From positions 1 to 58,617 of IMG/VR virus record IMGVR_UViG_3300020455_000016: a DNA stretch of 58,617 nt; one strand, written 5' to 3'. This document shows, one piece after another, positions 1 through 58,617 of this stretch. This DNA comes from a virus. Taxonomy: Duplodnaviria > Caudoviricetes. Every line of letters starts with the position of its first letter. Within the stretch, counting starts at the first letter, position 1. Both the position numbers and the translations under genes were made by a program. Under the pieces are notes generated by a model. The model was not told the DNA's origin and did not search any database. It was given only the letters and a program-made list of their open reading frames with translations.

Positions 1-506
1 AAATACTCGTGTGATTTAGTACATCTATCCTTCACACTTTCAGGCATTGGATTAGGTTTATGCCATATAATATCTTGTCTTAAATACCATCCATCTGCCC
101 TCAATGCAAACGCTAACATCCATGGAATACCTATGAGATCTTTCTCTTTTAGTCCTTCTAATTTGTTTGCTCTTTTAGCACATTTATCAGGTAAATCTTG
201 TTTATTATTTGATACAGTTTGTTGTACTAATGCTTGTCCTTTTCCAGGACGATAGTTATAATAACTGTCACCAATATTCAACCATAATGTACCATCATCA
301 GTCAATACATTCTTAACTTGTCTGAATACTTCAACTAATTGTTGTATGTATTCTTCAGGACTTTGTTCTTGTCCTATTTGATTATCTTCTCCACCATAGT
401 CTCTTAAACCGTAATATGGTGGAGATGTGACACACATTCTTGCTGAATTGGGTAAGAAACCACACAAGGTCTCTCTACAATCACCATATAAAATTGTGTC
501 TCTCAT
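1..506 (-). CDS. DNA methyltransferase, N4-C/N6-A family (beta-class layout), runs off the window edge
   Basis: Manual translation MRDTILYGDCRETL...CVTSPPYYGLRDYG...LWLNIGDSY...GWYLRQDIIWHKPNPMPESVKDRCTKSHEY contains the SPPY catalytic motif. Not in the ORF track. Confidence 0.9.
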   Translation of the reverse strand, partial: MRDTILYGDCRETLCGFLPNSARMCVTSPPYYGLRDYGGEDNQIGQEQSPEEYIQQLVEVFRQVKNVLTDDGTLWLNIGDSYYNYRPGKGQALVQQTVSNNKQDLPDKCAKRANKLEGLKEKDLIGIPWMLAFALRADGWYLRQDIIWHKPNPMPESVKDRCTKSHEY

Positions 507-676
507 TTGATTATATCCCATATCATTCTCACTATCATCATAGGTATTATGATATAGTAAATCCACATCACCCACATACCAAATTGATTATAGGCACTAC
601 CACGTTTATAGTTACTGACTGGTGGAATATTTCTTTTCCACACATCACTTGACATATAATCTTGTTCTTTAATCAT
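503..676 (-). CDS. Small membrane protein (57 aa)
   Basis: Manual translation MIKEQDY...FGMWVMWIYYIIIPMMIVRMIWDIIK; its stop overlaps the methyltransferase start (ATGA). Confidence 0.6.
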   Translation of the reverse strand: MIKEQDYMSSDVWKRNIPPVSNYKRGSAYNQFGMWVMWIYYIIIPMMIVRMIWDIIK

Positions 677-825
677 TAGAATTGTTTAGGGTGAGTAACA
701 ACATCACCATGAATCTCTCCAATGTCATCTATATGAGCATGGTCAATCGATTCAATGTGTAAATGTTCTAATGCTTGTGCTATTCTTTCAAGACTACTTG
801 CAATTCTATGAAATTCATCACTCAT
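676..825 (-). CDS. Small His/Asp-rich hypothetical protein (49 aa)
   Basis: MSDEFHRIASSLERIAQALEHLHIESIDHAHIDDIGEIHGDVVTHPKQF; tightly packed against both neighbours. Confidence 0.65.
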   Translation of the reverse strand: MSDEFHRIASSLERIAQALEHLHIESIDHAHIDDIGEIHGDVVTHPKQF

Positions 826-1060
826 AATAATCACCTTTAGTATAACATGGTACACCTGCTGGATCTAACCATTTTGTGTACTCTAAATCCTCAATTGCAA
901 TACCAAATTGTACTTGATTATCACACAAGTACATATCTTTATAACTGTGTTTGTATTCATCAAACTTTTGAATACGACAATCAGCAGTATTATTCTCTAG
1001 TGTACCATTGGTAACAAAACGATATGGATACCGTTCATGTATAACAACTGTGTTACTCAT
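818..1060 (-). CDS. Cyanophage hypothetical protein
   Basis: 80-aa ORF with ATGA coupling to the upstream gene. Confidence 0.75.
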   Translation of the reverse strand: MSNTVVIHERYPYRFVTNGTLENNTADCRIQKFDEYKHSYKDMYLCDNQVQFGIAIEDLEYTKWLDPAGVPCYTKGDYYE

Positions 1061-1287
1061 TGTCTTGCCTCATTGTAAATATCTTCTAATTCATCCTCAC
1101 AATAGTAACCAAGTACATCTTCATTCAATTCAATTTCAGGATTTAACCACTCAAAGAATTCATCTGCAATTGCCATTGCATCATCTATTCTATCATTTCT
1201 CATTAGATACCTGAATCTACGGTGTCTGTTCTTCATAATAGTATCAAATTGTCTTGATACACTTGTTTGTTCACTAATAGCACTCAT
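1057..1287 (-). CDS. Cyanophage hypothetical protein
   Basis: 76-aa ORF with ATGA coupling on both sides. Confidence 0.75.
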   Translation of the reverse strand: MSAISEQTSVSRQFDTIMKNRHRRFRYLMRNDRIDDAMAIADEFFEWLNPEIELNEDVLGYYCEDELEDIYNEARQ

Positions 1288-1526
1288 TTGATCTTTACCT
1301 CCAATTTGTTATTTAAATGGTCGTAAGATATGAATTCATACTTATCTGGTAATGCTTTTGCTACACCTCTTGCGAAGTCATTAGCAAAATAACCATGATA
1401 TTTCCAAAACAATTGTAACTCTCTGGTAGAGATACTTTGCTTTGGTTTGACCTTTAAATTGTCATCAATTGGTTCAAGTAGTTCAAGCACATGCTCGGCA
1501 ACTACATTGTAACGTGATCTGCTCAT
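1284..1526 (-). CDS. Hypothetical protein
   Basis: 80-aa ORF, first of a translationally coupled run. Confidence 0.7.
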   Translation of the reverse strand: MSRSRYNVVAEHVLELLEPIDDNLKVKPKQSISTRELQLFWKYHGYFANDFARGVAKALPDKYEFISYDHLNNKLEVKIK

Positions 1527-1599
1527 TGTGTTTTAGTGAATGAAAATGGATTTAACACTATTTAATATGAGACTTCTATCTTACTGTGTTATTATAACA

Positions 1600-2013
1600 C
1601 TAAATGAATGATTTGTAAAGATAACCTCCAGTCCATTCAGCATATTTTAAACAATCATTTCGAGATTGTTCATCTAATAGGTTATAACGTACACCTTTTG
1701 CTGGTGACTTATAACTTGCTGGTTTGAATACATCACCAGTCTCTTTATCAACAAAAGCATGAGTAGATTGATCTCCACGAGAATCTATTTCTAGGATCTT
1801 GTGATACTTTCTACCAGTCTCAAAGATAAATGACACTTTAGTGATGCCTAACTTGAGCATCTCAAGTCTTTCTTTGGTAGATTTACTATCAGGTCTTGAT
1901 ATGAGTGTTTGCTCACTCAACCTGATAGAATGATGTATGTAATGGTCTACAAGTGCGTTACAAAGCAATGCAGTGTACTTTAACACAGTAACCTTATTGG
2001 ATAGTTCAGTCAT
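1600..2013 (-). CDS. Conserved T4-like cyanophage early protein
   Basis: Motif ETGRKYHKI...HAFVDKETGDVFKPASYKSPAKGVRYNL; MTELSN start chosen. Confidence 0.75.
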   Translation of the reverse strand: MTELSNKVTVLKYTALLCNALVDHYIHHSIRLSEQTLISRPDSKSTKERLEMLKLGITKVSFIFETGRKYHKILEIDSRGDQSTHAFVDKETGDVFKPASYKSPAKGVRYNLLDEQSRNDCLKYAEWTGGYLYKSFI

Positions 2014-2161
2014 TTTTAAACTCAACTTGCTCAACTGCTACAACTTCACGAGTCTTATCAAAATGAGCATCAGCAATTGCCACTGCTTCATCATATGATT
2101 TTGTGAACTTGCATGGTTGCGTGAAAACAATAAACATAGTAAATGAATTGTGAACTCTTAT

Positions 2162-2219
2162 AGTATAACCACAAAGAGGGGGTTATGTACTATTTGGTGG
2201 ACACTTTGATTAGTGGCAC
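2162..2219 (-). promoter_or_regulatory. Early promoter 1 (palindromic upstream element plus -10)
   Basis: + strand gtggacactttgattagtggcac at 2197-2219; -10 TATACT at 2162-2167, 29 bp away. Confidence 0.8.
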
Positions 2220-2388
2220 ACACAGACCCTCCTAGGGGTCTCTCTGTGCTATTAATAAACATCTAACTCCTGTGGGAGATATTCTTCAGCATCATACAAT
2301 AACTCATTGGATGCTGATCTAATAATTGATTCTCTGTAATTGGGATCATCAAATACATCAATTACATTTGATCCTTCATAGTCTGGGT

Positions 2389-2661
2389 TCATGTAGAATG
2401 GTGGCGGTGGTTTCCAGTTAGTAGTTCAATTTCATCAAATCTTATGTTAGGTACTACTATCCTAACTTCTCTTCTTCTCTCACTTGAGTTGGGATTGTGT
2501 ATTCTTATAGTAACACAATCATCACAACTAAATGCTATCTCTCCTATGTCATCTCTGTATTTAACCTTCAGACCTACGGGCAACGTATTGTTCGGCATTA
2601 ACTCTTTTAACTTCTGTGACGGTTGCTTCAGGGTAGAGTCTTGAGACAATGAATCTGGCAT
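2389..2661 (-). CDS. Hypothetical early protein
   Basis: 90-aa ORF; the true start may be internal (MPNNTL). Confidence 0.6.
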   Translation of the reverse strand: MPDSLSQDSTLKQPSQKLKELMPNNTLPVGLKVKYRDDIGEIAFSCDDCVTIRIHNPNSSERRREVRIVVPNIRFDEIELLTGNHRHHST

Positions 2662-2836
2662 GGTCGTCTGTATCTGCTATTATGTAGGTATCAACGGATA
2701 TATTACCATATCCTATCGGTTCCCAGTCGTAGTCTTGTAGTAATGTTACAACGAAACAATTACCTTTTTCTACATGATAATGTAGATCATGTATCATATC
2801 AGACTTAACAGTCGTAGCATTTGTTGTGCTGGTCAT
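2561..2836 (-). CDS. Hypothetical early protein
   Basis: 91-aa ORF on the coding strand of the early cluster. Confidence 0.65.
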   Translation of the reverse strand: MTSTTNATTVKSDMIHDLHYHVEKGNCFVVTLLQDYDWEPIGYGNISVDTYIIADTDDHARFIVSRLYPEATVTEVKRVNAEQYVARRSEG

Positions 2837-3007
2837 TGACTTGTTGATTTAATGATGTAATAGTTTGAAGCATCACAGTTTCTTTCTTCTTAAGTCTCTC
2901 TACTTGAAATTGTAGATCAGCAATAAGATCTTGATATTCTGTGATTAGTGCTTGTTCAGTAGAAGACATAATTGCCTACTATTTGAATGGACAAGATATA
3001 TGTATAA

Positions 3008-3202
3008 CTACATAAATTCTGCCATATAATAGTCAACTGTCACTTCTTTCTCTGCTGCGAGATCTTCAATTGCTAGTTCAAAACAATCATCAATTGATAG
3101 TTTACTCTTATCACTCTCTGATAAGTTGTCTCTGTCGATTTCTTGTGCCATGATGGAAAATAGTTTGTTGAGGTGTTCATCAGTAACATTAATCATTATC
3201 AT
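3008..3202 (-). CDS. Acidic hypothetical early protein
   Basis: Ends in EKEVTVDYYMAEFM, a motif typical of cyanophage small early ORFs. Confidence 0.7.
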   Translation of the reverse strand: MIMINVTDEHLNKLFSIMAQEIDRDNLSESDKSKLSIDDCFELAIEDLAAEKEVTVDYYMAEFM

Positions 3203-3392
3203 CCTCCTCTACATCTTCACCTATCTTAATGGTATCAAGTGAGCGTAAGGCATACATCATTTGTTTGATGTCTCTTACTCTATAACTCAATGACTCTTGA
3301 TCTTGTATTCTTGTCCTTGCGAGTTGAGATGTATCTCCTAACTCTAGGTTGATAATCTCATCAGTATAGAGATGAATCATTTCAAGTTTCAT
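3189..3392 (-). CDS. Hypothetical early protein
   Basis: 67-aa ORF with coupled overlaps. Confidence 0.65.
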   Translation of the reverse strand: MKLEMIHLYTDEIINLELGDTSQLARTRIQDQESLSYRVRDIKQMMYALRSLDTIKIGEDVEEDDND

Positions 3393-3685
3393 AGTTTACC
3401 TTTTAGATTAAGAAAGTCACCTTGACGTTTGAATCCCCACTTGTCATAGACTACGGGAAATGTCTCTGCTTTGTATCGTAACTCATAGAACTCTTCATCT
3501 GATAGTTCCCAGTCTAATATCTTACGAACATTAGATGCGTTACGACACTTGCGAGACTTGAATAGTTTCATCTTCCATTTCTCTTCAGTCTCTTGAAATG
3601 TTGGGGGAAACTCTTTATATAATGCTTGAGCATTGATACTATTGTATCGCTGATTGTCGTAGTGTTGTGAATAGAATTTGGTCAC
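3389..3685 (-). CDS. Hypothetical early protein
   Basis: 98-aa ORF with GGAGG ribosome-binding site and GTGA overlap. Confidence 0.7.
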   Translation of the reverse strand: MTKFYSQHYDNQRYNSINAQALYKEFPPTFQETEEKWKMKLFKSRKCRNASNVRKILDWELSDEEFYELRYKAETFPVVYDKWGFKRQGDFLNLKGKL

Positions 3686-3888
3686 TTGTTTGCCTCCTCC
3701 TCTTTCTTTGCATAATAATTATCAGTCACAGACTCTAATTCAGCAAAGATCATATCAATATCTTCTCTAAATTCAGGGTCGTAAGAGTAATCATCTGAAG
3801 GGTTAATGTATCCCTCCATGACATACAGTATAGTGGAGATCTGTCCACCTGTCAAGTTTAATCGGTGAGTTGTGTTTTCGTAAGTCAT
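3682..3888 (-). CDS. Hypothetical early protein
   Basis: 68-aa ORF with GAGG ribosome-binding site and ATGA overlap. Confidence 0.7.
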   Translation of the reverse strand: MTYENTTHRLNLTGGQISTILYVMEGYINPSDDYSYDPEFREDIDMIFAELESVTDNYYAKKEEEANK

Positions 3889-4178
3889 TCTTTTACCTCA
3901 AGACCTTTTGATGTGAGTAGGAAATCGTATTTGCGTGTGACTAATGCTTGAATAACATCAAGTAGTCTAGGTACTAATGTTTCGTTTGTACCTTCATCTT
4001 GATAATAATCATCCCACTCTGATACATAACCAACACAATCTTCATCATATCCACCATCAATATATGAGGGTGCATACATTAGACTGTTGTCATCATCAAA
4101 GAAGAATGTCATACCAAAGAATTCAGAATTAACTGTGACTGTTGGTTTCATTTTAATCAAATGCAAAGGTAACTTCAA
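3885..4178 (-). CDS. Acidic hypothetical early protein
   Basis: 97-aa ORF; likely start MKMKPT. Confidence 0.65.
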   Translation of the reverse strand: MKLPLHLIKMKPTVTVNSEFFGMTFFFDDDNSLMYAPSYIDGGYDEDCVGYVSEWDDYYQDEGTNETLVPRLLDVIQALVTRKYDFLLTSKGLEVKE

Positions 4179-4461
4179 AGAAATCAGTAAAATCCTGATA
4201 GTTTGTTATTTTAAGTGGACATTCATTTAACCACTCCTGAAACTCTGAATAAAGTTCTTCTTGTTCAGTTCCAGTTAAGGTAGCATCAAAATCAATCATT
4301 CAACCTCCTCAATTTCGTAAACATCATAATCATCATCATCAATAAATTGCCAGTCAATACCTGATGATCTGGAGATTGACTCTGCTTCAATCTTGTCGTA
4401 TGCTTCAATGTAAGCAACGTAGTTTGTTACTCTTGAAGCAACAATTCTGTATTCTTTTAGT

Positions 4462-4659
4462 TCAGTCATTGGCAATAGTGTCCCATACTGAAATGTACAA
4501 TCTTAACCAGTCTCTCTGGTAATCAGATAATGCTGGTTCATCATCTACAGTAGCAGTGTATAATATATCATCTGCACTTGCCAATGGTAAATCATGTAAA
4601 GTGCAGAAATCAGTTAATACTTCTGATAGTAGATCTAGTCTGTCATTAATAACGGACAT
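4462..4659 (-). CDS. Hypothetical early protein
   Basis: 65-aa ORF with a SADD...L...QRDWL..Y...WD pattern. Confidence 0.7.
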   Translation of the reverse strand: MSVINDRLDLLSEVLTDFCTLHDLPLASADDILYTATVDDEPALSDYQRDWLRLYISVWDTIAND

Positions 4660-4828
4660 TGTGTAATTTGCGGTGGAGATCGTATGTAGTATAATTTGTT
4701 ATATCTCTCTCATACTCATCCAATCTATCCCAATTCTTTGCTAGATTCTTCTGAAATGTATTCAATCGGTCATCAATGATCGCTTTGAGTACATCAAATT
4801 CATGCTGCTCTAGTGATAGTTTTCTCAT
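4646..4828 (-). CDS. Hypothetical early protein
   Basis: 60-aa ORF with GAGG ribosome-binding site and ATGA overlap. Confidence 0.65.
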   Translation of the reverse strand: MRKLSLEQHEFDVLKAIIDDRLNTFQKNLAKNWDRLDEYERDITNYTTYDLHRKLHNVRY

Positions 4829-4959
4829 ACTACTACCTCTGATTTAACATTGATCTTCTTGAAAGTCTCAATACATGTAAGTGCTTGAGCGTAAGTCCTG
4901 AATGAGATCTTTCTTGCGAATTGCTCATCTGGGAACCAATAGCGAAGTGTTGTGTTCAT
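4825..4959 (-). CDS. Small hypothetical early protein (44 aa)
   Basis: MNTTLRYWFPDEQFARKISFRTY...; the longer ORF-track start lies inside the RNA structure upstream. Confidence 0.6.
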   Translation of the reverse strand: MNTTLRYWFPDEQFARKISFRTYAQALTCIETFKKINVKSEVVV

Positions 4960-4975
4960 AATAAAGAAGAAAGAC

Positions 4976-5032
4976 CTAGGGGATGTTAGTTCTTTTATCG
5001 GTTGCGAACCGAGAGGCACATCCATCTCCTCG
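4976..5032 (-). ncRNA. Structured RNA candidate 1 (possibly abiF-motif-like)
   Basis: GGAUGU/ACAUCC closing stem, UCGGUU-CGC-AACCGA hairpin and an internal loop GCCUC / UAAAAGAACUA; begins just after early promoter 2. Confidence 0.55.
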
Positions 5033-5045
5033 TTTCCATACTGTT

Positions 5046-5103
5046 AGTATAACAGATTTGAATGGTCTGTAAACCAGTTAGGGGACAGTTTGTTTACTGT
5101 CCT
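5046..5103 (-). promoter_or_regulatory. Early promoter 2
   Basis: ggggacagtttgtttactgtcct at 5081-5103; -10 TATACT at 5046-5051, 29 bp away. Confidence 0.75.
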
Positions 5104-5279
5104 CCATTAGTGAGTGAATACCCACCATTAGTGTAAGATCCCATCACAGTGTCACCATGACGTACTTCAGCATAACCATACTCTTCAGATAGGTCAAGAC
5201 ATAAACCCCAGCAGTCATCAAGATCAACAAATGAACTGTTCTCAAATGATGCTGAAGGGCAATGAACTGAATACCTCAT
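5094..5279 (-). CDS. Hypothetical early protein
   Basis: 61-aa ORF with AGGAG ribosome-binding site, directly after promoter 3. Confidence 0.75.
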   Translation of the reverse strand: MRYSVHCPSASFENSSFVDLDDCWGLCLDLSEEYGYAEVRHGDTVMGSYTNGGYSLTNGGQ

Positions 5280-5304
5280 GGACTCCTTTGTTGTTTACTA
5301 TTCT

Positions 5305-5362
5305 ATTATAATGCGTCTAGGTCACTGTGCAACTTTCTATGTGCCACTTTGTTGACTGTCAC
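5305..5362 (-). promoter_or_regulatory. Early promoter 3
   Basis: tgtgccactttgttgactgtcac at 5340-5362; -10 TATAAT at 5305-5310, 29 bp away. Confidence 0.75.
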
Positions 5363-5545
5363 ACCCTCTGTGAGAGGATAGCACAATTTATCGTACAATT
5401 CACTGCACTTACCATATTGTTCTTCAATAATGGTCTGTTCATCCTTACCTAGTGCCATTAAAGCACTGGTAAGGATACGCAATTCATTCTCTGATAGTAC
5501 CATTGAATAATGATAACCTTTATCATCTATTAGTATATCATCCAT
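5306..5545 (-). CDS. Hypothetical early protein
   Basis: 79-aa ORF with GAGG ribosome-binding site. Confidence 0.65.
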   Translation of the reverse strand: MDDILIDDKGYHYSMVLSENELRILTSALMALGKDEQTIIEEQYGKCSELYDKLCYPLTEGVTVNKVAHRKLHSDLDAL

Positions 5546-5903
5546 ATATTACCTCACCATGTATTGCAGTTTGTACAAACCAGTCTGCCATATCAGCATC
5601 ACATACATTATTCTCTGGGTTGATTATATACTCATACACCATTGCTCTTCGATCATCAGATAGACCAACTTCATTAACAGTTTTTGCACCAGCAATCTTT
5701 ACAATTGCTCTTTCAAGACAATCTTTAGTGAAGTCAAACTCTGACTCTTCTTCAGCATCATGTATGGTAGCAACCAACTTACCATCTACTGTCTTGTAAT
5801 CTAATTCATCTGCCCAGTAGTTACAACCGTAACCTGCCATCTCTAAAATACCATCTAACTCTTCATCAGATAGTGTGTATTCAATTGTCAATGTTTGAGT
5901 CAT
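5538..5903 (-). CDS. Acidic conserved phage hypothetical protein
   Basis: GCNYWA...DADMADWFVQTAIHGEVIYG pattern seen in small phage proteins. Confidence 0.75.
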   Translation of the reverse strand: MTQTLTIEYTLSDEELDGILEMAGYGCNYWADELDYKTVDGKLVATIHDAEEESEFDFTKDCLERAIVKIAGAKTVNEVGLSDDRRAMVYEYIINPENNVCDADMADWFVQTAIHGEVIYG

Positions 5904-6091
5904 GTGTTTGCAAGGATAAGAAGTTTACCTAATAGTCTAGCATTTAATTGTGCCGTATCATCATCTATATATGTCTCACATTCATTTCTCATCAATCTAA
6001 TGAGTGTCTCCCACTCATCAGACATCAGATTTGTTGCTGGAAGTGGGAGTGCATGACCCCACGCATATTGATCGTTTTTCATTTTAACCAC
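5900..6091 (-). CDS. Hypothetical early protein
   Basis: 63-aa ORF with ATGA overlap. Confidence 0.6.
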   Translation of the reverse strand: MVKMKNDQYAWGHALPLPATNLMSDEWETLIRLMRNECETYIDDDTAQLNARLLGKLLILANT

Positions 6092-6288
6092 TTTTCATCA
6101 GTTGTTTCTAATAGTTTACCTACCTTATACTCATATCCATCACATCTTTCAACCTCTTCATAATGTTGGCAATGTTCAAAATCAGATGCAATTCTCTTTG
6201 CTTCAGTTTTATTTTCTGCACCAACTGTTACTGAATAATATACAACTTTCTTTGCTTCAAATGTGTAAGCATTTAATAGATCAGACAT
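6079..6288 (-). CDS. Hypothetical early protein
   Basis: 69-aa ORF with GGAGG ribosome-binding site. Confidence 0.65.
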   Translation of the reverse strand: MSDLLNAYTFEAKKVVYYSVTVGAENKTEAKRIASDFEHCQHYEEVERCDGYEYKVGKLLETTDEKWLK

Positions 6289-6293
6289 TAGAA

Positions 6294-6659
6294 TTAACCT
6301 CCAAATTGATTGAGTTGTTTAGGGTATTGTTGGGTTACATTATCAACTAACTCATCCCATAATTCTTCATCTTGGTTATCAATCTCATCCTTTAGTTCTT
6401 CTACTGAACCTTCATGGTAGTATGCAGATAGTTGATCTGTTGCATAAGCAACAAGAGTTTTCATATCCATACCGTCAACAACTAACTCAACATACTGTTC
6501 AATTACTTGTTCTTTAATTTCTTGTGTAATATTATCCAATGGATCATCTATCTCATCAGCAAATTTATAGTCATTAAATATGACTTGCTTTGCATCTAAT
6601 TCACTATTAGTTGCATCAGAATTAGCGTTTCTTATGAAAGACATTAAAAGTTCCTCCAT
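6294..6659 (-). CDS. Highly acidic hypothetical early protein
   Basis: 121-aa D/E-rich helical ORF. Confidence 0.7.
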   Translation of the reverse strand: MEELLMSFIRNANSDATNSELDAKQVIFNDYKFADEIDDPLDNITQEIKEQVIEQYVELVVDGMDMKTLVAYATDQLSAYYHEGSVEELKDEIDNQDEELWDELVDNVTQQYPKQLNQFGG

Positions 6660-7102
6660 ATATGTACACCATGATTAAATTCTATCTCTTCAAAATCATA
6701 TCCTAGTCCACTATCCCATGTTCTTTGATAATCTATACAAACCCATGATGGAATATCATCTCCACTGGAGTCTAGGTATTCTTGTACAAACTCTTCCACA
6801 CCTTCATAGTATCCATAATATGCTTCAGCACAATTCTCTACATTCTCTACATAATTATTCTCACACCATAAATCTACTGCCTCTTGTTCAGTTCCTTCAG
6901 TAGTATAGATGTCATCAATTGCTTGCCAATAGTCCTCAATATATTCTACTTTATGCTCACCATATTTGTCGATAAAGTCAAGTGCTTTATCCCAATCGAA
7001 GTCATTAATAAGACTATCTTCAATTATTTCTTCTATATGCTCAACCGTTGCAGGTTTTAAAGATTCTTTTGTCACTGGGTGTACGGGTGTCGAAGTGGTC
7101 AT
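6644..7102 (-). CDS. ardA: ArdA-like antirestriction (DNA-mimic) protein
   Basis: C-terminus EAYYGYYEGVEEFVQEYL...IPSWVCIDYQRTW...DFEE...VHIWRN matches the ArdA pattern (Y.G.Y....DF..E....IP....YIDYE......D.......FR); very acidic. Confidence 0.7.
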   Translation of the reverse strand: MTTSTPVHPVTKESLKPATVEHIEEIIEDSLINDFDWDKALDFIDKYGEHKVEYIEDYWQAIDDIYTTEGTEQEAVDLWCENNYVENVENCAEAYYGYYEGVEEFVQEYLDSSGDDIPSWVCIDYQRTWDSGLGYDFEEIEFNHGVHIWRNF

Positions 7103-7134
7103 AATAAAGAAAAATCAGTGGGTTAAAAGTAAAG

Positions 7135-7216
7135 TAGTGGGCATGGTCAAGAGGTGCTTCACCCTATCCTAACCAGTCGTGCCAGTATAATTAAAGGTAC
7201 TAACTCATGCCCACTA
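7135..7216 (-). ncRNA. Structured RNA candidate 2
   Basis: Perfect 11-bp arms TAGTGGGCATG / CATGCCCACTA enclosing 60 nt with an internal GGUG-AAG-CACC hairpin; intergenic. Confidence 0.5.
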
Positions 7217-7367
7217 TGTTATGTAAACTAACCTACTCTCTGGACTAACACCTCTAGCACTGCTAGAATGTCATTTCCAGTCTCACAATCAGCAAAAGTC
7301 TCAAGTAGAGTTGCATAATTTGTTTCAACAGTCATTTTAAAAAAGTAGGTAAATGGTTTACAGTGTG

Positions 7368-7465
7368 TTAAGAGACTAGGGTAAGTAAATTACTCTGACA
7401 TCATGTGACTACTTCTCACCAAAAATGGAATTGTTAGTCTAGTCAGAAACCTAGTGATCCCTCAA
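7368..7465 (-). ncRNA. Structured RNA candidate 3
   Basis: Nested stems UUGAGGGA/UCUCUUAA, ACUAGG/CCUAGU, UCUGAC/GUCAGA and GACUA/UAGUC; starts right after early promoter 4. Confidence 0.5.
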
Positions 7466-7473
7466 CAATATGT

Positions 7474-7530
7474 ACTATACATCAGATTGAGTATAGTGGG
7501 GAGATTAGTGGACACTTTGTGAAGTGGCAT
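7474..7530 (-). promoter_or_regulatory. Early promoter 4
   Basis: gtggacactttgtgaagtggcat at 7508-7530; -10 TATAGT at 7474-7479, 28 bp away. Confidence 0.75.
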
Positions 7531-7756
7531 ACTCTAACCTCTGTGTCATGTGCAGATCATTTAAGGTGGCAATACAATTGTTTACCACTCTACGGATGAC
7601 CTGACGAGTCGGTGTACTCGCAAACTGTTCAGTGTATGGAGCGTACTCCTCAATGATACGGTTGACGCAAATTGATACATCACTTGTGCCTATCTCATCC
7701 TCATAACCATTGGTGAACATATAGTCCACATTGTCCTGAATGATTTCAAAAAGCAT
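7505..7756 (-). CDS. Hypothetical early protein
   Basis: 83-aa ORF with GAGG ribosome-binding site, directly after promoter 5. Confidence 0.75.
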   Translation of the reverse strand: MLFEIIQDNVDYMFTNGYEDEIGTSDVSICVNRIIEEYAPYTEQFASTPTRQVIRRVVNNCIATLNDLHMTQRLEYATSQSVH

Positions 7757-7783
7757 GGATGCCTCGATTTGTTTGACTCTTTA

Positions 7784-7840
7784 ATAATAGCAAAAAATCC
7801 CCACTGTGGGGGATTTGGTGGACAGTTTGTGAACTGTCAC
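7784..7840 (-). promoter_or_regulatory. Early promoter 5, overlapping a rho-independent terminator
   Basis: gtggacagtttgtgaactgtcac at 7818-7840; -10 TATTAT at 7784-7789; hairpin aatcccc...ggggatt plus U-tract at 7792-7816. Confidence 0.75.
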
Positions 7841-7842
7841 AT

Positions 7843-8022
7843 CTAGTTGAACAATGGACGCATGTAATCCTTGAACTCTTCACACATTGCTCTTGCTAGG
7901 ATTTCTAACTGCTTTGGATCAGAATTGTTACCGTCAGCAACCAATTCATCATAGCAAGCACTGGTAATACCAGCGTCAGTGATGTCATAGTCATGGAGTT
8001 GAACGTGATTGAAAAATGACAT
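7843..8022 (-). CDS. Hypothetical early protein (59 aa)
   Basis: Manual translation MSFFNHVQLHDYDITDAGITSACYDELVADG...DYMRPLFN. Confidence 0.65.
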   Translation of the reverse strand: MSFFNHVQLHDYDITDAGITSACYDELVADGNNSDPKQLEILARAMCEEFKDYMRPLFN

Positions 8023-8045
8023 AGATGCCTATTATAGGGTGAATT

Positions 8046-8111
8046 GTGGAAGATGGGTCACAGATCGATCTGACCAGCATTGCTGGCGTTACCCTGTAGT
8101 ATCTCTTCCAC
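8046..8111 (-). ncRNA. Structured RNA candidate 4 (three-way junction)
   Basis: GUGGAAGA/UCUUCCAC and GGGUAAC/GUGACCC stems with hairpins GCCAGC-AAU-GCUGGU and CAGAUCGAUCUG; starts at the predicted start site of promoter 6. Confidence 0.55.
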
Positions 8112-8117
8112 CCTTTT

Positions 8118-8174
8118 AATATAGCAACAAAAATGACCATTGGGTGAAATGGTGGACACTTTGTTGACTGTCCT
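8118..8174 (-). promoter_or_regulatory. Early promoter 6
   Basis: gtggacactttgttgactgtcct at 8152-8174; -10 TATATT at 8118-8123, 28 bp away. Confidence 0.75.
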
Positions 8175-8298
8175 AATCAGCATACTCATATTCCAGCATG
8201 ACCATACTACAAGCATGTGCCTCTATAATACTGTCATCTTCATCAGGATGCTCATCATAATATTTTAACTCGTTAGCAATATATTCTTCCCAAGTCAT
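8173..8298 (-). CDS. Small acidic hypothetical protein (41 aa)
   Basis: MTWEEYIANELKYYDEHPDEDD...; AGGT ribosome-binding site and TATGAT -10 upstream. Confidence 0.5.
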   Translation of the reverse strand: MTWEEYIANELKYYDEHPDEDDSIIEAHACSMVMLEYEYAD

Positions 8299-8366
8299 AA
8301 TGAACACCTTTGAAGTACAATACTATTTTATCATACTTATTGTGTTTTATTAAGAAATCTTAACAA

Positions 8367-8603
8367 TTAATCAATAATGTCATCACCTAGTTTCCACCCA
8401 AAACGCCCTGAACTGCCTTCTTCTCTGTTCTCCATAGTTTCAAGTAGATCATGGACACTTATCAGATTGTCTATGTTGTGCATCATTTTACCAATGTGCA
8501 TGTTAATATATGGTTTCTCGGATCTGGCAGCAAACGCTAACGCATTTCTTAAACTCTCTTGTGCCTCTCTTAATGAGGTCTCAACTTGTTCTGATAGTGC
8601 CAT
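8367..8603 (-). CDS. Conserved cyanophage hypothetical protein
   Basis: MALSEQVETSLREAQESLRNALAFAARSEKP...; directly after a consensus promoter. Confidence 0.8.
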   Translation of the reverse strand: MALSEQVETSLREAQESLRNALAFAARSEKPYINMHIGKMMHNIDNLISVHDLLETMENREEGSSGRFGWKLGDDIID

Positions 8604-8626
8604 TAGATATATTTTAATTATATAAT

Positions 8627-8655
8627 ATTATACCATCAATTCACATTGATGTCAA
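8627..8655 (-). promoter_or_regulatory. Sigma70-type promoter
   Basis: TTGACA-17 bp-TATAAT, perfect consensus. Confidence 0.85.
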
Positions 8656-8816
8656 TTAGCGTGTAGTATAATATTCTTCTACTAATTCTATTATGTTAGA
8701 TGATATTGTACTTGCTGAATCATCATCCCAGTCACTCTCACCTAGAGTGTGACCCATACTGTAAACTTCATACAATTTCTGGTTGATATTATCAACCAAC
8801 ATGTCGTAATTTTGCA

Positions 8817-9008
8817 TTATTTTATACTAGCGTGTACCTCGTTGAGATTATACTTATCAACAATCTTTTCAATAGTATGTAGCAACTTGTGAATACGATT
8901 TCGCTTTCTCCATTGTTTCCATGCTTCAATACTCATCATAGATCTCCACATAGGGTCACTAATAATGAGAAATAATAATATTGCTGCTATGTCAATTGTT
9001 ATGAGCAT
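8817..9008 (-). CDS. Small membrane-anchored hypothetical protein
   Basis: 63-aa ORF with an N-terminal hydrophobic stretch. Confidence 0.6.
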   Translation of the reverse strand: MLITIDIAAILLFLIISDPMWRSMMSIEAWKQWRKRNRIHKLLHTIEKIVDKYNLNEVHASIK

Positions 9009-9047
9009 TGATCTCTTTTTTTAACTATCTATATGTTTAATGTTTGC

Positions 9048-9254
9048 TTAATCATTATTTGGGTATGACATATTGTATGCTAAATCAACAATAGTATCAC
9101 GAATTTCCATTAATTCATTATAACATTTCTGATTATGTGCACAACTTCGTAGATGATTATCGGGTTTAATTAGCGACTCTATAAATATCGCTTTGGCACG
9201 ATTCCATCTCTCTAATTGTGATTCATTTTCTTCTAAAGTATTCTGATCTTTCAT
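9048..9254 (-). CDS. Conserved cyanophage hypothetical protein
   Basis: ESLIKPDNHLRSCAHNQKCYNELMEIRD motif. Confidence 0.75.
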   Translation of the reverse strand: MKDQNTLEENESQLERWNRAKAIFIESLIKPDNHLRSCAHNQKCYNELMEIRDTIVDLAYNMSYPNND

Positions 9255-9408
9255 AATTTGAGGTAAATCTTATTATATAGGAGACATAATATCAATATTA
9301 TATCACATTTTTCCATTCATTTTCTTATATAATCATTAAACAAATAGAACCAAATTAGAAATAATATCATTATACTAAATATTCTAATATTTTCCCAATT
9401 AATAACAA

Positions 9409-9567
9409 TCACAACAAAATAACACCAATTATTAATCCTTTAGCAAATGAAATACAAAGTAATTGATAATCGGTTAGATTAAACTTCTTCTGGAATTTAG
9501 AAACGAGATTTCTATCCCATGCGACAACCTTATCAAAGATTTCCTGTGTTTTATCGGGCAATCCCAT
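9409..9567 (-). CDS. Small membrane protein (52 aa)
   Basis: MGLPDKTQEIFDKVVAWDRNLVSKFQKKFNLTDYQLLCISFAKGLIIGVILL; late promoter AATAAATA at 9590-9597. Confidence 0.65.
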   Translation of the reverse strand: MGLPDKTQEIFDKVVAWDRNLVSKFQKKFNLTDYQLLCISFAKGLIIGVILL

Positions 9568-9629
9568 TTTTCTGAAAAAGTGAAAAAACTATTTATTCAA
9601 CTTTTTCAAAAAGCAAGAAAACTTAAAAA

Positions 9630-10640
9630 TCAAGTTTTATAACTTAATCCAGTTTCTGTGTATTCAGCATATACTATAGTTGTTTCTCTCAAATCTACTT
9701 CGTCTTTGACGAATGTTCTGTCTTCTTCGCAGTGTTCGAATTTGTCATAGCATATCCTGCTACAAATAATGTCAACGAGAGTACCGTCGCTAGAGAATAC
9801 ATACTGCAAGTTAATTTTGAAATCAGCACTGGGTCTTCCTATTGATTGGTAGATGTTATCTATTATATAATTACTCTGCTCGGATGTCAACAAATTGTAA
9901 CGATCAAACCCAAACAAATGTCTCTTCACACCCTGATAGAATGATGGTTTGATCTTATTCATCATCATATCCTCACCAGTCATCTCCTTAAATGCTGTCT
10001 TCTCGTATTGTTTCATACCACTAATGATTCGTGGATATTTCAAATCCATATCATATATCACCTTGTCAGGACAGATAGTTAACTGACTACCTACATGCAT
10101 CTTATTTCTTGTGCTATAATCATTCAATTCTAATAAGAGTGAACTATTGTATGATGATAGATCATATGTCTTGGCAACAACAGTAATACCATTTGCTGTA
10201 CCATACTGGTCATGGGTCATACCACGCAAACGTGTACCAGTTGGTCCCCTTTCGTTGACACTCACAGCATTTTCTATTTTTTCCCACACATCATTCAAAT
10301 GTTTTGTGTTTGTTCCTTTGATATAATGTGACTTCTCTCTACGTAGTATGTCATATGAGAGATCGAACCTACTAACGTATGATTTTATTGCATTTTCATT
10401 TGTATGGATGATACCAAGTCTCTTGTACTCATTTTTAATTGTGTCCCTAGACTTCATTGTGTACTGCCAATCAAGCACTTTGTTCAAATTCTGCTTGGTA
10501 ACAGTGGATATTGTACTAGGATTGTATTGTGTATCAACCAATGGTGTATATAACCACGGCATTTCAGAATACTCATCCAACTCTGTTTGAGTAAGAAGAC
10601 TATATCTCTTATGAAATGTATAGGTGTCAGAGAATATCAT
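9630..10640 (-). CDS. Hypothetical protein at the end of the tail-fibre operon
   Basis: 336-aa ORF with ATGA coupling; no motif recognised. Confidence 0.8.
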   Translation of the reverse strand: MIFSDTYTFHKRYSLLTQTELDEYSEMPWLYTPLVDTQYNPSTISTVTKQNLNKVLDWQYTMKSRDTIKNEYKRLGIIHTNENAIKSYVSRFDLSYDILRREKSHYIKGTNTKHLNDVWEKIENAVSVNERGPTGTRLRGMTHDQYGTANGITVVAKTYDLSSYNSSLLLELNDYSTRNKMHVGSQLTICPDKVIYDMDLKYPRIISGMKQYEKTAFKEMTGEDMMMNKIKPSFYQGVKRHLFGFDRYNLLTSEQSNYIIDNIYQSIGRPSADFKINLQYVFSSDGTLVDIICSRICYDKFEHCEEDRTFVKDEVDLRETTIVYAEYTETGLSYKT

Positions 10641-10993
10641 TCGTTAGAATCTATAACTTGTCCTTGATCATTAAACAATGCATAATATATGTACATCTCT
10701 GGATCATCAGCAACTTGTGCTTGTGATTCAGGAAATGTATCAGTAAGAAACTGTTGAATGTCACTCAACTCATCCAACACAGTAACATGCCACTCACCAG
10801 TAATCAGTTGATCATACATGTCTGTTGGGACAGTATTAATATAAATTGCTCTTGATGCATTTATCTTATCAACATCATTACTATTACTCCACCCAGTAGT
10901 ACGAAGGAATAATACAGGTTGTTGTATACTTGCAGCATACCTACCAATAGCAGTCTCTAGATCATATACTTGATAGTTTGTACTAATAGTCAT
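10637..10993 (-). CDS. Hypothetical protein in the tail-fibre operon
   Basis: 118-aa ORF, tightly packed. Confidence 0.8.
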   Translation of the reverse strand: MTISTNYQVYDLETAIGRYAASIQQPVLFLRTTGWSNSNDVDKINASRAIYINTVPTDMYDQLITGEWHVTVLDELSDIQQFLTDTFPESQAQVADDPEMYIYYALFNDQGQVIDSNE

Positions 10994-10995
10994 AG

Positions 10996-11967
10996 TTATT
11001 CTCCAAGATTATCAAATTCTTCTTGAGTATAAAGTTTACTATAATCTATACCACCAGCAACCATATCCTCTAGTTTCATTTTTTTCATAAATGTTCTCAA
11101 TTCTGCAGTAACAATCTGTGAACTATCCTTGTACCTTTCACGTAATTCATTCATAGCAAGTAATCTATTGTTCCAAACATCTGTTGCTGCTTCATTTGGA
11201 GTTTCTACCCACTGCTTTGTATCATCTGCTTTAAGATATTCAACAGCATTACCACCAGCATCTTGACCGTTAGGATATTCTGTGCGATATGTTTTAGGAT
11301 CAATTGGCCACTTCATTGTACATACATCTTTAAAGAAATCCATTGGTGTAGTAAACTCTTGTGGTTTCTTTATCAGTAATGATCTTACCTCTGCTCTATA
11401 TTTCTTCCACTCATCCTTCTCACCAGTATAACTATCATCTATGTCAGGTAAAACTCTCCAATCACATGCCTGTAACATCTGTTCTTTCTGTCTTTTCTTC
11501 TTACCATAAGTTTGATCAAAGAATAATAGTTCTTCATCAACTTTATTGGTCATCTGGATAGTTTCTACCTCCTCGATCCACTTTAGTGTATCAAGAAACA
11601 TAGTTATATTGTTCCTAAACTCAAGTATTTCATCTTGACCTGGAGCAGTAAATTGATATGACTCATAATAATTTGATTTAGTTTCAAAACTATACTTCAA
11701 TTTCCTACGTTGTGCAAAGCATGAATTATCAGTATAAAATATAACTGTTTCTAATTCATCCTTACCAGGATCATGCCAGTATGAACCAGCAACATCTGTT
11801 AAGAACTTTTCTTTCATACCAGTTTTAAAGGTATACTTCGGCACATGATATCTAACTATTTTAGTATTTGTGCTTGGTGCTGGAAGGAGAAACATCTTAT
11901 TGTGACATATTGCTATCTCATTGATGAAGTCAACTTCAAGCATTGATTCTCTTGTTACTACTGCCAT
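10996..11967 (-). CDS. Protein with a tail-fibre assembly chaperone-like domain
   Basis: MLQACDWRVLPD...EWKKYRAEVR...WPIDP resembles the L..SDW..LPD...W..YR..LRD...WP..P chaperone motif. Confidence 0.65.
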   Translation of the reverse strand: MAVVTRESMLEVDFINEIAICHNKMFLLPAPSTNTKIVRYHVPKYTFKTGMKEKFLTDVAGSYWHDPGKDELETVIFYTDNSCFAQRRKLKYSFETKSNYYESYQFTAPGQDEILEFRNNITMFLDTLKWIEEVETIQMTNKVDEELLFFDQTYGKKKRQKEQMLQACDWRVLPDIDDSYTGEKDEWKKYRAEVRSLLIKKPQEFTTPMDFFKDVCTMKWPIDPKTYRTEYPNGQDAGGNAVEYLKADDTKQWVETPNEAATDVWNNRLLAMNELRERYKDSSQIVTAELRTFMKKMKLEDMVAGGIDYSKLYTQEEFDNLGE

Positions 11968-12666
11968 CTATTTCTCTCCAGATTTAATATACCATCCTGT
12001 CAATATATATTTATCTTTGTCGCCACATAGTAATCCACCTCTATGTGTATGAGTAAAACCAGCAGGCCAAACAACTACAGTACCTTGTGTTGGTTTAATT
12101 CTTCTCTTTTGATATAGAAATTCGGTCTCCCCTCCATCATCCACATCATTTAAATATATCATCCATACTATATCTCTTTGATGAAAATAGTATGATCCAT
12201 TCTCGTGATGCCATACATGATACCCACCACCAGGTTTTGTTCTTTGTAACTTAATATCTGATGATAAGAAACCTATCTTTGCTAATACACTATAATAATC
12301 AATATAATGTGTCACACATGATTTAAGAAATTGATTGGTTTGTGTAGTCCAACCAGAATCAGTATAATTTAATAGAAATGATTCATCTTCACGATTATGC
12401 TTACCATTGTACATAGATGCACCATTCATGTACATCACTTCATTACTTTGATCAGTTGCAACTGGCAGTACATCAGTAATTTGTGGATCTATCTTATCAG
12501 ATAATTTCTGATCAAGCATAGCATCACCATATTTTATTATATTATCACACCATGGTTTAGGTACAAAACCTTCCCATACACCAATAAAGTCATCAAAAGA
12601 TGCTTTAGTCAACTTATCATCCTTCATCAAGTTGAGAGGACGATAAGGTGTCAATTTTTCTGTCAT
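11968..12666 (-). CDS. 2OG-Fe(II) oxygenase
   Basis: GGGYHVWHHE, WMIYLNDVDDGGETEF, WPAGFTHTHRG and KYILTGW motifs. Confidence 0.9.
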   Translation of the reverse strand: MTEKLTPYRPLNLMKDDKLTKASFDDFIGVWEGFVPKPWCDNIIKYGDAMLDQKLSDKIDPQITDVLPVATDQSNEVMYMNGASMYNGKHNREDESFLLNYTDSGWTTQTNQFLKSCVTHYIDYYSVLAKIGFLSSDIKLQRTKPGGGYHVWHHENGSYYFHQRDIVWMIYLNDVDDGGETEFLYQKRRIKPTQGTVVVWPAGFTHTHRGGLLCGDKDKYILTGWYIKSGEK

Positions 12667-12668
12667 AA

Positions 12669-15600
12669 TTAAAATGCTTTAATAATATATTTTACTTTAT
12701 GGAATTTATTAACTAACTCAACCTTTCTGTTAGGATGGAATGCTACATTAGGTGCAGGTAGTTTCGTACCCTTATTTAGGGTGAAAGTACCAGTGTTTAA
12801 TTCTATATTTACATCCGATTGAGTGAATGTAACTGGTCTAGTTGTAGCAGCAGCAGTACCAAGTCCTTGCTTATGTCCTGCACCACCTATATTACCATAA
12901 CCATAATCAGTTGTTGGATCTGTTAATGGGAAATCAGACAAGTAATGACTATGCTTCTCAACTGTTGAAGTTGTATCCTCAAGCATTACAGGTGGTTCAT
13001 ATGGTGATATTCTAAATGTAGATGATTCTGTATCAATACAAGCAACTACTTTAGCATTCCATACACTATATGGGAATGATTGATTTACCGAGTTTTCTGT
13101 TGTAGTACCTGCAGTACCTGTTAGTAATCCCTGTGCTGCTGTCTGCTGTGAATAAACTGCAGTTAAATTATTAGAATCTAAATTGGTAAAGTATTCATCT
13201 TTAACAGAGTCACCTGGATTAACCCACCATGTATTTGCTTTTAAAGTTGCACCTACAAATCTATTATTATTCTCATCTATTGGTGCTATCATATCATCTA
13301 CGATTTGTTCAAGAGTATCAATACTAGTACTGAATATTTTATCCCATTCTGTTTCGAAATTCGGCATCGCAGCTCCGAGATACTGCAACCACTTGTCCCT
13401 CTGCTCCTCTTTATACTCTTGTGATGAATCTCCAATATCTTCAGTAGAGTCAGGATCATTATAATACAGGTTGTTATACACCTGACCAATATCCCATGGA
13501 TATGGCAACTCTGTTGGATATGCATGACGACCTAATGTATCACCTATCCATTGGTTAACAGAACTCTCATTATTTTCGAACTTATACGGAGTATAACCAA
13601 ATAATGCTTTCTGATTCCATGCAATTAAAGGTTCACCCCCAAAAGCATCTGAAACAGCAGCAACATAAAAATGACTGTGTGCTGGTACATTTACCTGCAC
13701 ATCAGACAATGGTCCAACTGTTGCAGTAACATCACCAACAATCTCAAATTCTATATCTACAACAATATCTTCATTTGTTATAGTTCTTACTGTACCAAAG
13801 TTAAAAAAGTCACTGCTTATACCTGATGATCCACCTTCATCACCTACTATCTGCTGATATGGATTGGGGTCACCTGCAGTTACATCAACATCATCAACAT
13901 ACCAATATCCACCAATACCACCTGCTTCTCTAGCATTAAATGTTTTACTAGGATGTATTCCAGTATCTATTGGTAATATAGTTGATGATCCTTTATTACC
14001 ATCTACCTGACCAGGACCAACCATCCTTCTATTTCTATAATCTGGTACTCTAAACTTACCAGAATATACTTTAGTAGTGTTATCCCATGCACCAAATGTA
14101 GATGTATCATCACCAGTTTTAGCATAGTTATTCTTAATAACCCACCATAAATCAGGGAAGTCAGCAACATTATACTCTGAACCATCACAATCCAAATAAC
14201 CAGGATACTTTGCATCTAACCTACCTTTAACAGTAGATCCTTTCAGTTCACCATACTGTTTCATTGGATCTTGATCACTTGCATCAGTTGGATCTTTTAA
14301 TATTGGTAGAACTGTACCAATAGCATATCCATCCTCTTTACTCTGTCTAATGACACCTTGACCACCGCCTGACATGTCAACAAATGCAGTCTTCTTACTG
14401 TACCATGCTCCCTTAAGTTCTGGTGGTGGTGGAACAACAGCATAATTTGTAGCACCCCATGTGAATGGATTATTTGTACTACCAGTACCAACTGTTACAG
14501 TTGTTGTTGTTTGTCCTGATAAACCACCAGCAGTTGTTAATTGTAATTGGAAGGAACTATTTTGTGTAGGATCAAATGTTACTGGTCCTGCTACAAATGC
14601 ACCAAAATCAACAGATATCTTTGCATAATTAGTAGCATTGATAGTAATAGGTCTATTAATACTACCTTGTAATATTGGTACGATACTACTAACAACAGGA
14701 GTATTTGGAGCAGTATTTGTTAAACTCTGTGGTGGTGTGAAACTAGCATCAGTATCTGGTCCAGTATTCGTAGTAATAGTCCATGGTATTATCTCTCTAG
14801 TACCTACCTTAATGGTAGTAGAAACCACACCACTAAATGTAGCACTAGATTTATTTCTTATTTGTATCTTATCACCAAGTACAACTGATGCAGGAAATAT
14901 TCCCCAACTAGACCACGCACCATCATGTTGTATTCTAACACCTGGTTCTGAACCAGTTGTATCTAATAAGATAACATCAACTGATACATCAGTACCAAGA
15001 TCAGTAATACCACTAGGAGGTTGTTGATCAGATTCAATTAAAAAATCTTCTATCTGATTAATTTTATTGGAAAATATAAAATTAGCAGGAGTTTCTGATG
15101 GTAAATCACCTGTCTCAACTCTCCATGGAACTGGCAAGTTACCAGCACCACTACCAATGGTAACTTGATTTGTAATAGCAGTATTAGCAGTTGGTGATGT
15201 TGTCACCATCAACTGTATCCATTGACCATTAGTAATAGTAGGATTAGTTGAAGAATCAACAAATGTTACTCCAGATAATACACTAAACCCATCATCATTT
15301 GTACTATAAGCACCAGTAGTTGATATACCAATCTTTGCACCATTATCAGTAGATACTATTCCAAAATCAGACATACCCTGAATCAATACTCTATTACTAT
15401 AAACATCAGTATCTAATGGTTGATCTTCTAAAATACCATAATCTGGTTCTGGATTAGGGTAATTTGGTGGTGGAACTTTAGTATTAATAGTCCACTTCTC
15501 TGTCCTTGTACCAACTCTTAAATCAGCATAATAACTCAACCCTCCATTAGGGTTAGACTTTAATCTTAATTGTAATTGATCAGTATTTTGTACCAACCAA

Positions 15601-16025
15601 CCACTTGGTATAGACCAAGCACTCCACAACATCTCACCAGGTACCTGCCCCCCTAATCTTGGTCTCTTACGTCTTACTGATACCTCACTAGCAGTTGGAT
15701 TTGTATGCGAAGATGTTAATGCTACTCCAACTTCTGTGTCATCTGTCAGACCACTAACAGTAACAATAGTTTCTCCTACCCTATTACCATCACCATATGT
15801 GTAAAGAGTATCTGGATCTGCGTCATCTAATGTTGTGAATGGAAATGGATTTGGAGCAAAGTCTGCAGGAACTGTGCTGATATACCATACAGTATTTTGT
15901 AGACCAATTAGAACATTTACACTTGTAGTACTATCCCACGCTGAAGGTGCCTTAAACCTAAAGCGAACGGTCTGTCCCTCGCTGACATATACTGGTGAAT
16001 TTCCAAATTGATACGAATTAGTCAT
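12669..16025 (-). CDS. Tail fibre / virion structural protein with tail-collar domain
   Basis: Repeated Ig-like modules, then GYAIGTV...GYLDCDGSEY...FPDLW...FRVPDYR (collar); ends YIIKAF. Confidence 0.8.
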   Translation of the reverse strand: MTNSYQFGNSPVYVSEGQTVRFRFKAPSAWDSTTSVNVLIGLQNTVWYISTVPADFAPNPFPFTTLDDADPDTLYTYGDGNRVGETIVTVSGLTDDTEVGVALTSSHTNPTASEVSVRRKRPRLGGQVPGEMLWSAWSIPSGWLVQNTDQLQLRLKSNPNGGLSYYADLRVGTRTEKWTINTKVPPPNYPNPEPDYGILEDQPLDTDVYSNRVLIQGMSDFGIVSTDNGAKIGISTTGAYSTNDDGFSVLSGVTFVDSSTNPTITNGQWIQLMVTTSPTANTAITNQVTIGSGAGNLPVPWRVETGDLPSETPANFIFSNKINQIEDFLIESDQQPPSGITDLGTDVSVDVILLDTTGSEPGVRIQHDGAWSSWGIFPASVVLGDKIQIRNKSSATFSGVVSTTIKVGTREIIPWTITTNTGPDTDASFTPPQSLTNTAPNTPVVSSIVPILQGSINRPITINATNYAKISVDFGAFVAGPVTFDPTQNSSFQLQLTTAGGLSGQTTTTVTVGTGSTNNPFTWGATNYAVVPPPPELKGAWYSKKTAFVDMSGGGQGVIRQSKEDGYAIGTVLPILKDPTDASDQDPMKQYGELKGSTVKGRLDAKYPGYLDCDGSEYNVADFPDLWWVIKNNYAKTGDDTSTFGAWDNTTKVYSGKFRVPDYRNRRMVGPGQVDGNKGSSTILPIDTGIHPSKTFNAREAGGIGGYWYVDDVDVTAGDPNPYQQIVGDEGGSSGISSDFFNFGTVRTITNEDIVVDIEFEIVGDVTATVGPLSDVQVNVPAHSHFYVAAVSDAFGGEPLIAWNQKALFGYTPYKFENNESSVNQWIGDTLGRHAYPTELPYPWDIGQVYNNLYYNDPDSTEDIGDSSQEYKEEQRDKWLQYLGAAMPNFETEWDKIFSTSIDTLEQIVDDMIAPIDENNNRFVGATLKANTWWVNPGDSVKDEYFTNLDSNNLTAVYSQQTAAQGLLTGTAGTTTENSVNQSFPYSVWNAKVVACIDTESSTFRISPYEPPVMLEDTTSTVEKHSHYLSDFPLTDPTTDYGYGNIGGAGHKQGLGTAAATTRPVTFTQSDVNIELNTGTFTLNKGTKLPAPNVAFHPNRKVELVNKFHKVKYIIKAF

Positions 16026-16056
16026 TTCTTATCTATTAGTATCGTATCTATTTATG

Positions 16057-18441
16057 TTAGACATCTGCAGTTCCTGTTCCAGGAAATGCTCTACCTGGAC
16101 CCCATATAATTCTCACCACACCTTTACCACCATTACCACCAAGGTTAGTAGAAGTGTTTTGCGGTCCAGTACCTACACCACCTCCACCTCCACCATATTC
16201 TCCACCAGGACCACCAGTCACAGCGTCATAATAATTAGTACCATCATTTTGTGGAGTTGTTCCATTTGTTCCATTATTTCCACCTGATCCTCCTCCACCA
16301 CCAAGCATGGTTCCACCATAAGTGTTATTAATTGGTGAATTAGAACCACTACCACTTATACCATAATCACCTACTCCACCACCACCTGCACCACCACCAA
16401 CTAAACCATTAGCAGAACCCGATCCACCAGCACCACCAGTTTCGCTATTACCATCTCCAGAATATCCACCAGCTCCACCACCACCACCGTATGATACAGC
16501 AGCACCTCCATTACCACCACCATCTCCAACAAAATCACCACCAGCTCCACCGTTACCTGTTCCTCTTTTACCACCACCACCTTTAACAGTAGTCGCATTT
16601 ACAAAATATGAATCTCCACCATCAGTTCCACCAGAATTATTACCTTGTCCAGCAGCACCAACTACTACAGTATAAGATTGACCTGGTGTTACAGAAATAC
16701 CATTCTTCCATCCAAGGCCACCGCCTCCACCACCTTTATGATCATCACCATCACCACCACCACCGCCACCAACTGCGACAACAGCAACATCATAAACATT
16801 ATTAGGTGCTGTCCAATTATATGTTCCTGCTGTATTATATACTTGTTGACCACTGGTTGTTGTACTACCACCGCTTCCTCCAGAAGGACCACTTCCTGTG
16901 TCAATCTCACGAACATCCTGCCAGTTACCATCCCCATCAATTTCAACTTTAATTGGAGCATTTGCTCTGATTTCAATTGGTACATCAATATCATCAACCA
17001 ACAATGCACTTGTTGTTACAACTGGTGATATTACTGGTTCTTCATCTCTTTCTAAATTATCTGATGGTGGAATAGTAATAAGATCAGGCATCTGATCTTG
17101 TGCTACAGAAATTACAGCACTTTGATCACTACCAGTAGTAACTCCATTGCTTGCTGAAATTGTATACTGCACTGCATTTAATGTTGGATCAAACATATCA
17201 TCATAATCAGTCCAAGTAATTGTGTCTGTTACAGTACCACTTTGGTTTACAGGAAGAGATGTTGTCAACATTTGCTGCTGGGTATTATCAATAGTATAAT
17301 ACCTGTATAAATTGACAGTATTAGCATTAGAACTACTATAATTTATTGTTACATTACTTCCAAATGGTAATGGATTTGGTGAAGCAGTAATACTAGCAGA
17401 TGGTGGTGGTAAAACATTAAGAGTAACTTGAGCACTATCACTACCACCAGACCCACTGACACTAATAGTATATGTGGTTGTAGATGTTGGATTTACTGTA
17501 GTAGTTGAACTTAATGGTACTGACCCAACACCTTGGTTAATATTAGCAGAACTAGCATCTCCACTTGTACTCCACGACAATGTTGCACTACCTCCTTGAG
17601 CAATAGTGGTTGGTGATACCGATATATTAACATTGGGTGGAACATAAACCGTTACAGTTGTAGTAGCAGTTGCACTAGTTCCACCATATCCACCAAGAGA
17701 AATACTATATGTTGTAGTTGTACTAGGATAAACAACTTTAGAACCACTGCTTACTGGTGATAGAGTATATCCTATTGTTGTTATTTGACCAGATATAGCA
17801 TCTTGTGTATTCCACGACAATGTAGAAGATTGTCCTTGTATTATTGAAGTTGGATTTCTAGTGAAAGAAACAGTTGGTGTATCATACGTACACCCTTGGT
17901 TAATATTAGCATTGGGATTATAGTTGTTGGCATTACCATCCATGCAACCATATACGTCGTATGTACATGATCCATCATCATAATATGCATTAGGGTCGTG
18001 GTTAGTGGCAGCAGGATCTGTACACCCATAATTATATGTACAAGATCCATCATCTACTGTTGCACTATAATTAGTATTATTTGCATTAGGATCAGTACAA
18101 CCATAAATGGGACAACCACCATATGACATGTTTGTATGCCTTCCATAGGAAGCAACTGCTGCTCTTTCACTAGCACCACCGTTATAGATGAATACAAAAA
18201 GGGACGTGTAGTATGTACTTGCTGCAGCAGAGCTACCATACACAGGCATGTTGCTTGGAGCAGTAAAGGTACCTTTCCAATATCCAGCACCACCAGCTTC
18301 AGCATACCTACCAAAGAAATACATGTACCAATTGCTTATCTCATCATAAACCCAGTCACTACCATCAGGAAACCAATAAGTATTTGGTTGGCAGTTGTTA
18401 GGGTTGCCATGAGCAAAAAAGTGACCGTAAGAAAATCCCAT
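16057..18441 (-). CDS. Fibre / adhesin-like protein (GCxD Cys repeats, Ig/PKD-like repeats, glycine-rich C-terminal domain)
   Basis: Three YGC[TM]D..A.N repeats; S.SPTTI.QG.S.TLSW repeats; VAVGGGGGG...GGNGGKGVVRIIW. Confidence 0.8.
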   Translation of the reverse strand: MGFSYGHFFAHGNPNNCQPNTYWFPDGSDWVYDEISNWYMYFFGRYAEAGGAGYWKGTFTAPSNMPVYGSSAAASTYYTSLFVFIYNGGASERAAVASYGRHTNMSYGGCPIYGCTDPNANNTNYSATVDDGSCTYNYGCTDPAATNHDPNAYYDDGSCTYDVYGCMDGNANNYNPNANINQGCTYDTPTVSFTRNPTSIIQGQSSTLSWNTQDAISGQITTIGYTLSPVSSGSKVVYPSTTTTYSISLGGYGGTSATATTTVTVYVPPNVNISVSPTTIAQGGSATLSWSTSGDASSANINQGVGSVPLSSTTTVNPTSTTTYTISVSGSGGSDSAQVTLNVLPPPSASITASPNPLPFGSNVTINYSSSNANTVNLYRYYTIDNTQQQMLTTSLPVNQSGTVTDTITWTDYDDMFDPTLNAVQYTISASNGVTTGSDQSAVISVAQDQMPDLITIPPSDNLERDEEPVISPVVTTSALLVDDIDVPIEIRANAPIKVEIDGDGNWQDVREIDTGSGPSGGSGGSTTTSGQQVYNTAGTYNWTAPNNVYDVAVVAVGGGGGGDGDDHKGGGGGGLGWKNGISVTPGQSYTVVVGAAGQGNNSGGTDGGDSYFVNATTVKGGGGKRGTGNGGAGGDFVGDGGGNGGAAVSYGGGGGAGGYSGDGNSETGGAGGSGSANGLVGGGAGGGGVGDYGISGSGSNSPINNTYGGTMLGGGGGSGGNNGTNGTTPQNDGTNYYDAVTGGPGGEYGGGGGGVGTGPQNTSTNLGGNGGKGVVRIIWGPGRAFPGTGTADV

Positions 18442-18453
18442 TTGATATCTTTG

Positions 18454-19371
18454 TTAAAATTTGATTATATAATGAACCATAACAAATGGTGTTACTACTT
18501 GATTTAGAACATCCAAATTTGATATATCTACATCGATATATGATTGCATCTCATCCAAATTAACTTGTGTAGTACTATATTTGTATGTAAAATTATGAGC
18601 GTATTCTGTTGGTCTAGTTAGATTATGGAGGTGTCCAGATGTTAAATTGCTGGTAGGATTCATAGATGTCTCTTCAAGTACATTACCACCAAAAGCATTA
18701 ACATCTGCAAAGGGATTTTCGTCACCTGCATTAGTAGTTTTACCATCACCATCAATTTTAGCATTTCCAGTATAATTCAACACCTTCTTATTTGGTGTTT
18801 CGTGAGAATGTGCCTGAAATTCTTCAATATCCATACCGTGAAGACTAGTCTTCCTAATCATATTATACTTAATATTTCCATTAAAATTGATAGTTGGTTC
18901 AGGATCTATTTGCATATACCCATTATAATTGCAATTAACTCTAGTACCAACATTACTACTTGCTTCTACCTCAACACCAACTCTATTAAGATTTGGTTTA
19001 TCTTCTTTAGTTAAACCAGTATATGATCCAGTACCTCTACCACCAACCATGACTTTAGATCCCAAATCTGGTACTTGAAACTGACCTAAATCACCTGTTT
19101 CTAAATCTGGATTTCTTAATGTTACACCATCTTTTTTAAATCTACACTCATCACCAACACCAAGAGTTTGTGCTAAACAATAATAATCTTTAACATTATA
19201 TACTCGACCATCACACGCTAAAAATCCTGCAGGAAAATTTTCCTTGAATATGGGATTTGTAGGATCTTTATCTAATAAAACACCTTCTATAGCATTCTGT
19301 TGAATAGTCCCAACTATTCCACCATAATGTGCCTTCTGTCTAGCGTAATTAGTAGATTGTGATTTTGCCAT
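18454..19371 (-). CDS. Tail-collar domain protein (short-fibre-like)
   Basis: IVGTI...PAGFLACDGRVY...FQVPDLGSK; ends YIIKF. Confidence 0.8.
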   Translation of the reverse strand: MAKSQSTNYARQKAHYGGIVGTIQQNAIEGVLLDKDPTNPIFKENFPAGFLACDGRVYNVKDYYCLAQTLGVGDECRFKKDGVTLRNPDLETGDLGQFQVPDLGSKVMVGGRGTGSYTGLTKEDKPNLNRVGVEVEASSNVGTRVNCNYNGYMQIDPEPTINFNGNIKYNMIRKTSLHGMDIEEFQAHSHETPNKKVLNYTGNAKIDGDGKTTNAGDENPFADVNAFGGNVLEETSMNPTSNLTSGHLHNLTRPTEYAHNFTYKYSTTQVNLDEMQSYIDVDISNLDVLNQVVTPFVMVHYIIKF

Positions 19372-20873
19372 TAGTATGCTCTGATGATGTAAACACAGGT
19401 CATTTGTGGTTGTGATACATTAAAATCTATTTGTAGGGCATTTGTATTATCAGCATTACCCAAAAAATCTGTTTGTGTTGGTATATTTACGTTAGCAACA
19501 AGACTACTTCTTTGTTTTAATCTTGTACTATCAAATTCAATATCAAAATCATCATGTGTATGTGTCCGAATTACATCATTTGCTACATTTGTTGTGAAAT
19601 TATATCCAGGATGCTCCATAAGAGTACCACGGATTAAAGCATCAGTATCAGGAAATACGTCTATACCTGGTTGATATGGTAATGCTCCTAGTGTATTTAC
19701 ATTAGCAGCATCAGCATCTATATAATAATTTCTATAACCATTAGGAATCGTAAGGAAACCACCTCCATCAGCAAATTTTACAGTCTGATTTGAATCTATT
19801 CTAGGTCCATTAGGATGTTCATCTGTTATAAGAAATCTATCTGACATTGGAGTATCAGTAACTCCCACTGGTGTCAATTCATATGGTGGTGGTGTAGATT
19901 CAACTTTTGCCAAAATACACCCAAAAGAACCGTTATCAATACCAACAGGAACATCAGTTACACTAGCATCAGGCCACCATAATTGATACAAATTAGTTTG
20001 CGAACCATATGGTCCATTTGTATATGCTCCTGGTTGTGCAGATGATGGGAACCAGTTGTACGTACCTGCATTACCAGGAGCACCAGAAGCTGTCACAGCT
20101 TGCGTCTCACCAACACTTATAGCAGGAGCAGTAAATCTACTCGCATAGGTATTATCAGCACCAACAATATCATCAGTCCAACCCCAATAATATGTATCAC
20201 CTTTATCATCACCTGATCGGTTGTCAATAGCTTGCATTCTTATACTATATTCTACTTCACCAAAAGGTATAACACCTTCACCTGGTTGTGTTCTACTAAA
20301 ATCTGATATGGTCTCGTGTGATCCAGGATGTGTATGCCTCTTAATATGCTTTCTACCAAGTTTTCTTGGTGCTACGTATACTGTATGGAACCCTTCACCA
20401 TCTATTTTAGTATTACCTGTAATCTTTCCAGCATATCCTGTAGCATCAGTAGCAGGAAGAGTGAATACTATATCAGTGAAAACATCAGTAAATGATGTAA
20501 CAATAGATTGACTCTCATGTGTACCTATCTTTGATGATAATAATGTTCTTGCATCAGTATCCTCATCAGCAACTCTACCAGTAGGTGAACCACCACCAGT
20601 AAAATATGCCTCCTCTACATCCATCAGTGCTTTGTCATTAAGATTTGGCATCTTAAGTGTACCTGAATATGCTGGAAAACTACCAGTCAAAGAACTAGTA
20701 CCAGTATTATATGTGTCACCAATAGTTTGAGTTAATAAAGGATAATCCCCAGCATTTACAAACTGTCCATCACATACAATCCAACCTTTAGGGATGGAAG
20801 TTATACCTCCACCCCATGGCATAATTGTACCAATAGCTGCTGCTTTAGCAGTTTTAGATTCTTGATAAAACAT
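19371..20873 (-). CDS. Tail-collar domain protein (short-fibre-like)
   Basis: IGTIMPWGG...IPKGWIVCDGQ...YPLL...IG.TY...MPNLN; HxH motifs; ends YIIRAY. Confidence 0.85.
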   Translation of the reverse strand: MFYQESKTAKAAAIGTIMPWGGGITSIPKGWIVCDGQFVNAGDYPLLTQTIGDTYNTGTSSLTGSFPAYSGTLKMPNLNDKALMDVEEAYFTGGGSPTGRVADEDTDARTLLSSKIGTHESQSIVTSFTDVFTDIVFTLPATDATGYAGKITGNTKIDGEGFHTVYVAPRKLGRKHIKRHTHPGSHETISDFSRTQPGEGVIPFGEVEYSIRMQAIDNRSGDDKGDTYYWGWTDDIVGADNTYASRFTAPAISVGETQAVTASGAPGNAGTYNWFPSSAQPGAYTNGPYGSQTNLYQLWWPDASVTDVPVGIDNGSFGCILAKVESTPPPYELTPVGVTDTPMSDRFLITDEHPNGPRIDSNQTVKFADGGGFLTIPNGYRNYYIDADAANVNTLGALPYQPGIDVFPDTDALIRGTLMEHPGYNFTTNVANDVIRTHTHDDFDIEFDSTRLKQRSSLVANVNIPTQTDFLGNADNTNALQIDFNVSQPQMTCVYIIRAY

Positions 20874-23800
20874 TTATACTTCTATTAGATACCAACCAGT
20901 TTTGGATGTAGGAGCAGCAGTACCACCATCAGGTGTACTATTTCCTACGTATAACAATGCAAACCCAGCAAATGGAGTTTGAACAACTAATTCACCACCT
21001 TGATAAGCACTTAAGTCAGCAGTATTACCTGACAACATTGCAGTTCCTGTATTATCACTAGCGTTTTGTACCTTAACATTTGTTGCTGCTCTAATAACCA
21101 ATGACATGTTGTATGTTAAGAGTCCACCTATATCTATGATACGAATCATATCACCAATTAATGGATTCTGTGGTAGTTTAACAACTGTATTCTGTGAAAC
21201 ATCCAACACATAATTTGTATTGACTGCTGCATTAATTTCAAAGTCAGCAGAGTATTCCCACTTCCTACCACCTGTCTGGGTGAAGTAGTTAGATATACCA
21301 GCAATATTAACAGCACCGTCATTCTCAACACTGAAGATTTTATTTCCTCCAGAATTAATTGTTAAATCACCACCATTAATAGTTGCATCTTTAGTTACAA
21401 CTAGGTCACCACCAAATGTACTTGTACCTGTACCTAGAGCAGAGAATGAACCATATGATGTAAAGTCACCAGAAGAATTAACAAATTTCAATCTTGGTGT
21501 AGTGCCATCATCACCAAAGATATCAATATCACCACCATTGATGGTTAAATCACCAGTTGCAGTATCTACTTCTAATGTAGTTCTCTTTGTGATGGTATTA
21601 GATCCACCATTAGTTAATCTAAACCACTCTGTCTCCTCTACTACTGAACCGTTAAGAGTAAATGAATCCTCAATGGTTAGTTTACCAGCGATAGTGGTAT
21701 CACCAGTAACAGCATTAACAGTTAATTTATTATATCCTTGACCAACACCCAAGTCACCTTGTAGTTTGGTATTTCCTGTTAGTGATTGTACTTCAAAGGT
21801 TCTATTCTCTGGATCTCCACCATCAGTTACAATTAGAGATTTAATCTCTGTACTGATAAGATCTACAACCTTAACTATCTCTGTATCAGATAGTAAGAGA
21901 TAATCAAATTCCGTTAAGACTCCACCAAATTCTGCAACACCTATCCTTACATTTTGATCATCATCAATAAGATTAGAAGCACTCTTGACTCTAATCTCTG
22001 CTTCTGTTGGTTCATTATCCCAAAGTACTGTACCAGCAGCAAGATTACCTCCTATCTTAACTGTACATGATGTACCAGTAGGAGTTAAACCACTCTGCAC
22101 AATCCACTCACCATTTAATTCTGATGTTGTACTACCACTAATAGCGATAGACTCACCATAATCAATACTCAAATCAGCATTAGTCTTACTGTTACCCCAG
22201 TTGATAGTTAGAATGTCATTTCCAGTAGAAACCAGAGTTGTACCAGCAATATCTGTATTAGATAACAGGAGACTTGATATAGGATCTATCTCATCATCAA
22301 GATCAAGGTCAAATCCTGTAATGTATGTTGCGTTAACTTGCTTATCAAGTTTAGCAATGACACAATCATCTGGGTGATCAGTTCTCTTTGTAGTACCATC
22401 AAGTCCACGACTAACTGCTAATCTATAACCATCTGGATCATTACCATTAGTAATGTTAATTAATCCTTCAACTCTAACTATCTCATTCTGATTCTCATTC
22501 TTGGTAAGTGTTGTACCATTTGGATTCAAACCATTAGGAGAACTTGCATGACCTCTTTCAATTAGTAGTAAGTCACCAATCTTAAAGTCAGTAACAGAAG
22601 GTTGTGTTATTGGTAAAACATATAAAGAACCAGATGCATTAACACCTTGAACTTTAAATGTAATATCATCACCACTTGGATTACCTAAAGAAGCAGCAGA
22701 TATTGTAAGATCATCATTATCTACGTAATTAGATCCTGGAGCAACTACCTCAATAGTAGCATTTCCACTAGCGTCAACAATGACTGTGAATAATGCTCCT
22801 GTACCCTGTCCACCTGTAACTTCTACGAATGAGTATGTAGTATTAGCAACCCATGTAGAACTCTGTGATGGAGAAATAGTATCGATATTAACAATTTGAC
22901 CTGATGAAACTAGATATGAATCTCCACCCCAAGGTCCAACACCCTGTGTATCAATCAACTTACCTGTATTACTATACTTAAGGAAGTCTACGTTAGGATT
23001 TTCAAGAGAACCTACAACATGTGTTGATCTTCCTGCACCAAACCTATCTCTTTCTATTTCAATAATACCTGCTTTCTGTCCACCAACCAATTTGATGTCA
23101 GAATTACCAGTTGTACTTGCAAGAATGTTAAGACTATTCCTTACGGTAGTGCTACCACCAAGAGATGCAATCTCAACTTTAGAAGAGTTAAGACCTAATG
23201 TTAGATGAGTAGTATCAGTACCATCAAATACATTAACCTTACCTGCTTGAGTAAAGATACGTGTTTCGGATGTACCAGCAAAAGAACCGATCTCTAATGT
23301 ACCAGCAGTCTTTGTCTGATATGTACCAATCAGTGTTGAACTAGCAGGATTTGCAGCAGCACCACCAAGAGTGATAGTACAACTACTTGTTACCTGATCA
23401 GTAGCACTACCAATATCTACGATAGAACTACTAGTTCCTTTGTGTATCTCAAGTATACTATTACCAGCAGAAGCACCCATTCTAAATGTATGGGTTTGAC
23501 CAACAGCAACGTTGTTACCAACGTTTATTTGTTGTGACTGTGTGGTATTATTACCAAGAACGATAGACTCTGCATTGTTTAGACCAATGAAGAAGTCTGT
23601 ATCAGTATTAACGAAATTGAATGTTCCAGCAGTACTGTTAATGTCTCCACCATCAACACTTAAATCTTCAGTTATTTGAACATTTCCTGTAAATCTTGCA
23701 TCACCAACAACAACCAAGTTTTTATCTAATTCATTCTCTGCTGCTAAACCAATGGTAGTGTTAATACCAACACGTCCACCGTTAGCAGTAGAAACACGTA

Positions 23801-26800
23801 ATGTAGCAGCATTATTTGGAGTGGCACTATCACCACCAACCAAGAATGCATTTGTTACATCGAAGTATGTTTTGTTATTTGATGGTTCAGATAGATAATT
23901 ATTTGCTGTAACATCACCATTAGCGTCATAAGTAACAAGAGACTTACCAGAGATGAATGCTGTACCAACAACATCTAGGTTAGCACGAGGTTCTGTATCC
24001 TCATTTACATGACCAGTTAAAGCACCCTCAATTGCCATTCTAGCAATTGTGTTAACACCTAACTGAAGATCGCCTGGTACCTGTGTCTCTGTACGTAGTA
24101 CTTCAGCACCGATTACACCTAGTTCCTTCCAACTAGAATTAGATACCTCTAGTTTAGCACCAGCACCTTGTGAGTCCCAGTCATATACTTCAGCACCAAT
24201 TGTGTTGTATACTACAATCTTACACTTATTATTATCAACACCTGCCTGATCTGCCTCGGTAATAGTCCAGATACCATTTATAAATGTATTGCTAAAGTTA
24301 GAAATACGTAATAAATTACCTACCTGAACACCAAGTCCAGCATTATCACTACCAACTTGCCACTCAATCTCTACTGTTGTAGTATTATCAGCAGTTACCT
24401 TAAGGATATTAGAATCAGTAATCTCTGTATAGTAGTTTGCATAGATCCATCCCCATGAACCAGACTTACCTACTTCCTTACCTTTAAGAAGAATATCTCC
24501 ATCTACTGGTGTATTAGAAGAACCATATGTAATAGTCTGTTCAGCATAGAATGAATTGCCACCACTAGCAACTAATGCAGTCTGATTAGGTGTAGTATTT
24601 GATGGTTTACCACCTGTATAATGTGTCTTTATAGTATAAACCTGACCTGGATCAGAGAGATTACCTCTTGGGTTAAATGCAAATACAGCAGCATTAACTT
24701 GGTTCTCGGTTAGAACAATATCACCAGACTTATTATTAATGAAACTTTGACGTGAAAGTGTTGGATCGCCAGTTGAAGCATCAATTAAACTTTGTACACG
24801 TAAAGAATCACCAACAGAAGGATCAACAGTAATGGTTACAGGATTCTGGAAGAATGCCTCACCTTCAACAGTAATCTTATCATTGAATGTAACAGCAGTA
24901 TCAAATGTTGTTACTAATACACCAATCTTGTCATCATCATCCTCTGTCTCAAGAAGTAATGCTTGTTCAAGGAAGGTTTCTTCGCCTGTAATAGCGTTGA
25001 TCTTCTTGTTACCTATATAAAGGTCTCCGTTGGAGTTTAGACCTGTGTAGAAGACTATACCGCCATCTTCACGTTTTGCTTGAGCATAGAAGTCTTGCTT
25101 GTCTGAAAGAACAACTTCCTGACGTACAGGGAAACCAGTTGAATAGTTACCTGGACCAAAACCAAGATATTCAAACGTATGGTTACCAGATCTAGCAATA
25201 GATGGTCTTCTTAATTCAACATAGAATCTACCTTCTAATGGATATGCAGAGTCACCAGCAATAGATATCTGTCTGTTCTCTGAACCTATAGAGGCATTAC
25301 CAGACTGTGCTTGAATTCTATTATCAATAATATTACTTGCTAAATCAGATGTACTATTAGTATATTCATATGGTGCTAAAGGATCAGTCTCTAATAGATC
25401 AACCACTGCTTCTTTAGTCTCACTGAACTTACTATCGTTTAGGGTTACATAACCGTGGATGTAGTTGTGAGCAGCAGCAACTGATGATGGTGGATCAAGT
25501 TTAGTTGTATCTCTAGATCCATCTACCTGAACTTGGAACCATAAGGGGTCATTCTTAAAGTTTAAAGGATATAGATTAGAAATTGGTTGTGAGAACTTAT
25601 AGTTCTGGAAATTATTACCTACACCAGCACCTGTTGGGAATGGTGAGATATTACCACGTACACATGTTAAGTAGTAGATACCTTCCTGTTGGTTAGGAAT
25701 AACTTCTTGAATTGTTTCACTATTAAAGATGTAGAATGTATCTTCGATTTCAGGTACGTCTGATAGTCCAGCAATCGTATAAGTATGACCTGTTGGTGTA
25801 GTTACCTTATCACCAGGAGTTACTGTATATACATTAGCACCTGCTACTCTATAAAGATAATTAGAAAGACTAGATCTTGACTTATCATCAGTTGTTCCAG
25901 CAGCATCTGGATTACCATTTAGTAACCAGAACGTTCCATTAGATTGTGTAAATGTTGTAGTAAGACTCGCATCATATTCAAGTTTTCCTGTTGTATTCTT
26001 AAGTATGACATAATCATCTGATGATATAGGATCTGTATAATATCCATGAACATAACCAGTACCTGTGTTATTACCAGTCCATGTTACAAAGTTAGTTTCA
26101 GTGTTATTAAGTAGATCTGTTTGTATGCCAGCACCTTGAGGTGGTGTAATCTTAATAATTACAAATTGCTCATTCTTGAGTAATGCATTGTCAACAGTAT
26201 GATCAAATACAGTTAGTTCTAATCTATCATCAGATAAGTTATTTTGAACTGTCTTTGCACTTTGAATTGTTACCTTAACTTTACTATCAAATTCAATTTG
26301 TAATCCATTATTATATGCATCATAGAATAGATTATCGTTGTCTAAATCAGTAACACCTGCAGTATCAAGATCTGTTAGAGATAAACCTAACTGTTCAGTA
26401 GGACGTGCTGGGTTACTAAATTCAGCAACATCTGGAGCACCATTACTAAATGGTTCTAGATAGAATTTCTGTGGTCTTAATTTTCTTCTATCATCTGTTC
26501 TTGTCTTAATGACATAACCATTAAGTGGTTCTCTTACGTTCTGTAAATATTGTGGAATAACATAACGTAAACGATAGATACGATCATCAGGAGTTCTCTC
26601 ATCCTCTAGTCTCTCAAACCATGTATCAGGTGAAAAGAGATTACCAGTACCATCTAGGAAGTCAGCAGCATGGAATCTAGTCAGAATATTATTTGGATCA
26701 GCACCACCAACAGAATCTGGTTTAACATTTAAGTACCAACGTTGATATACTTCTGCATCATATTTTAAAGGACTGGTTATTTTATCACCATATGCTAGGA

Positions 26801-29800
26801 AGTCACTACCACTGTTAGCAGTAAATACTACTGCATTAACACCTGCTCTAGCATCTGACTCTGATGTATGAACACTAAACTTGGTCTTCGTTACCCATCT
26901 TGGATAGTAATAAGTATTAGAATCTACTACACCACCACCAGCAATAGTTGGTAGTTGAGAACTAGCATCAGCAGAAGTCTTAAAGAATATTTTCTGTACA
27001 GATACAGAATCCAATGGCATATCAAATACGTGTGGAATATCTGTTTCGATATTAGTACCACTTACGTTACAAATATAACGATGTAGATCATACTTATCAT
27101 CTAGTACATACTGTTGAATCTCTACATCTACACCAGTATCAACGTAATCTGTTTCTGGAGAGAAGATGTATATACCAGCAGCAGCATTCTCTTTAGATGC
27201 AGCAAGCATTAATTTTGTAGAATTTGTTCTATCAAATTCTTTTCCTGCTCCATGCCATGTCTTTGGATATGTTTCTCTACCTGGAGCAATTACATAATAG
27301 ATTTGGTTAGTAGCAAATCCTACTGGAAGTCTTACAAGTCTCTTGTCCAAAGCATAATTTGCTTTTGGTACAAGTCTTACAGGTGTACCAGTTGTCCATC
27401 CATGTGGGTCAGATTGACCACCACCAGTAGCAATAGTGAATATTGTAGCACGACCAGACAATGAAGAAGAATTGATGATTGCTTCTACTCTTGTTATTGA
27501 TGATGCATTACCTGATAAAATAAGATTAAAAGTATCGTAGTAACCTTGTATTGCACTAGCAATATTTGTACACTCTGGATACTGTGTATCAATAGTAATG
27601 GTCTCATCTGTATACTGGGATTCAGTAGCATAAGTGGCTGTATTCTTAAAGTACAACCAAGCAGTTGATGTACCAGCAGATGTAACAGTATATGGACTAC
27701 CAGTACTTCTATCCTTTATACTAATTGTTGTAGCATTAATAACCTGATCAATAACAAGATTAGATCCAGGAATATTATTTACAACTGCACTTGTAGCAGT
27801 TGTATCAACGTATCCTTCAGTAAAATCAGACTGAAGATATTCAGTAACTGTCATTCCTGATACTAGTCCAGAAGTATCACCAACAATTACATTGGAACTA
27901 TTTTGTGTAAAGGTACAATTCTTAATTAGAAGTGTAAAGTTACGCATTGCACCAAACATCAATCGTTTGGCGTGATCCATAGCATCTAATGTTTCTGATA
28001 ACTCATTGGTAATATAGTTAACAGTATTGCCTTGGATGTATGATTCACCAGCATTAATACTATTGATGTTACCACCAACACGTAAATCCTTGATAACAGC
28101 ATCAACAAAGTATCCAATATCTCTTGCACACTTGGTGATAGTGATAGCAGGATTAGTTACAAGTGCTGGATATTTTGCTGTAATATAACCATATGTTTCA
28201 GATGCAATCCAATCCTTATTCCTTTCAATAAGAGTTGCAGCATCTTGAGCAGTGTTGAAATCATCAGTTGCATCACCACCAATTTCAAATGAAGTATTGA
28301 AATCAGCAGGTTTTAATGTTGATAGTGAAGCAGTGTATGATGTCCATCCACTTGGTGATAGTTCAGCATGATATGTTTGCTTACCACCAGCACCAACTGA
28401 TTGTAACTTAACATAGAGTTCCTCTCCTGACTTGGCACCTATTCTATATCCACCAATATTAGCAGCAGGTCTATCTGCAGGACTTTGATTATTATCACCA
28501 GAAAGGAATAGTTTTGTGTGGTTTGACTGATCATTAGACTTTTCGATATCTAATGTATAGTACTGTTGCTTAACAGTTGCAGTAGCAGAAGTATTAACTA
28601 CTTTAGGTGGAATAATAGCATCAATATATCCACCTTTATCTTGATTAAAGGCAAATCCCTTAAATCCTTTGGAGTGGAGTGAAGTATTACCAAAGTTACT
28701 GTTAGAGTTGGTGATACTCATATCACCACCAGACTCTAGTAAGAAGTGGTTGTGGAATCCAACAGCGAATACTGAAACTGCCTGTATAAATGCATCATCA
28801 GTACATTTGATATGGAAGTTTCTCCAGTCATCCTTCCAGAATGCATCACCTTTAGTATGATATGGAACAGTAGCAAATGCATCAGATAATGATGCTTGAT
28901 TCCATGTGTTATTAAATCTATCGTAACGGATGAATGCTCTATCGTCTTTCTGTAGAGATACACCAGTGTATTGGGCAACAACCATAGACTTGAATCCAGT
29001 TACCATGGATCCATCTGCCCACATACCACAAATACCCCATGTAGATCTGATGGAACAGTTGAATACGTATGGTGATGCAGATTCAACAGAGTCAATTTCT
29101 GCTTGTATAAGAGCACCAGATCCTAATTGACCTGCTGCAGCAGTGTAAGTAGCACCAGATACTAATCCAAGACCAGCAGCATTAGTTGGTATCTCATATG
29201 TGAATAATTTATCGTTAGTTGAATCAATTGTAGTTACTTTCCATGTACCATTAATTTCATTAGATAGTCCAGTGTTAAGTACAGCAACGTACTGTCCTAC
29301 GAAATAACCATGGTCAATCTTGGTTGTAACAGATAATGTAGAAGATGATCCACCAGCATTATCTTCAATTTTAATACTCTCGATTGATCTAGTATCAGAT
29401 AGAGGACCAACAATTCTGGTTTCTTGTACAAGAGCATCAAATTCTCCATCATCTATAGTAGGTTGGAACTGTGCAAATGCTTTTCCTACCTTTGTATAGT
29501 AGAGATCTAGTTCATCATTACCAGCATAAGTCATCACAGTGAGCTTATGGTGAGAATATTCAGGAACTGATAGTGATGAGAAATCACCTTTCTTATTATA
29601 AACCTTACCTACATTATCAGCAGCATCATAAAGAGGTGAATTTGTAGATAAATCACCATCCTTAATAGTAAACTGCCATAAGTAGCAACCACCAGTTAAA
29701 TTAAAGACAGAAGACCTAGGTTGATCTCCATCTATACAATCAGGAACATATAGTGGTCTAACAATTGTTCTACGTAGGTCATAACCTATTAGTGAACAAC

Positions 29801-32800
29801 CTCTAGGTACGATAGTACCACCAGTAGAAGCGTTGAACTTATAAAGAACGTTGTCTGGGTTAGAAAGATCTAGAATACTATCATCTTGCCACTCTTCTAA
29901 TGCTGAATTATAATTGAAGATAGGTACTGTACCTGTAACCTGTACAGAAGCAAGGTTATTAAGATTAGCAGCACTGATAGTACTTGTTAAAATATTTGTT
30001 AATGTAATGATGCTAGATTGTACATCAGAACATGCCTGTGGATTACCAGATAAACCATAGTCAATATCTGGTGCACCTTGAGTACCAGCAACTGCTGGTC
30101 CTGGACTAACATCTAAATTTTTCGCATATAATTGGTTGCTGACTGCTTTTGTCATTGCATCACGAGCACCATTAAATGCAGTAACAGACTCGGCAACCTC
30201 ACCTGTTAATCCATTAACGATTGGATTACCATCACGATCAAAATATGTCTTTGTATTAGAAATGGTATTACTATTACCACCATTTTTCAAGTCAGATACA
30301 ACAGCATCAATAAAATACCCAATATCTCTCTTGCATTTTTCTTCTCCTGCAGGAATCTTTGCAGAAACTGATTCTACAGGTAGATTAGTTAGATTACCAT
30401 CAGTAATTGTTGATGTAACAAGAGCAGTTAAGTTTCCAATAAATGACTGAATATCAGCACAAAGGTTAACATTCTCTCTATTATTCTGGTTATCAGCAAA
30501 TGTTACTGAATTTTCAGTAGATTCTACAAACGTATGACCATAATTACCACCAGTAATCAATGCTCCAGAAATTGCATCATGGAATGTATGAGCAGTAACG
30601 TTAGAAGATGTACCGACATTAAGTTTTATCTTACCATCTTGTCTTGTTAAACTATTAGCAACTGAACTTTCCCATGTATGATTATAGTTACCACCAGCAG
30701 TTACTGCACCAGGATCTGAACCAACATATTGGTGTACAGAGGTATCAGGAGAAATACCAATATCAACTGTAACTGTTGTACCAGTTGTAGATATAATTGG
30801 AAGTAACGAATTGTATGCTGGATCACTAGTACGAGGATATGAGTGAATACTCTGATTACTATCATATCCACATGTGAAATCTATAGTATTAGCACCAATC
30901 TTGATTGAATCACCTGCTTTTACTATTCCTGAAGGAGTTGCAGAAACCCACTCATGAGCATATGCACCACCAGTCTTAACTGCATCAGCAACTGCTTCTG
31001 AAAATGTGTGTAAGTAGTTACCACCACTAATTACTGCACCACTATTTGCTGTTACAAATGTATGAACAGATTGATCAGATGAAACACCAACATTAACTGA
31101 AATTTTACCAGTCTGTTTCTTCATTCCACCTGCTACAGAACCTTGGAATGTATGTTGTGAAGTATTATATGATGTTCCTACCTGAACTGTAAAATTGTCA
31201 TCTGTTACATTACTAATTTGCAACCATCTTCCTACTACAGGATCTGTAGCTCTAGGATATGTGTGTTGAGTAGCATTGCTATCCTTCTCACAAGTAAATA
31301 TTAAAGAATTTGGTTCAAAACTAACTCTATCGCCACTATTAAATCCATGACCTGTTAACTTAACAGTTAATTCTCCAGTAATTGGATTATAAGCACTACC
31401 AATTTCTGGTTGATGAGAAGTTACTGCAACATTAGTAATAGTAACAGCAGTATCGTATGCTGGATCATCAGCAGTTGCACCACCTTGACCAGTTGCACGA
31501 GGATATAAATGCTGGGTTTGATCACTATCAGCAGCACATGTAAAGATAATTGATTCGTTCTCTAACTTAATGCTAGATCCTTCAATTAAATCATGCTGTC
31601 CAATATCTAATACAAGATTACCTGTAGAAGGAGTATAATCTGCATCAGAAACGTTATAATTTACAATAGGAGATGAACCTACATTAATAGTAATATCTCC
31701 ATTTTGCTTCTTAAGACCAAAATCAGTAGCACTAACAAAAATATGTTGTGATATATCTTCTGATACACCAACAGTAACATCAAACGTTTGGAAATTAGTC
31801 CCCTGAATGTTTACACTCGCTACATTACTTATAGTTAACCACTGACCACTAACAGGATCAGTAGAACGAGGATAAGGATGGTTAGATTGGTTATTATCTC
31901 TAGCACAAGTAAATGTTATAGACTCATCTGCAAGCATTATTTTGTCACCATTCTGGAATCCAGTTCCAGAAGTGGTTATTGACAATACACCAGCAACAGG
32001 ATCATATTCAGCAGTATTTACAGTAAAATCTGTTGTACCAACAGATGTGATAGCAGTTGGTTCATGTGAAACAGGATCTGTTGCACGAGGATAAGTCTTA
32101 ATAGAACTATTACCATCCATCTCACAAGTAAACTTGAGAGAATCCTGATTTATCATCAAGTTGGTTCCTGATTTTAAATCATGAGATCCAACAGTTAATG
32201 TTAAATCACCATTTGCAGGGTTATATGTAGCACCTGTAGGTGTATAATTTACAGTAGGAGTTGCACCAACATTAACTTTGAATGAATCATTAGCAATGTC
32301 AGTAATTGGTAAGAATTTACCACTTGCAGGGTCAGTAGATCTTGGATATGCATGCTCGGAATTCTTTCCGTCCATATCACAAATGAATACTAATGATCCA
32401 TCTTCTATCTTAATTCTATCACCATCAGTATATCCATGATTATTAATGCTAATTACTAGATCACCAGTAACAGGATCAAAAGTAGCACCTTCTGCTGTTT
32501 TATTAGTAGGTCCACTAAAAGAATGAGTACCAATCTCAAGTTCCAACAAACCTGTTGTTGGAGTATAGTCAGCATCACTAACATTATATGCTACATCAGG
32601 TGAAATACCAACATTAACTTCAAATGATGTTGCATCTACATTAGAAATCGGCAACCACTGCTTACTAGCAGGGTCTGTAGGACGTGGATATGCATGATCA
32701 GTAGAATAACCATCTTTTGCACACTTAAAGGTTATAGCACCATCATCCAACTTAATGAAATCACCATTTTGGAAAGTATGAGCTCCAATATCAATTGTTA

Positions 32801-34124
32801 AAATACCAGTAGTTGCATTATACTTTGTCTCTGAAGTAGGAGTATATGTAGTACCAACACTAGTAATTTGTAATGCTGCGTTGTATGCTGGGTCAGTAGT
32901 ACGAGGATATGGATGAGTAGTAGCACCACCATCTTCATCACACTTGAATATGATTGATTCTCCTGCTAATTTAACAGTTTCACCTTTTCCAAGTGTATGA
33001 GCACCAATATCAAGTATTAATTCACCAGTTGTAGGATCATACTCTGCACCTGTTGGTGTGTAGTTAACGATAGGTGTAGCACCAACATTAACTTCTATGT
33101 GGTTAGCATCTGCTACATTTACGATCTCTAGGTACTTACCAGCAGCAGGGTCACTTAATCGTGGATATGTATGATTAGATACATTATTATCCTGATCACA
33201 AGTAAATGTAAGTGAATTTGCCTCAATATTGATGTGATCACCAACTGATAACTGGTGATTTGTAATTTCTAATATTAACTTACCATCAGCAGGAGTGTAA
33301 TCAACATCAGATGGTTTAAATTGCTTTGTTACAGAACCATAATCAGATCCTGGTGCATTATCAGCAGTAATTGTTAGATCTTGTGCTGATAACTGGTTAG
33401 CAATAGCAAGGAACATATTGTCTCTTGCTTTATTAAATCCAAAAATTGCTTCTGCTTCTTCGCCTTGTAAACTACCATTCAACCATGTCTGTCCAGATTC
33501 ATTAAAGAATGTCTGAAGGAATTTACGTGTGTATTGATTACCATCTGCTTGAGCAACATCAAGTGATATTGCATCAATAAAGAGACCTAAATCTCTTTTA
33601 CACTTATCTTCATATTGCCCATGAGTAGAATATTGAGCAAGAGTAGCATTCCAAGAATTATTAATAATTTCTTGACGGTTTAATTGAGAAAGTCTAAATG
33701 CGTCCTTATATCTTGAGTAGTCTTCAGTTTGATTATCTGTAGGGTAGAAAAAGTCAGGGTGATTTATAGCAATTTCAGCAGCACCACGATCAATAATTGT
33801 CTGCCTATTTGCAATAATTAGATTAGCACCATCAAAATATCTTGCTTCAGGATTAGCAGCCTCAACTAATCCAGGTCTGTTATCAATATAGTGATTACCA
33901 GGCATCAACATGATGCTAAACTGGTCGAATCTATCGTTATCCTTACCTGGAAGATAAGAATACCTAGAAACCTCTATAAAAGCTCTCTGAATCGTCTTGA
34001 ATGGACGTAGAGGTGAATTACCTCTGTTATCTAACTCATCAGTCGCATTAAAATCATCTGGCGACACATATAGGTACTTACCTGTTTTACTTGAATATAG
34101 GTTATCAAGTCTTGTTAAGGGCAT
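20874..34124 (-). CDS. Giant virion structural / fibre protein (4416 aa)
   Basis: MPLTRLDNL...YVSPDDFNATD...GNS..RPFKTIQRA N-terminus of the conserved cyanomyovirus giant protein; beta-helix-like segments; C-terminal LPQNPLIGDMIRIID...GWYL; late promoter upstream. Confidence 0.85.
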   Translation of the reverse strand: MPLTRLDNLYSSKTGKYLYVSPDDFNATDELDNRGNSPLRPFKTIQRAFIEVSRYSYLPGKDNDRFDQFSIMLMPGNHYIDNRPGLVEAANPEARYFDGANLIIANRQTIIDRGAAEIAINHPDFFYPTDNQTEDYSRYKDAFRLSQLNRQEIINNSWNATLAQYSTHGQYEDKCKRDLGLFIDAISLDVAQADGNQYTRKFLQTFFNESGQTWLNGSLQGEEAEAIFGFNKARDNMFLAIANQLSAQDLTITADNAPGSDYGSVTKQFKPSDVDYTPADGKLILEITNHQLSVGDHINIEANSLTFTCDQDNNVSNHTYPRLSDPAAGKYLEIVNVADANHIEVNVGATPIVNYTPTGAEYDPTTGELILDIGAHTLGKGETVKLAGESIIFKCDEDGGATTHPYPRTTDPAYNAALQITSVGTTYTPTSETKYNATTGILTIDIGAHTFQNGDFIKLDDGAITFKCAKDGYSTDHAYPRPTDPASKQWLPISNVDATSFEVNVGISPDVAYNVSDADYTPTTGLLELEIGTHSFSGPTNKTAEGATFDPVTGDLVISINNHGYTDGDRIKIEDGSLVFICDMDGKNSEHAYPRSTDPASGKFLPITDIANDSFKVNVGATPTVNYTPTGATYNPANGDLTLTVGSHDLKSGTNLMINQDSLKFTCEMDGNSSIKTYPRATDPVSHEPTAITSVGTTDFTVNTAEYDPVAGVLSITTSGTGFQNGDKIMLADESITFTCARDNNQSNHPYPRSTDPVSGQWLTISNVASVNIQGTNFQTFDVTVGVSEDISQHIFVSATDFGLKKQNGDITINVGSSPIVNYNVSDADYTPSTGNLVLDIGQHDLIEGSSIKLENESIIFTCAADSDQTQHLYPRATGQGGATADDPAYDTAVTITNVAVTSHQPEIGSAYNPITGELTVKLTGHGFNSGDRVSFEPNSLIFTCEKDSNATQHTYPRATDPVVGRWLQISNVTDDNFTVQVGTSYNTSQHTFQGSVAGGMKKQTGKISVNVGVSSDQSVHTFVTANSGAVISGGNYLHTFSEAVADAVKTGGAYAHEWVSATPSGIVKAGDSIKIGANTIDFTCGYDSNQSIHSYPRTSDPAYNSLLPIISTTGTTVTVDIGISPDTSVHQYVGSDPGAVTAGGNYNHTWESSVANSLTRQDGKIKLNVGTSSNVTAHTFHDAISGALITGGNYGHTFVESTENSVTFADNQNNRENVNLCADIQSFIGNLTALVTSTITDGNLTNLPVESVSAKIPAGEEKCKRDIGYFIDAVVSDLKNGGNSNTISNTKTYFDRDGNPIVNGLTGEVAESVTAFNGARDAMTKAVSNQLYAKNLDVSPGPAVAGTQGAPDIDYGLSGNPQACSDVQSSIITLTNILTSTISAANLNNLASVQVTGTVPIFNYNSALEEWQDDSILDLSNPDNVLYKFNASTGGTIVPRGCSLIGYDLRRTIVRPLYVPDCIDGDQPRSSVFNLTGGCYLWQFTIKDGDLSTNSPLYDAADNVGKVYNKKGDFSSLSVPEYSHHKLTVMTYAGNDELDLYYTKVGKAFAQFQPTIDDGEFDALVQETRIVGPLSDTRSIESIKIEDNAGGSSSTLSVTTKIDHGYFVGQYVAVLNTGLSNEINGTWKVTTIDSTNDKLFTYEIPTNAAGLGLVSGATYTAAAGQLGSGALIQAEIDSVESASPYVFNCSIRSTWGICGMWADGSMVTGFKSMVVAQYTGVSLQKDDRAFIRYDRFNNTWNQASLSDAFATVPYHTKGDAFWKDDWRNFHIKCTDDAFIQAVSVFAVGFHNHFLLESGGDMSITNSNSNFGNTSLHSKGFKGFAFNQDKGGYIDAIIPPKVVNTSATATVKQQYYTLDIEKSNDQSNHTKLFLSGDNNQSPADRPAANIGGYRIGAKSGEELYVKLQSVGAGGKQTYHAELSPSGWTSYTASLSTLKPADFNTSFEIGGDATDDFNTAQDAATLIERNKDWIASETYGYITAKYPALVTNPAITITKCARDIGYFVDAVIKDLRVGGNINSINAGESYIQGNTVNYITNELSETLDAMDHAKRLMFGAMRNFTLLIKNCTFTQNSSNVIVGDTSGLVSGMTVTEYLQSDFTEGYVDTTATSAVVNNIPGSNLVIDQVINATTISIKDRSTGSPYTVTSAGTSTAWLYFKNTATYATESQYTDETITIDTQYPECTNIASAIQGYYDTFNLILSGNASSITRVEAIINSSSLSGRATIFTIATGGGQSDPHGWTTGTPVRLVPKANYALDKRLVRLPVGFATNQIYYVIAPGRETYPKTWHGAGKEFDRTNSTKLMLAASKENAAAGIYIFSPETDYVDTGVDVEIQQYVLDDKYDLHRYICNVSGTNIETDIPHVFDMPLDSVSVQKIFFKTSADASSQLPTIAGGGVVDSNTYYYPRWVTKTKFSVHTSESDARAGVNAVVFTANSGSDFLAYGDKITSPLKYDAEVYQRWYLNVKPDSVGGADPNNILTRFHAADFLDGTGNLFSPDTWFERLEDERTPDDRIYRLRYVIPQYLQNVREPLNGYVIKTRTDDRRKLRPQKFYLEPFSNGAPDVAEFSNPARPTEQLGLSLTDLDTAGVTDLDNDNLFYDAYNNGLQIEFDSKVKVTIQSAKTVQNNLSDDRLELTVFDHTVDNALLKNEQFVIIKITPPQGAGIQTDLLNNTETNFVTWTGNNTGTGYVHGYYTDPISSDDYVILKNTTGKLEYDASLTTTFTQSNGTFWLLNGNPDAAGTTDDKSRSSLSNYLYRVAGANVYTVTPGDKVTTPTGHTYTIAGLSDVPEIEDTFYIFNSETIQEVIPNQQEGIYYLTCVRGNISPFPTGAGVGNNFQNYKFSQPISNLYPLNFKNDPLWFQVQVDGSRDTTKLDPPSSVAAAHNYIHGYVTLNDSKFSETKEAVVDLLETDPLAPYEYTNSTSDLASNIIDNRIQAQSGNASIGSENRQISIAGDSAYPLEGRFYVELRRPSIARSGNHTFEYLGFGPGNYSTGFPVRQEVVLSDKQDFYAQAKREDGGIVFYTGLNSNGDLYIGNKKINAITGEETFLEQALLLETEDDDDKIGVLVTTFDTAVTFNDKITVEGEAFFQNPVTITVDPSVGDSLRVQSLIDASTGDPTLSRQSFINNKSGDIVLTENQVNAAVFAFNPRGNLSDPGQVYTIKTHYTGGKPSNTTPNQTALVASGGNSFYAEQTITYGSSNTPVDGDILLKGKEVGKSGSWGWIYANYYTEITDSNILKVTADNTTTVEIEWQVGSDNAGLGVQVGNLLRISNFSNTFINGIWTITEADQAGVDNNKCKIVVYNTIGAEVYDWDSQGAGAKLEVSNSSWKELGVIGAEVLRTETQVPGDLQLGVNTIARMAIEGALTGHVNEDTEPRANLDVVGTAFISGKSLVTYDANGDVTANNYLSEPSNNKTYFDVTNAFLVGGDSATPNNAATLRVSTANGGRVGINTTIGLAAENELDKNLVVVGDARFTGNVQITEDLSVDGGDINSTAGTFNFVNTDTDFFIGLNNAESIVLGNNTTQSQQINVGNNVAVGQTHTFRMGASAGNSILEIHKGTSSSIVDIGSATDQVTSSCTITLGGAAANPASSTLIGTYQTKTAGTLEIGSFAGTSETRIFTQAGKVNVFDGTDTTHLTLGLNSSKVEIASLGGSTTVRNSLNILASTTGNSDIKLVGGQKAGIIEIERDRFGAGRSTHVVGSLENPNVDFLKYSNTGKLIDTQGVGPWGGDSYLVSSGQIVNIDTISPSQSSTWVANTTYSFVEVTGGQGTGALFTVIVDASGNATIEVVAPGSNYVDNDDLTISAASLGNPSGDDITFKVQGVNASGSLYVLPITQPSVTDFKIGDLLLIERGHASSPNGLNPNGTTLTKNENQNEIVRVEGLINITNGNDPDGYRLAVSRGLDGTTKRTDHPDDCVIAKLDKQVNATYITGFDLDLDDEIDPISSLLLSNTDIAGTTLVSTGNDILTINWGNSKTNADLSIDYGESIAISGSTTSELNGEWIVQSGLTPTGTSCTVKIGGNLAAGTVLWDNEPTEAEIRVKSASNLIDDDQNVRIGVAEFGGVLTEFDYLLLSDTEIVKVVDLISTEIKSLIVTDGGDPENRTFEVQSLTGNTKLQGDLGVGQGYNKLTVNAVTGDTTIAGKLTIEDSFTLNGSVVEETEWFRLTNGGSNTITKRTTLEVDTATGDLTINGGDIDIFGDDGTTPRLKFVNSSGDFTSYGSFSALGTGTSTFGGDLVVTKDATINGGDLTINSGGNKIFSVENDGAVNIAGISNYFTQTGGRKWEYSADFEINAAVNTNYVLDVSQNTVVKLPQNPLIGDMIRIIDIGGLLTYNMSLVIRAATNVKVQNASDNTGTAMLSGNTADLSAYQGGELVVQTPFAGFALLYVGNSTPDGGTAAPTSKTGWYLIEV
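30498..33330 (-). repeat. Nine nested ~100-aa beta-domain repeats inside the giant protein
   Basis: Nine YPR motifs, each preceded by F.C..D, and nine closing H.[FWY] strands. Confidence 0.85.
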
Positions 34125-34156
34125 AACTAACCGAACCGTGCTACTTCTACTTGTTG

Positions 34157-34164
34157 TATTTATA
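34157..34164 (-). promoter_or_regulatory. T4-type late promoter
   Basis: TATAAATA 32 bp upstream of the giant gene. Confidence 0.8.
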
Positions 34165-34184
34165 CTATGAAATCCACAATGACA

Positions 34185-34697
34185 TTATGATGGCGATATT
34201 TTCTTAAATTCGAAACTACCATGCTTCGAACCCCATATTTGTTCTGCTGTTCCCACTTTAAAACCTCTATCTACAACATTATAATAATCTTTACCTAAAA
34301 CCACATCAGTTTGTAAATATGTCATTTCATTTTTCCATGGAACAAGACAGTCACAATGATTATTACTTCCTCTAAATTCTCTTCCATTAAAAGTGCATAT
34401 ATTATCACATTCAGGTTTAGGGGTTAATTCCAAAGATTCCAAATCTTTGAAACCCCTATGCTTTGGTTTGTCGAACGTAAAGTTCTTAATTCTTATATTA
34501 TCTCCCTCTTCTACTGGTTCTATAACAAATGTCCTATACGGGGAATTTAACTGATAGTTATATGCTTGTTCCCCGTAAAAATAGTTTCCTACCCGTTTAT
34601 GAATAATCCTGACCATAGCAAATCTGGCAGGATATGTAAACGCTTGTACTTTATTCTCCCATGTTCCTTCAAACCATTCACGAAATTTATCAATCAT
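34185..34697 (-). CDS. cpeT: CpeT/CpcT-like (T-type) phycobilin lyase
   Basis: WFEGTWENKVQAF.YP..FA.V...H, YGEQAY....PYR, CD...CDC, DRGF....QIWGS..G.FEFKK; MIDKF start chosen. Confidence 0.9.
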   Translation of the reverse strand: MIDKFREWFEGTWENKVQAFTYPARFAMVRIIHKRVGNYFYGEQAYNYQLNSPYRTFVIEPVEEGDNIRIKNFTFDKPKHRGFKDLESLELTPKPECDNICTFNGREFRGSNNHCDCLVPWKNEMTYLQTDVVLGKDYYNVVDRGFKVGTAEQIWGSKHGSFEFKKISPS

Positions 34698-35004
34698 CTT
34701 TTGGCAATAATTCAGGATCATTAACTGGTAATTCAAAACAGAGTGGATGGCATTCTTCCTCCATTAGGTACGAATGCCAACGATACAACTGTTCATCATA
34801 ATATTCTTCACTTTCTAATGCTTCAGTATGAACTGAAGGATGATCTTGTATAATCTGTGGTAATTCGTCGAAGGTGTAAGGAATACCCTGAATGAAATAC
34901 ATCCTTACCACATTACCCATATAAAAGACATACTTTTGTGAAAGTACGTACTCCATATCACTCGTCGTATACTCTACATTCGAATGCATCGGGATGATTG
35001 TCAC
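34690..35004 (-). CDS. Conserved cyanophage hypothetical protein
   Basis: VRMYFIQGIPYTFDELP...YLMEEECHPLCFEL motif. Confidence 0.8.
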   Translation of the reverse strand: MTIIPMHSNVEYTTSDMEYVLSQKYVFYMGNVVRMYFIQGIPYTFDELPQIIQDHPSVHTEALESEEYYDEQLYRWHSYLMEEECHPLCFELPVNDPELLPKDD

Positions 35005-35224
35005 AATAGACTTCTAGATGCTGATCCTCATGTCTTGTATGATAATCATTAATCTTACCCTCATTAGTATTTACTTCATCACCTTTATGGTATTCATCAT
35101 ACTCTGCATGAACATCCTTGAGATCTGCTTCACTATATTCCAACATACCATGATTGATATGCTCTTTCTTATCTTTAGGATCGATATAGACCTCGTGATC
35201 TAAATCGTGCTTTGGAGTTGTCAT
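34958..35224 (-). CDS. cp12: CP12-like Calvin-cycle inhibitor (atypical N-terminus)
   Basis: C-terminal LEVYCDNHPDAFECRVYDE is the CP12 C-terminal Cys pair. Confidence 0.8.
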   Translation of the reverse strand: MTTPKHDLDHEVYIDPKDKKEHINHGMLEYSEADLKDVHAEYDEYHKGDEVNTNEGKINDYHTRHEDQHLEVYCDNHPDAFECRVYDE

Positions 35225-35355
35225 ACTTTATCCTGTACAAGTTGTTCAGTTTTACGGAGATTTTCCAGTGCAGCTAGGAGTTCTGGAGTTTCTTCCCACT
35301 CCCACGTTTCTTCACGTCCCTTTTTGGTAGTACGTTTTAATGTCTTTTTGGTCAT
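35221..35355 (-). CDS. Small hypothetical protein (44 aa)
   Basis: MTKKTLKRTTKKGREETWEWEETPELLAALENLRK...; ATGA overlap with CP12. Confidence 0.65.
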   Translation of the reverse strand: MTKKTLKRTTKKGREETWEWEETPELLAALENLRKTEQLVQDKV

Positions 35356-35371
35356 ATTCTCCATTCGAACT

Positions 35372-35405
35372 TATTTATTATAGTCTTATATAGTTTTTGT
35401 GTCAA
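35372..35405 (-). promoter_or_regulatory. Tandem sigma70 promoter and late promoter
   Basis: TTGACA (35400-35405), 17 bp, TATAAT (35377-35382), overlapping AATAAATA (35372-35379). Confidence 0.8.
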
Positions 35406-35409
35406 GCTC

Positions 35410-35469
35410 GACTTTTTTGAGCAAATTTTGACGGAGAAAAAATTGCCAAATTCATACAATTCAATTAAG
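35410..35469. repeat. Dispersed ~60-bp element, degenerate copy
   Basis: gacttttttg-agcaaattttgacggagaaaaaattgccaaattcatacaa aligns with the copies at 46166 and 54111. Confidence 0.6.
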
Positions 35470-36531
35470 GTATATCTGGGCACCTTTGATAGTGATAGGT
35501 CCTTTTGATTCTATGTCTGTTTTACCCACAAATTTAAGGATATTAATTCCTCCTTTAAATTTTGCATCTATTCCCATAGTCGAGTTAATTTTTAACCCAG
35601 TTTTCTTTGCTGCTGCTATCTTAATCTCCCATGCAGTTGAGGCAACTGCATTAGGAATAGTTGGTTGTGCCTTAATCTCTGTATATCTTATTCCATCAAT
35701 TTGTTCATTTAATTTACCTTTCAACTTTAAACTAGCACCACCAATTCTTGATTTAAATAATAAATTTCCTTTACCATCTATTTCATATTTTCCACCAACT
35801 TTAAACCTATAATTTGCATCAGCAACTGCATTAATACTTCCTGCAGTATTAAATGCAACCTTTGATCCTGGCATTTTTTGGTTAATAGTATATTCACCAT
35901 CAATTTCTGAATGATGACCTTTTGATACTTCTTTATAAAATCCAGTAGCAACTGTATACTTTGCTGTTGTTACATTAACTTGTCCATTACCATCACCTGC
36001 TTCCAAGTTGATAGCATCACCTGCTTTTAAAGTAAGTGTCTTTCTTGCTTGTATAGTAACATTATCACCTAAAATATTTACATCACCACCAATAGATTCT
36101 ATAGCAGTCTCACCTGTAACATGAAGAGAATATGCTGGCATTTCTTCAGTCTTACCTTCCTTCGCTCTTTCCTGACTAGAACCAGTAAATTGTCCAGCAT
36201 AACTATGTCCTTTATCAAGGAAATCTGTACATATACGAACTATTTTACCTCCACAACCAGTATCTCCTGGTTTTCCTGTTGAGGTCTTACAATTACCATT
36301 CTCATCAAATAAAAGAGCACTAACACCATTTGTTAATGCATACCCACCTGGACCACCATTCTCACCTCTCCATGTCATTATAGTCCAACCATCTTGGGTT
36401 ACAGCAGTAGGACATGTCTTGATGAATTTACCATCATCATCTTTTCTACCACTTGCAGGTTCAGCAACAACGTTGACTGCTACACCTTTACCGTGTACTT
36501 TATCGTAATTATTAGTAGGATTCATGGGCAA
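35461..36531 (-). CDS. gp5 C-terminal-like beta-helical spike protein
   Basis: Repeating short beta-strand periodicity; ends ITIKGAQIYLN like gp5/gpV spikes; follows the gp5 N-terminal gene. Confidence 0.7.
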   Translation of the reverse strand: MPMNPTNNYDKVHGKGVAVNVVAEPASGRKDDDGKFIKTCPTAVTQDGWTIMTWRGENGGPGGYALTNGVSALLFDENGNCKTSTGKPGDTGCGGKIVRICTDFLDKGHSYAGQFTGSSQERAKEGKTEEMPAYSLHVTGETAIESIGGDVNILGDNVTIQARKTLTLKAGDAINLEAGDGNGQVNVTTAKYTVATGFYKEVSKGHHSEIDGEYTINQKMPGSKVAFNTAGSINAVADANYRFKVGGKYEIDGKGNLLFKSRIGGASLKLKGKLNEQIDGIRYTEIKAQPTIPNAVASTAWEIKIAAAKKTGLKINSTMGIDAKFKGGINILKFVGKTDIESKGPITIKGAQIYLN

Positions 36532-39500
36532 TCAATATATGTACCAGTACCGATCTTAACAGCACCTCTTGTCTTCAAATCTTCCTCATCTAAACATACC
36601 ATGCTAGGCATAGCAACAGCACCTGCTCCACCACCACCAATAAATTGTACGCTAGGTGTCTTACTATATGTCTTTGTTCTATCTAATACTTTAACACTAA
36701 CAACATATCCACGATCATCAATCTCTGCTTTCGCAACCAATAATTCACCATCAACATAGACATCTGGTGGAGATGTATACCTAATACCTGGTGATATAAG
36801 GGTAAATGAATCTATAATACAACGTACATTACTATTTGCAGGTGTATTTAATTTATAATTCAAACCAGACCTAGTAACTCTTATTTCAGACACATATCCT
36901 TGTGCATCTAATAATGCAATACCAGTAGCACCAAATCCATTACCTGTTATTATAACATCAGGTGCTTCTTCATATGGATCACCTGGATCACTAATAGGTA
37001 TTTCAATTATACCACCGTCATCATCAGTAATAGGATTACCAGTAGTTGGTTTATCTATCTTTGGTGTCTCTTCTGGTACTGTAGTTTCAGGTACAAGAGT
37101 TCCATTAATAATAACAGACGTAGCAGCATCAACACCAACTAAAGTAATATAAAGACTTTCATCAACTTCATCCTCTATATCTTCAGCGATACCAATGATT
37201 AACTTGGCACTATTATTTTTGATAGTAATACTACCAGTCATATCACCAATAAGATCTGCCTGTTCAATGTCACCATATATTGTATAGTCAACTCTAGTAT
37301 TATCATCAACATTAGCAGTAGTGATGGTAAATGTTATGTCTTCTCCCTCATTATACTTCTCTTTATCTGCAACAATCTCATAGGTAGGAACTGGAGTAGT
37401 ATCAAACTCATCATCTGGATATAATACTTGCTCAAGATCAGCAAGTACTAATGTCTCTACACTATCATGATCAATACTACCAATTTCTGTAGTATTATCA
37501 TTGTTATCATATATCTGTTGTACTGTACACAATACAAGTTGTTGTGCTGTTGCTATTTGTATATCATCAGAAAATGTCACAGAGAATGTTGATTTACCTA
37601 TAGGAACATCAACATCTGTTCCATTACCATCACTATCATATGCTGTAGCAGTCTCTATTCTATCTAATAAGACTTCAAATGTACCTACAAGTCCTCCAAC
37701 AACATCAGTATCAGTAAATGAATTTGGACCTGACAATGTATATTGTAGTATAGCACCTGCTGGTACATGTCCTGTATGTACAGTATATACTACAGTATCA
37801 CCATTAACTACAGTTGGAGAATCTGCAGTTATCTCATAGAAAGGAGTTCCAGTCTCATCTAGAGGTACTGGATCATAATCGTCGTCATCATCCTCTTCAT
37901 CATCAAAGATGATATCATCAATATCATCATCATCGTCGTCGTCATCATCATCGTCATCGTCTTCATCTCCTGGATCTATATCTGGATCTGGGAAGAAAGG
38001 ATTAGTACCATCATCATCACCTGGAGGAGTAGAGTCATCTACAATTGGTACAGGATACTCTGGAATACCACCAACAAATACAATATTAGTAGGTTTATCA
38101 TCTGGATAATCTTTAGCTTCATCACATGTAAATCTTTCTCCACTATCACCACCTTCAATCTGATCTAATAATGTATCCAACCAATCATCTTCTTCATCAC
38201 TACCACAATCACTACATATCTTTGTTTTTGTAGCACACTTACCACTAGGTCCACTACAGTTGATACCAAGGAAAGACATTACCTTGCTTAAAGCAGAAGA
38301 TACCATGTCTATACCACCACCTATAATAGACAGGATACTTTGCAACGGTCCCATAATCTTTGCAATAAGACCATCAACAACAGATATGATCTGATTGATA
38401 ATACCGTCTACAAGATTTTGGATAAGGCAAACAGCAGGTGAAAATGCTTCCATGATCATATTGAATAGCATATTAGTCAACCATTTAACTAACCTATCAA
38501 TAGCATCTTCCATAGCACATCCTAATGCTGATAGGATTTTATCAATAACCTTCTTGATTCTCTTAAGAATATTACCTTCCTTCCTAACACTCCTATGATC
38601 ATTTTTAGGATCTTTTGGTACTTTATCTTTAGCGTCCTTACCAGCATTCAATCCAAGAACTGAATTGACTAAAGTATCTACTCCCTTTCTGATACCCTTA
38701 ATCATTTCGGATTGAATCCTGCCCATAAGTGCTCTTACGAGACGTGTCACTCGACCTACGTGATATCTGGCAATGTTTACTTTATCGTAAAGAAAACCAT
38801 TTACCTTACTCACATAATAACTACCCAACTGTCCACCAGACCGTTGGTTTGCTGCTAACAAATCTCCTATAATATTGGTTACACTTTGTTTAAAAGTACT
38901 CTCCGAACCACATTTAGGGTTAGCAATTTCTACACAAACCTCTCCTCCTATTGGGTTTGTTTCACATGCAAATCCACGTAATGATGTTAGGACAGGAGTT
39001 GGATCTACATGTGCATTTGCTACTTTAGCTGTTCCACCTTCATCATCAGTACCATCCTTCCTTTTACCATCCTGTGTTTCTAAACCTCTATTTTGAGATG
39101 GATTTACTTTAGGATCTACAAATTTAGTAAACCCATAACCTAACCCATTGCTATTATTTGGGTTAGGATCCTGATTCTTTTCTATAGTAGAACCAGGAAC
39201 ATGACCAATGGAACCCATTATAATAGGTTGCTGCCTTGCTGCATCAAGGAAGAATCCAATAACCCAGTTACCCATCTCAAGGTTAACACTACCACCAGTG
39301 ACACCACCATCAGAATATGGATGTGTTGCTGGCATCATCACATGTGCCCATGGTAATTCAGATGTAGGTGTAAGTTGTCCCTCTTGTAAATGAACACCAA
39401 CTATTCTTACACGATATCTACCTCCTGCCTTTGGGTCACCACCTTCTGCTTCAGGATCCTTTGGTGATTCAATCTGACCTACCCACCACGACATACCATC

Positions 39501-39548
39501 AGAACCAATCTGATTAGTAGGATATAATGATGAGAGTACTGGATCCAT
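36522..39548 (-). CDS. gp5: gp5 baseplate hub subunit (OB-fold N-terminus) with extra domains
   Basis: WWVGQIE...DP...GRYRVRIVG.H...LPWA...G.WVIGFFLD...QQPIIMGSI. Confidence 0.85.
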   Translation of the reverse strand: MDPVLSSLYPTNQIGSDGMSWWVGQIESPKDPEAEGGDPKAGGRYRVRIVGVHLQEGQLTPTSELPWAHVMMPATHPYSDGGVTGGSVNLEMGNWVIGFFLDAARQQPIIMGSIGHVPGSTIEKNQDPNPNNSNGLGYGFTKFVDPKVNPSQNRGLETQDGKRKDGTDDEGGTAKVANAHVDPTPVLTSLRGFACETNPIGGEVCVEIANPKCGSESTFKQSVTNIIGDLLAANQRSGGQLGSYYVSKVNGFLYDKVNIARYHVGRVTRLVRALMGRIQSEMIKGIRKGVDTLVNSVLGLNAGKDAKDKVPKDPKNDHRSVRKEGNILKRIKKVIDKILSALGCAMEDAIDRLVKWLTNMLFNMIMEAFSPAVCLIQNLVDGIINQIISVVDGLIAKIMGPLQSILSIIGGGIDMVSSALSKVMSFLGINCSGPSGKCATKTKICSDCGSDEEDDWLDTLLDQIEGGDSGERFTCDEAKDYPDDKPTNIVFVGGIPEYPVPIVDDSTPPGDDDGTNPFFPDPDIDPGDEDDDDDDDDDDDDDIDDIIFDDEEDDDDDYDPVPLDETGTPFYEITADSPTVVNGDTVVYTVHTGHVPAGAILQYTLSGPNSFTDTDVVGGLVGTFEVLLDRIETATAYDSDGNGTDVDVPIGKSTFSVTFSDDIQIATAQQLVLCTVQQIYDNNDNTTEIGSIDHDSVETLVLADLEQVLYPDDEFDTTPVPTYEIVADKEKYNEGEDITFTITTANVDDNTRVDYTIYGDIEQADLIGDMTGSITIKNNSAKLIIGIAEDIEDEVDESLYITLVGVDAATSVIINGTLVPETTVPEETPKIDKPTTGNPITDDDGGIIEIPISDPGDPYEEAPDVIITGNGFGATGIALLDAQGYVSEIRVTRSGLNYKLNTPANSNVRCIIDSFTLISPGIRYTSPPDVYVDGELLVAKAEIDDRGYVVSVKVLDRTKTYSKTPSVQFIGGGGAGAVAMPSMVCLDEEDLKTRGAVKIGTGTYIDCP

Positions 39549-39569
39549 ATTAAATACTATCTGATATAT

Positions 39570-41003
39570 TTATGAGGCAGTTTTAACTTTTGTTATCTTG
39601 TCTCCATAAACATCTCGTACTAGAGTAAGAAATGTTTCGGTCATAGGGGTTGCCAAGGATGGAAGAAAAGCATGATTTAATTTTGAAATAAGATAAGAAC
39701 CACTATGTTCTGAATCAAACCTTTTTCCACTGTCATCTTTATCTGATGATTGATTCATAATTTTAACATCAATAATGTCACCAACCTTTAATGTAGGATT
39801 ACCTGGTACTTTTATTTGTAACTGTTGATTATTGAATGAATTAAACCTTGCTATAGACTGTGATGTAAAAAATTTCTGCCAATCAGGAAATTCTGCAGTA
39901 TCTTTACCACCACCATCTTTCTTCTCTGGTGATGCTGGTGTTGATTCATCATGCCATGTCTCATGGTCTAATAAAACTGACATTATTCTAGTAGGAAATC
40001 TAGAGAAAAATTCTTGTTTTACTGGTACTCCCTGTTGTGGTCCCAAATGTTTCATCTCTTTAAACTGATCATCTAATGAGTATGAATACTCTTCATAAGA
40101 TCCTGTACTAAAATTATAGTAACAAATGACAGATGAATAAGCACCATGCCTCAATTTATCTAACAAATCAATTTCATTTTCAAATTCTACGTTAGATATA
40201 ACAAACCTCGGATCAGCACCACTTTGTATGTTCAGTTGATTATATGTAGCAACAGATTTATTCTTTTTCTTATCATATAATTGATCCATTGATCTAAAAT
40301 TATATCCTGCTTTGTTCTCCCAAAATAAGTAACCAGCACTTCCCTTCATTTTCTTCTCATGCCCATCAATAGTTCCAACACCACCACTCTGAACTTCTTT
40401 ATTTGTTGATGATGACGAATTCATTCCAGTCATCACTACACTAGTACCTTCTTCACAGATAGTTTTCATCTTCAATGTGTCTATGATACTAAATGGTGTC
40501 TTCTTTCCTGGTTGGAACTTTATCTTATTCAGTGCTTTATCCACAAACACTTCCTTCTTTGTACCTATATTCTCTTTCAACATATTAACAACTATGTCAT
40601 TGGGTAATCCTTTCAAAATCACACCCATTCTAACCATCTCATTTGTTAATGCTTCTTCTGATATTAGACCTAATGTATATGTCTGAAATCTATCAGTAAC
40701 ATACCTAGAATATATCTTATAAATTACAAACTGATATGTATGCTCTTTTTCATCTACTGCTGTTTTTACTTTAATTTCTACTCGTTCACCACCCTGCAAA
40801 GGTATATCAGATATCATACTATTCATAGACTCTTCACCTATCACCAATGATGCAAAAATAGTAGGTGCTTCTATGTCCTCAAAATAATCAAATCTTACTA
40901 CACCATTAGTTGCATCAAATGGATCATTACTTGTAGTACCTTGTATCAGACAAGATTTAAGTTCAACACTACTAGCAAATACACTTTTAGTCTGATCAGA
41001 CAT
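39570..41003 (-). CDS. Baseplate hub protein, gp27-like
   Basis: YFEDI..PTI.A, PLQGGE.V, YLFWEN..GYNF.S, VPGN..LKVGD.I...SGSYLISKL.H; position upstream of gp5. Confidence 0.6.
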   Translation of the reverse strand: MSDQTKSVFASSVELKSCLIQGTTSNDPFDATNGVVRFDYFEDIEAPTIFASLVIGEESMNSMISDIPLQGGERVEIKVKTAVDEKEHTYQFVIYKIYSRYVTDRFQTYTLGLISEEALTNEMVRMGVILKGLPNDIVVNMLKENIGTKKEVFVDKALNKIKFQPGKKTPFSIIDTLKMKTICEEGTSVVMTGMNSSSSTNKEVQSGGVGTIDGHEKKMKGSAGYLFWENKAGYNFRSMDQLYDKKKNKSVATYNQLNIQSGADPRFVISNVEFENEIDLLDKLRHGAYSSVICYYNFSTGSYEEYSYSLDDQFKEMKHLGPQQGVPVKQEFFSRFPTRIMSVLLDHETWHDESTPASPEKKDGGGKDTAEFPDWQKFFTSQSIARFNSFNNQQLQIKVPGNPTLKVGDIIDVKIMNQSSDKDDSGKRFDSEHSGSYLISKLNHAFLPSLATPMTETFLTLVRDVYGDKITKVKTAS

Positions 41004-43335
41004 GATTAAGTCCTCTATTGAAGTAATATGATTCTATACCAAGAGAATCACGTGAACCTTCTTGCATGGTGTCTCTACCAGAAGGTTGTGAATCAGTAAA
41101 ACCTGAAGAAGGTGAAACCGAACCATCAATACCCAAATCAAGGTAAGCAATTTCTGTTGTTTGTTTAGCACTACCTAGATTTAAATTCTCAAGTATATCA
41201 TTTGATGACACTTCATTCGTAGATAATGATTGGAGACTAGATGTATCTAGTTGAACACCAAGAGTCTTCATTATATACCTCAATGCATTTTCTGATCTAT
41301 CTAAAGGTATAGATTCAGCATACACAAAGTATGCATCTTTAAATAATTGTCTTACTCTATCCTGTTCTTCTTTACTCAAATTAGGTTTCTTTAATAGTGC
41401 CATCAACTCGACATTACCCCCTCCTCTATTAGCAATCTCTTCCACAAGGAAAGAAGCATTTCCCCTAATTCCTTTCTCACCACTGTTTGCAATATCATCT
41501 TTATTAATACCAAGTTTTTTAAGATGAGCGAACAATGCATCCTCTCTTCCACCTTGCCACGAACCTGCACCAAATGCTTCTACACCACCATCATCATGTG
41601 ATCCTAATATAAGACCCTGATCTAAACCAGTCTCTCTCATCAACTCTGCTGCTGCTAATTGAGCACCAGTTTGAGAAAAACCTTGTTTTTTAAACTCATC
41701 AACTAACATAACAGCAATCTCATTTTTATTAAATTCTTTTTTATTTCTACCAAAAATATTATTGACTGCATTTCCTATAAAAGATTTACCAGAATTAATA
41801 AGATTACCAGTTTTTTCAGTTATATTACCAATAAAATTCTTAATTCCATCATACCATTTGCCATCATCTTTAGACTCCTGTTTATCTAATGATGCCCTAA
41901 CCCTAGAATTTGCTTCACTTGATGCTTTAGAAGATGCTATATCTTCTGATGATAGTCCAAACGCATTGGCAACAATATTCATTATATTACTTAATTTCCC
42001 ATCAGCAGCAGGACTTACTGCACCAAGTCTATTTCTTATATCACCTGTTATCTTTATTATAGATGCTCCAACTGCTTTAAATGGCAATTCCAGTGCATTT
42101 ATCATACTTTGACCCCCACCCGAACTACTAGCAGAAGATGAAAAAGTGTTAACTGCTTTAGGTAGATTTAATCCAGAAAGTGCAGATGATGACTTAAAAT
42201 CTGGTAGGTGATCTAATGGAGGCAGAGGTGGTGGTGGCAATAACATACCCTGCTCTGCTGCAAGATCTCCACCACCAGTTACCTCGTTACCTTGAATACC
42301 ATCAGTTGCATAATTATCTAATGGAACAATAGCAGTCCTACCTCTACCTATAGGTTTAACTAATTCTGTACCATGTGCTTCTATAGGTACACCACCTATA
42401 TTAACATTATATCCTTCTTTTGGACCATCAATGATAGCACCCTTCTCTGCTGTTCCCCACGGATCTGGTGGTCTATTCTGATCTATCTCTTCAGATGTAC
42501 TTAACTCTTTACTTTCATCAGTTTTAGTACTTAATATATTAACACTATCAGTAGTTGCTACATCATTCTTCCCCTCCAATCTAGTTTCAGTTTTATCTAC
42601 TTCGGCAGATTCTTTTGCTCTTTTTAAAAATTCAGTTTGTTGATTAACTGCTGCTGCTATTGCTTCTAGTTTATCAGTTACCCTATCTGTTCTATGACTT
42701 ATCTCAACTACAATATTCTTTTGTGTTGAAACAATACCAGATGCTATACCAGTATTCTGATCAACAGCATTATTAATAGACTGTGCAGTACTTTGTAATG
42801 ACTTTGCAATTTCAGTTACTGCTACTAAAAAATCTTGTTTAGTTTTTGGTCCAGCACTAGATCCAGATGCTGCTTTAGCAACTTTTTTAGATGAATCTTC
42901 TAATACTGTAGAGGATTCATCACCCTCTAATTTATAATTAAATTTTTTCCTAAAACTAGCAGCACGTTTACTATCAACACTAGCAAATCTAGTATTATCT
43001 CTTAAGAAATTTACAGCAGTAACATATATTTTCTTTTTAGACTTTAAAATCCTTCTAACAGAAAGTAATTTCTTTAAATTATTTTTCTTCTTGTCTATAA
43101 AAGCACCACCAAATTCATGTTGTAGTGCTTTTTTAAAGAAATACCCCTTATCTATACCAAAATCTTCGAGAGAAAGGTGAGGTGCTTGCTTGAATAATTC
43201 TTTTTCTGCGTATCTTCTTTCGTCTGATGCTAATTGTCTAGCTTCAAGAATTTTTCCAATGGCTTTACCTAAATGTTCAGTACCTTTACCTGCTCCACCT
43301 GATACATCGTCAAATCCTTCTGTAAATGCTGCCAT
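40996..43335 (-). CDS. Tape-measure-like tail protein with phage tail-lysozyme-like domain
   Basis: Coiled-coil N-half; GFSQTGAQLAAAELMRETGLD...AFGAGSWQGGR matches the tail-lysozyme pattern. Confidence 0.6.
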   Translation of the reverse strand: MAAFTEGFDDVSGGAGKGTEHLGKAIGKILEARQLASDERRYAEKELFKQAPHLSLEDFGIDKGYFFKKALQHEFGGAFIDKKKNNLKKLLSVRRILKSKKKIYVTAVNFLRDNTRFASVDSKRAASFRKKFNYKLEGDESSTVLEDSSKKVAKAASGSSAGPKTKQDFLVAVTEIAKSLQSTAQSINNAVDQNTGIASGIVSTQKNIVVEISHRTDRVTDKLEAIAAAVNQQTEFLKRAKESAEVDKTETRLEGKNDVATTDSVNILSTKTDESKELSTSEEIDQNRPPDPWGTAEKGAIIDGPKEGYNVNIGGVPIEAHGTELVKPIGRGRTAIVPLDNYATDGIQGNEVTGGGDLAAEQGMLLPPPPLPPLDHLPDFKSSSALSGLNLPKAVNTFSSSASSSGGGQSMINALELPFKAVGASIIKITGDIRNRLGAVSPAADGKLSNIMNIVANAFGLSSEDIASSKASSEANSRVRASLDKQESKDDGKWYDGIKNFIGNITEKTGNLINSGKSFIGNAVNNIFGRNKKEFNKNEIAVMLVDEFKKQGFSQTGAQLAAAELMRETGLDQGLILGSHDDGGVEAFGAGSWQGGREDALFAHLKKLGINKDDIANSGEKGIRGNASFLVEEIANRGGGNVELMALLKKPNLSKEEQDRVRQLFKDAYFVYAESIPLDRSENALRYIMKTLGVQLDTSSLQSLSTNEVSSNDILENLNLGSAKQTTEIAYLDLGIDGSVSPSSGFTDSQPSGRDTMQEGSRDSLGIESYYFNRGLNHV

Positions 43336-43357
43336 TAGTTATACCTCCTTCTATTAT

Positions 43358-45235
43358 TTATGAAGCAAGTATCAACCTAGACAACTTATGATTGTCCTTC
43401 TTGACTTGATTAACTATAATGGTTCCACCAGCAACAACCTGACTACTACCTGATGCTACTGTTCTAGTTACATATATTATTTTAGTTTTACCTATTGGAT
43501 CCATTTCAACAGAAATATTATCTGATATATTATTAGTTTGTGTAACAGGAGTTATATTTGATACATTATTAACATTACTAGTAGAACTAATTGTCATACC
43601 TGACTTATCGTACAGTCTTAATCTTTCAAAATTCTTATATAACGTTGATCCCTCTTTAAATGGATTAGGTTGTTCTGTTCCTTCTGGATGATCTGATTTA
43701 TATCTCAATTGTTCAATATTATCACTTGGTTTCTTCCAATTGAAAGCAATATCACCATCCTTACTTTCTGAAGTATCATTACTATCATTAAGGTTAGATA
43801 TACTTTTCTCTCTTTCTTGTTTATCCTCTGATTGTACCTCATCTTTACTAACAGGTTGTGATCCTGCTAATGGAGATAGCGTCACAACACCAGTAGATTC
43901 GTGTGTAGGGAATTCATTACGTAATTTACTATCATTCAAATTTACTCCATATACATTTGCAATCAATGATGCAGCATTAACTATATGTCCTATATCTGAA
44001 GATCCACTACCTCCTATCACAGCACCTTTTTCTGCTGGTGTTAATATAGGTGGTGCTTGTATCACACCACCATGTTCAAATCCTGTGTCTCCAAACGCAC
44101 CAGAATCTCTAGCAACATCTATTGCTGCAACACCCCACCCAGCAACAGGTATAGCACTTCCCAATGATAATAGACCACCAATAGTATCACCTTGTTTAAA
44201 TCTATAAGCAGCAGAAGCCAAGTCCCAGAAGTTTCCAACAAGAGGAATGGCACCCATTCCTTTACTAGCAACTTTTTGTGTTATTTTCTTTGATGCTTTT
44301 TTACTTATTGTTTCTGCAATTTCAGATTTTCCCTTATTACCAAAAAATTTCGTTATTCCACCCATTGGATCCTTCGTAAAGTTTCCAATAGCATTCCTTG
44401 CTGGTCTAATTAATGGTCCAAGAATATTCTTTGTTTTCTTAACCAAAGGTGTATTATTCAACCATTTAGTACCCTTCTGTAGCATATTTGGTTTTTTTGT
44501 CGCAACATTTGCAGCATCGTCAAATAAATCCAACTGTTTTACGTTAGGTTTCAAACCTTTAGTTCCACCCATCCATTTTGGTAGGATACTACGAAGAGTT
44601 CCAGCTAATCCTTTTTTGGTTAATAAAGGTAATAATCCAGGTGCAAATTTCTTAAGTAATGGTCGTAGTATGTACTTGTTAAATATAGTCTTACTTACTT
44701 TGGAAATTAATTTACTAATATTTGTACCTATTATACTTTCACCACGCTTACTAACATCATTAAATCCAAAACTACTTGCAGCATCTCTCATTCCTTCAGA
44801 TCTATTTTCCGAATCATCACGTTTTTGGTCTTCCTCCTTCTCTATCATAAATTCATTCTGCATTTGCAGTGCTTGAAGCACTGAATCAAGTTTACCTGTA
44901 AGTAAACTATCATTATATTCTAAATTACCTATAGAACTAGCAGTAAGTCCTAGATTTGCACGTAATAAGTCATTTTGTGCTTGCAACCTACTATTAACAA
45001 TAACAAGTTCCCCATTAATCTTCGATAAACTGGATGTAATATCTAATAATATCTTATTTTTACTAATTCGTTCTTTCTTTGGTATTTCTAAATTAGTCTT
45101 ATTTCTTTTATTAATAGTCTTAACTAAAGAACCAGCAAGGGCAGGAAACTCTTTGACAAGCTCATCCACTATGTTACTTTTTGAATCTGATGCAGATTCA
45201 TCTAGAACTTTAATTGCCTGTTCTTCTAGAGTCAT
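43358..45235 (-). CDS. Tape-measure-like tail protein
   Basis: Coiled-coil and Lys/Gly-rich amphipathic segments; AIPLVGNFWDL...GD..GGLLSLGSAIPVAG; follows gp26/gp51. Confidence 0.55.
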   Translation of the reverse strand: MTLEEQAIKVLDESASDSKSNIVDELVKEFPALAGSLVKTINKRNKTNLEIPKKERISKNKILLDITSSLSKINGELVIVNSRLQAQNDLLRANLGLTASSIGNLEYNDSLLTGKLDSVLQALQMQNEFMIEKEEDQKRDDSENRSEGMRDAASSFGFNDVSKRGESIIGTNISKLISKVSKTIFNKYILRPLLKKFAPGLLPLLTKKGLAGTLRSILPKWMGGTKGLKPNVKQLDLFDDAANVATKKPNMLQKGTKWLNNTPLVKKTKNILGPLIRPARNAIGNFTKDPMGGITKFFGNKGKSEIAETISKKASKKITQKVASKGMGAIPLVGNFWDLASAAYRFKQGDTIGGLLSLGSAIPVAGWGVAAIDVARDSGAFGDTGFEHGGVIQAPPILTPAEKGAVIGGSGSSDIGHIVNAASLIANVYGVNLNDSKLRNEFPTHESTGVVTLSPLAGSQPVSKDEVQSEDKQEREKSISNLNDSNDTSESKDGDIAFNWKKPSDNIEQLRYKSDHPEGTEQPNPFKEGSTLYKNFERLRLYDKSGMTISSTSNVNNVSNITPVTQTNNISDNISVEMDPIGKTKIIYVTRTVASGSSQVVAGGTIIVNQVKKDNHKLSRLILAS

Positions 45236-45429
45236 GATTTCTGTTTAGCTGCCTCTGCTTTCTTCTTTTCTTCCTGAATATATTGAACAAGAAGAGAAAG
45301 ATATACTTCTCGTTCCCAGGGCATCATATTTTCTAATTCAGTCAAACTATATTTATGATACTGCATCAAGGCAAAGTTAGTCTTATAATAGCCTTCCAAA
45401 CTGTTCTGGAAGACCGCTATGCGAAAAAA
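45232..45429 (-). CDS. gp51: gp51 baseplate hub assembly protein (probably a -1 frameshift extension of gp26)
   Basis: Manual translation ...NSLEGYYKTNFALMQYHKYSLTELENMMPWEREVYLSLLVQYIQEEK; missing from the ORF track. Confidence 0.85.
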   Translation of the reverse strand, partial: FFRIAVFQNSLEGYYKTNFALMQYHKYSLTELENMMPWEREVYLSLLVQYIQEEKKKAEAAKQKS

Positions 45430-46130
45430 CTTTGCAATCCCTCAAGCGTATAATTACATTCAACTTCAGTATTAGGATTAACCACACTAAATGAATGAGT
45501 TAGTTTAGGCATAGTCTCGTAAAATGTCTGAATTGCTTCAAACTGTTTGCTAGTCAAACCTTCAACAAATGTACGAAATTCTTTGGGTGTTGTAGTAGTT
45601 TTATCAAATACTTCTTCACCTTGAAAAATTTGATCGATATTATCTGAAATAAAGTTAAAAACTTCTTCAGTTTTAATATCTTTACTCAAAAATTGTGATT
45701 CTATAAATCTATCCATACTAGGATACTTCATCACAATACCTGTGCTCTCATCTAACATAATTTTGTTAGAATGATCTTTAGACTTCTCAACTTCTATTTC
45801 TGATATATCTATAGATGCCGTAGTAGTTGTTTCATTATCATCAGTGCATGTAACTGTCAATTCAATTACTTCACCAACAGATGCTGCACGTATCCTCAAA
45901 AAGATGTATTCTAAATCAAATGATGGTAGATTATCTACTTTTAATCTAGATGTAATGCAATTCTTTAAAAGTGTCTTCACAGCAGAAACTATTTCCTTCT
46001 CCTCTCCCGATTCCATTGCAAGTAAAAGCAATTTCTCTTCTTTTACAAGAAAAGGTCTATACTTAACAGTTTTTCCAGTTGAAGGTAAAATCAGTTCATA
46101 GGTAGGTACACCTAATTTTGGTAATGCCAT
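45417..46130 (-). CDS. gp26: gp26 baseplate hub subunit / chaperone
   Basis: MALPK...PTYEL.LPSTG..VKYRPFLVKEEKLLL...FDLEYIFLRIRA.SVGE; ends LEGLQSFF. Confidence 0.9.
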   Translation of the reverse strand: MALPKLGVPTYELILPSTGKTVKYRPFLVKEEKLLLLAMESGEEKEIVSAVKTLLKNCITSRLKVDNLPSFDLEYIFLRIRAASVGEVIELTVTCTDDNETTTTASIDISEIEVEKSKDHSNKIMLDESTGIVMKYPSMDRFIESQFLSKDIKTEEVFNFISDNIDQIFQGEEVFDKTTTTPKEFRTFVEGLTSKQFEAIQTFYETMPKLTHSFSVVNPNTEVECNYTLEGLQSFFA

Positions 46131-46151
46131 TAAAAATTAATTCAATTCGTA

Positions 46152-46159
46152 TATTTATT
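46152..46159 (-). promoter_or_regulatory. Late promoter
   Basis: AATAAATA upstream of gp26. Confidence 0.7.
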
Positions 46160-46165
46160 TAGCTC

Positions 46166-46225
46166 GACTTTTTGAGGTTAAAATGGTCGGAGATTTTTTT
46201 GGTGAATTGATGGAATCAAAAAGTC
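46166..46225. repeat. Dispersed ~60-bp element, best copy
   Basis: Perfect 10-bp inverted arms GACTTTTTGA / TCAAAAAGTC with a 40-bp spacer. Confidence 0.7.
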
Positions 46226-46982
46226 AAATTTGCCCTTGTGTCTCAACTTCTTGTCCATTTATTGACATCGTAACCACTCCTTCGTTATTAGAACCAGAAG
46301 AATTAAGAGTTTGATCTTGATATACCACACTATGACTCTTATAATAAAAGTTAGCAGAAACTCTAGTCAATTGTGATGTACCATAAGATAAAGGAACTGT
46401 GTCAATTGAATATGGATAACATTCTTCCATAATGTATGAAATTCCTGCTCTCTGGTTAGGTGCTAATGGTCCTTGATCTGTCTTTGTAATTCTTGCTGTA
46501 CAAGCATATTCTTTCGGATATTTCAATCTAATTGCTCTGTTAAACAACCTAGCATTCTCATTTTTAATCCCAGTCAAGGATTTAGCGGTATTTTTAATAG
46601 GAGCATTGTTATCTGATCCATCAAATATAAAGTTATGCCATCCTGTTAAAAACTTCAATGGTGTCATATTTACATCACACATCCATGATAAAGAAAAGTC
46701 AGTAAAGAATCTAGCATAAGGATAATTCATTTGGTTCTCACCAAGATATCTTCCTTGTAATTGTCCTGTTGCTGCTTGAGTATTAGGTAGTTGTGCTTCA
46801 TCACATAGCAACTTAACCAATCCACCAACATTAGATGGATCAGTTGAAAGGACATTGCTTAATTGAAATTCATCTAGATATCCCTTCAAATCTTGAGTTA
46901 ATTCAAACTGTACCTCATATCCATTTGACATGGACATGTTGCCACCTTTGGCAATTGCATTGATGAATGTATTAATCGACAC
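46224..46982 (-). CDS. Tail-tube-fold baseplate protein (gp19/gp54-like)
   Basis: LLCDEAQLP, YPY.R.F.D..LS, W...IF, ECYPYSI..VPLSYG...V.A.FYY. Confidence 0.6.
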   Translation of the reverse strand: MSINTFINAIAKGGNMSMSNGYEVQFELTQDLKGYLDEFQLSNVLSTDPSNVGGLVKLLCDEAQLPNTQAATGQLQGRYLGENQMNYPYARFFTDFSLSWMCDVNMTPLKFLTGWHNFIFDGSDNNAPIKNTAKSLTGIKNENARLFNRAIRLKYPKEYACTARITKTDQGPLAPNQRAGISYIMEECYPYSIDTVPLSYGTSQLTRVSANFYYKSHSVVYQDQTLNSSGSNNEGVVTMSINGQEVETQGQI

Positions 46983-47014
46983 GCTAAATAAAAACGGAAG
47001 GTTTAATAATAATT

Positions 47015-47476
47015 ATGTCATACTCTGGAACTTACAAACCAACTAATCCACGTAAGTATAAAGGTAATCCCACTAACGTTATTTATAGGTCATTATGGGA
47101 AAGAAAATTTATGCACTTCTGTGATCATACAAGTACTATAGTTGAGTGGGGAAGTGAGGAAGTGGTAATCCCTTACAAGTCCCCTATTGATGGGAGATCT
47201 CACCGTTACTACCCTGACTTCTACATCAAAGTAAGAACTAAAACTGCTGGTATGAAGAAGTATATTATAGAAGTAAAACCAAAGAAACAAGTACAAGGAC
47301 CAGTCGAAAAACCAAAACGAAAGACTACTGCTTGGAGAAGAGATGTGTTAACATTCATGAAAAATCGTGCCAAGTGGGATGCTGCAGAAGACTACTGTAA
47401 GGACAGGCAAATGAAATTTTTAATCCTTACTGAAGACCACCTAGCAATTAAGAAGAATGCCAAGCACCGTAGGTAA
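47015..47476 (+). CDS. gp4: gp4 head completion protein
   Basis: Y.G.YKP.NP.KYKG....V.YRSLWERKFM..CD.....WGSEE.VIPY.SP.DG..HRYYPDF...IEVKP; CTAAATA late promoter at about 46984-46990. Confidence 0.92.
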   Translation: MSYSGTYKPTNPRKYKGNPTNVIYRSLWERKFMHFCDHTSTIVEWGSEEVVIPYKSPIDGRSHRYYPDFYIKVRTKTAGMKKYIIEVKPKKQVQGPVEKPKRKTTAWRRDVLTFMKNRAKWDAAEDYCKDRQMKFLILTEDHLAIKKNAKHRR

Positions 47477-48113
47477 AGGGTTTGGATCAAGTTCAGAAGA
47501 TACTTCATCCTACCAAACAATATTCGAAAAAATAAAAGAAGAATCTGGCAGTCAACAAAGAAGCTTGAGTTGGTATAAAAATACTATCCATAGACTAACA
47601 GGTGAATACACAACTGATAATCTAGTTACTGCTGAAAAAAGAGACTCTTATGATGATAGTGAGGAACAGGATGGTAATGTATTACGAACTACAGTAAGAC
47701 AAGGACACTTATATCTTTTTGAATACAAAGCAAAGAGTAAATGGTTGCCTTACTATGATAAATTTCCTCTTGCATATGTATTTAAAAGAGATAGAGATGG
47801 ATTCTATGCAGCAAACTTTCATTACTTACAGTACAGGACTAGACTTAAGTCAATGAAAAAATTAGAAAGAGGCATGATTGACATACCTCGAAATATCATA
47901 CATAAATACTTGAATAGTAATGTAGAAAGTCTCTTCCTAGATTTACATAAAGATGAATGGGACACATCTATACTTCTACCTGTTGAGGATTTTGTTATGA
48001 CTAGTAGAAGAAATAGAACACAGTTCTCTTATGATAAAGAACTAGTGTGGGAAGAGATAAAAGAAAATGAAAATGATCGAGTAAAAGCAAAAGCAATCAT
48101 ACAGGATTACTAA
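47457..48113 (+). CDS. gp2: gp2-like DNA end protector protein
   Basis: G.LYLFEY.AK...LPYYDKFPL...NFHYL....R; synteny with gp4 and gp48. Confidence 0.75.
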   Translation: MPSTVGKGFGSSSEDTSSYQTIFEKIKEESGSQQRSLSWYKNTIHRLTGEYTTDNLVTAEKRDSYDDSEEQDGNVLRTTVRQGHLYLFEYKAKSKWLPYYDKFPLAYVFKRDRDGFYAANFHYLQYRTRLKSMKKLERGMIDIPRNIIHKYLNSNVESLFLDLHKDEWDTSILLPVEDFVMTSRRNRTQFSYDKELVWEEIKENENDRVKAKAIIQDY

Positions 48114-48114
48114 T

Positions 48115-49134
48115 ATGGCAATGGGAGTAACAGGTATTAAAAATACCGCAGCACAACAAGAAGCATTTAAAGCATTGAATAAAGGTAAGATTGTTGTTAA
48201 ATATGCAAGTCCTAGAGAAAATGATGGTAAGGTTGGTTCTGAATCAAATACGGTTAGATATCCTGCATCCTCTCCTATATCACCAGACACTGACTATGTT
48301 TCTATAGATTTCTTCAACTATATAAAACCATTTAGTGATAAAGCAATGGAGCAATCAAAAGGGACTGGGGGACTCTATCAGAACTATGGAGGGTTTAGTG
48401 AAGAGGCTCTAACCAAGGAAAGAGCAGAAGGATATAAATCTATACTACTATTCATGCCAGAGGATATTCAGGCACAGTATGGTGCTAACTGGGGTGGTGT
48501 AGGTGTAGGTGTAGGTCAAGCAAATGCTGCAAGTTTTATTGGTGGAAAGGCTGGATCAATTAGCGAAGCAATTGGGAATACATTTGAAACTACAACAGGT
48601 GGACTTAAACTGTTGGGTTATGATCTAGCAAAGCAAGCAATAAATAAAGGTCTGGGTGGATCATTGACAACGAACCAACTAATGGGTGGTGTGTCAGGAA
48701 CTATCGTTAACCCTAACGTGGAATTAATGTATGAAGCACCCGAATTGAGAGGATTTAATTTAAACTTTAAGATGATGCCAAGAAGTGAGACAGAAGCTAA
48801 AAATATTTTTACTATCTGTCAAACATTAAAGAAAGCAATGCTACCTTCATTTGGTGGTACAGTAGCAGATAAATTCACATCTGGTGCATTATTGACCATA
48901 CCAAAAATTGTCAGTGCTAAATTTATGACAGGTAATAAATTAAATAAATATGTTACTCAATTTAAACCATGTGCTATCACTAATGTTAATATAAACTACA
49001 CACCAGACGGTAGTTATGCAACCTACGAAGATGGTTCTCCTGTAGCAACATTGCTTTCAATACAATTTAAAGAACTCAAACTCATATTCGAAAACGAAAT
49101 ACTACTATCAGACGAACCCATAGCATCATATTGA
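48115..49134 (+). CDS. gp48: gp48 baseplate tail-tube cap
   Basis: LFMPEDI, NPNVEL.YE.P.LR.F...FKM.PRS..EA, FKPCAITNVNINYTPDG.YATY, F.EL. Confidence 0.88.
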   Translation: MAMGVTGIKNTAAQQEAFKALNKGKIVVKYASPRENDGKVGSESNTVRYPASSPISPDTDYVSIDFFNYIKPFSDKAMEQSKGTGGLYQNYGGFSEEALTKERAEGYKSILLFMPEDIQAQYGANWGGVGVGVGQANAASFIGGKAGSISEAIGNTFETTTGGLKLLGYDLAKQAINKGLGGSLTTNQLMGGVSGTIVNPNVELMYEAPELRGFNLNFKMMPRSETEAKNIFTICQTLKKAMLPSFGGTVADKFTSGALLTIPKIVSAKFMTGNKLNKYVTQFKPCAITNVNINYTPDGSYATYEDGSPVATLLSIQFKELKLIFENEILLSDEPIASY

Positions 49135-49135
49135 T

Positions 49136-49819
49136 ATGTTCTTCTCACTAATACCAGACATCGAGTATGATGTTAAACCAATCAAGTTTCCTTACACTAA
49201 ATCTGATTTCATAACTGCAAAGAATTTCTTCAGAAGATTTGAAATCAATGAGGATATATTCTCATACACTGCAACGTTTAATAAGTATGCAGTGATAGAT
49301 GGTGAAACACCTGAACAGGTAGCAAAAAAAGCATACGGTGATCCATTTCTTGACTGGGTGATACTAATAACTAACAATGTTATCAATCCTTTGTTTGATT
49401 GGGCAAGATCAGACAATGCTGTAAGAAAGTATTGTGAAAAGACTTACATCGATCCTTACAGTGAGATACTATACTATAAAACCCGTGAGATCAAGAGTGG
49501 TACTTCAATGACCACTGATCTTACGGGTAAAAATATAAAAATAAATGCTCTTGATGCTGGTCTCAAAGTAGATGAGAAGTTCTACAACACACCGTTCTCA
49601 TTCTTTGATGGCAGTCAAGTAATTACTATGGCAGGTTCAGAAGTATGTGATCCTGTTAATGCATACAATCATGAGGTAGAGGAAAATGAAAAGAGAAGAG
49701 AAATATATTTACTGAAGGGTAGATTCCTAGATGCATTCGTAACAGAATTCACAGAAAAAAATAGATATGAATCATCAACTGATTACATATCTCAAAGAAG
49801 TAAAAAGACAGGAGTATAA
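49136..49819 (+). CDS. gp53: gp53 baseplate wedge subunit
   Basis: FFS.IPDIEY, KNFFRR, LysM-like GETPEQVA...YGD...DWVILITNN.I.P..DW, NEKRREIYLLK. Confidence 0.9.
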   Translation: MFFSLIPDIEYDVKPIKFPYTKSDFITAKNFFRRFEINEDIFSYTATFNKYAVIDGETPEQVAKKAYGDPFLDWVILITNNVINPLFDWARSDNAVRKYCEKTYIDPYSEILYYKTREIKSGTSMTTDLTGKNIKINALDAGLKVDEKFYNTPFSFFDGSQVITMAGSEVCDPVNAYNHEVEENEKRREIYLLKGRFLDAFVTEFTEKNRYESSTDYISQRSKKTGV

Positions 49820-49833
49820 TTACTCCTGTTTTT
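49803..49833. terminator. Bidirectional terminator between convergent genes
   Basis: aaaaag-acaggagta-taat-tactcctgt-ttttc. Confidence 0.6.
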
Positions 49834-49963
49834 CATCATGACTTTGTAGTGCTTCTAGTATCCTAGACATGTCAAGTGTCGTTAGTTCTCCGTCATCTGT
49901 CCACTTTAAAGTAGAGTATGACTCGGTTTGTCTATCGTTGTGAGTAAAGTAATCTCCTGACAT
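49820..49963 (-). CDS. Small hypothetical protein (47 aa)
   Basis: MSGDYFTHNDRQTESYSTLKWTDDGELTTLDMSRILEALQSHDEKQE; TATGAT -10 upstream. Confidence 0.55.
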   Translation of the reverse strand: MSGDYFTHNDRQTESYSTLKWTDDGELTTLDMSRILEALQSHDEKQE

Positions 49964-50052
49964 TGTTTTGTGTTGGGTTCCTCATAATAATTTATCATAG
50001 TTTTCACACAAAACAGGGTTTTCTTTATAGTATCTTTCGGTTTCGTTTACAT

Positions 50053-50078
50053 AAAAAAAGACCCCCGAAGGGGTCTTT
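50053..50078 (-). terminator. Rho-independent terminator after gp32
   Basis: AGACCCC-TTCG-GGGGTCT followed by a T-tract. Confidence 0.9.
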
Positions 50079-50082
50079 AGAA

Positions 50083-50961
50083 TTATTCTTCTGCTAACTT
50101 TTGAAAGTACGAGAGAGCATCATCCTCCTCTGGTGTTGAGGTTGGAGTCGATGGGACTCTATCAACTCTATCAACCACCACAGGTGTTGGTTCATACTCT
50201 TCGTTTGCCTGTTCCTGTTGTACAGCAGGTGCTGTATTAAGTACAGCATTCAAACGTTGCTGAAGTTGTTCATATGTTTTGAACTGATCTGGTGCTGTGA
50301 ATGCTTCCAAACTGTAAGCAGTCTTCCAGATAGTTTCCATCTCTTCATCATCAGTTGATAGAGCAGCAGGTGCTGCAAATTCAGAACTATCATAGTTCCA
50401 GAAACCAGCAACTGTTTTGATCTTCAACTTGAAGTTAGCACCTTCCCAGAAATCAAATACATTTATAGGAGTCTCATCTTGAAACTCTGGTTGCATTGCA
50501 GCGAGGATCTTATCATGAATCTTCTTGCCATACTTGTACAAGAACACTTTACCCTCGTTCTCTGGGTGCTTTGGATCACTAACAACATAGATGTTAGAGT
50601 AGTAGGATAACTTACGCTTGCGTTGACGAGCGATATCCTTGTCAGATTCTACGCCACTGTTCCATAACTGATTGTTGGCAGCACTAACTGGATCGTTATT
50701 ACCCAATGTAGTTAGAGAGTTCTCTATGAACCAACCACCTGGTCCTTGGAATGCGTGAGCATATAACTTTGCCCATGGTAATGCTTCTCCATCAGGAGCA
50801 GGGAGAAAACGGATAACAGCATATCCATTACCTGTAGCGTCAAGTTCGGGCCTCCAGAGTCTCTCGTCGGCACCTGCTTTAGCATTGCTGGACTTCTCTA
50901 GTTCCTTTTGTAAGAACTGGAAATTTGTCTGGGACTTACGCTTTAAATCTGCGAATGTCAT
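50083..50961 (-). CDS. gp32: gp32 single-stranded DNA-binding protein
   Basis: DERLWRPELD.TGNGYAVIRFLP, HAFQGPGGWFIENSLTT, FWEGANFKLKI...WNYD.SEF, DDALSYFQKLAEE. Confidence 0.97.
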   Translation of the reverse strand: MTFADLKRKSQTNFQFLQKELEKSSNAKAGADERLWRPELDATGNGYAVIRFLPAPDGEALPWAKLYAHAFQGPGGWFIENSLTTLGNNDPVSAANNQLWNSGVESDKDIARQRKRKLSYYSNIYVVSDPKHPENEGKVFLYKYGKKIHDKILAAMQPEFQDETPINVFDFWEGANFKLKIKTVAGFWNYDSSEFAAPAALSTDDEEMETIWKTAYSLEAFTAPDQFKTYEQLQQRLNAVLNTAPAVQQEQANEEYEPTPVVVDRVDRVPSTPTSTPEEDDALSYFQKLAEE

Positions 50962-51013
50962 TTATTTTTTACCTCTTTAGATTTGGCTTGTACGACTCGA
51001 TGGTCATGTAAAC

Positions 51014-51042
51014 ATTATATCATAGGCAGAAGGTCGAGTCAA
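51014..51042 (-). promoter_or_regulatory. Sigma70-type promoter for gp32
   Basis: TTGACT-17 bp-TATAAT. Confidence 0.8.
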
Positions 51043-51386
51043 CCCCCTTCTGCCTCTTTACGTGCTAGTTCAGTCATCATATCTATCCTTTCCAACAGTT
51101 CTTTGAACATGTTTTCAAGGTTATCATTGTCTTGAGCACCAAACATTACTGCTGCTGCTCTTAAGTTCTGTATCATTACCTTTGCTTGTGGATCATCAGA
51201 CAACTTAAGTCGTGCCCAAAAGATCTGTTGCTTTTCTATTAATGTTTTTAACTTAAAGAAATAATCTAATCTTTTTTTCGGTGACAGTGCTGGGAATGTG
51301 TTAACTGATCTGACACAAAACTGTTGTAGTTCTGTTATCTCTTGCAGTTCACCACGTACCATCTCTGACTTAAAAAAATCACTCAT
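51039..51386 (-). CDS. DUF1825-like conserved protein
   Basis: FF.SE.V..E...I..LQ...KQ.IF..RL.LSDDP.A..M. Confidence 0.75.
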   Translation of the reverse strand: MSDFFKSEMVRGELQEITELQQFCVRSVNTFPALSPKKRLDYFFKLKTLIEKQQIFWARLKLSDDPQAKVMIQNLRAAAVMFGAQDNDNLENMFKELLERIDMMTELARKEAEGG

Positions 51387-51631
51387 ACTAGTATTAACTT
51401 TGCTCTTGATGTTTTCTTAATGAAGTTTAACTTCTGTGCATCATATTTAAGCTTTTCTTTGAGTGGTTTTGATATCAATTTTGATACGGATTCCACTTCA
51501 ATCTCTTTTGTTTCACAGTAATGTACAATGGCATCAATATAGTTCATAGTATGTTCTGATGCAATCTTCTCAACATCCTGCGAGAATTTCGCAGCAGTCA
51601 TAAATTTATCCTCCAGTTTTATTTCGGGCAT
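51383..51631 (-). CDS. gp33: gp33 late-transcription coactivator
   Basis: KFSQDVEKI...MNYIDAIVHYCE...IEVESV.KLISKPLKEKLKYDA..LNF.K.TSRAKL. Confidence 0.9.
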   Translation of the reverse strand: MPEIKLEDKFMTAAKFSQDVEKIASEHTMNYIDAIVHYCETKEIEVESVSKLISKPLKEKLKYDAQKLNFIKKTSRAKLILV

Positions 51632-52307
51632 GTTTTTCGTTGTACTCCTGAATATATGATTGTAATCGTACAAGGTACTCCTTTTTAGGAGAAACAATTT
51701 TTACCTGTGTGTCTCCGTTTTCACAGGCAACTATTGTTACTAATTGTTCAACATCAAAACCATATAACTCCTTGAAACAACATGCATATGCTGTCTCTTG
51801 TACATAGTAATCGTACATATAGAGTTCTTCTTTAGGTCTTGCTGATGTCTTAAAGTCAATGATAGATAATTTTCCTTCGTACTCTGCTATACAATCTACT
51901 CTTCCTGCTATTTTTAAAACGTCTGAATAGAGTGCTGCTTCTTGAAGGTATATACTATTTATCTTATCAATAGTCTTCACTGATGAGTGAAACATCAACC
52001 ATGGCAATGGTTGTTCCTTGTTACCAGAGTCAAGAATGTTTAATTCTTTACCTGCCATATAATCTTCAACCAACTTATGATATCTAGTACCACGTCTAGC
52101 AGACTTGGCAGTAATTGCTGCTGCTTTCTTCTGTCCTACTCTCTTCCTCCATTTAGCAAGACCTGCTTGCTTCTTGGAATTGTTACTGATAACAGTAGTG
52201 ATAGAAGGATACCTCTCACCTGATGGTGACACATAATATCTTTTACCATCCACCATCTCGGTGTTGATATCAGTTATCTCTTTTATATCAGCAACACGTT
52301 CGAACAT
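51606..52307 (-). CDS. PD-(D/E)XK exonuclease (cyanophage exonuclease A type)
   Basis: YPSITTV, WRKRVG, RGT..H, E..LYS..L.IAGRVDCIAEY.G.LSIIDFKTS, Y.VQ..AY. Confidence 0.9.
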   Translation of the reverse strand: MFERVADIKEITDINTEMVDGKRYYVSPSGERYPSITTVISNNSKKQAGLAKWRKRVGQKKAAAITAKSARRGTRYHKLVEDYMAGKELNILDSGNKEQPLPWLMFHSSVKTIDKINSIYLQEAALYSDVLKIAGRVDCIAEYEGKLSIIDFKTSARPKEELYMYDYYVQETAYACCFKELYGFDVEQLVTIVACENGDTQVKIVSPKKEYLVRLQSYIQEYNEKHARNKTGG

Positions 52308-52308
52308 A

Positions 52309-53061
52309 TTATATACCTAGGTTGATCTTTGCAATGATGTATGACTTGACAATACCAGACCTAACGATATCTTCAATGCCATATTCAATAAGAGAAAACT
52401 CATCCATAGTCTGTAAGATTCTTTGGAAATCTATGATACCAGTACGATCTGTTGCCTTTACAAGGTCAGATTGTGATGCATCACCACAGAATATGATTCT
52501 ACTATCCTGACCAACACGAGTCATGATAGTATCTAACTCATGGAAGTGTAGGTTCTGACTCTCATCAACAATTATAATAGCATTGTCAAGAGTTGTACCA
52601 CGTAAGAATGAGGTAGACCAGAAAGATATAGTCTCTTGATGTTTAAGATTCTCATAAAGCATATCAAATGATGCATCATCAGGCATCTCAAACATATATC
52701 TTACCATATTTTTGTATGGTATCTGATATATGTCTGCTTTATCTTCATGAGTACCAGGTAAGAACCCAATCTCTCTTGTAGCAACTAACGATCTAACAAT
52801 GTATACCTTGTCAACTGGTGAGTTCTCATCAAGAACGTCACGTAAAGCAAGGTACAATGCCATAAATGTTTTACCTGTACCAGCACAACCATAAGTAAAG
52901 AGATGCTTGCCACTATCATAGTCAGCAACCATCTTCTTTTGGTTATCTGTAATAGGTTCAACAGATACGAATGTAGAATTGTTAATAGGTTTTCTACGCT
53001 TCATTTGTTTAGGTGTCATCCCAACCAAATCAGGTGTATTTTGTCTTCTTTTTCTAGGCAT
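52309..53061 (-). CDS. phoH: PhoH-family ATPase
   Basis: GCAGTGKT, RSLVATREIGFLPG, SFLRGTTLDN...VDESQN, TRVG, GD..QSD, DIVRSG. Confidence 0.97.
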   Translation of the reverse strand: MPRKRRQNTPDLVGMTPKQMKRRKPINNSTFVSVEPITDNQKKMVADYDSGKHLFTYGCAGTGKTFMALYLALRDVLDENSPVDKVYIVRSLVATREIGFLPGTHEDKADIYQIPYKNMVRYMFEMPDDASFDMLYENLKHQETISFWSTSFLRGTTLDNAIIIVDESQNLHFHELDTIMTRVGQDSRIIFCGDASQSDLVKATDRTGIIDFQRILQTMDEFSLIEYGIEDIVRSGIVKSYIIAKINLGI

Positions 53062-53068
53062 AATTTAG

Positions 53069-53317
53069 TTACCACTCAATAGTATTACCAGGAATCTTTC
53101 TCGTTGCTTCTTTCATAAATGAGTTCCACTCTGGATGAGTCTTACTCATCTTATTCTTCCAGTTAATACCTTGAGAATCACATGCACCACCTACACCTGC
53201 TTGCCAGTCTTTATCCCAGTCTGGATTAGCATCCCTCCATTCGGAATACTCTTTCATGGTCATGGAGAGTTCTTTAGTCTCTCCAGTTTCTTTATGTTTT
53301 ACAGGGTATGTTGGCAT
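53069..53317 (-). CDS. Conserved cyanophage hypothetical protein
   Basis: MPTYPVKHKETGETKEL.M...EY..W...NPDWDKDW, in the usual position between thyX and phoH. Confidence 0.8.
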   Translation of the reverse strand: MPTYPVKHKETGETKELSMTMKEYSEWRDANPDWDKDWQAGVGGACDSQGINWKNKMSKTHPEWNSFMKEATRKIPGNTIEW

Positions 53318-53955
53318 TAATTCCACTCCAGTGCTTGTGATACGATAGGAAACTGCTCTACAAATACCTTACGGCATGCTTCAGCAATCTCTTTGTGTTC
53401 TTGTTGTGTTCCATGTGCAGAACGTAGATCTATATAGTGGATCCAAGAACGACATGAACCTGTCATATAGATACGGGTTGGTGTAGCAAGAGGTAGTACA
53501 AACCGAGCACACTCCTTTGCTATACCTGCTTCAAGCATCTCTTTATATAAATGCATACTATTAACAAAGTGTCTTTGCATTTTAATTTCAAAGTCTTGTT
53601 GTGTTAATGGATCTATATCATCTATACTATTCTGTCTATTCTTATCATCCTGACGACGTAATGCTGGTAAAGGAATCTCTTTACCTAACAAACTACTATC
53701 AGCATACCTTTGAGAGAACTCTTGAAAAGTAAATGATCTATGTCTTAATACTTGTGCAGCAATACCCCTAGTAGTTTCAATCTCTACAGTCAGGTGTGCC
53801 TGTTCAAATACAGACCAATGGTTGTGCTTAATACAATACTTAAGTAACCCTGATACGTTAGGGTTCTCCTGATTGTTCGGGTTGCTCACCCTCGCTACAT
53901 AACCCATCGTCTCCTCCGCTTTCGGAGTCACCGAGATCAATTTCACGTTCGACAT
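53317..53955 (-). CDS. thyX: FAD-dependent thymidylate synthase
   Basis: ARVSNP, HWSVFE, RHRSFTFQEFSQRY, ARFVLP, RSWIHYI.LR....TQ.EH. Confidence 0.97.
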   Translation of the reverse strand: MSNVKLISVTPKAEETMGYVARVSNPNNQENPNVSGLLKYCIKHNHWSVFEQAHLTVEIETTRGIAAQVLRHRSFTFQEFSQRYADSSLLGKEIPLPALRRQDDKNRQNSIDDIDPLTQQDFEIKMQRHFVNSMHLYKEMLEAGIAKECARFVLPLATPTRIYMTGSCRSWIHYIDLRSAHGTQQEHKEIAEACRKVFVEQFPIVSQALEWN

Positions 53956-54121
53956 ATCCAAATCCTTTTCTTTTGTATTTTTGTTTACGTATCTCATCCT
54001 GCACTAACTCATCATAAAAACCAGACATTAAATACTCATACTCTTTTGGAGAGTAGAGGTCTGGTTTGCGTAATGCTTTTTTAATGGCACGAAGTTTTCC
54101 TTTTCGCTTCATCTTTTTCAA
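53858..54121 (-). CDS. Basic hypothetical protein (C-terminus overlaps the thyX start)
   Basis: KKALRKPDLYS..E...KGFG pattern; downstream of a consensus promoter. Confidence 0.55.
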   Translation of the reverse strand: MKKMKRKGKLRAIKKALRKPDLYSPKEYEYLMSGFYDELVQDEIRKQKYKRKGFGYVEREIDLGDSESGGDDGLCSEGEQPEQSGEP

Positions 54122-54170
54122 CGAATTTTTATCGGGAAAAATTTTTCCGAATTCATGGAATCAGAAAGTC
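54111..54170. repeat. Dispersed ~60-bp element copy
   Basis: atctttttca-40 bp-tcagaaagtc; shares cgg and gaatt.atggaatca.aaagtcaaattt with the 46166 copy. Confidence 0.7.
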
Positions 54171-54183
54171 AAATTTCCCTCAT

Positions 54184-54212
54184 ATTATAACACTATATGA
54201 AGTTAATGTCAA
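54184..54212 (-). promoter_or_regulatory. Sigma70-type promoter
   Basis: TTGACA-17 bp-TATAAT. Confidence 0.85.
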
Positions 54213-54466
54213 CGAGTCTCACTAGATCTTCTGTCTACATCGGTCATAGTCTGACTTGATTTAAAATATTTGTTTACAACTTCTACTTGATCATCATACC
54301 TAGCAATCTTATCAAGTTCAACTTGAATTGCTTCAGTGATGTCTGAATGCTCTCCAATACCTGCTGGATGTTCTAGATATACTTCTACATTTGCTTTGTG
54401 TTTAGCAATCTCACCTTGAGCATGTGCGAGGACTGCTCGTAGTAATTGTTCTCTCATATGTAACAT
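54209..54466 (-). CDS. Conserved cyanophage hypothetical protein
   Basis: HAQGEIAKHKANVEVYLEHPAGIGEHSDITEAIQ.ELD.IARY.D. Confidence 0.85.
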   Translation of the reverse strand: MLHMREQLLRAVLAHAQGEIAKHKANVEVYLEHPAGIGEHSDITEAIQVELDKIARYDDQVEVVNKYFKSSQTMTDVDRRSSETR

Positions 54467-54486
54467 ACTTTATCTCCAATGTGTAT

Positions 54487-54527
54487 ATTATATAATAAAA
54501 AAAGACCCCTGTCAAGCAGAGGTCTTT
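54487..54527 (-). terminator. Terminator fused with a sigma70 promoter
   Basis: Hairpin AGACCTCTG...CAGGGGTCT plus T-tract; TTGACA (54510-54515) starts in the loop, 17 bp from TATAAT (54487-54492). Confidence 0.8.
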
Positions 54528-54547
54528 AAGTTTAATTCGGATGAAAC

Positions 54548-54688
54548 TTAACTACAAGGAACTGCTTTAGTTACCTTGTGTCCACGATACATTAAATCGT
54601 GACGCTGACGTTTGGTTGCTTCATCAAGTACCATTCTACGATACTCTTCAGAGTCATAAGAGACTCCTCTGTAAGTGACTTGTGCCAT
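54548..54688 (-). CDS. DUF4278-like 'downstream peptide' (46 aa)
   Basis: MAQVTYRGVSYDSEEYRRMVLDEATKRQRHDLMYRGHKV, with two YRG motifs and a GAGG ribosome-binding site; absent from the ORF track. Confidence 0.88.
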   Translation of the reverse strand: MAQVTYRGVSYDSEEYRRMVLDEATKRQRHDLMYRGHKVTKAVPCS

Positions 54689-54705
54689 TGGCTTGTCCTC
54701 TGGAT

Positions 54706-54808
54706 AGGGTGGATGACCCCGTTCCTTCAGTCCACATTTGCGTCCTCCGAAGAGGATGAACGATCCGTTCCGTGTCGGCTTACTTGCGACCCTTTTGGGT
54801 TGAACGAT
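54706..54808 (-). ncRNA. Tandem glutamine riboswitch (Downstream-peptide / glnA class)
   Basis: Two units, AUCGUUCA-stem-CGCAA...GAC..GGAACGG, at 54765-54808 and 54719-54764; the second loop GUGGA can pair with the downstream UCCAC. Confidence 0.85.
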
Positions 54809-54850
54809 GTGTTAATATTAACACAGGTATAGTATATAGTCAAGTAGGTT

Positions 54851-54866
54851 TGTATCCTATGATACA
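54851..54866. promoter_or_regulatory. NtcA binding site
   Basis: TGTA-TCCTATGA-TACA (GTA-N8-TAC), just upstream of the TTGACT -35 (54838-54843) of the riboswitch promoter. Confidence 0.75.
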
Positions 54867-55015
54867 GTTTTATAATCTTTTAACATTTGATCTCTGTACA
54901 CTCTTGCCTGTTCATATCTTTCACACAACTCATTCATCCAAATTCTTTCTTCTAATGTAACTGATACTCCATCAGTTGTAAGCATTCTACAGCAGATGTC
55001 AGTTAATTTTAGCAT
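54857..55015 (-). CDS. Small hypothetical protein (52 aa)
   Basis: MLKLTDICCRMLTTDGVSVTLEERIWMNELCER... Confidence 0.6.
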   Translation of the reverse strand: MLKLTDICCRMLTTDGVSVTLEERIWMNELCERYEQARVYRDQMLKDYKTVS

Positions 55016-55032
55016 GGTTAAACTATTTGTTC

Positions 55033-56013
55033 TCATATCGAATGTATTAAAGAATTATTAGCAGGAGGAATCATATTTTGAAGTGTACCATTATCCTGAT
55101 GATAAACAAGGTTATGATATTTTAGTTTAGCATTTACATCTAAATCATAGTAAAAATAATGTCTCCCATATCTTGGTGCTTGTACAACCCATTCACCTAA
55201 AGGATTTACTACACCACTTTGTGAAGATGTTTTGTATTTGTCAATAGTATTATCATTACCATCCCATCCCCATTCTACACAAGTATCAACTGTAAGAATA
55301 TGACAAATCCCAGAAAATGCAGTCATTTTTAACCACCCTTCATGCCATGTGTCATAAACATTATCTCTGATACTAGCAAGATGTTTTCCTGCTTTCTCAA
55401 TTGTCTCGTCAGGAAATTTATACCCATTAGTTGAATGGAAAATTAAATCTGGACAATCTTCACAAACATCTTCCATAATAGACTTAATTGATACCATACC
55501 AGGATGATTTCCATTCTTTCTACTGAAACTCCACATATCATTGCATATCATACCAATACAACGCATGTCAAATTTATGTAACTCAAAAATATGAGGAGGT
55601 TCAAAAGAAGCAACACAAGGTTGATCAAATCCAACTATTACCGTTTTATCAGTTATATTATACAAGTCTCCAAGTTTATTATAATACCTAATTTGATTAC
55701 GAGCAAGATTTCCACCTTCTTCTTCGGAAAGAATACAAGTTCCTAAATTTAATCCTACACCAACTTTCTTTTGATAATCTTGAACTTCTTTTAGAGCATC
55801 AGAAAGATTTATATCATCTCTCGCTTCTTCTGTTTTTCTATACAACCAATGATAAGGATCGTAACCAGAAAGACAAGCCTCTGGTGTTTGAATTATATCT
55901 ACATCATTATCTGCAGCCCAGTCTAAAGCTTTCTTAATTTCATTGAGATTATATGCAATGCTCACGTCATTGATTGGAATCTGTGCTCCAGCAATTCTAA
56001 TTGTATTACTCAT
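55033..56013 (-). CDS. Carbon-nitrogen hydrolase (nitrilase superfamily)
   Basis: IRIAGAQIP start; putative triad E (TPEACLSGY), K (TDKT) and C (GMICNDMW); SGVVNPLGEWV. Confidence 0.85.
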   Translation of the reverse strand: MSNTIRIAGAQIPINDVSIAYNLNEIKKALDWAADNDVDIIQTPEACLSGYDPYHWLYRKTEEARDDINLSDALKEVQDYQKKVGVGLNLGTCILSEEEGGNLARNQIRYYNKLGDLYNITDKTVIVGFDQPCVASFEPPHIFELHKFDMRCIGMICNDMWSFSRKNGNHPGMVSIKSIMEDVCEDCPDLIFHSTNGYKFPDETIEKAGKHLASIRDNVYDTWHEGWLKMTAFSGICHILTVDTCVEWGWDGNDNTIDKYKTSSQSGVVNPLGEWVVQAPRYGRHYFYYDLDVNAKLKYHNLVYHQDNGTLQNMIPPANNSLIHSI

Positions 56014-56015
56014 AA

Positions 56016-56264
56016 TTATTTGGGTGTTCTCCATGTATCAGTTTGATCAATCAACCACTCATACTTATCAGTTTGCTCTTTACATGATGGGCAAGTAAGT
56101 GATGAGAATGACAGACGATATATCCTAGTTATACTCTCACAATTTGGACACTTAATATTCTTACCATTCTTACCAGCACGTGACCGTTTGCATATAAGTT
56201 GGTAGTCTTCAGTGACTTTTTGTTTGCCACCGTTGATTATAATTTTTTTAGTTGCTTGTATCAT
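56016..56264 (-). CDS. Zn-ribbon hypothetical protein
   Basis: CPNC and CPSC motifs. Confidence 0.75.
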   Translation of the reverse strand: MIQATKKIIINGGKQKVTEDYQLICKRSRAGKNGKNIKCPNCESITRIYRLSFSSLTCPSCKEQTDKYEWLIDQTDTWRTPK

Positions 56265-56411
56265 TTGTTAATTTATTATACCAATATAAAAAATCATTCT
56301 TGTCTTCAATGGTTACAATTTCTCCTGTACTATGGATGATCATGATACCTAGAGGTCCATCTTCATCTTCCATAGAAAGATAGTCTATGTCGGGTGTTAA
56401 CTTAACGCCCT

Positions 56412-56732
56412 TCATTCCTTGCCCTCCTCTGACTTTTTTTCTTTTACATCCTCCTCTTTTTTCTTTGCTCTCTTCCTTGTCTTTCTTTCTGGTTTCTTTA
56501 ACATACTAATGTCCCATCTGTTAGGATTAACTAGTCCTCCAGTGTTATCAATCTTCTTCAAATCCTGCTTATACTTGTCCCAATAGTAATCAAACAGTTC
56601 TGATTTTTTATCTCCAACAGAAACATCATACTGAACTTTCCCATCCTTCACATACTCTACAAGATATGAAGTGTAAGGTAGGGACGTATCACTAGCATCT
56701 TTTACTTGACAATTTTCATACAATATCTTCAT
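56412..56732 (-). CDS. Conserved cyanophage hypothetical protein
   Basis: D.SLPY.SYLVEY...YD......LFDYYWDKY...G.VNP..W. Confidence 0.8.
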   Translation of the reverse strand: MKILYENCQVKDASDTSLPYTSYLVEYVKDGKVQYDVSVGDKKSELFDYYWDKYKQDLKKIDNTGGLVNPNRWDISMLKKPERKTRKRAKKKEEDVKEKKSEEGKE

Positions 56733-57160
56733 CCTCTATTACCCCATTCTATTGAAGGAAATGCAGTCTCTACACATGCACGAGTGACTCTGTATTTTTT
56801 ATTCAATGCCTTGTCTTTCACAAGTATTAAAAGTTCTGCCTCTTCTATAGATAGACCCTCTAACATCTGAATGAATAAATTCTCTCGTTGTGATTGCTTT
56901 ATAGATGAACCACCTTTAAAGAAAAGATATAACTTACGATACTCTTGTTCCAATACAGTATGTTCTGTACCTACAGGAGCATCGTTCTTCTCGAAAGGCA
57001 CATCACCTTCAGGTAACAATGATTGAACAGTTTCATCAAAGTTTGCAATCAATACTGAACGCAATGCATTAGTATTATTATCCTGTAGGATCTTTACCTT
57101 TTGTGCTTTTGTTTTGGCACTATGTACCTTCTGTAGTACTTCAGATATCAATAGTTTCAT
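56729..57160 (-). CDS. Conserved T4-like phage hypothetical protein
   Basis: LLISEVLQKV..AKTK..K...LPEGDVPF...RE.LFIQMLEGL...EAELL..VKDK.L. Confidence 0.85.
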   Translation of the reverse strand: MKLLISEVLQKVHSAKTKAQKVKILQDNNTNALRSVLIANFDETVQSLLPEGDVPFEKNDAPVGTEHTVLEQEYRKLYLFFKGGSSIKQSQRENLFIQMLEGLSIEEAELLILVKDKALNKKYRVTRACVETAFPSIEWGNRG

Positions 57161-57189
57161 TAGTCAAATAGAATAATATTTGTTAGTAT

Positions 57190-57435
57190 TTAGTCTTCGT
57201 CATCGTAAACTTCATCCTCATCTAGAAATCTAACTGTGAGAAGTTCTTCGTTCACCACCATACCATTGTCATCATACATCTCTGGATGTTCAGGTAAACT
57301 ACGCTTTGTATGCATGAAATCATAAAGGAAATCATTTGCTACCCAACCTATTAATACACCTAGGATAAGGGATAATATAATTGATGTACCTGAAAAGAAT
57401 AAAAATTCTGATGATGGCATGGTATCCTCTTGCAA
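57190..57435 (-). CDS. Conserved membrane-anchored hypothetical protein
   Basis: Transmembrane segment followed by HPEMYD.NG....E.L.VRF. Confidence 0.8.
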   Translation of the reverse strand: MQEDTMPSSEFLFFSGTSIILSLILGVLIGWVANDFLYDFMHTKRSLPEHPEMYDDNGMVVNEELLTVRFLDEDEVYDDED

Positions 57436-57437
57436 TG

Positions 57438-57617
57438 TTATTTTGTATCAACATCCTCCCAAGTGAATTCTATTCTAATAGAGAATAACTTTTTAAGGAG
57501 AACAAAAGTCTGCAATATTTTGAGACCCTTTGAGTTCTTTCTGGAAGCCCTCCTTAACATAAGTTCTACACCTTTATTTATGGTGGTCTCTGTAGAATTT
57601 TTACGTGGAGTATTCAT
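57438..57617 (-). CDS. Conserved hypothetical protein (59 aa)
   Basis: INKGVELMLRR motif; ATGA overlap with glutaredoxin. Confidence 0.65.
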   Translation of the reverse strand: MNTPRKNSTETTINKGVELMLRRASRKNSKGLKILQTFVLLKKLFSIRIEFTWEDVDTK

Positions 57618-57871
57618 CTTTGCCTCAACTTCTTACCGTATCCTTTATCAACAAGGTACTTGGCAGTGTTTTGTAGTCCTCCGATTTCCTCACCATCTAT
57701 TATAACATGAGGAAATCCAACAGCATTAGGATACTCTATTTCGAACTGCGATTTAGTTAGGTCTGTACCTATAACAACCGATGAATAATCCTCATCAATT
57801 ATTCTAAACAACTCCTTAACCTTATCACAATAATGACAAGCAGGTATAGTATAGATTTTAATGTGGGTCAT
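57614..57871 (-). CDS. Glutaredoxin (NrdC/NrdH-like)
   Basis: IYT...CHYC.KVK, FP.V.IDG..IGG. Confidence 0.9.
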   Translation of the reverse strand: MTHIKIYTIPACHYCDKVKELFRIIDEDYSSVVIGTDLTKSQFEIEYPNAVGFPHVIIDGEEIGGLQNTAKYLVDKGYGKKLRQR

Positions 57872-57950
57872 AACGATGTATAACTGAAAATACAATTCCC
57901 GTTGAGATTAGTACAATAACAATGAGTGTTAATAATAAATGCATAATTAA

Positions 57951-58463
57951 TTAAATCCAATCGGGTTTTCTGGATGGGTCACGTAGATAATTAGATGCAA
58001 CCCAAGGTTTGCTGGCAATGTAAGTTTTGTAAGCAGTAAAAGTATCAATGCTTGTGTCATGTTTATACTCATCAGGCATAGCACGAGTAAATGATTCAGG
58101 TGGAGTTGGTTTCAATGATGGTAGTAGAAATCCTACTTCTAGTATAGTTTTCTCACAACTATGAATTTTATCATACCTATGTTTGTATTCCATACATAAT
58201 CCAATACCATGAGCAACTAACCATCGTGTATTAACAATTGATTCATTTGCCCACACAGTACAAGGATGATTACGAAAGGCACCCTTCTCTGTTTTGTATG
58301 GTGTACCATCTTTCTTGTGTATCTGACCGTAACCATGACCCCACTTGTCAGAACAAACAATAGAAAGCATTTGACATGTTTCTAAAGGCATCTTAACGAC
58401 ATGCTTATCTGGTAAGCATTGAGCAGACTTATAGGGTGACGGATCAGTCACAAATATATTCAT
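57951..58463 (-). CDS. Pyrimidine-dimer DNA glycosylase / endonuclease V-like protein
   Basis: MNIF.......SA..L.DKHVVKM.LE..QMLS...NHPCT.W...EY..RY.K.H...AMPD.YK...AY..Y...K. Confidence 0.75.
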   Translation of the reverse strand: MNIFVTDPSPYKSAQCLPDKHVVKMPLETCQMLSIVCSDKWGHGYGQIHKKDGTPYKTEKGAFRNHPCTVWANESIVNTRWLVAHGIGLCMEYKHRYDKIHSCEKTILEVGFLLPSLKPTPPESFTRAMPDEYKHDTSIDTFTAYKTYIASKPWVASNYLRDPSRKPDWI

Positions 58464-58488
58464 AAAAAAAAGGGGTCGTGAGACCCCT
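58464..58488 (-). terminator. Rho-independent terminator after psbA
   Basis: AGGGGTC-TCAC-GACCCCT plus T-tract. Confidence 0.85.
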
Positions 58489-58490
58489 TA

Positions 58491-58519
58491 ATTATATCAG
58501 ATTGTCAGCAGTGTGTCAA
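58491..58519 (-). promoter_or_regulatory. Sigma70-type promoter overlapping the psbA stop codon
   Basis: TTGACA (58514-58519), 17 bp, TATAAT (58491-58496). Confidence 0.85.
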
Positions 58520-58617
58520 CCGATAGAAGGTGCAACAAGAGCAACTTCAGATGAACCAGCAGATGCTAGGTCAAGTGGGAAGTTGTGTGCATTTCTTTCG
58601 TGCATTACTTCCATACC
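58516..58617 (-). CDS. psbA: Photosystem II D1 protein, C-terminal 33 aa (gene continues beyond the window)
   Basis: [33 protein letters not shown]. Confidence 0.98.

Follow-up and report, generated by a model that had tools for sequence, protein, structure and literature searches.

Phycobiliprotein-like units in giant phage virion proteins: candidate bilin acceptors encoded beside cpeT

The giant gene downstream of cpeT and its three units

A gene for a T-type bilin lyase homologue among the tail genes of a phage raises the question of what its product may act on, and whether a candidate acceptor is encoded next to it. The window, i.e. the whole analysed stretch of 58,617 nt of viral DNA (a fragment of approximately 30% completeness), contains cpeT and, directly downstream on the same strand, an ORF for a protein of 4416 aa in which the first-pass annotation had recognized three helical units. 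Translation, motif search and profile search confirmed the ORF, its strand and the residue numbers given for the units. The features of the locus are:

34690..35224, minus strand: two small conserved ORFs (phrog_4134 and phrog_2603), translationally coupled upstream of cpeT (ORF list, PHROG)
34185..34697, minus strand: cpeT (170 aa, ATG at 34697), coding for a T-type bilin lyase homologue (Pfam, phrog_488)
34157..34164, minus strand: TATAAATA, a T4-type late-promoter-like word, 33-40 nt 5' of the ATG of the giant gene (word position)
20874..34124, minus strand: giant gene P0001, predicted tail-fibre-type structural protein, 4416 aa (ORF list, translation, PHROG)
33387..33758, minus strand: phycobiliprotein-like unit 1, aa 123-246, Cys175 codon at 33600-33602 (motif position, profile match)
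30120..30491, minus strand: phycobiliprotein-like unit 2, aa 1212-1335, Cys1264 codon at 30333-30335, first helix Cys-led from Cys1222 (motif position, profile match, phmmer)
29916..30119, minus strand: loop with a terminal Cys-led helix that follows unit 2 (aa 1336-1403), Cys1365 codon at 30030-30032 (sequence; low-confidence AlphaFold model)
27915..28286, minus strand: phycobiliprotein-like unit 3, aa 1947-2070, Cys1999 codon at 28128-28130 (motif, profile match, AlphaFold, VIA-align)
27480..27914, minus strand: insert with a terminal Cys-led helix that follows unit 3 (aa 2071-2215), Cys2185 codon at 27570-27572 (sequence only)

Judged from its sequence, the cpeT product is a true member of the CpeT family: it matched Pfam PF06206 with 108.1 bits (cut-off 21, E 6.5e-31), residues 18-179 corresponding to positions 2-181 of the 181 in the profile. 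Translation probably begins at the ATG at 34697, a position that is also the end of the region delimited by the first-pass annotation; this ATG overlaps the stop codon of the upstream ORF. The word TATAAATA upstream of the giant gene resembles the T4-type late-promoter consensus. It occurs three times in the window and is thus rarer than the 9.1 copies expected by chance, so that its position alone is suggestive.

The giant protein matched PHROG profiles of tail-fibre/virion families (phrog_4527 at aa 2208-4416, E 0; phrog_701 at aa 134-351). By its matches to PHROGs 4527, 529, 5342 and 701 and its place in a tail/baseplate gene module it is a predicted tail-fibre/virion protein of the T4-like cyanophage type; genes for a gp5-type hub, tail tube, fibres and collar surround it in the window. 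A Pfam search with the 4416-aa protein gave no family at E<=0.1. The three units are helical and each approximately 110 aa long. K-C-x-R-D is found exactly three times in the 4416 aa (K174/C175, K1263/C1264 and K1998/C1999), each of the three Cys residues highlighted earlier being part of it, and the unit profile also gave exactly three matches in this ORF. With Cys making up approximately 0.6% of the residues, chance would give far fewer than three such words. The copies have K, C, R, D, G, F, D and A as invariant residues, and at the sequence level the three units are homologous repeats. The starts of Cys-led helices at 1222, 1365 and 2185 were located where they had been placed. The segment DA..LI..N...I had been assigned to all three units; we found it in units 1 and 3, while the first helix of unit 2 is of another kind and led by Cys.

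Relationship of the units to phycobiliproteins

A family profile was built from 58 units and searched against the PDB. All 51 rows were phycobiliproteins or engineered derivatives thereof, ten of them at E<=1e-3 and the best at E 2.6e-4. The aligned part runs from helix B through the loop into helix E, where the chromophore Cys is located (approximately 60-70 residues, two helices and a loop), and the G-G turn is equally spaced in both groups. The alpha-phycocyanin motif quoted in the first-pass annotation was recovered in the PDB alignments of the profile and phmmer searches with the same eight residues and equal spacing to G-G, and all three window units have the Cys82/84-type residue with Arg at +2 and Asp at +3 that marks members of PF00502. 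Homology to solved phycobiliproteins was thus detected by the 58-unit profile, and the signal was weaker for subsets. With phmmer, 10 of the 14 rows for the unit 2 region were phycocyanin alpha (E 0.11-0.98, aligned on Cys84), and phycocyanin alpha was among the best rows for unit 3 alone; unit 1 alone gave no phycobiliprotein match in the PDB. A profile of the tandem subfamily only was not significant against the PDB (best phycobiliprotein row at E 0.53, with a papillomavirus capsid row first). PF00502 (Phycobilisome) did not match anywhere in the record at E<=10, the curated threshold not being reached, and an ESM Atlas look-up of unit 3 returned no usable match.

The first-pass annotation had suggested AlphaFold and Foldseek as a check on its proposal that the units are globin-fold domains of the phycobiliprotein type. 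Applied to unit 3, these programs gave a globin-like fold and returned phycobiliproteins, and the proposal is backed by the PDB profile and by VIA-align as well. The globin-like core (helices A/B, E, F, G and H) is a property of the predicted structure (pLDDT 78.9), in which AlphaFold was possibly steered by the motif. Among the Foldseek matches listed every row was a phycobiliprotein, with a best E of 9.4e-3, a TM score of up to 0.75 and no row at E<=1e-3. In the structure-only comparison with 48,161 chains by VIA-align, phycoerythrin 5aqd_M came first (rmsd 2.7, 122 of 124 residues) with a Z of 11.6, which is below the value of approximately 13 that helical bundles can reach according to the program's own warning. 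The best ten rows were all bilin-binding globins (phycoerythrins, allophycocyanin-type chains, ApcE and photocobilin; Z 9.3-11.6), and those ranked at the top aligned over 105-122 of the 124 residues. Globin sensors, heme-binding ones included, and haemoglobins were placed lower in the list (Z 5-8).

The N-terminal X-Y helical hairpin, which forms the alpha-beta monomer in phycobiliproteins, is absent from the units: the matches start at chain residue 21-40, and since the tandem period is 108 aa, there is no room for it. At the other end of the domain, the model of aa 1202-1403 (unit 2 with both Cys helices) has a pLDDT of 64.8. In this low-confidence model the terminal Cys-led helix comes to lie on helix H when allophycocyanin and phycoerythrin are superposed, and model residues 54-183 match residues 70-159 of 8or7_A at Z 8.1. 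Helix H of unit 2 may, according to the model, be supplied by this terminal helix.

Could all this be convergence, i.e. an unrelated helical repeat in which a short chance motif was amplified by the structure predictor? The modest E-values, the non-significant result for the tandem subfamily, the lack of a Pfam match and a Z in the range flagged for helical bundles would fit. We nevertheless consider convergence very improbable, since all PDB rows came from one family, the alignment extends over two helices and a loop with the same G-G spacing, and bilin-binding globins ranked first, over most of the length of the unit, in a search that used structure only. Furthermore, the company of bilin genes described below played no part in building the sequence and structure tests. 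Homology of the units to phycobiliproteins is, in our opinion, highly probable.

The chromophore-type site and its possible ligand

Units of approximately 108-125 aa are found singly or in tandem, up to 36 per protein, in predicted virion proteins of 1000-6000 aa. For the analysis of conservation we used 150 representative giant proteins with 1658 units, of which 1594 span the chromophore-type site. Of the latter, 1532 units have the Cys, 1526 the Arg and 1574 the Asp, and these residues are among the five most conserved of approximately 110 columns at an overall identity of roughly 20-35%. Lys at -1, Arg at +2 and Asp at +3 are the conserved partners of the motif Cys. Of the 2923 Cys residues in the 150 proteins, 1532 are motif Cys, and in 1268 of the 1532 Cys-bearing units (83%) the motif Cys is not accompanied by a second one; thus, an intradomain disulfide cannot explain its conservation. 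In some units of jumbo phages the Cys or the whole motif was lost.

We propose that the units form a large family of globin-fold domains of this size, phycobiliprotein homologues without the X-Y hairpin, which would have become part of giant tail-fibre and baseplate proteins, as single or tandem copies, with retention of the chromophore site 82/84. Each unit would bind a linear tetrapyrrole by a thioether at the Cys of K-C-x-R-D. The bilin would be provided by the cyanobacterial host or by heme oxygenase and bilin reductase of the phage, and attachment would take place during late gene expression. In cpeT-bearing lineages the adjacent CpeT would serve as a lyase or bilin chaperone, while elsewhere the attachment would be autocatalytic, and the adsorption apparatus of the assembled virion would be loaded with bilins. 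The computational results comprise the motif, the predicted fold, profile homology, conservation, neighbourhood and co-occurrence; we estimate the probability of covalent bilin binding at approximately 0.5. A role of CpeT in this process and a light-related function are further points that we infer.

Gene neighbourhood is consistent with a connection between cpeT and the units. In the window, and likewise in 8 of 23 related loci, cpeT immediately precedes the giant gene. The order gp5, small ORFs, cpeT and fibre genes exists also in S-CAM1 and P-HM2, and in S-CAM1 the small ORFs between gp5 and cpeT are possible counterparts of the two in the window. The domain is present in 43 of 50 viral records selected by cpeT, and in the remaining seven the contig ends about 0-2.3 kb downstream of cpeT. 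In all contigs open to checking (43/43), cpeT lies within the fibre gene module immediately 5' of the domain-bearing gene, and in five of five complete cultured genomes the presence or absence of one agrees with that of the other. Co-occurrence of cpeT with the domains across phages, another check suggested by the first-pass annotation, was thus seen as a tight neighbourhood.

In phycobiliproteins it is S/U- or E/F-type lyases that act on the Cys82/84 site, and not T-type lyases, the site of which is beta-153. The Cys of K-C-x-R-D in the window units aligns with the Cys82/84 site, and this counts against the T-type CpeT as their lyase, the canonical T-type site being elsewhere. It is conceivable, at low confidence, that the Cys-led terminal helix mimics the beta-153 site, as judged from the low-confidence model in which this helix replaces helix H.

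Equally common, Cys-conserved domains in phages of hosts without bilins, an outcome that the first-pass annotation considered contrary to its proposal, were not found: a tblastn search with two queries against 50,697 phage records matched cyanophage records only. Matches of the tandem-type alignment in six MAGs (labelled Yoonia, Crocinitomicaceae, Rhodobacteraceae and Neomarinimicrobiota) were rejected as host evidence, because their loci have 37-39% G+C and T4-like phage genes and are therefore probably binned phage contigs. The capsid protein of a tandem-array phage (G004) is 54% identical to that of a Microcystis phage and 51.5% to that of a Flavobacterium phage.

Uncultured carriers mostly encode bilin synthesis genes of their own. 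Heme oxygenase and bilin reductase co-occur with the domain in five of the six domain-selected genomes of uncultured large phages that are at least 90% complete, while a reductase is absent from both complete genomes that are related by their capsid protein and are devoid of the domain. Fisher's test of the co-occurrence gave p 0.107 with complete genomes and 0.022 with those of at least 45% completeness, the counts coming from few related lineages that are not phylogenetically independent. Viral records selected by the reductase contain the domain on the same contig in 25 of 50 cases, and in 14 of 16 among those of at least 80 kb. For example, a genome of 271 kb without psbA (G060) encodes heme oxygenase, reductase, CpeT and a 13-unit protein. 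In genome G008, the cassette is located at 49-52 kb of contig C57, with domains at 80-83, 252 and 265 kb, i.e. in the same genome and in different operons. All 15 large records lack psbA. A domain-bearing genome with 96% completeness (G064) is without reductase, CpeT and psbA, and no reductase or heme oxygenase was found among the annotated ORFs of the window. The reductase without the domain is present in Pelagibacter phage Mosig and in P-SSM2, which rules out a strict rule that the reductase implies the domain.

Alternatively, the units could be relics of a captured cyanobacterial phycobiliprotein gene that now serve as rigid helical fibre spacers without bilin, with C-x-R-D conserved because folding or packing requires it. 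The targets of cpeT and the bilin genes would then be the host antennae, according to the classical auxiliary-gene view, and their proximity to fibre genes would be conserved synteny only. In line with this, all cultured carriers are cyanophages, as expected from capture from the host; synteny of the structural module is generally conserved in T4-like cyanophages; Mosig and P-SSM2 show that bilin genes have other uses; and the motif is lost in some units. However, the rank of Cys, Arg and Asp among the conserved columns at such low identity speaks against a mere spacer, and a lone Cys in most units is hard to account for by packing alone. Moreover, psbA-less carriers encode heme oxygenase and reductase, sometimes also CpeT, and domain-less relatives are without reductase. 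We regard a relic as possible, although doubtful.

The same fold could also use its thiol or pocket in another way, e.g. for non-covalent binding of biliverdin or heme, for a metal, or for an inter-subunit disulfide or cross-link in fibre assembly. A lone conserved Cys would suit such uses, heme-binding globin sensors appear in the VIA-align list at Z 6-8, and heme oxygenase alone yields biliverdin, as is established enzymology. Such uses are nonetheless decidedly improbable, since Lys at -1, Arg at +2 and Asp at +3 correspond to the bilin-site pattern of the aligned phycobiliproteins and not to a heme-ligating His, and since the companion genes include bilin reductases and a bilin lyase.

Light-dependent adsorption and comparison with known systems

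If covalent bilin binding is assumed, one may speculate that bilin-loaded globin units on the baseplate or fibre act as a virion-borne photoreceptor that gates adsorption, to which we give a small chance. If true, this would account for light-dependent adsorption of cyanomyoviruses independently of host photosynthesis, and for the presence of cpeT and heme-to-bilin enzymes in phages, including psbA-less ones and those with possibly non-photosynthetic hosts. According to the available text of PMC6628666, P-HM2 does not adsorb in the dark, adsorption of S-PM2 is light-dependent, and P-SSM2 and P-SSP7 adsorb in the dark; tail fibres are proposed there for the light-dependent adsorption of cyanomyoviruses, the receptor being not known. 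We found the domain in P-HM2 and S-PM2 (S-PM2 by tblastn; also record G105) and not in the genomes of P-SSM2 and P-SSP7. Its distribution thus fits the adsorption behaviour described in that text in four of four phages, a tiny sample that is confounded with lineage.

The question of bilin binding is important for several reasons. If the units bind bilins, the purpose of phage CpeT, the reason why possibly non-cyanobacterial phages make bilins ("still enigmatic" in the available text of PMC11480375) and the light sensor behind cyanomyovirus adsorption become testable at the bench, and one set of constructs serves all three. Some "auxiliary metabolic genes" would have to be reclassified as virion-maturation genes, and this would be the first case known to us of a tetrapyrrole cofactor in a phage tail apparatus. 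Further, a compact, lyase-associated bilin-binding module of approximately 110 aa could be useful as a fluorescent tag. If the units are empty, they would still clearly illustrate how an antenna protein of the host can be turned into a structural repeat.

Phycobiliprotein-like domains in virion proteins of phages were not described in the literature that we searched, including the available text of PMC10151467, PMC11480375 and PMC13446030. The phage passages in the available text of the first of these concern phage reductases only, and that of the second (Wegner et al. 2024, PMC11480375) uses the word "enigmatic" for the bilin acceptor in phages whose hosts are not cyanobacteria. Bilin biosynthesis-associated globins (BBAGs) are there described as non-antenna relatives of phycobiliproteins that accompany heme oxygenase and bilin reductase and load bilins when co-expressed (Rockwell, Martin and Lagarias 2023, PMC10151467; Protein Sci 2026, PMC13446030; as far as the available text goes). 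Compared by these descriptions only, the phage units are similar in being probable phycobiliprotein relatives outside antennae, and in large uncultured phages they mostly share the genome, though not the operon, with heme oxygenase and bilin reductase. They differ in that BBAGs are small stand-alone proteins of bacterial operons, while the phage units are parts of virion proteins encoded away from the cassette.

The phage hemO-pcyX/pcyA cassette and phage CpeT are genes that accompany the domain. Their products are enzymes, whereas the phage unit is a candidate acceptor outside those families. Phage CpeT is reportedly among the subjects of the work by Gasper et al. in 2017 (JBC). Photocobilin (PDB 8j2y and 8j2w; Z 11.2 and 9.3 with unit 3 in VIA-align, rmsd 5.2-5.8) is bacterial and fused to a B12 domain, and no sequence match to the units was seen; it has in common with them a globin-type bilin-binding fold, in its case in a photoreceptor. 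The core-membrane linker ApcE, in which bilin attachment is autocatalytic, belongs to the cellular antenna and has a single domain of this type. It resembles the giant phage proteins in harbouring a phycobiliprotein-type domain inside a very large multidomain protein, and its bilin domains matched unit 3 at Z 10.0-10.9 (4xxi_A, 7eyd_19, 9wg7_N2 and 7sc7_BD). In comparison with the alpha and beta phycobiliproteins (phycocyanin, phycoerythrocyanin, phycoerythrin and allophycocyanin; PF00502), the phage units are without the X-Y hairpin, embedded in giant virion proteins and below the Pfam threshold, and their chromophore is putative. It is with these proteins, the best matches of the units in both sequence and structure, that they share the globin-type helical core, the Lys-Cys-x-Arg-Asp at the start of helix E and the G-G approximately 18 residues later.

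Gene order and K-C-x-R-D units in the giant fibre protein

The window is an approximately 30% complete fragment of a T4-like cyanomyovirus. On its minus strand a gp5-type baseplate hub gene, a second hub/lysozyme gene, two small ORFs, cpeT and a 4416-aa ORF follow one another, and then more fibre, collar and chaperone genes. The relevant features are:

34690-35224 (-), two small conserved ORFs, phrog_4134 and phrog_2603, function unassigned
34697 (-), ATG of cpeT, encoding full-length CpeT (PF06206, 108 bits)
20874-34124 (-), P0001, the giant tail-fibre-type protein
~30700-33300 (-), Cys-containing repeats of P0001, aa ~270-1150
11968-12666 (-), 2OG-Fe(II) oxygenase gene among the fibre genes

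The cpeT start codon overlaps the stop of the nearer small ORF, and small ORFs stand in the same position before cpeT in phage S-CAM1. The word TATAAATA lies 33-40 nt upstream of the ATG of the giant gene; this placement is suggestive, and the word's count in the window (3 copies observed, 9.1 expected) is not. P0001 matched no Pfam family; its matches are to tail-fibre and virion families of PHROG, such as phrog_4527 (aa 2208-4416). Close counterparts of unit 3 (96.6% identity) and CpeT (98.9%) occur in a marine single-cell-derived virus record.

The first-pass annotation had described three phycobiliprotein-like domains in P0001. The translated ORF confirmed K-C-x-R-D at Cys175, Cys1264 and Cys1999 as well as the Cys-led helices starting at 1222, 1365 and 2185, and a unit profile built later found exactly three units in the ORF. 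A first helix of the type DA..L...N...I, which had been ascribed to every unit, is present in units 1 and 3 only; in unit 2 the first helix is Cys-led, and another copy of it stands after the unit. In T4-like cyanophages there is a second unit type (L068-type; loci L006, L009, L011 and L013-L015) with a conserved Cys starting the first helix (C-x-[DN]-[VI]-[QR]). Its arrays close with one extra first-helix copy, and in one copy of the Cys-led helix Tyr replaces Cys. Tandem-array phages have the single motif Cys only in each unit. About nine further repeats of P0001, each of ~75-120 aa, share F.C..D......YPR..DP and match phrog_1276, phrog_5342 and phrog_18802. Since each contains one Cys (Cys309, 395, 468, 582, 667, 740, 863, 945 and 1085), the other conserved Cys residues of P0001 belong to a second, unrelated repeat.

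Relation of the units to phycobiliproteins

The A2 profile, an alignment of 58 units, retrieved only phycobiliprotein family members from the PDB (51/51 matches, ten at E<=1e-3). The best match (E 2.6e-4) was a phycoerythrocyanin beta chain; covering approximately residues 29-104, the alignment places the unit Cys on Cys82/84. With single sequences in phmmer, phycobiliproteins made up 7/10 matches for unit 3 (best E 0.043), 10/14 for unit 2 and 0/3 for unit 1. A profile restricted to tandem-type units (18 of them) gave no significant match; an unrelated capsid protein came first, and four of the six matches were phycobiliproteins (E 0.53-0.98).

Given the A2 alignment headed by unit 3, AlphaFold2 predicted six helices (pLDDT 78.9). 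Foldseek with this model gave no match at E<=1e-3, and every match listed was a phycobiliprotein. VIA-align, used without Foldseek on 48,161 chains, placed phycoerythrin first (Z 11.6, rmsd 2.7, 122 residues), followed by two allophycocyanin-type chains (Z 11.5 and 11.3), photocobilin (11.2) and four ApcE chains (10.0-10.9); colicin S4 (Z 9.2) and globin sensors (Z 6-8) ranked lower. Because helical bundles can reach Z ~13 through arrangement alone, we gave the Z value no weight and relied on the ranking and its accord with the sequence profile. The model of unit 2 with flanking helices was poorer (pLDDT 64.8) and matched RsbR-type globins (Z 9.5) and allophycocyanin (Z 8.1); in the latter comparison the terminal Cys-led helix of this low-confidence model falls at the place of helix H. 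Taken together, the units are probably homologous to phycobiliproteins (roughly 85%).

A first scan of viral contigs, with units chosen by the word C.RD.G, yielded 129 units at 23 loci, some proteins having 15-19 tandem units with a period of 108 aa. Searched against 1.84 billion representatives, the A2 profile matched 1523 proteins (E<=1e-3), the richest of which has 36 units. As A2 had been selected on the Cys word, we recounted by profile matches: Cys is present in 147/152 column-covering units of the loci. The best 150 representatives contain 1658 units. Of the 1594 that cover the motif column, 1532 have Cys, 1526 have Arg(+2), 1574 have Asp(+3) and 873 have Lys(-1). The recounts of both sets are upper estimates, since the profile is still biased to Cys-bearing units. 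Degenerate units without the motif occur. The motif Cys accounts for 1532 of all 2923 Cys in the 150 proteins, and in 1268 of the 1532 units that have it, it is the sole Cys.

Carriers and association with cpeT and bilin synthesis genes

In tblastn searches of 50,697 phage records, one query matched 330 records and the other 87. Apart from the one marine virus, every match bears the name Synechococcus phage, Prochlorococcus phage or Cyanophage; a predicted-structure library of viral proteins gave the same cyanophage pattern. As cpeT occurs in 164 phage records, all cyanophages, many domain-bearing phages have no detectable cpeT. In the window, and likewise at L001-L004 and L009-L012, cpeT is the upstream neighbour of the giant gene. 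Selection by cpeT gave 80 viral records; of the 50 longest, 43 have the domain (5/5 of those >=90% complete), and the remaining seven are all contigs that break off 0-2.2 kb past the downstream end of cpeT. In the records with listed positions, cpeT and the first unit share a strand, with the unit ~0.4-7 kb further downstream. In S-CAM1, tRNAs and a 2OG-Fe(II) oxygenase gene separate cpeT from the giant gene; in P-HM2, cpeT follows gp5 and precedes fibre genes, as in the window, with units 35 and 63 kb away.

Table. Occurrence in complete cultured phage genomes (+, found; -, not found)
Phage: cpeT, domain, bilin reductase
S-CAM1: +, +, -
P-HM2: +, +, +
P-SSM2: -, -, +
Mosig (Pelagibacter phage): -, -, +
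P-SSP7: -, -, -

2OG-Fe(II) oxygenase genes recur near domain or bilin loci: in the window, in S-CAM1 (L024 7146-7745) and in Mosig (L203 1596-5451), where five lie upstream of the heme oxygenase-reductase genes, the nearest adjoining heme oxygenase, and ferrochelatase is also present. They may modify fibre proteins or tetrapyrroles.

In one uncultured carrier group the capsid protein is roughly as similar to that of a Microcystis phage as to that of a Flavobacterium phage. Other uncultured carriers are contigs of 37-39% G+C binned in heterotroph MAGs; these contigs come with heme oxygenase-reductase cassettes. Those of L032-L037, labelled Rhodobacteraceae, Crocinitomicaceae, Yoonia and Neomarinimicrobiota, encode phage giant proteins and are probably mis-binned phage contigs; three such contigs and three cassettes fall in a single bin. 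In G008, cassette and domain proteins share one 335-kb contig.

Among the 50 longest of 80 reductase-selected records the domain was found in 25; of the 16 records that reach 80 kb, 14 have it, as does the single complete genome, of 357 kb. Conversely, 7/29 domain-selected records have the reductase (5/6 of those >=90% complete). A capsid-protein census, blind to both features, added 15 relatives, two with the domain and none with the reductase; its two complete genomes had neither. One-sided Fisher tests for the reductase gave p = 0.107 at >=90% completeness (5/6 vs 0/2) and p = 0.022 at >=45% (7/13 vs 0/7), the trials being dependent because the phages are related. Between the 357-kb and 271-kb types, reductase identity is only 29%, which implies that two or more lineages are involved in addition to the cyanomyoviruses. 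In 15 large records, psbA was found in none and CpeT in three. The 271-kb genome encodes a 233-aa CpeT homologue (L206; 33% identity to the window CpeT over only 87 residues) and a GroEL-type chaperonin ~1 kb from its cassette (L205 3617-5221). The cassette of the 357-kb genome has curli genes in its vicinity, encoding CsgG, CsgF and a curlin-repeat protein, with one unannotated ORF between (L207 3082-5227). Mosig and P-SSM2 have the reductase and zero units, and the 96% complete G064 has units with no reductase, CpeT or psbA found. Bilin genes thus serve further roles as well, and they and the domain do not invariably occur together.

Proposed bilin attachment and known bilin-binding globins

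We propose that the units fold late in infection and take up bilin through their conserved Cys; to judge from the aligned motif, Arg, Asp and Lys would hold the tetrapyrrole as in phycobiliproteins. Covalent bilin on the units is plausible, with the odds about even. CpeT, encoded beside the apoprotein gene, could act as lyase or chaperone; that it loads bilins onto the units, as proposed in the first-pass annotation, is a tentative reading suggested by gene neighbourhood. A light-sensing role, in its boldest form a virion photoreceptor for light-dependent adsorption, is unlikely; the published adsorption behaviour of four phages (4/4) fits it, anecdotally.

Our literature searches found no description of phycobiliprotein-like domains in phage virion proteins. 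A 2024 paper (PMC11480375) calls the purpose of phage hemO and reductase enigmatic and names acceptors resembling bilin biosynthesis-associated globins (BBAGs) as a possibility for phage bilins. According to PMC13446030, these small bacterial proteins attach bilin autocatalytically; by analogy with BBAGs, attachment in domain-bearing phages other than the cpeT-bearing ones may likewise be autocatalytic.

Follow-up and report, generated by a model that had tools for sequence, protein, structure and literature searches.

The window analysed here is a stretch of 58,617 nucleotides of viral DNA (Caudoviricetes), in which a single open reading frame at 20874..34124 (-) encodes a giant virion protein of the tail-fibre type (P0001, 4416 aa). 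The protein matches PHROG 4527 ('short tail fiber protein', 5061.8 bits) and PHROG 529 (E 4.9e-282) over its full length, while PHROG 5342 ('tail fiber protein') also matches. Its neighbours are annotated as baseplate hub / tail lysozyme, tail collar, short tail fibre and tail tube, which places the gene in a baseplate and tail-fibre block. An identical protein cluster (P0002) is present on two contigs, and the protein matches 462 phage records, which are cyanophages nearly throughout. Judging from these matches, the product is predicted to be a tail-fibre-type protein of a T4-like cyanophage. For the whole protein, Pfam returned no family at useful score and phmmer returned 0 matches among PDB sequences.

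The N-terminal domain of the protein is interrupted. Its first part (aa 1-88, 33861..34124 (-)) matches positions 1-88 of the PHROG 529 profile and 1-89 of PHROG 38839, and the domain resumes at aa 1399-1695 (29040..29930 (-)), where aa 1407-1695 correspond to positions 97-382 of PHROG 529. Profile positions 1-88 and 97-382 are separated by 1,318 residues in the 4416-aa protein, and in 37 of 74 shorter relatives (at least 250 aa) one flank passes straight into the other. These excursion-free relatives align to aa 1-~100 and then again from aa 1410 on, and the same loop in relatives has only about 15 residues. It was shown in this way that aa ~86-1409 make up one excursion that leaves the N-terminal domain through a loop and comes back to it, and the original prediction that a helical domain, H1, interrupts this domain agrees with both the split PHROG 529 match and the joined flanks. 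As regards the host domain itself, Pfam gave nothing at E up to 10, and an Atlas feature search gave a value of 0.83 to NosD/Beta_helix and Pect-lyase clusters, which are taken as leads only.

The outer layers of the excursion are two helical domains, H1 and H2, located with an HMM built from six natural uninterrupted helical domains. H1 consists of an opening helix (aa 93-135, 33720..33848 (-); model 2-30 at aa 95-123, iE 1.3e-4) and of a core with the CKRD motif followed by a closing helix (aa 1255-1398, 29931..30362 (-); model 37-162 at aa 1261-1391, iE 4.8e-35). The opening part of H2 comprises its first helix and CKRD core (aa 136-271, 33312..33719 (-); model 1-129 at aa 137-270, iE 5e-46), and its closing helix carries a conserved Cys (aa 1210-1254, 30363..30497 (-); model 119-163 at aa 1203-1249, iE 2.6e-5). 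In both domains the HMM coordinates of the two pieces are complementary and the pieces flank nine beta domains (D1 to D9), as expected if D1 sits inside H2 and H2 inside H1. When rebuilt, H1 and H2 align to each other in one HSP (38.8% identity, E 1.5e-29); Pfam assigned neither of them to a family at useful score.

All elements that had been proposed for positions 29960..33850 were recovered, at aa ~92-1388 of the open reading frame, including nine copies of the beta domain. Nine F.C..D...H.YPR cores are present (YPR at aa 320, 406, 479, 593, 678, 751, 874, 956 and 1096), and each belongs to one rebuilt, full-length domain. The only uninterrupted barrels are the leaf D7 (aa 703-806, 31707..32018 (-); full-length, model 2-97, 99 bits) and the innermost D9 (aa 908-1003, 31116..31403 (-); model 3-98, 115 bits). 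The other seven are split into two or three pieces, which jointly cover the model from position 1 or 2 to position 97 or 98. The three insertion loops described earlier could be mapped to model states, namely after the H.. of the first hairpin (state 22), after I..V (state 69) and after VNVG (states 81-85).

Three barrels are broken after VNVG (all coordinates in this paragraph are on the (-) strand): D1 (opening piece aa 272-357, 33054..33311; closing piece with GGNYGHTF, aa 1192-1209, 30498..30551; model 2-98, 94.6 bits, round 8 of the excision procedure described below), D3 (aa 431-515, 32580..32834; closing piece with GGNYNHTW, aa 1144-1161, 30642..30695; model 2-98, 108.5 bits, round 6) and D5 (aa 545-629, 32238..32492; closing piece with GGAYAHEW, aa 1052-1069, 30918..30971; model 2-98, 98.7 bits, round 4). 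Broken after I..V are D2 (aa 358-430, 32835..33053; closing piece with LNVG and HTF, aa 1162-1191, 30552..30641; model 1-97, 89.9 bits, round 7) and D8 (aa 826-907, 31404..31649; closing piece with the VNVG and HTF strands, aa 1004-1033, 31026..31115; model 2-98, 83 bits, round 2). D6 is likewise broken after I..V (aa 630-702, 32019..32237) and has both a middle piece with the VNVG strand (aa 807-825, 31650..31706) and a closing piece with GGNYLHTF (aa 1034-1051, 30972..31025), together giving model 1-98 at 81.5 bits in round 3. D4, finally, is broken after the first hairpin (aa 516-544, 32493..32579) and, as had been noticed originally, is taken up again hundreds of residues later: 525 residues separate this part from a closing piece that runs from the core FTC..YPR through HQY (aa 1070-1143, 30696..30917; model 2-97, 77.8 bits, round 5). 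All closing pieces and the middle piece of D6 are supported by peeling, together with the HMM for D2 and D4, complex prediction for D4, and AlphaFold and fold search for D6 and D8.

With an HMM built solely on D7 and D9, the other copies match in truncated form, ending at model position ~68, ~75-91 or ~22, and later fragments start at model position 21 or 79. For the peeling, in which complete domains are excised in silico and the remainder is searched again, the training set of the HMM was confined to uninterrupted copies, 506 unique ones drawn from 121 homologues. Eight rounds yielded nine full-length domains (model 1/2 to 97/98, 77.8-115 bits each) that align end to end, no partial match was left over in the 4416-aa protein, and the pieces tile aa 272-1209 with neither gap nor overlap. 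Discontinuous, mutually complementing copies flank other copies, and the copy opened last is closed first over more than one level. As a control, the seven closing pieces were placed in 199 random orders; nine complete domains were obtained once, from an order that preserves the native sequence of piece types, compared to nine in the native order, three in the reversed order and 2-8 in the other shuffles. The peeling and the shuffles uphold the view that the copies open and close like balanced brackets and do not stand in tandem. At the level of the sequence, the predicted nest D1[D2[D3[D4[D5[D6[D7][D8[D9]]]]]]] inside H2 inside H1 is confirmed, with ten successive levels of insertion.

Split barrels are also common among relatives. 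In the 121 homologues 613 of 1240 recognised barrels are split, and viral contigs gave a similar picture, with 390 split barrels among 784 in 77 ORF stretches. Peeling was complete in 31 of the 121 homologue proteins, with depths of 4-8 (counted after exclusion of breaks at positions 0, 2 and 99, which are boundary artefacts of tandem neighbours), and stalled with partial matches left in the other 90, in which other domain types are taken to occupy loops as well; the bracket rule is therefore fully demonstrated only where one barrel family accounts for all inserts. Comparison of nesting trees revealed that the orthologues P0013, P0016 and P0021 have the same tree with one extra leaf in the second loop of D2, while a search for orthologues with the closing-strand region found nothing beyond the two contigs. 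The barrel family has 718 representatives among 1.84 billion proteins (E up to 0.001) and no Pfam entry, D7 and D9 being without a family at useful score. E1_FCCH (PF16190), a label precomputed on some homologues, had no match on D7 or D9 at E up to 10.

AlphaFold models of single chains were obtained for D8[D9] (aa 826-1033; pLDDT 93.9, pTM 0.84) and for D5[D6[D7][D8[D9]]] (aa 545-1069; pLDDT 85.3, pTM 0.64, no segment below 50), from shallow input alignments of 25 and 16 rows, respectively, a few rows of the second being misaligned around D6/D7. For D5 to D9, the part of the nest covered, the models are confident, and the split D8 and D6 align to single barrels of known structure. For D8 this applies to six of 50 fold-search rows, which span model positions 1..208 with 71-79 residues aligned, and in the five-domain search to eight of 50; for D6 it applies to one of 50 (5o0x_A, model 81..507, i.e. 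aa 625-1051, 80 residues aligned, Z 4.8). The closing piece of D5 is modelled at a pLDDT of ~77-82; rows that cover model 1..525 do not exceed Z 3.0, and many rows align the opening piece alone (model 1..78). Nesting in three dimensions is read here from confidence values and from the first and last aligned residues of the fold matches, which does not strictly establish the identity of the aligned residues. The two halves of D4 (aa 1066-1143 with aa 513-544) reached 0.35 in complex prediction, compared to 0.01 for the best control, which lends weak support. The mark applied was passed by 58 of 80 solved complexes and two of 110 mismatched pairs, though at 0.60 or under by only seven of the 80 solved complexes plus both mismatches. 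The D4 runs agree in at least 90% of contacts, with a partner pLDDT of at least 58.

Each ~100-residue barrel is predicted to be of a six-stranded type, like the FCCH domain of Uba1 and the barrel of endosialidases. D9 aligns to residues 256-340 of 4hiz_A (Z 7.3, rmsd 2.2, 78 residues aligned) and to the Uba1 FCCH domain (Z 7.2), and D7 aligns to the latter (4p22_B) with Z 7.6; a Foldseek search of the D8[D9] model against the PDB gave no match at E up to 0.001. In the D8[D9] model the parent is connected to its child by long paired strands (E68-79 and E176-186). Of the branched, double-stranded stalk envisaged in the original prediction, the domain-in-domain insertion, the fork at D6 and the paired strands between parent and child hold up, while its stalk-like shape is presumed.

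Taken together, the excursion is best read as a ten-level domain tree on an out-and-back chain, D6 being the branch point from which D7 and D8-D9 arise, and we assign this reading a probability of about 0.88. On its way out, the chain would pass through the first helix of H1, most of H2 and the N-terminal parts of D1 to D6. At the tip it would complete D7, add one strand to D6, open D8 and complete D9, before closing D8, D6, D5, D4, D3, D2, D1, H2 and H1 in exact reverse and returning to the host domain. Each barrel would accept its guest in one of the three loops (after the first hairpin, the I..V strand or the VNVG strand). Inner domains could fold first, and outer ones only once the whole insert has been made. 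Because every child would be attached by two antiparallel linkers, a stiff, projecting and branched appendage may be expected, whose two ends would lie next to each other on the fibre protein; we infer its shape and rigidity from this connectivity. It probably serves to touch the host cell surface or acts as a spacer at the baseplate. The tree would grow as leaf barrels or entire nested units are gained, and shrink as they are lost. Among the 506 uninterrupted copies Cys38 is invariant (506/506) and His87 (499/506), His19 (487/506) and His47 (369/506) are conserved; Cys38, His87 and His19 sit on three different pieces of a split barrel and could clamp these pieces together via a metal ion.

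H1 and H2 also resemble phycobiliproteins in sequence, a likeness that the original prediction did not contain. When the helical-domain profile (A12) was compared with the PDB, 59 of the 60 listed chains were phycobiliproteins or engineered derivatives (smURFP), the lone non-phycobiliprotein among the matches listed being coat protein VP4. The best match is 7efv_A, C-phycocyanin alpha (E 2.5e-5, chain residues 39-103). The invariant Cys of the helical domain aligns on the bilin Cys84, and Cys-x-Arg-Asp on Cys84-x-Arg86-Asp87, of which Arg86-Asp87 is retained in all three copies in the window (H1, H2 and a third, H3, which lies farther along the protein). The phage domains differ from phycobiliproteins (PF00502) in sitting inside a virion protein and in being split by insertions. 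Directly upstream of the giant gene, 60 nt away and on the same strand, lies a gene of the CpeT/CpcT family (34185..34736 (-); PF06206, 108.1 bits versus a cut-off of 21), which matches PHROG 488 ('CpeT-like antenna protein') and is possibly linked in function to the excursion.

It could be argued from this that the nested anatomy is the same but its purpose different. The excursion would then be chiefly a pigment-carrying or light-responsive appendage of the virion, in which a CpeT-family lyase, encoded by the phage beside the giant gene, loads H1, H2 and H3 with a bilin and the barrel tree acts as scaffold or output arm. The available text of PMC6628666 adds to its appeal, describing the light-dependent adsorption of cyanomyoviruses as lacking an explanation and light-sensitive tail fibres as a proposal. 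Nevertheless we consider this purpose, in the whole as in its bilin-binding part, unlikely. The PDB match covers only ~60 of ~160 residues, in the helices around the bilin site; the Arg of C-x-R-D varies among relatives; and the Pfam cut-off for PF00502 (22.2 bits) is not reached by H3 (12.8 bits), H1, H2 and the whole protein giving no match. In addition, cpeT adjoins the giant gene in L001 and L002 (two contigs also numbered L080 and L081), L039 has a match of 25% identity at 1.7 kb upstream, and the upstream sequence available for L021 (6.8 kb) and L063 (1.4 kb) yielded none; L014, with too little upstream DNA, was left out. Since adjacency is confined to close relatives, the linkage is not general. 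If the reading were true, a ten-level tree with its barrels at the tip would mechanically couple a predicted chromophore module to contact with the host surface, providing a molecular basis for the light-dependent adsorption of cyanomyoviruses. Phycobiliprotein-like layers beside a CpeT-family gene in any case make such adsorption directly testable.

A different objection concerns the chain on which a barrel is completed. Tail fibres are usually trimers and the structure predictions were of single chains, so that barrels might instead be completed between chains, by domain swapping in an oligomeric fibre such as a trimer. We regard this as very improbable: the models of the single chain are confident as they stand, only short linkers connect parent and child, and the pieces follow one another as an intrachain hairpin path requires. 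The solved precedent, Si3 of RNA polymerase, is likewise intrachain according to the available text of PMC10895346.

Hardest to sustain is the view that nothing is nested and that tandem, C-terminally truncated barrels are followed by separate short hairpin repeats (GGNY.HTF, VNVG...HTF) pairing locally, since, although the closing pieces are short (18-30 aa), alike and score only 3-10 bits alone, and the D5 fold rows spanning both ends are weak, the positions missing from each truncated copy are those of the matching later piece only in last-in-first-out order, the one complete shuffle in 199 keeps the type order, the closing piece of D4 is three quarters of a barrel (model 21-97) and no hairpin, the complementarity recurs in hundreds of nests with other tree shapes, closing pieces are modelled at a pLDDT of 76-95, and the split D8 and D6 can each be superposed on one solved barrel.

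Domain insertions are as a rule a single level deep, and the claim that nesting here goes far beyond the usual one or two levels is borne out by the ten levels found with peeling and the helical HMM. The endosialidase barrel and the FCCH domain are each inserted in a larger host domain. They share the general barrel fold with the phage domains (phi92 4hiz, K1F and E1 FCCH; 4p22_B and 9mc4_A at Z 7.2-7.6, in the Z 7-8 range that is termed middling) and differ from them in being single, one-level insertions. In the needle at the tip of the T4 long tail fibre (gp37) the chain also runs out to the tip and back, so that strands ascend and descend along the fibre, and metal ions are bound by conserved His residues. 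Unlike the nest described here, gp37 has three intertwined chains and no discrete globular domains nested in each other, and neither a sequence nor a fold match to it was seen.

The closest parallel is Si3, located in the trigger loop of the cyanobacterial RNA polymerase beta' subunit (RpoC2), for which the available texts of PMC13114784 and PMC10895346 report eight sandwich-barrel hybrid motifs in six levels of recursive insertion. In the former, a 2026 survey of 2.7 million classified domains, the six-level Si3 is named as a complex case (PMC13114784). As far as these texts describe it, Si3 likewise repeats one small beta domain in a single chain, has discontinuous copies enclosing others, and is inserted as a whole array in a host domain with the chain running out and back; in its solved structure Si3 has an elongated form with a length of 150 A. 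The phage nest differs in its depth (eight self-nested and ten total levels, compared to the six reported in those texts), in its host, which is a tail-fibre-type virion protein and not an enzyme, and in its barrel family, whose best folds are Uba1 FCCH and endosialidase, with no RNA polymerase chain among the matches listed. Moreover, two helical phycobiliprotein-like domains join the phage nest, and the shape of the tree varies even among close orthologues. Membership of the Si3/SBHM family proper was rejected, as the phage protein does not lie in an RNA polymerase beta' trigger loop. With ten levels, the phage nest goes further than the best-known nested protein, for which six are reported. 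In the literature searched, which lay outside subscription journals and supplementary files, no paper on nested insertion in a virion was found.

A virion protein with eight self-nested and ten total levels, from a barrel family absent from Pfam, offers a natural test bed for outer domains that have to await the folding of inner ones, and orthologues differing by single leaves can show how nested trees evolve. Connections made by two linkers may yield branched fibres that are rigid, a property of use in protein design. Independently of any role of light, recursive self-insertion would offer these phages a general route to stiff, branched and fast-evolving appendages from one gene. Tools for tandem-repeat and domain annotation will misread such nested proteins.

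Finally, the barrels were compared with one another. The closest sibling of D2 is D8, with 56% identity in the closing part and 57% in the opening part, and in the nine-barrel similarity matrix D2 and D8 are each other's nearest neighbours in both parts, a suggestive signal beside otherwise mixed pairings.

The region of the original prediction lies within a 13.2-kb open reading frame on the minus strand (20874..34124), which encodes a giant protein of 4416 aa. A Pfam search of the whole protein (E up to 0.1) recognised no family. In PHROGs it matched phrog_4527 ('short tail fiber protein', 5061.8 bits), as well as phrog_529 and phrog_5342, both annotated as 'tail fiber protein'. Residues 1-1408 matched 462 of 50,697 phage records in tblastn, the first word of the organism name being Synechococcus (364), Cyanophage (61), Prochlorococcus (24) or Marine (13); the best record was a marine single-cell virus (97.5% identity). 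The surrounding genes were annotated as baseplate hub / tail lysozyme, tail collar, short tail fibre, tail tube and baseplate hub. These PHROG families, cyanophage matches and neighbours identify the product, at sequence level, as a giant virion protein of a T4-like cyanomyovirus, encoded in its baseplate and tail-fibre block.

Nine F.C..D...H.YPR cores were found near its N-terminus, with YPR at aa 320, 406, 479, 593, 678, 751, 874, 956 and 1096, each belonging to a beta-barrel of ~100 aa (D1 to D9). Only D7 (aa 703-806) and D9 (aa 908-1003) are uninterrupted. With a first HMM built from these two only, the remaining copies appeared as truncated matches ending at model position ~68, ~75-91 or ~22, while later fragments ran from model position 21 onward (aa 1068-1137) or 79 onward (aa 1008-1029 and 1166-1189). 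To avoid circularity, a 99-state profile was built from 506 unique uninterrupted copies in 121 homologous proteins, and complete copies were found and excised and the search repeated (peeling). Every round uncovered exactly one further shell, yielding D8 (aa 826-907 + 1004-1033), D6 in three pieces (aa 630-702 + 807-825 + 1034-1051), D5 (aa 545-629 + 1052-1069), D4 (aa 516-544 + 1070-1143), D3 (aa 431-515 + 1144-1161), D2 (aa 358-430 + 1162-1191) and D1 (aa 272-357 + 1192-1209). After eight rounds no match was left over, and all nine rebuilt barrels aligned end to end, from model state 1 or 2 to 97 or 98 (77.8-115 bits each).

The tree D1[D2[D3[D4[D5[D6[D7][D8[D9]]]]]]], originally read from the sequence alone as balanced brackets, was therefore recovered with an independent homologue profile and with the in silico excision that had been proposed as a check, including the interruption of D4 and its resumption some hundreds of residues later. 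The three proposed insertion loops were found as well, guests entering after state 22 (H..), state 69 (I..V) and states 81-85 (VNVG). As a chance control, the seven closing pieces were shuffled: nine complete domains were obtained in the native order and in one of 199 random orders, which keeps the same sequence of piece types, compared to two to eight in the other shuffles and three in the reversed order. This analysis demonstrates how the pieces are ordered and complement one another, which three loops take guests, and that the tree forks at D6.

The array is itself enclosed. An HMM trained on six helical domains that are naturally uninterrupted in homologues matched the helical domain H1 at aa 95-123 (model 2-30) and aa 1261-1391 (model 37-162), and H2 at aa 137-270 (model 1-129) and aa 1203-1249 (model 119-163). 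Rebuilt H1 (2-180) and H2 (2-175) aligned in a single BLASTP segment (38.8% identity, E 1.5e-29), which, with the complementary HMM pieces, places H2 within H1 and the barrel array, opening with D1, within H2, as had been claimed. The further claim that H1 interrupts the N-terminal domain also held: PHROG 529 is split over the protein, with profile 1-88 on aa 1-88 and profile 97-382 on aa 1407-1695. Among the 120 shorter proteins listed as related to the N-terminus, 74 had a length of at least 250 aa, and in 37 of these 74 the flanks are directly joined, residues 1-~100 running straight into sequence that corresponds to the giant protein from aa ~1388-1410 on (46-62% identity). Five such relatives, when aligned, have ~15 residues where the giant protein has 1,308. 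The whole ~1,300-residue excursion is absent from P0186, P0168, P0215, P0228 and P0210 (~15 residues there), and such natural relatives indicate that the appendage is optional within the family. Below the host domain there are thus ten insertion levels (H1, H2, D1-D6, D8 and D9). A putative beta-helix identity of that host domain is hinted at by an Atlas lead (0.83), and a Pfam search with it gave no match.

A third helical copy, H3 (aa 1960-2097; 27834..28247), matches model 4-139 only. Downstream of it, a Cys-containing helix (ECTNIASAIQGYY...) looks by eye like those that close H1 and H2. Read in this way, H3 probably carries a guest domain as well (~27400..28247, aa ~1960-2240).

An AlphaFold2 model of D8[D9] (aa 826-1033; alignment of 24 natural two-level nests) reached a mean pLDDT of 93.9 and a pTM of 0.84, with 85-95 in the closing piece; the chain enters and leaves the insert through two long strands, 68-79 and 176-186. 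For D5[D6[D7][D8[D9]]] (aa 545-1069, 16-row alignment) the pLDDT was 85.3 and the pTM 0.64, with no segment below 50 and 76-92 in the closing pieces, so that the five inner barrels are confidently modelled as nested. Foldseek against the PDB gave no match at E up to 0.001. In a VIA-align search of 48,161 chains, the uninterrupted barrel resembled residues 256-340 of the phage phi92 endosialidase (4hiz_A; Z 7.3, rmsd 2.2, 78 aligned), the FCCH domain of ubiquitin E1 (Z 7.2-7.6) and a domain of the phage N4 tail (Z 6.8-7.0), the range 6.8-7.6 being middling on the program's own scale. Spans in this search denote first and last aligned residues only. On that basis, single contiguous solved barrels spanned the D8[D9] model (1..208) in 6 of 50 rows (71-79 aligned, Z 4.2-5.4) and, in the five-domain model, D8 (276-278..489) in 8 of 50 (Z 4.8-5.4) and D6 (81..507) in one of 50 (Z 4.8, 80 aligned). 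These end positions argue indirectly for the split domains being single barrels in the models. For D5, the rows spanning 1..525 all had Z of 3.0 or less. Closure of D4 was weakly supported. Its halves, predicted as separate chains (29-row alignment each), scored 0.35 versus 0.01 for the best control, with contact agreement of at least 90% and partner pLDDT of at least 58; the score mark is attained in 58 of 80 solved complexes and in 2 of 110 mismatched pairs; at 0.60 or below, both mismatches attain it, and only seven of those 80 complexes.

The nested architecture is a family trait and not peculiar to the giant gene. The barrel family comprises 718 of 1,835,955,588 representative proteins (E up to 0.001). 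Peeling recognised 1240 barrels in the 121 homologues, 613 of them split; it was complete in 31 homologues (depths 4-8) and stalled in 90, presumably at other domain types in the loops. On viral contigs, 390 of 784 barrels are split (77 ORF stretches from 79 loci). Breaks in homologues cluster at states 17, 22-24, 52, 66-69 and 78-85; relatives also take guests after state 17 and after state 52, which directly follows YPR, neither loop being used in the window. Comparison of trees among orthologues, another of the proposed checks, found an identical tree in the close orthologues P0007 and P0008 and one additional leaf, in the second loop of D2, in P0013, P0016 and P0021 (59-70% identity). A four-domain nested unit is repeated in tandem, with seven copies in P0009 and five in P0020. 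This recurrent unit, interrupted at states 85, 82-85 and 69, was also seen at loci L013, L027, L029, L035, L052, L053 and L066; D5-D6-D8-D9 has its shape, D7 being an additional guest. P0003 (6538 aa) has 29 barrels that seem to be nested 11 levels deep, one partial hit remaining; if true, this would exceed the eight self-nested levels of the giant protein.

The closest described architecture is Si3 of the cyanobacterial RNA polymerase beta' subunit, with eight SBHM domains, four of them discontinuous (PMC10895346). A survey published in 2026, covering 2.7 million classified domains, gives Si3 as its example of complex organisation, with six-level recursive insertion (PMC13114784). The nesting principle is common to both. 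The giant protein differs in its barrel family, in having a virion protein as host, in depth (eight self-nested levels, 10 in total), in combining helical with barrel layers and in a tree that varies among orthologues. A search of literature outside subscription journals and supplementary files found no report of this architecture in a phage protein. The original observation is thus confirmed, with branched domain-in-domain insertion supported at a depth well beyond one or two levels; a stalk shape and putative metal binding are still what we infer.

The excursion would leave from and return to one loop of the fibre protein, and two antiparallel linkers would hold each child barrel, which should make the tree stiffer than beads on a string, projecting from the fibre. 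Inner domains may fold on emergence, outer ones awaiting up to ~900 more residues. The differences among orthologue trees suggest that the tree grows when a free loop receives a further barrel or nested unit. A host-surface role would be consistent with the resemblance to the barrels of the endosialidase and the N4 tail. C38, Y49 and P50 are invariant in the 506 uninterrupted copies, followed by R51 (505), H87 (499), D54 (493), H19 (487) and H47 (369, with Lys in 116). H19, C38 and H87 fall in three different pieces of a split barrel, which makes a putative metal clamp across the pieces attractive.

Unexpectedly, all 26 matches (E up to 1) of a profile of excursion-free relatives against PDB sequences were phycobiliproteins. 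A profile from 32 natural helical domains, including H1, H2 and H3, matched 117 chains (E up to 1); 59 of the best 60 are phycobiliproteins or engineered derivatives. In the best chain, C-phycocyanin alpha (7efv_A, E 2.5e-5; profile 5-61 on residues 39-103), the bilin-binding Cys84 aligns with the invariant Cys of the helical domain. Equivalents of Arg86-Asp87 are kept in the window's copies (CKRD in H2 and H1, CARD in H3), in regions 33312..33719, 29931..30362 and 27834..28247 (aa 136-271, 1255-1398 and 1960-2097). By profile comparison the three domains are phycobiliprotein-like, below the Pfam threshold for PF00502 (H3 12.8 bits against a cut-off of 22.2; no hit for H1 and H2). A CpeT/CpcT-family gene (bilin lyase family; 34185..34736, minus strand; PF06206, 108 bits) precedes the giant gene on the same strand, with a gap of 60 nt between them. 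This adjacency is kept in two close-relative contigs and not generally, no CpeT gene being seen next to the homologue at loci L021 or L063. Light-dependent adsorption of cyanomyoviruses is described as unexplained in PMC6628666, where light-sensitive tail fibres are one suggestion. The boldest reading still standing, that the excursion might be a chromophore-bearing appendage, is an unlikely one. A 2OG-Fe(II) oxygenase-like gene (PHROG 61; 11968..12666, minus strand) has a tail-fibre assembly chaperone-like gene on one side and a 1118-aa short-tail-fibre-like gene on the other.
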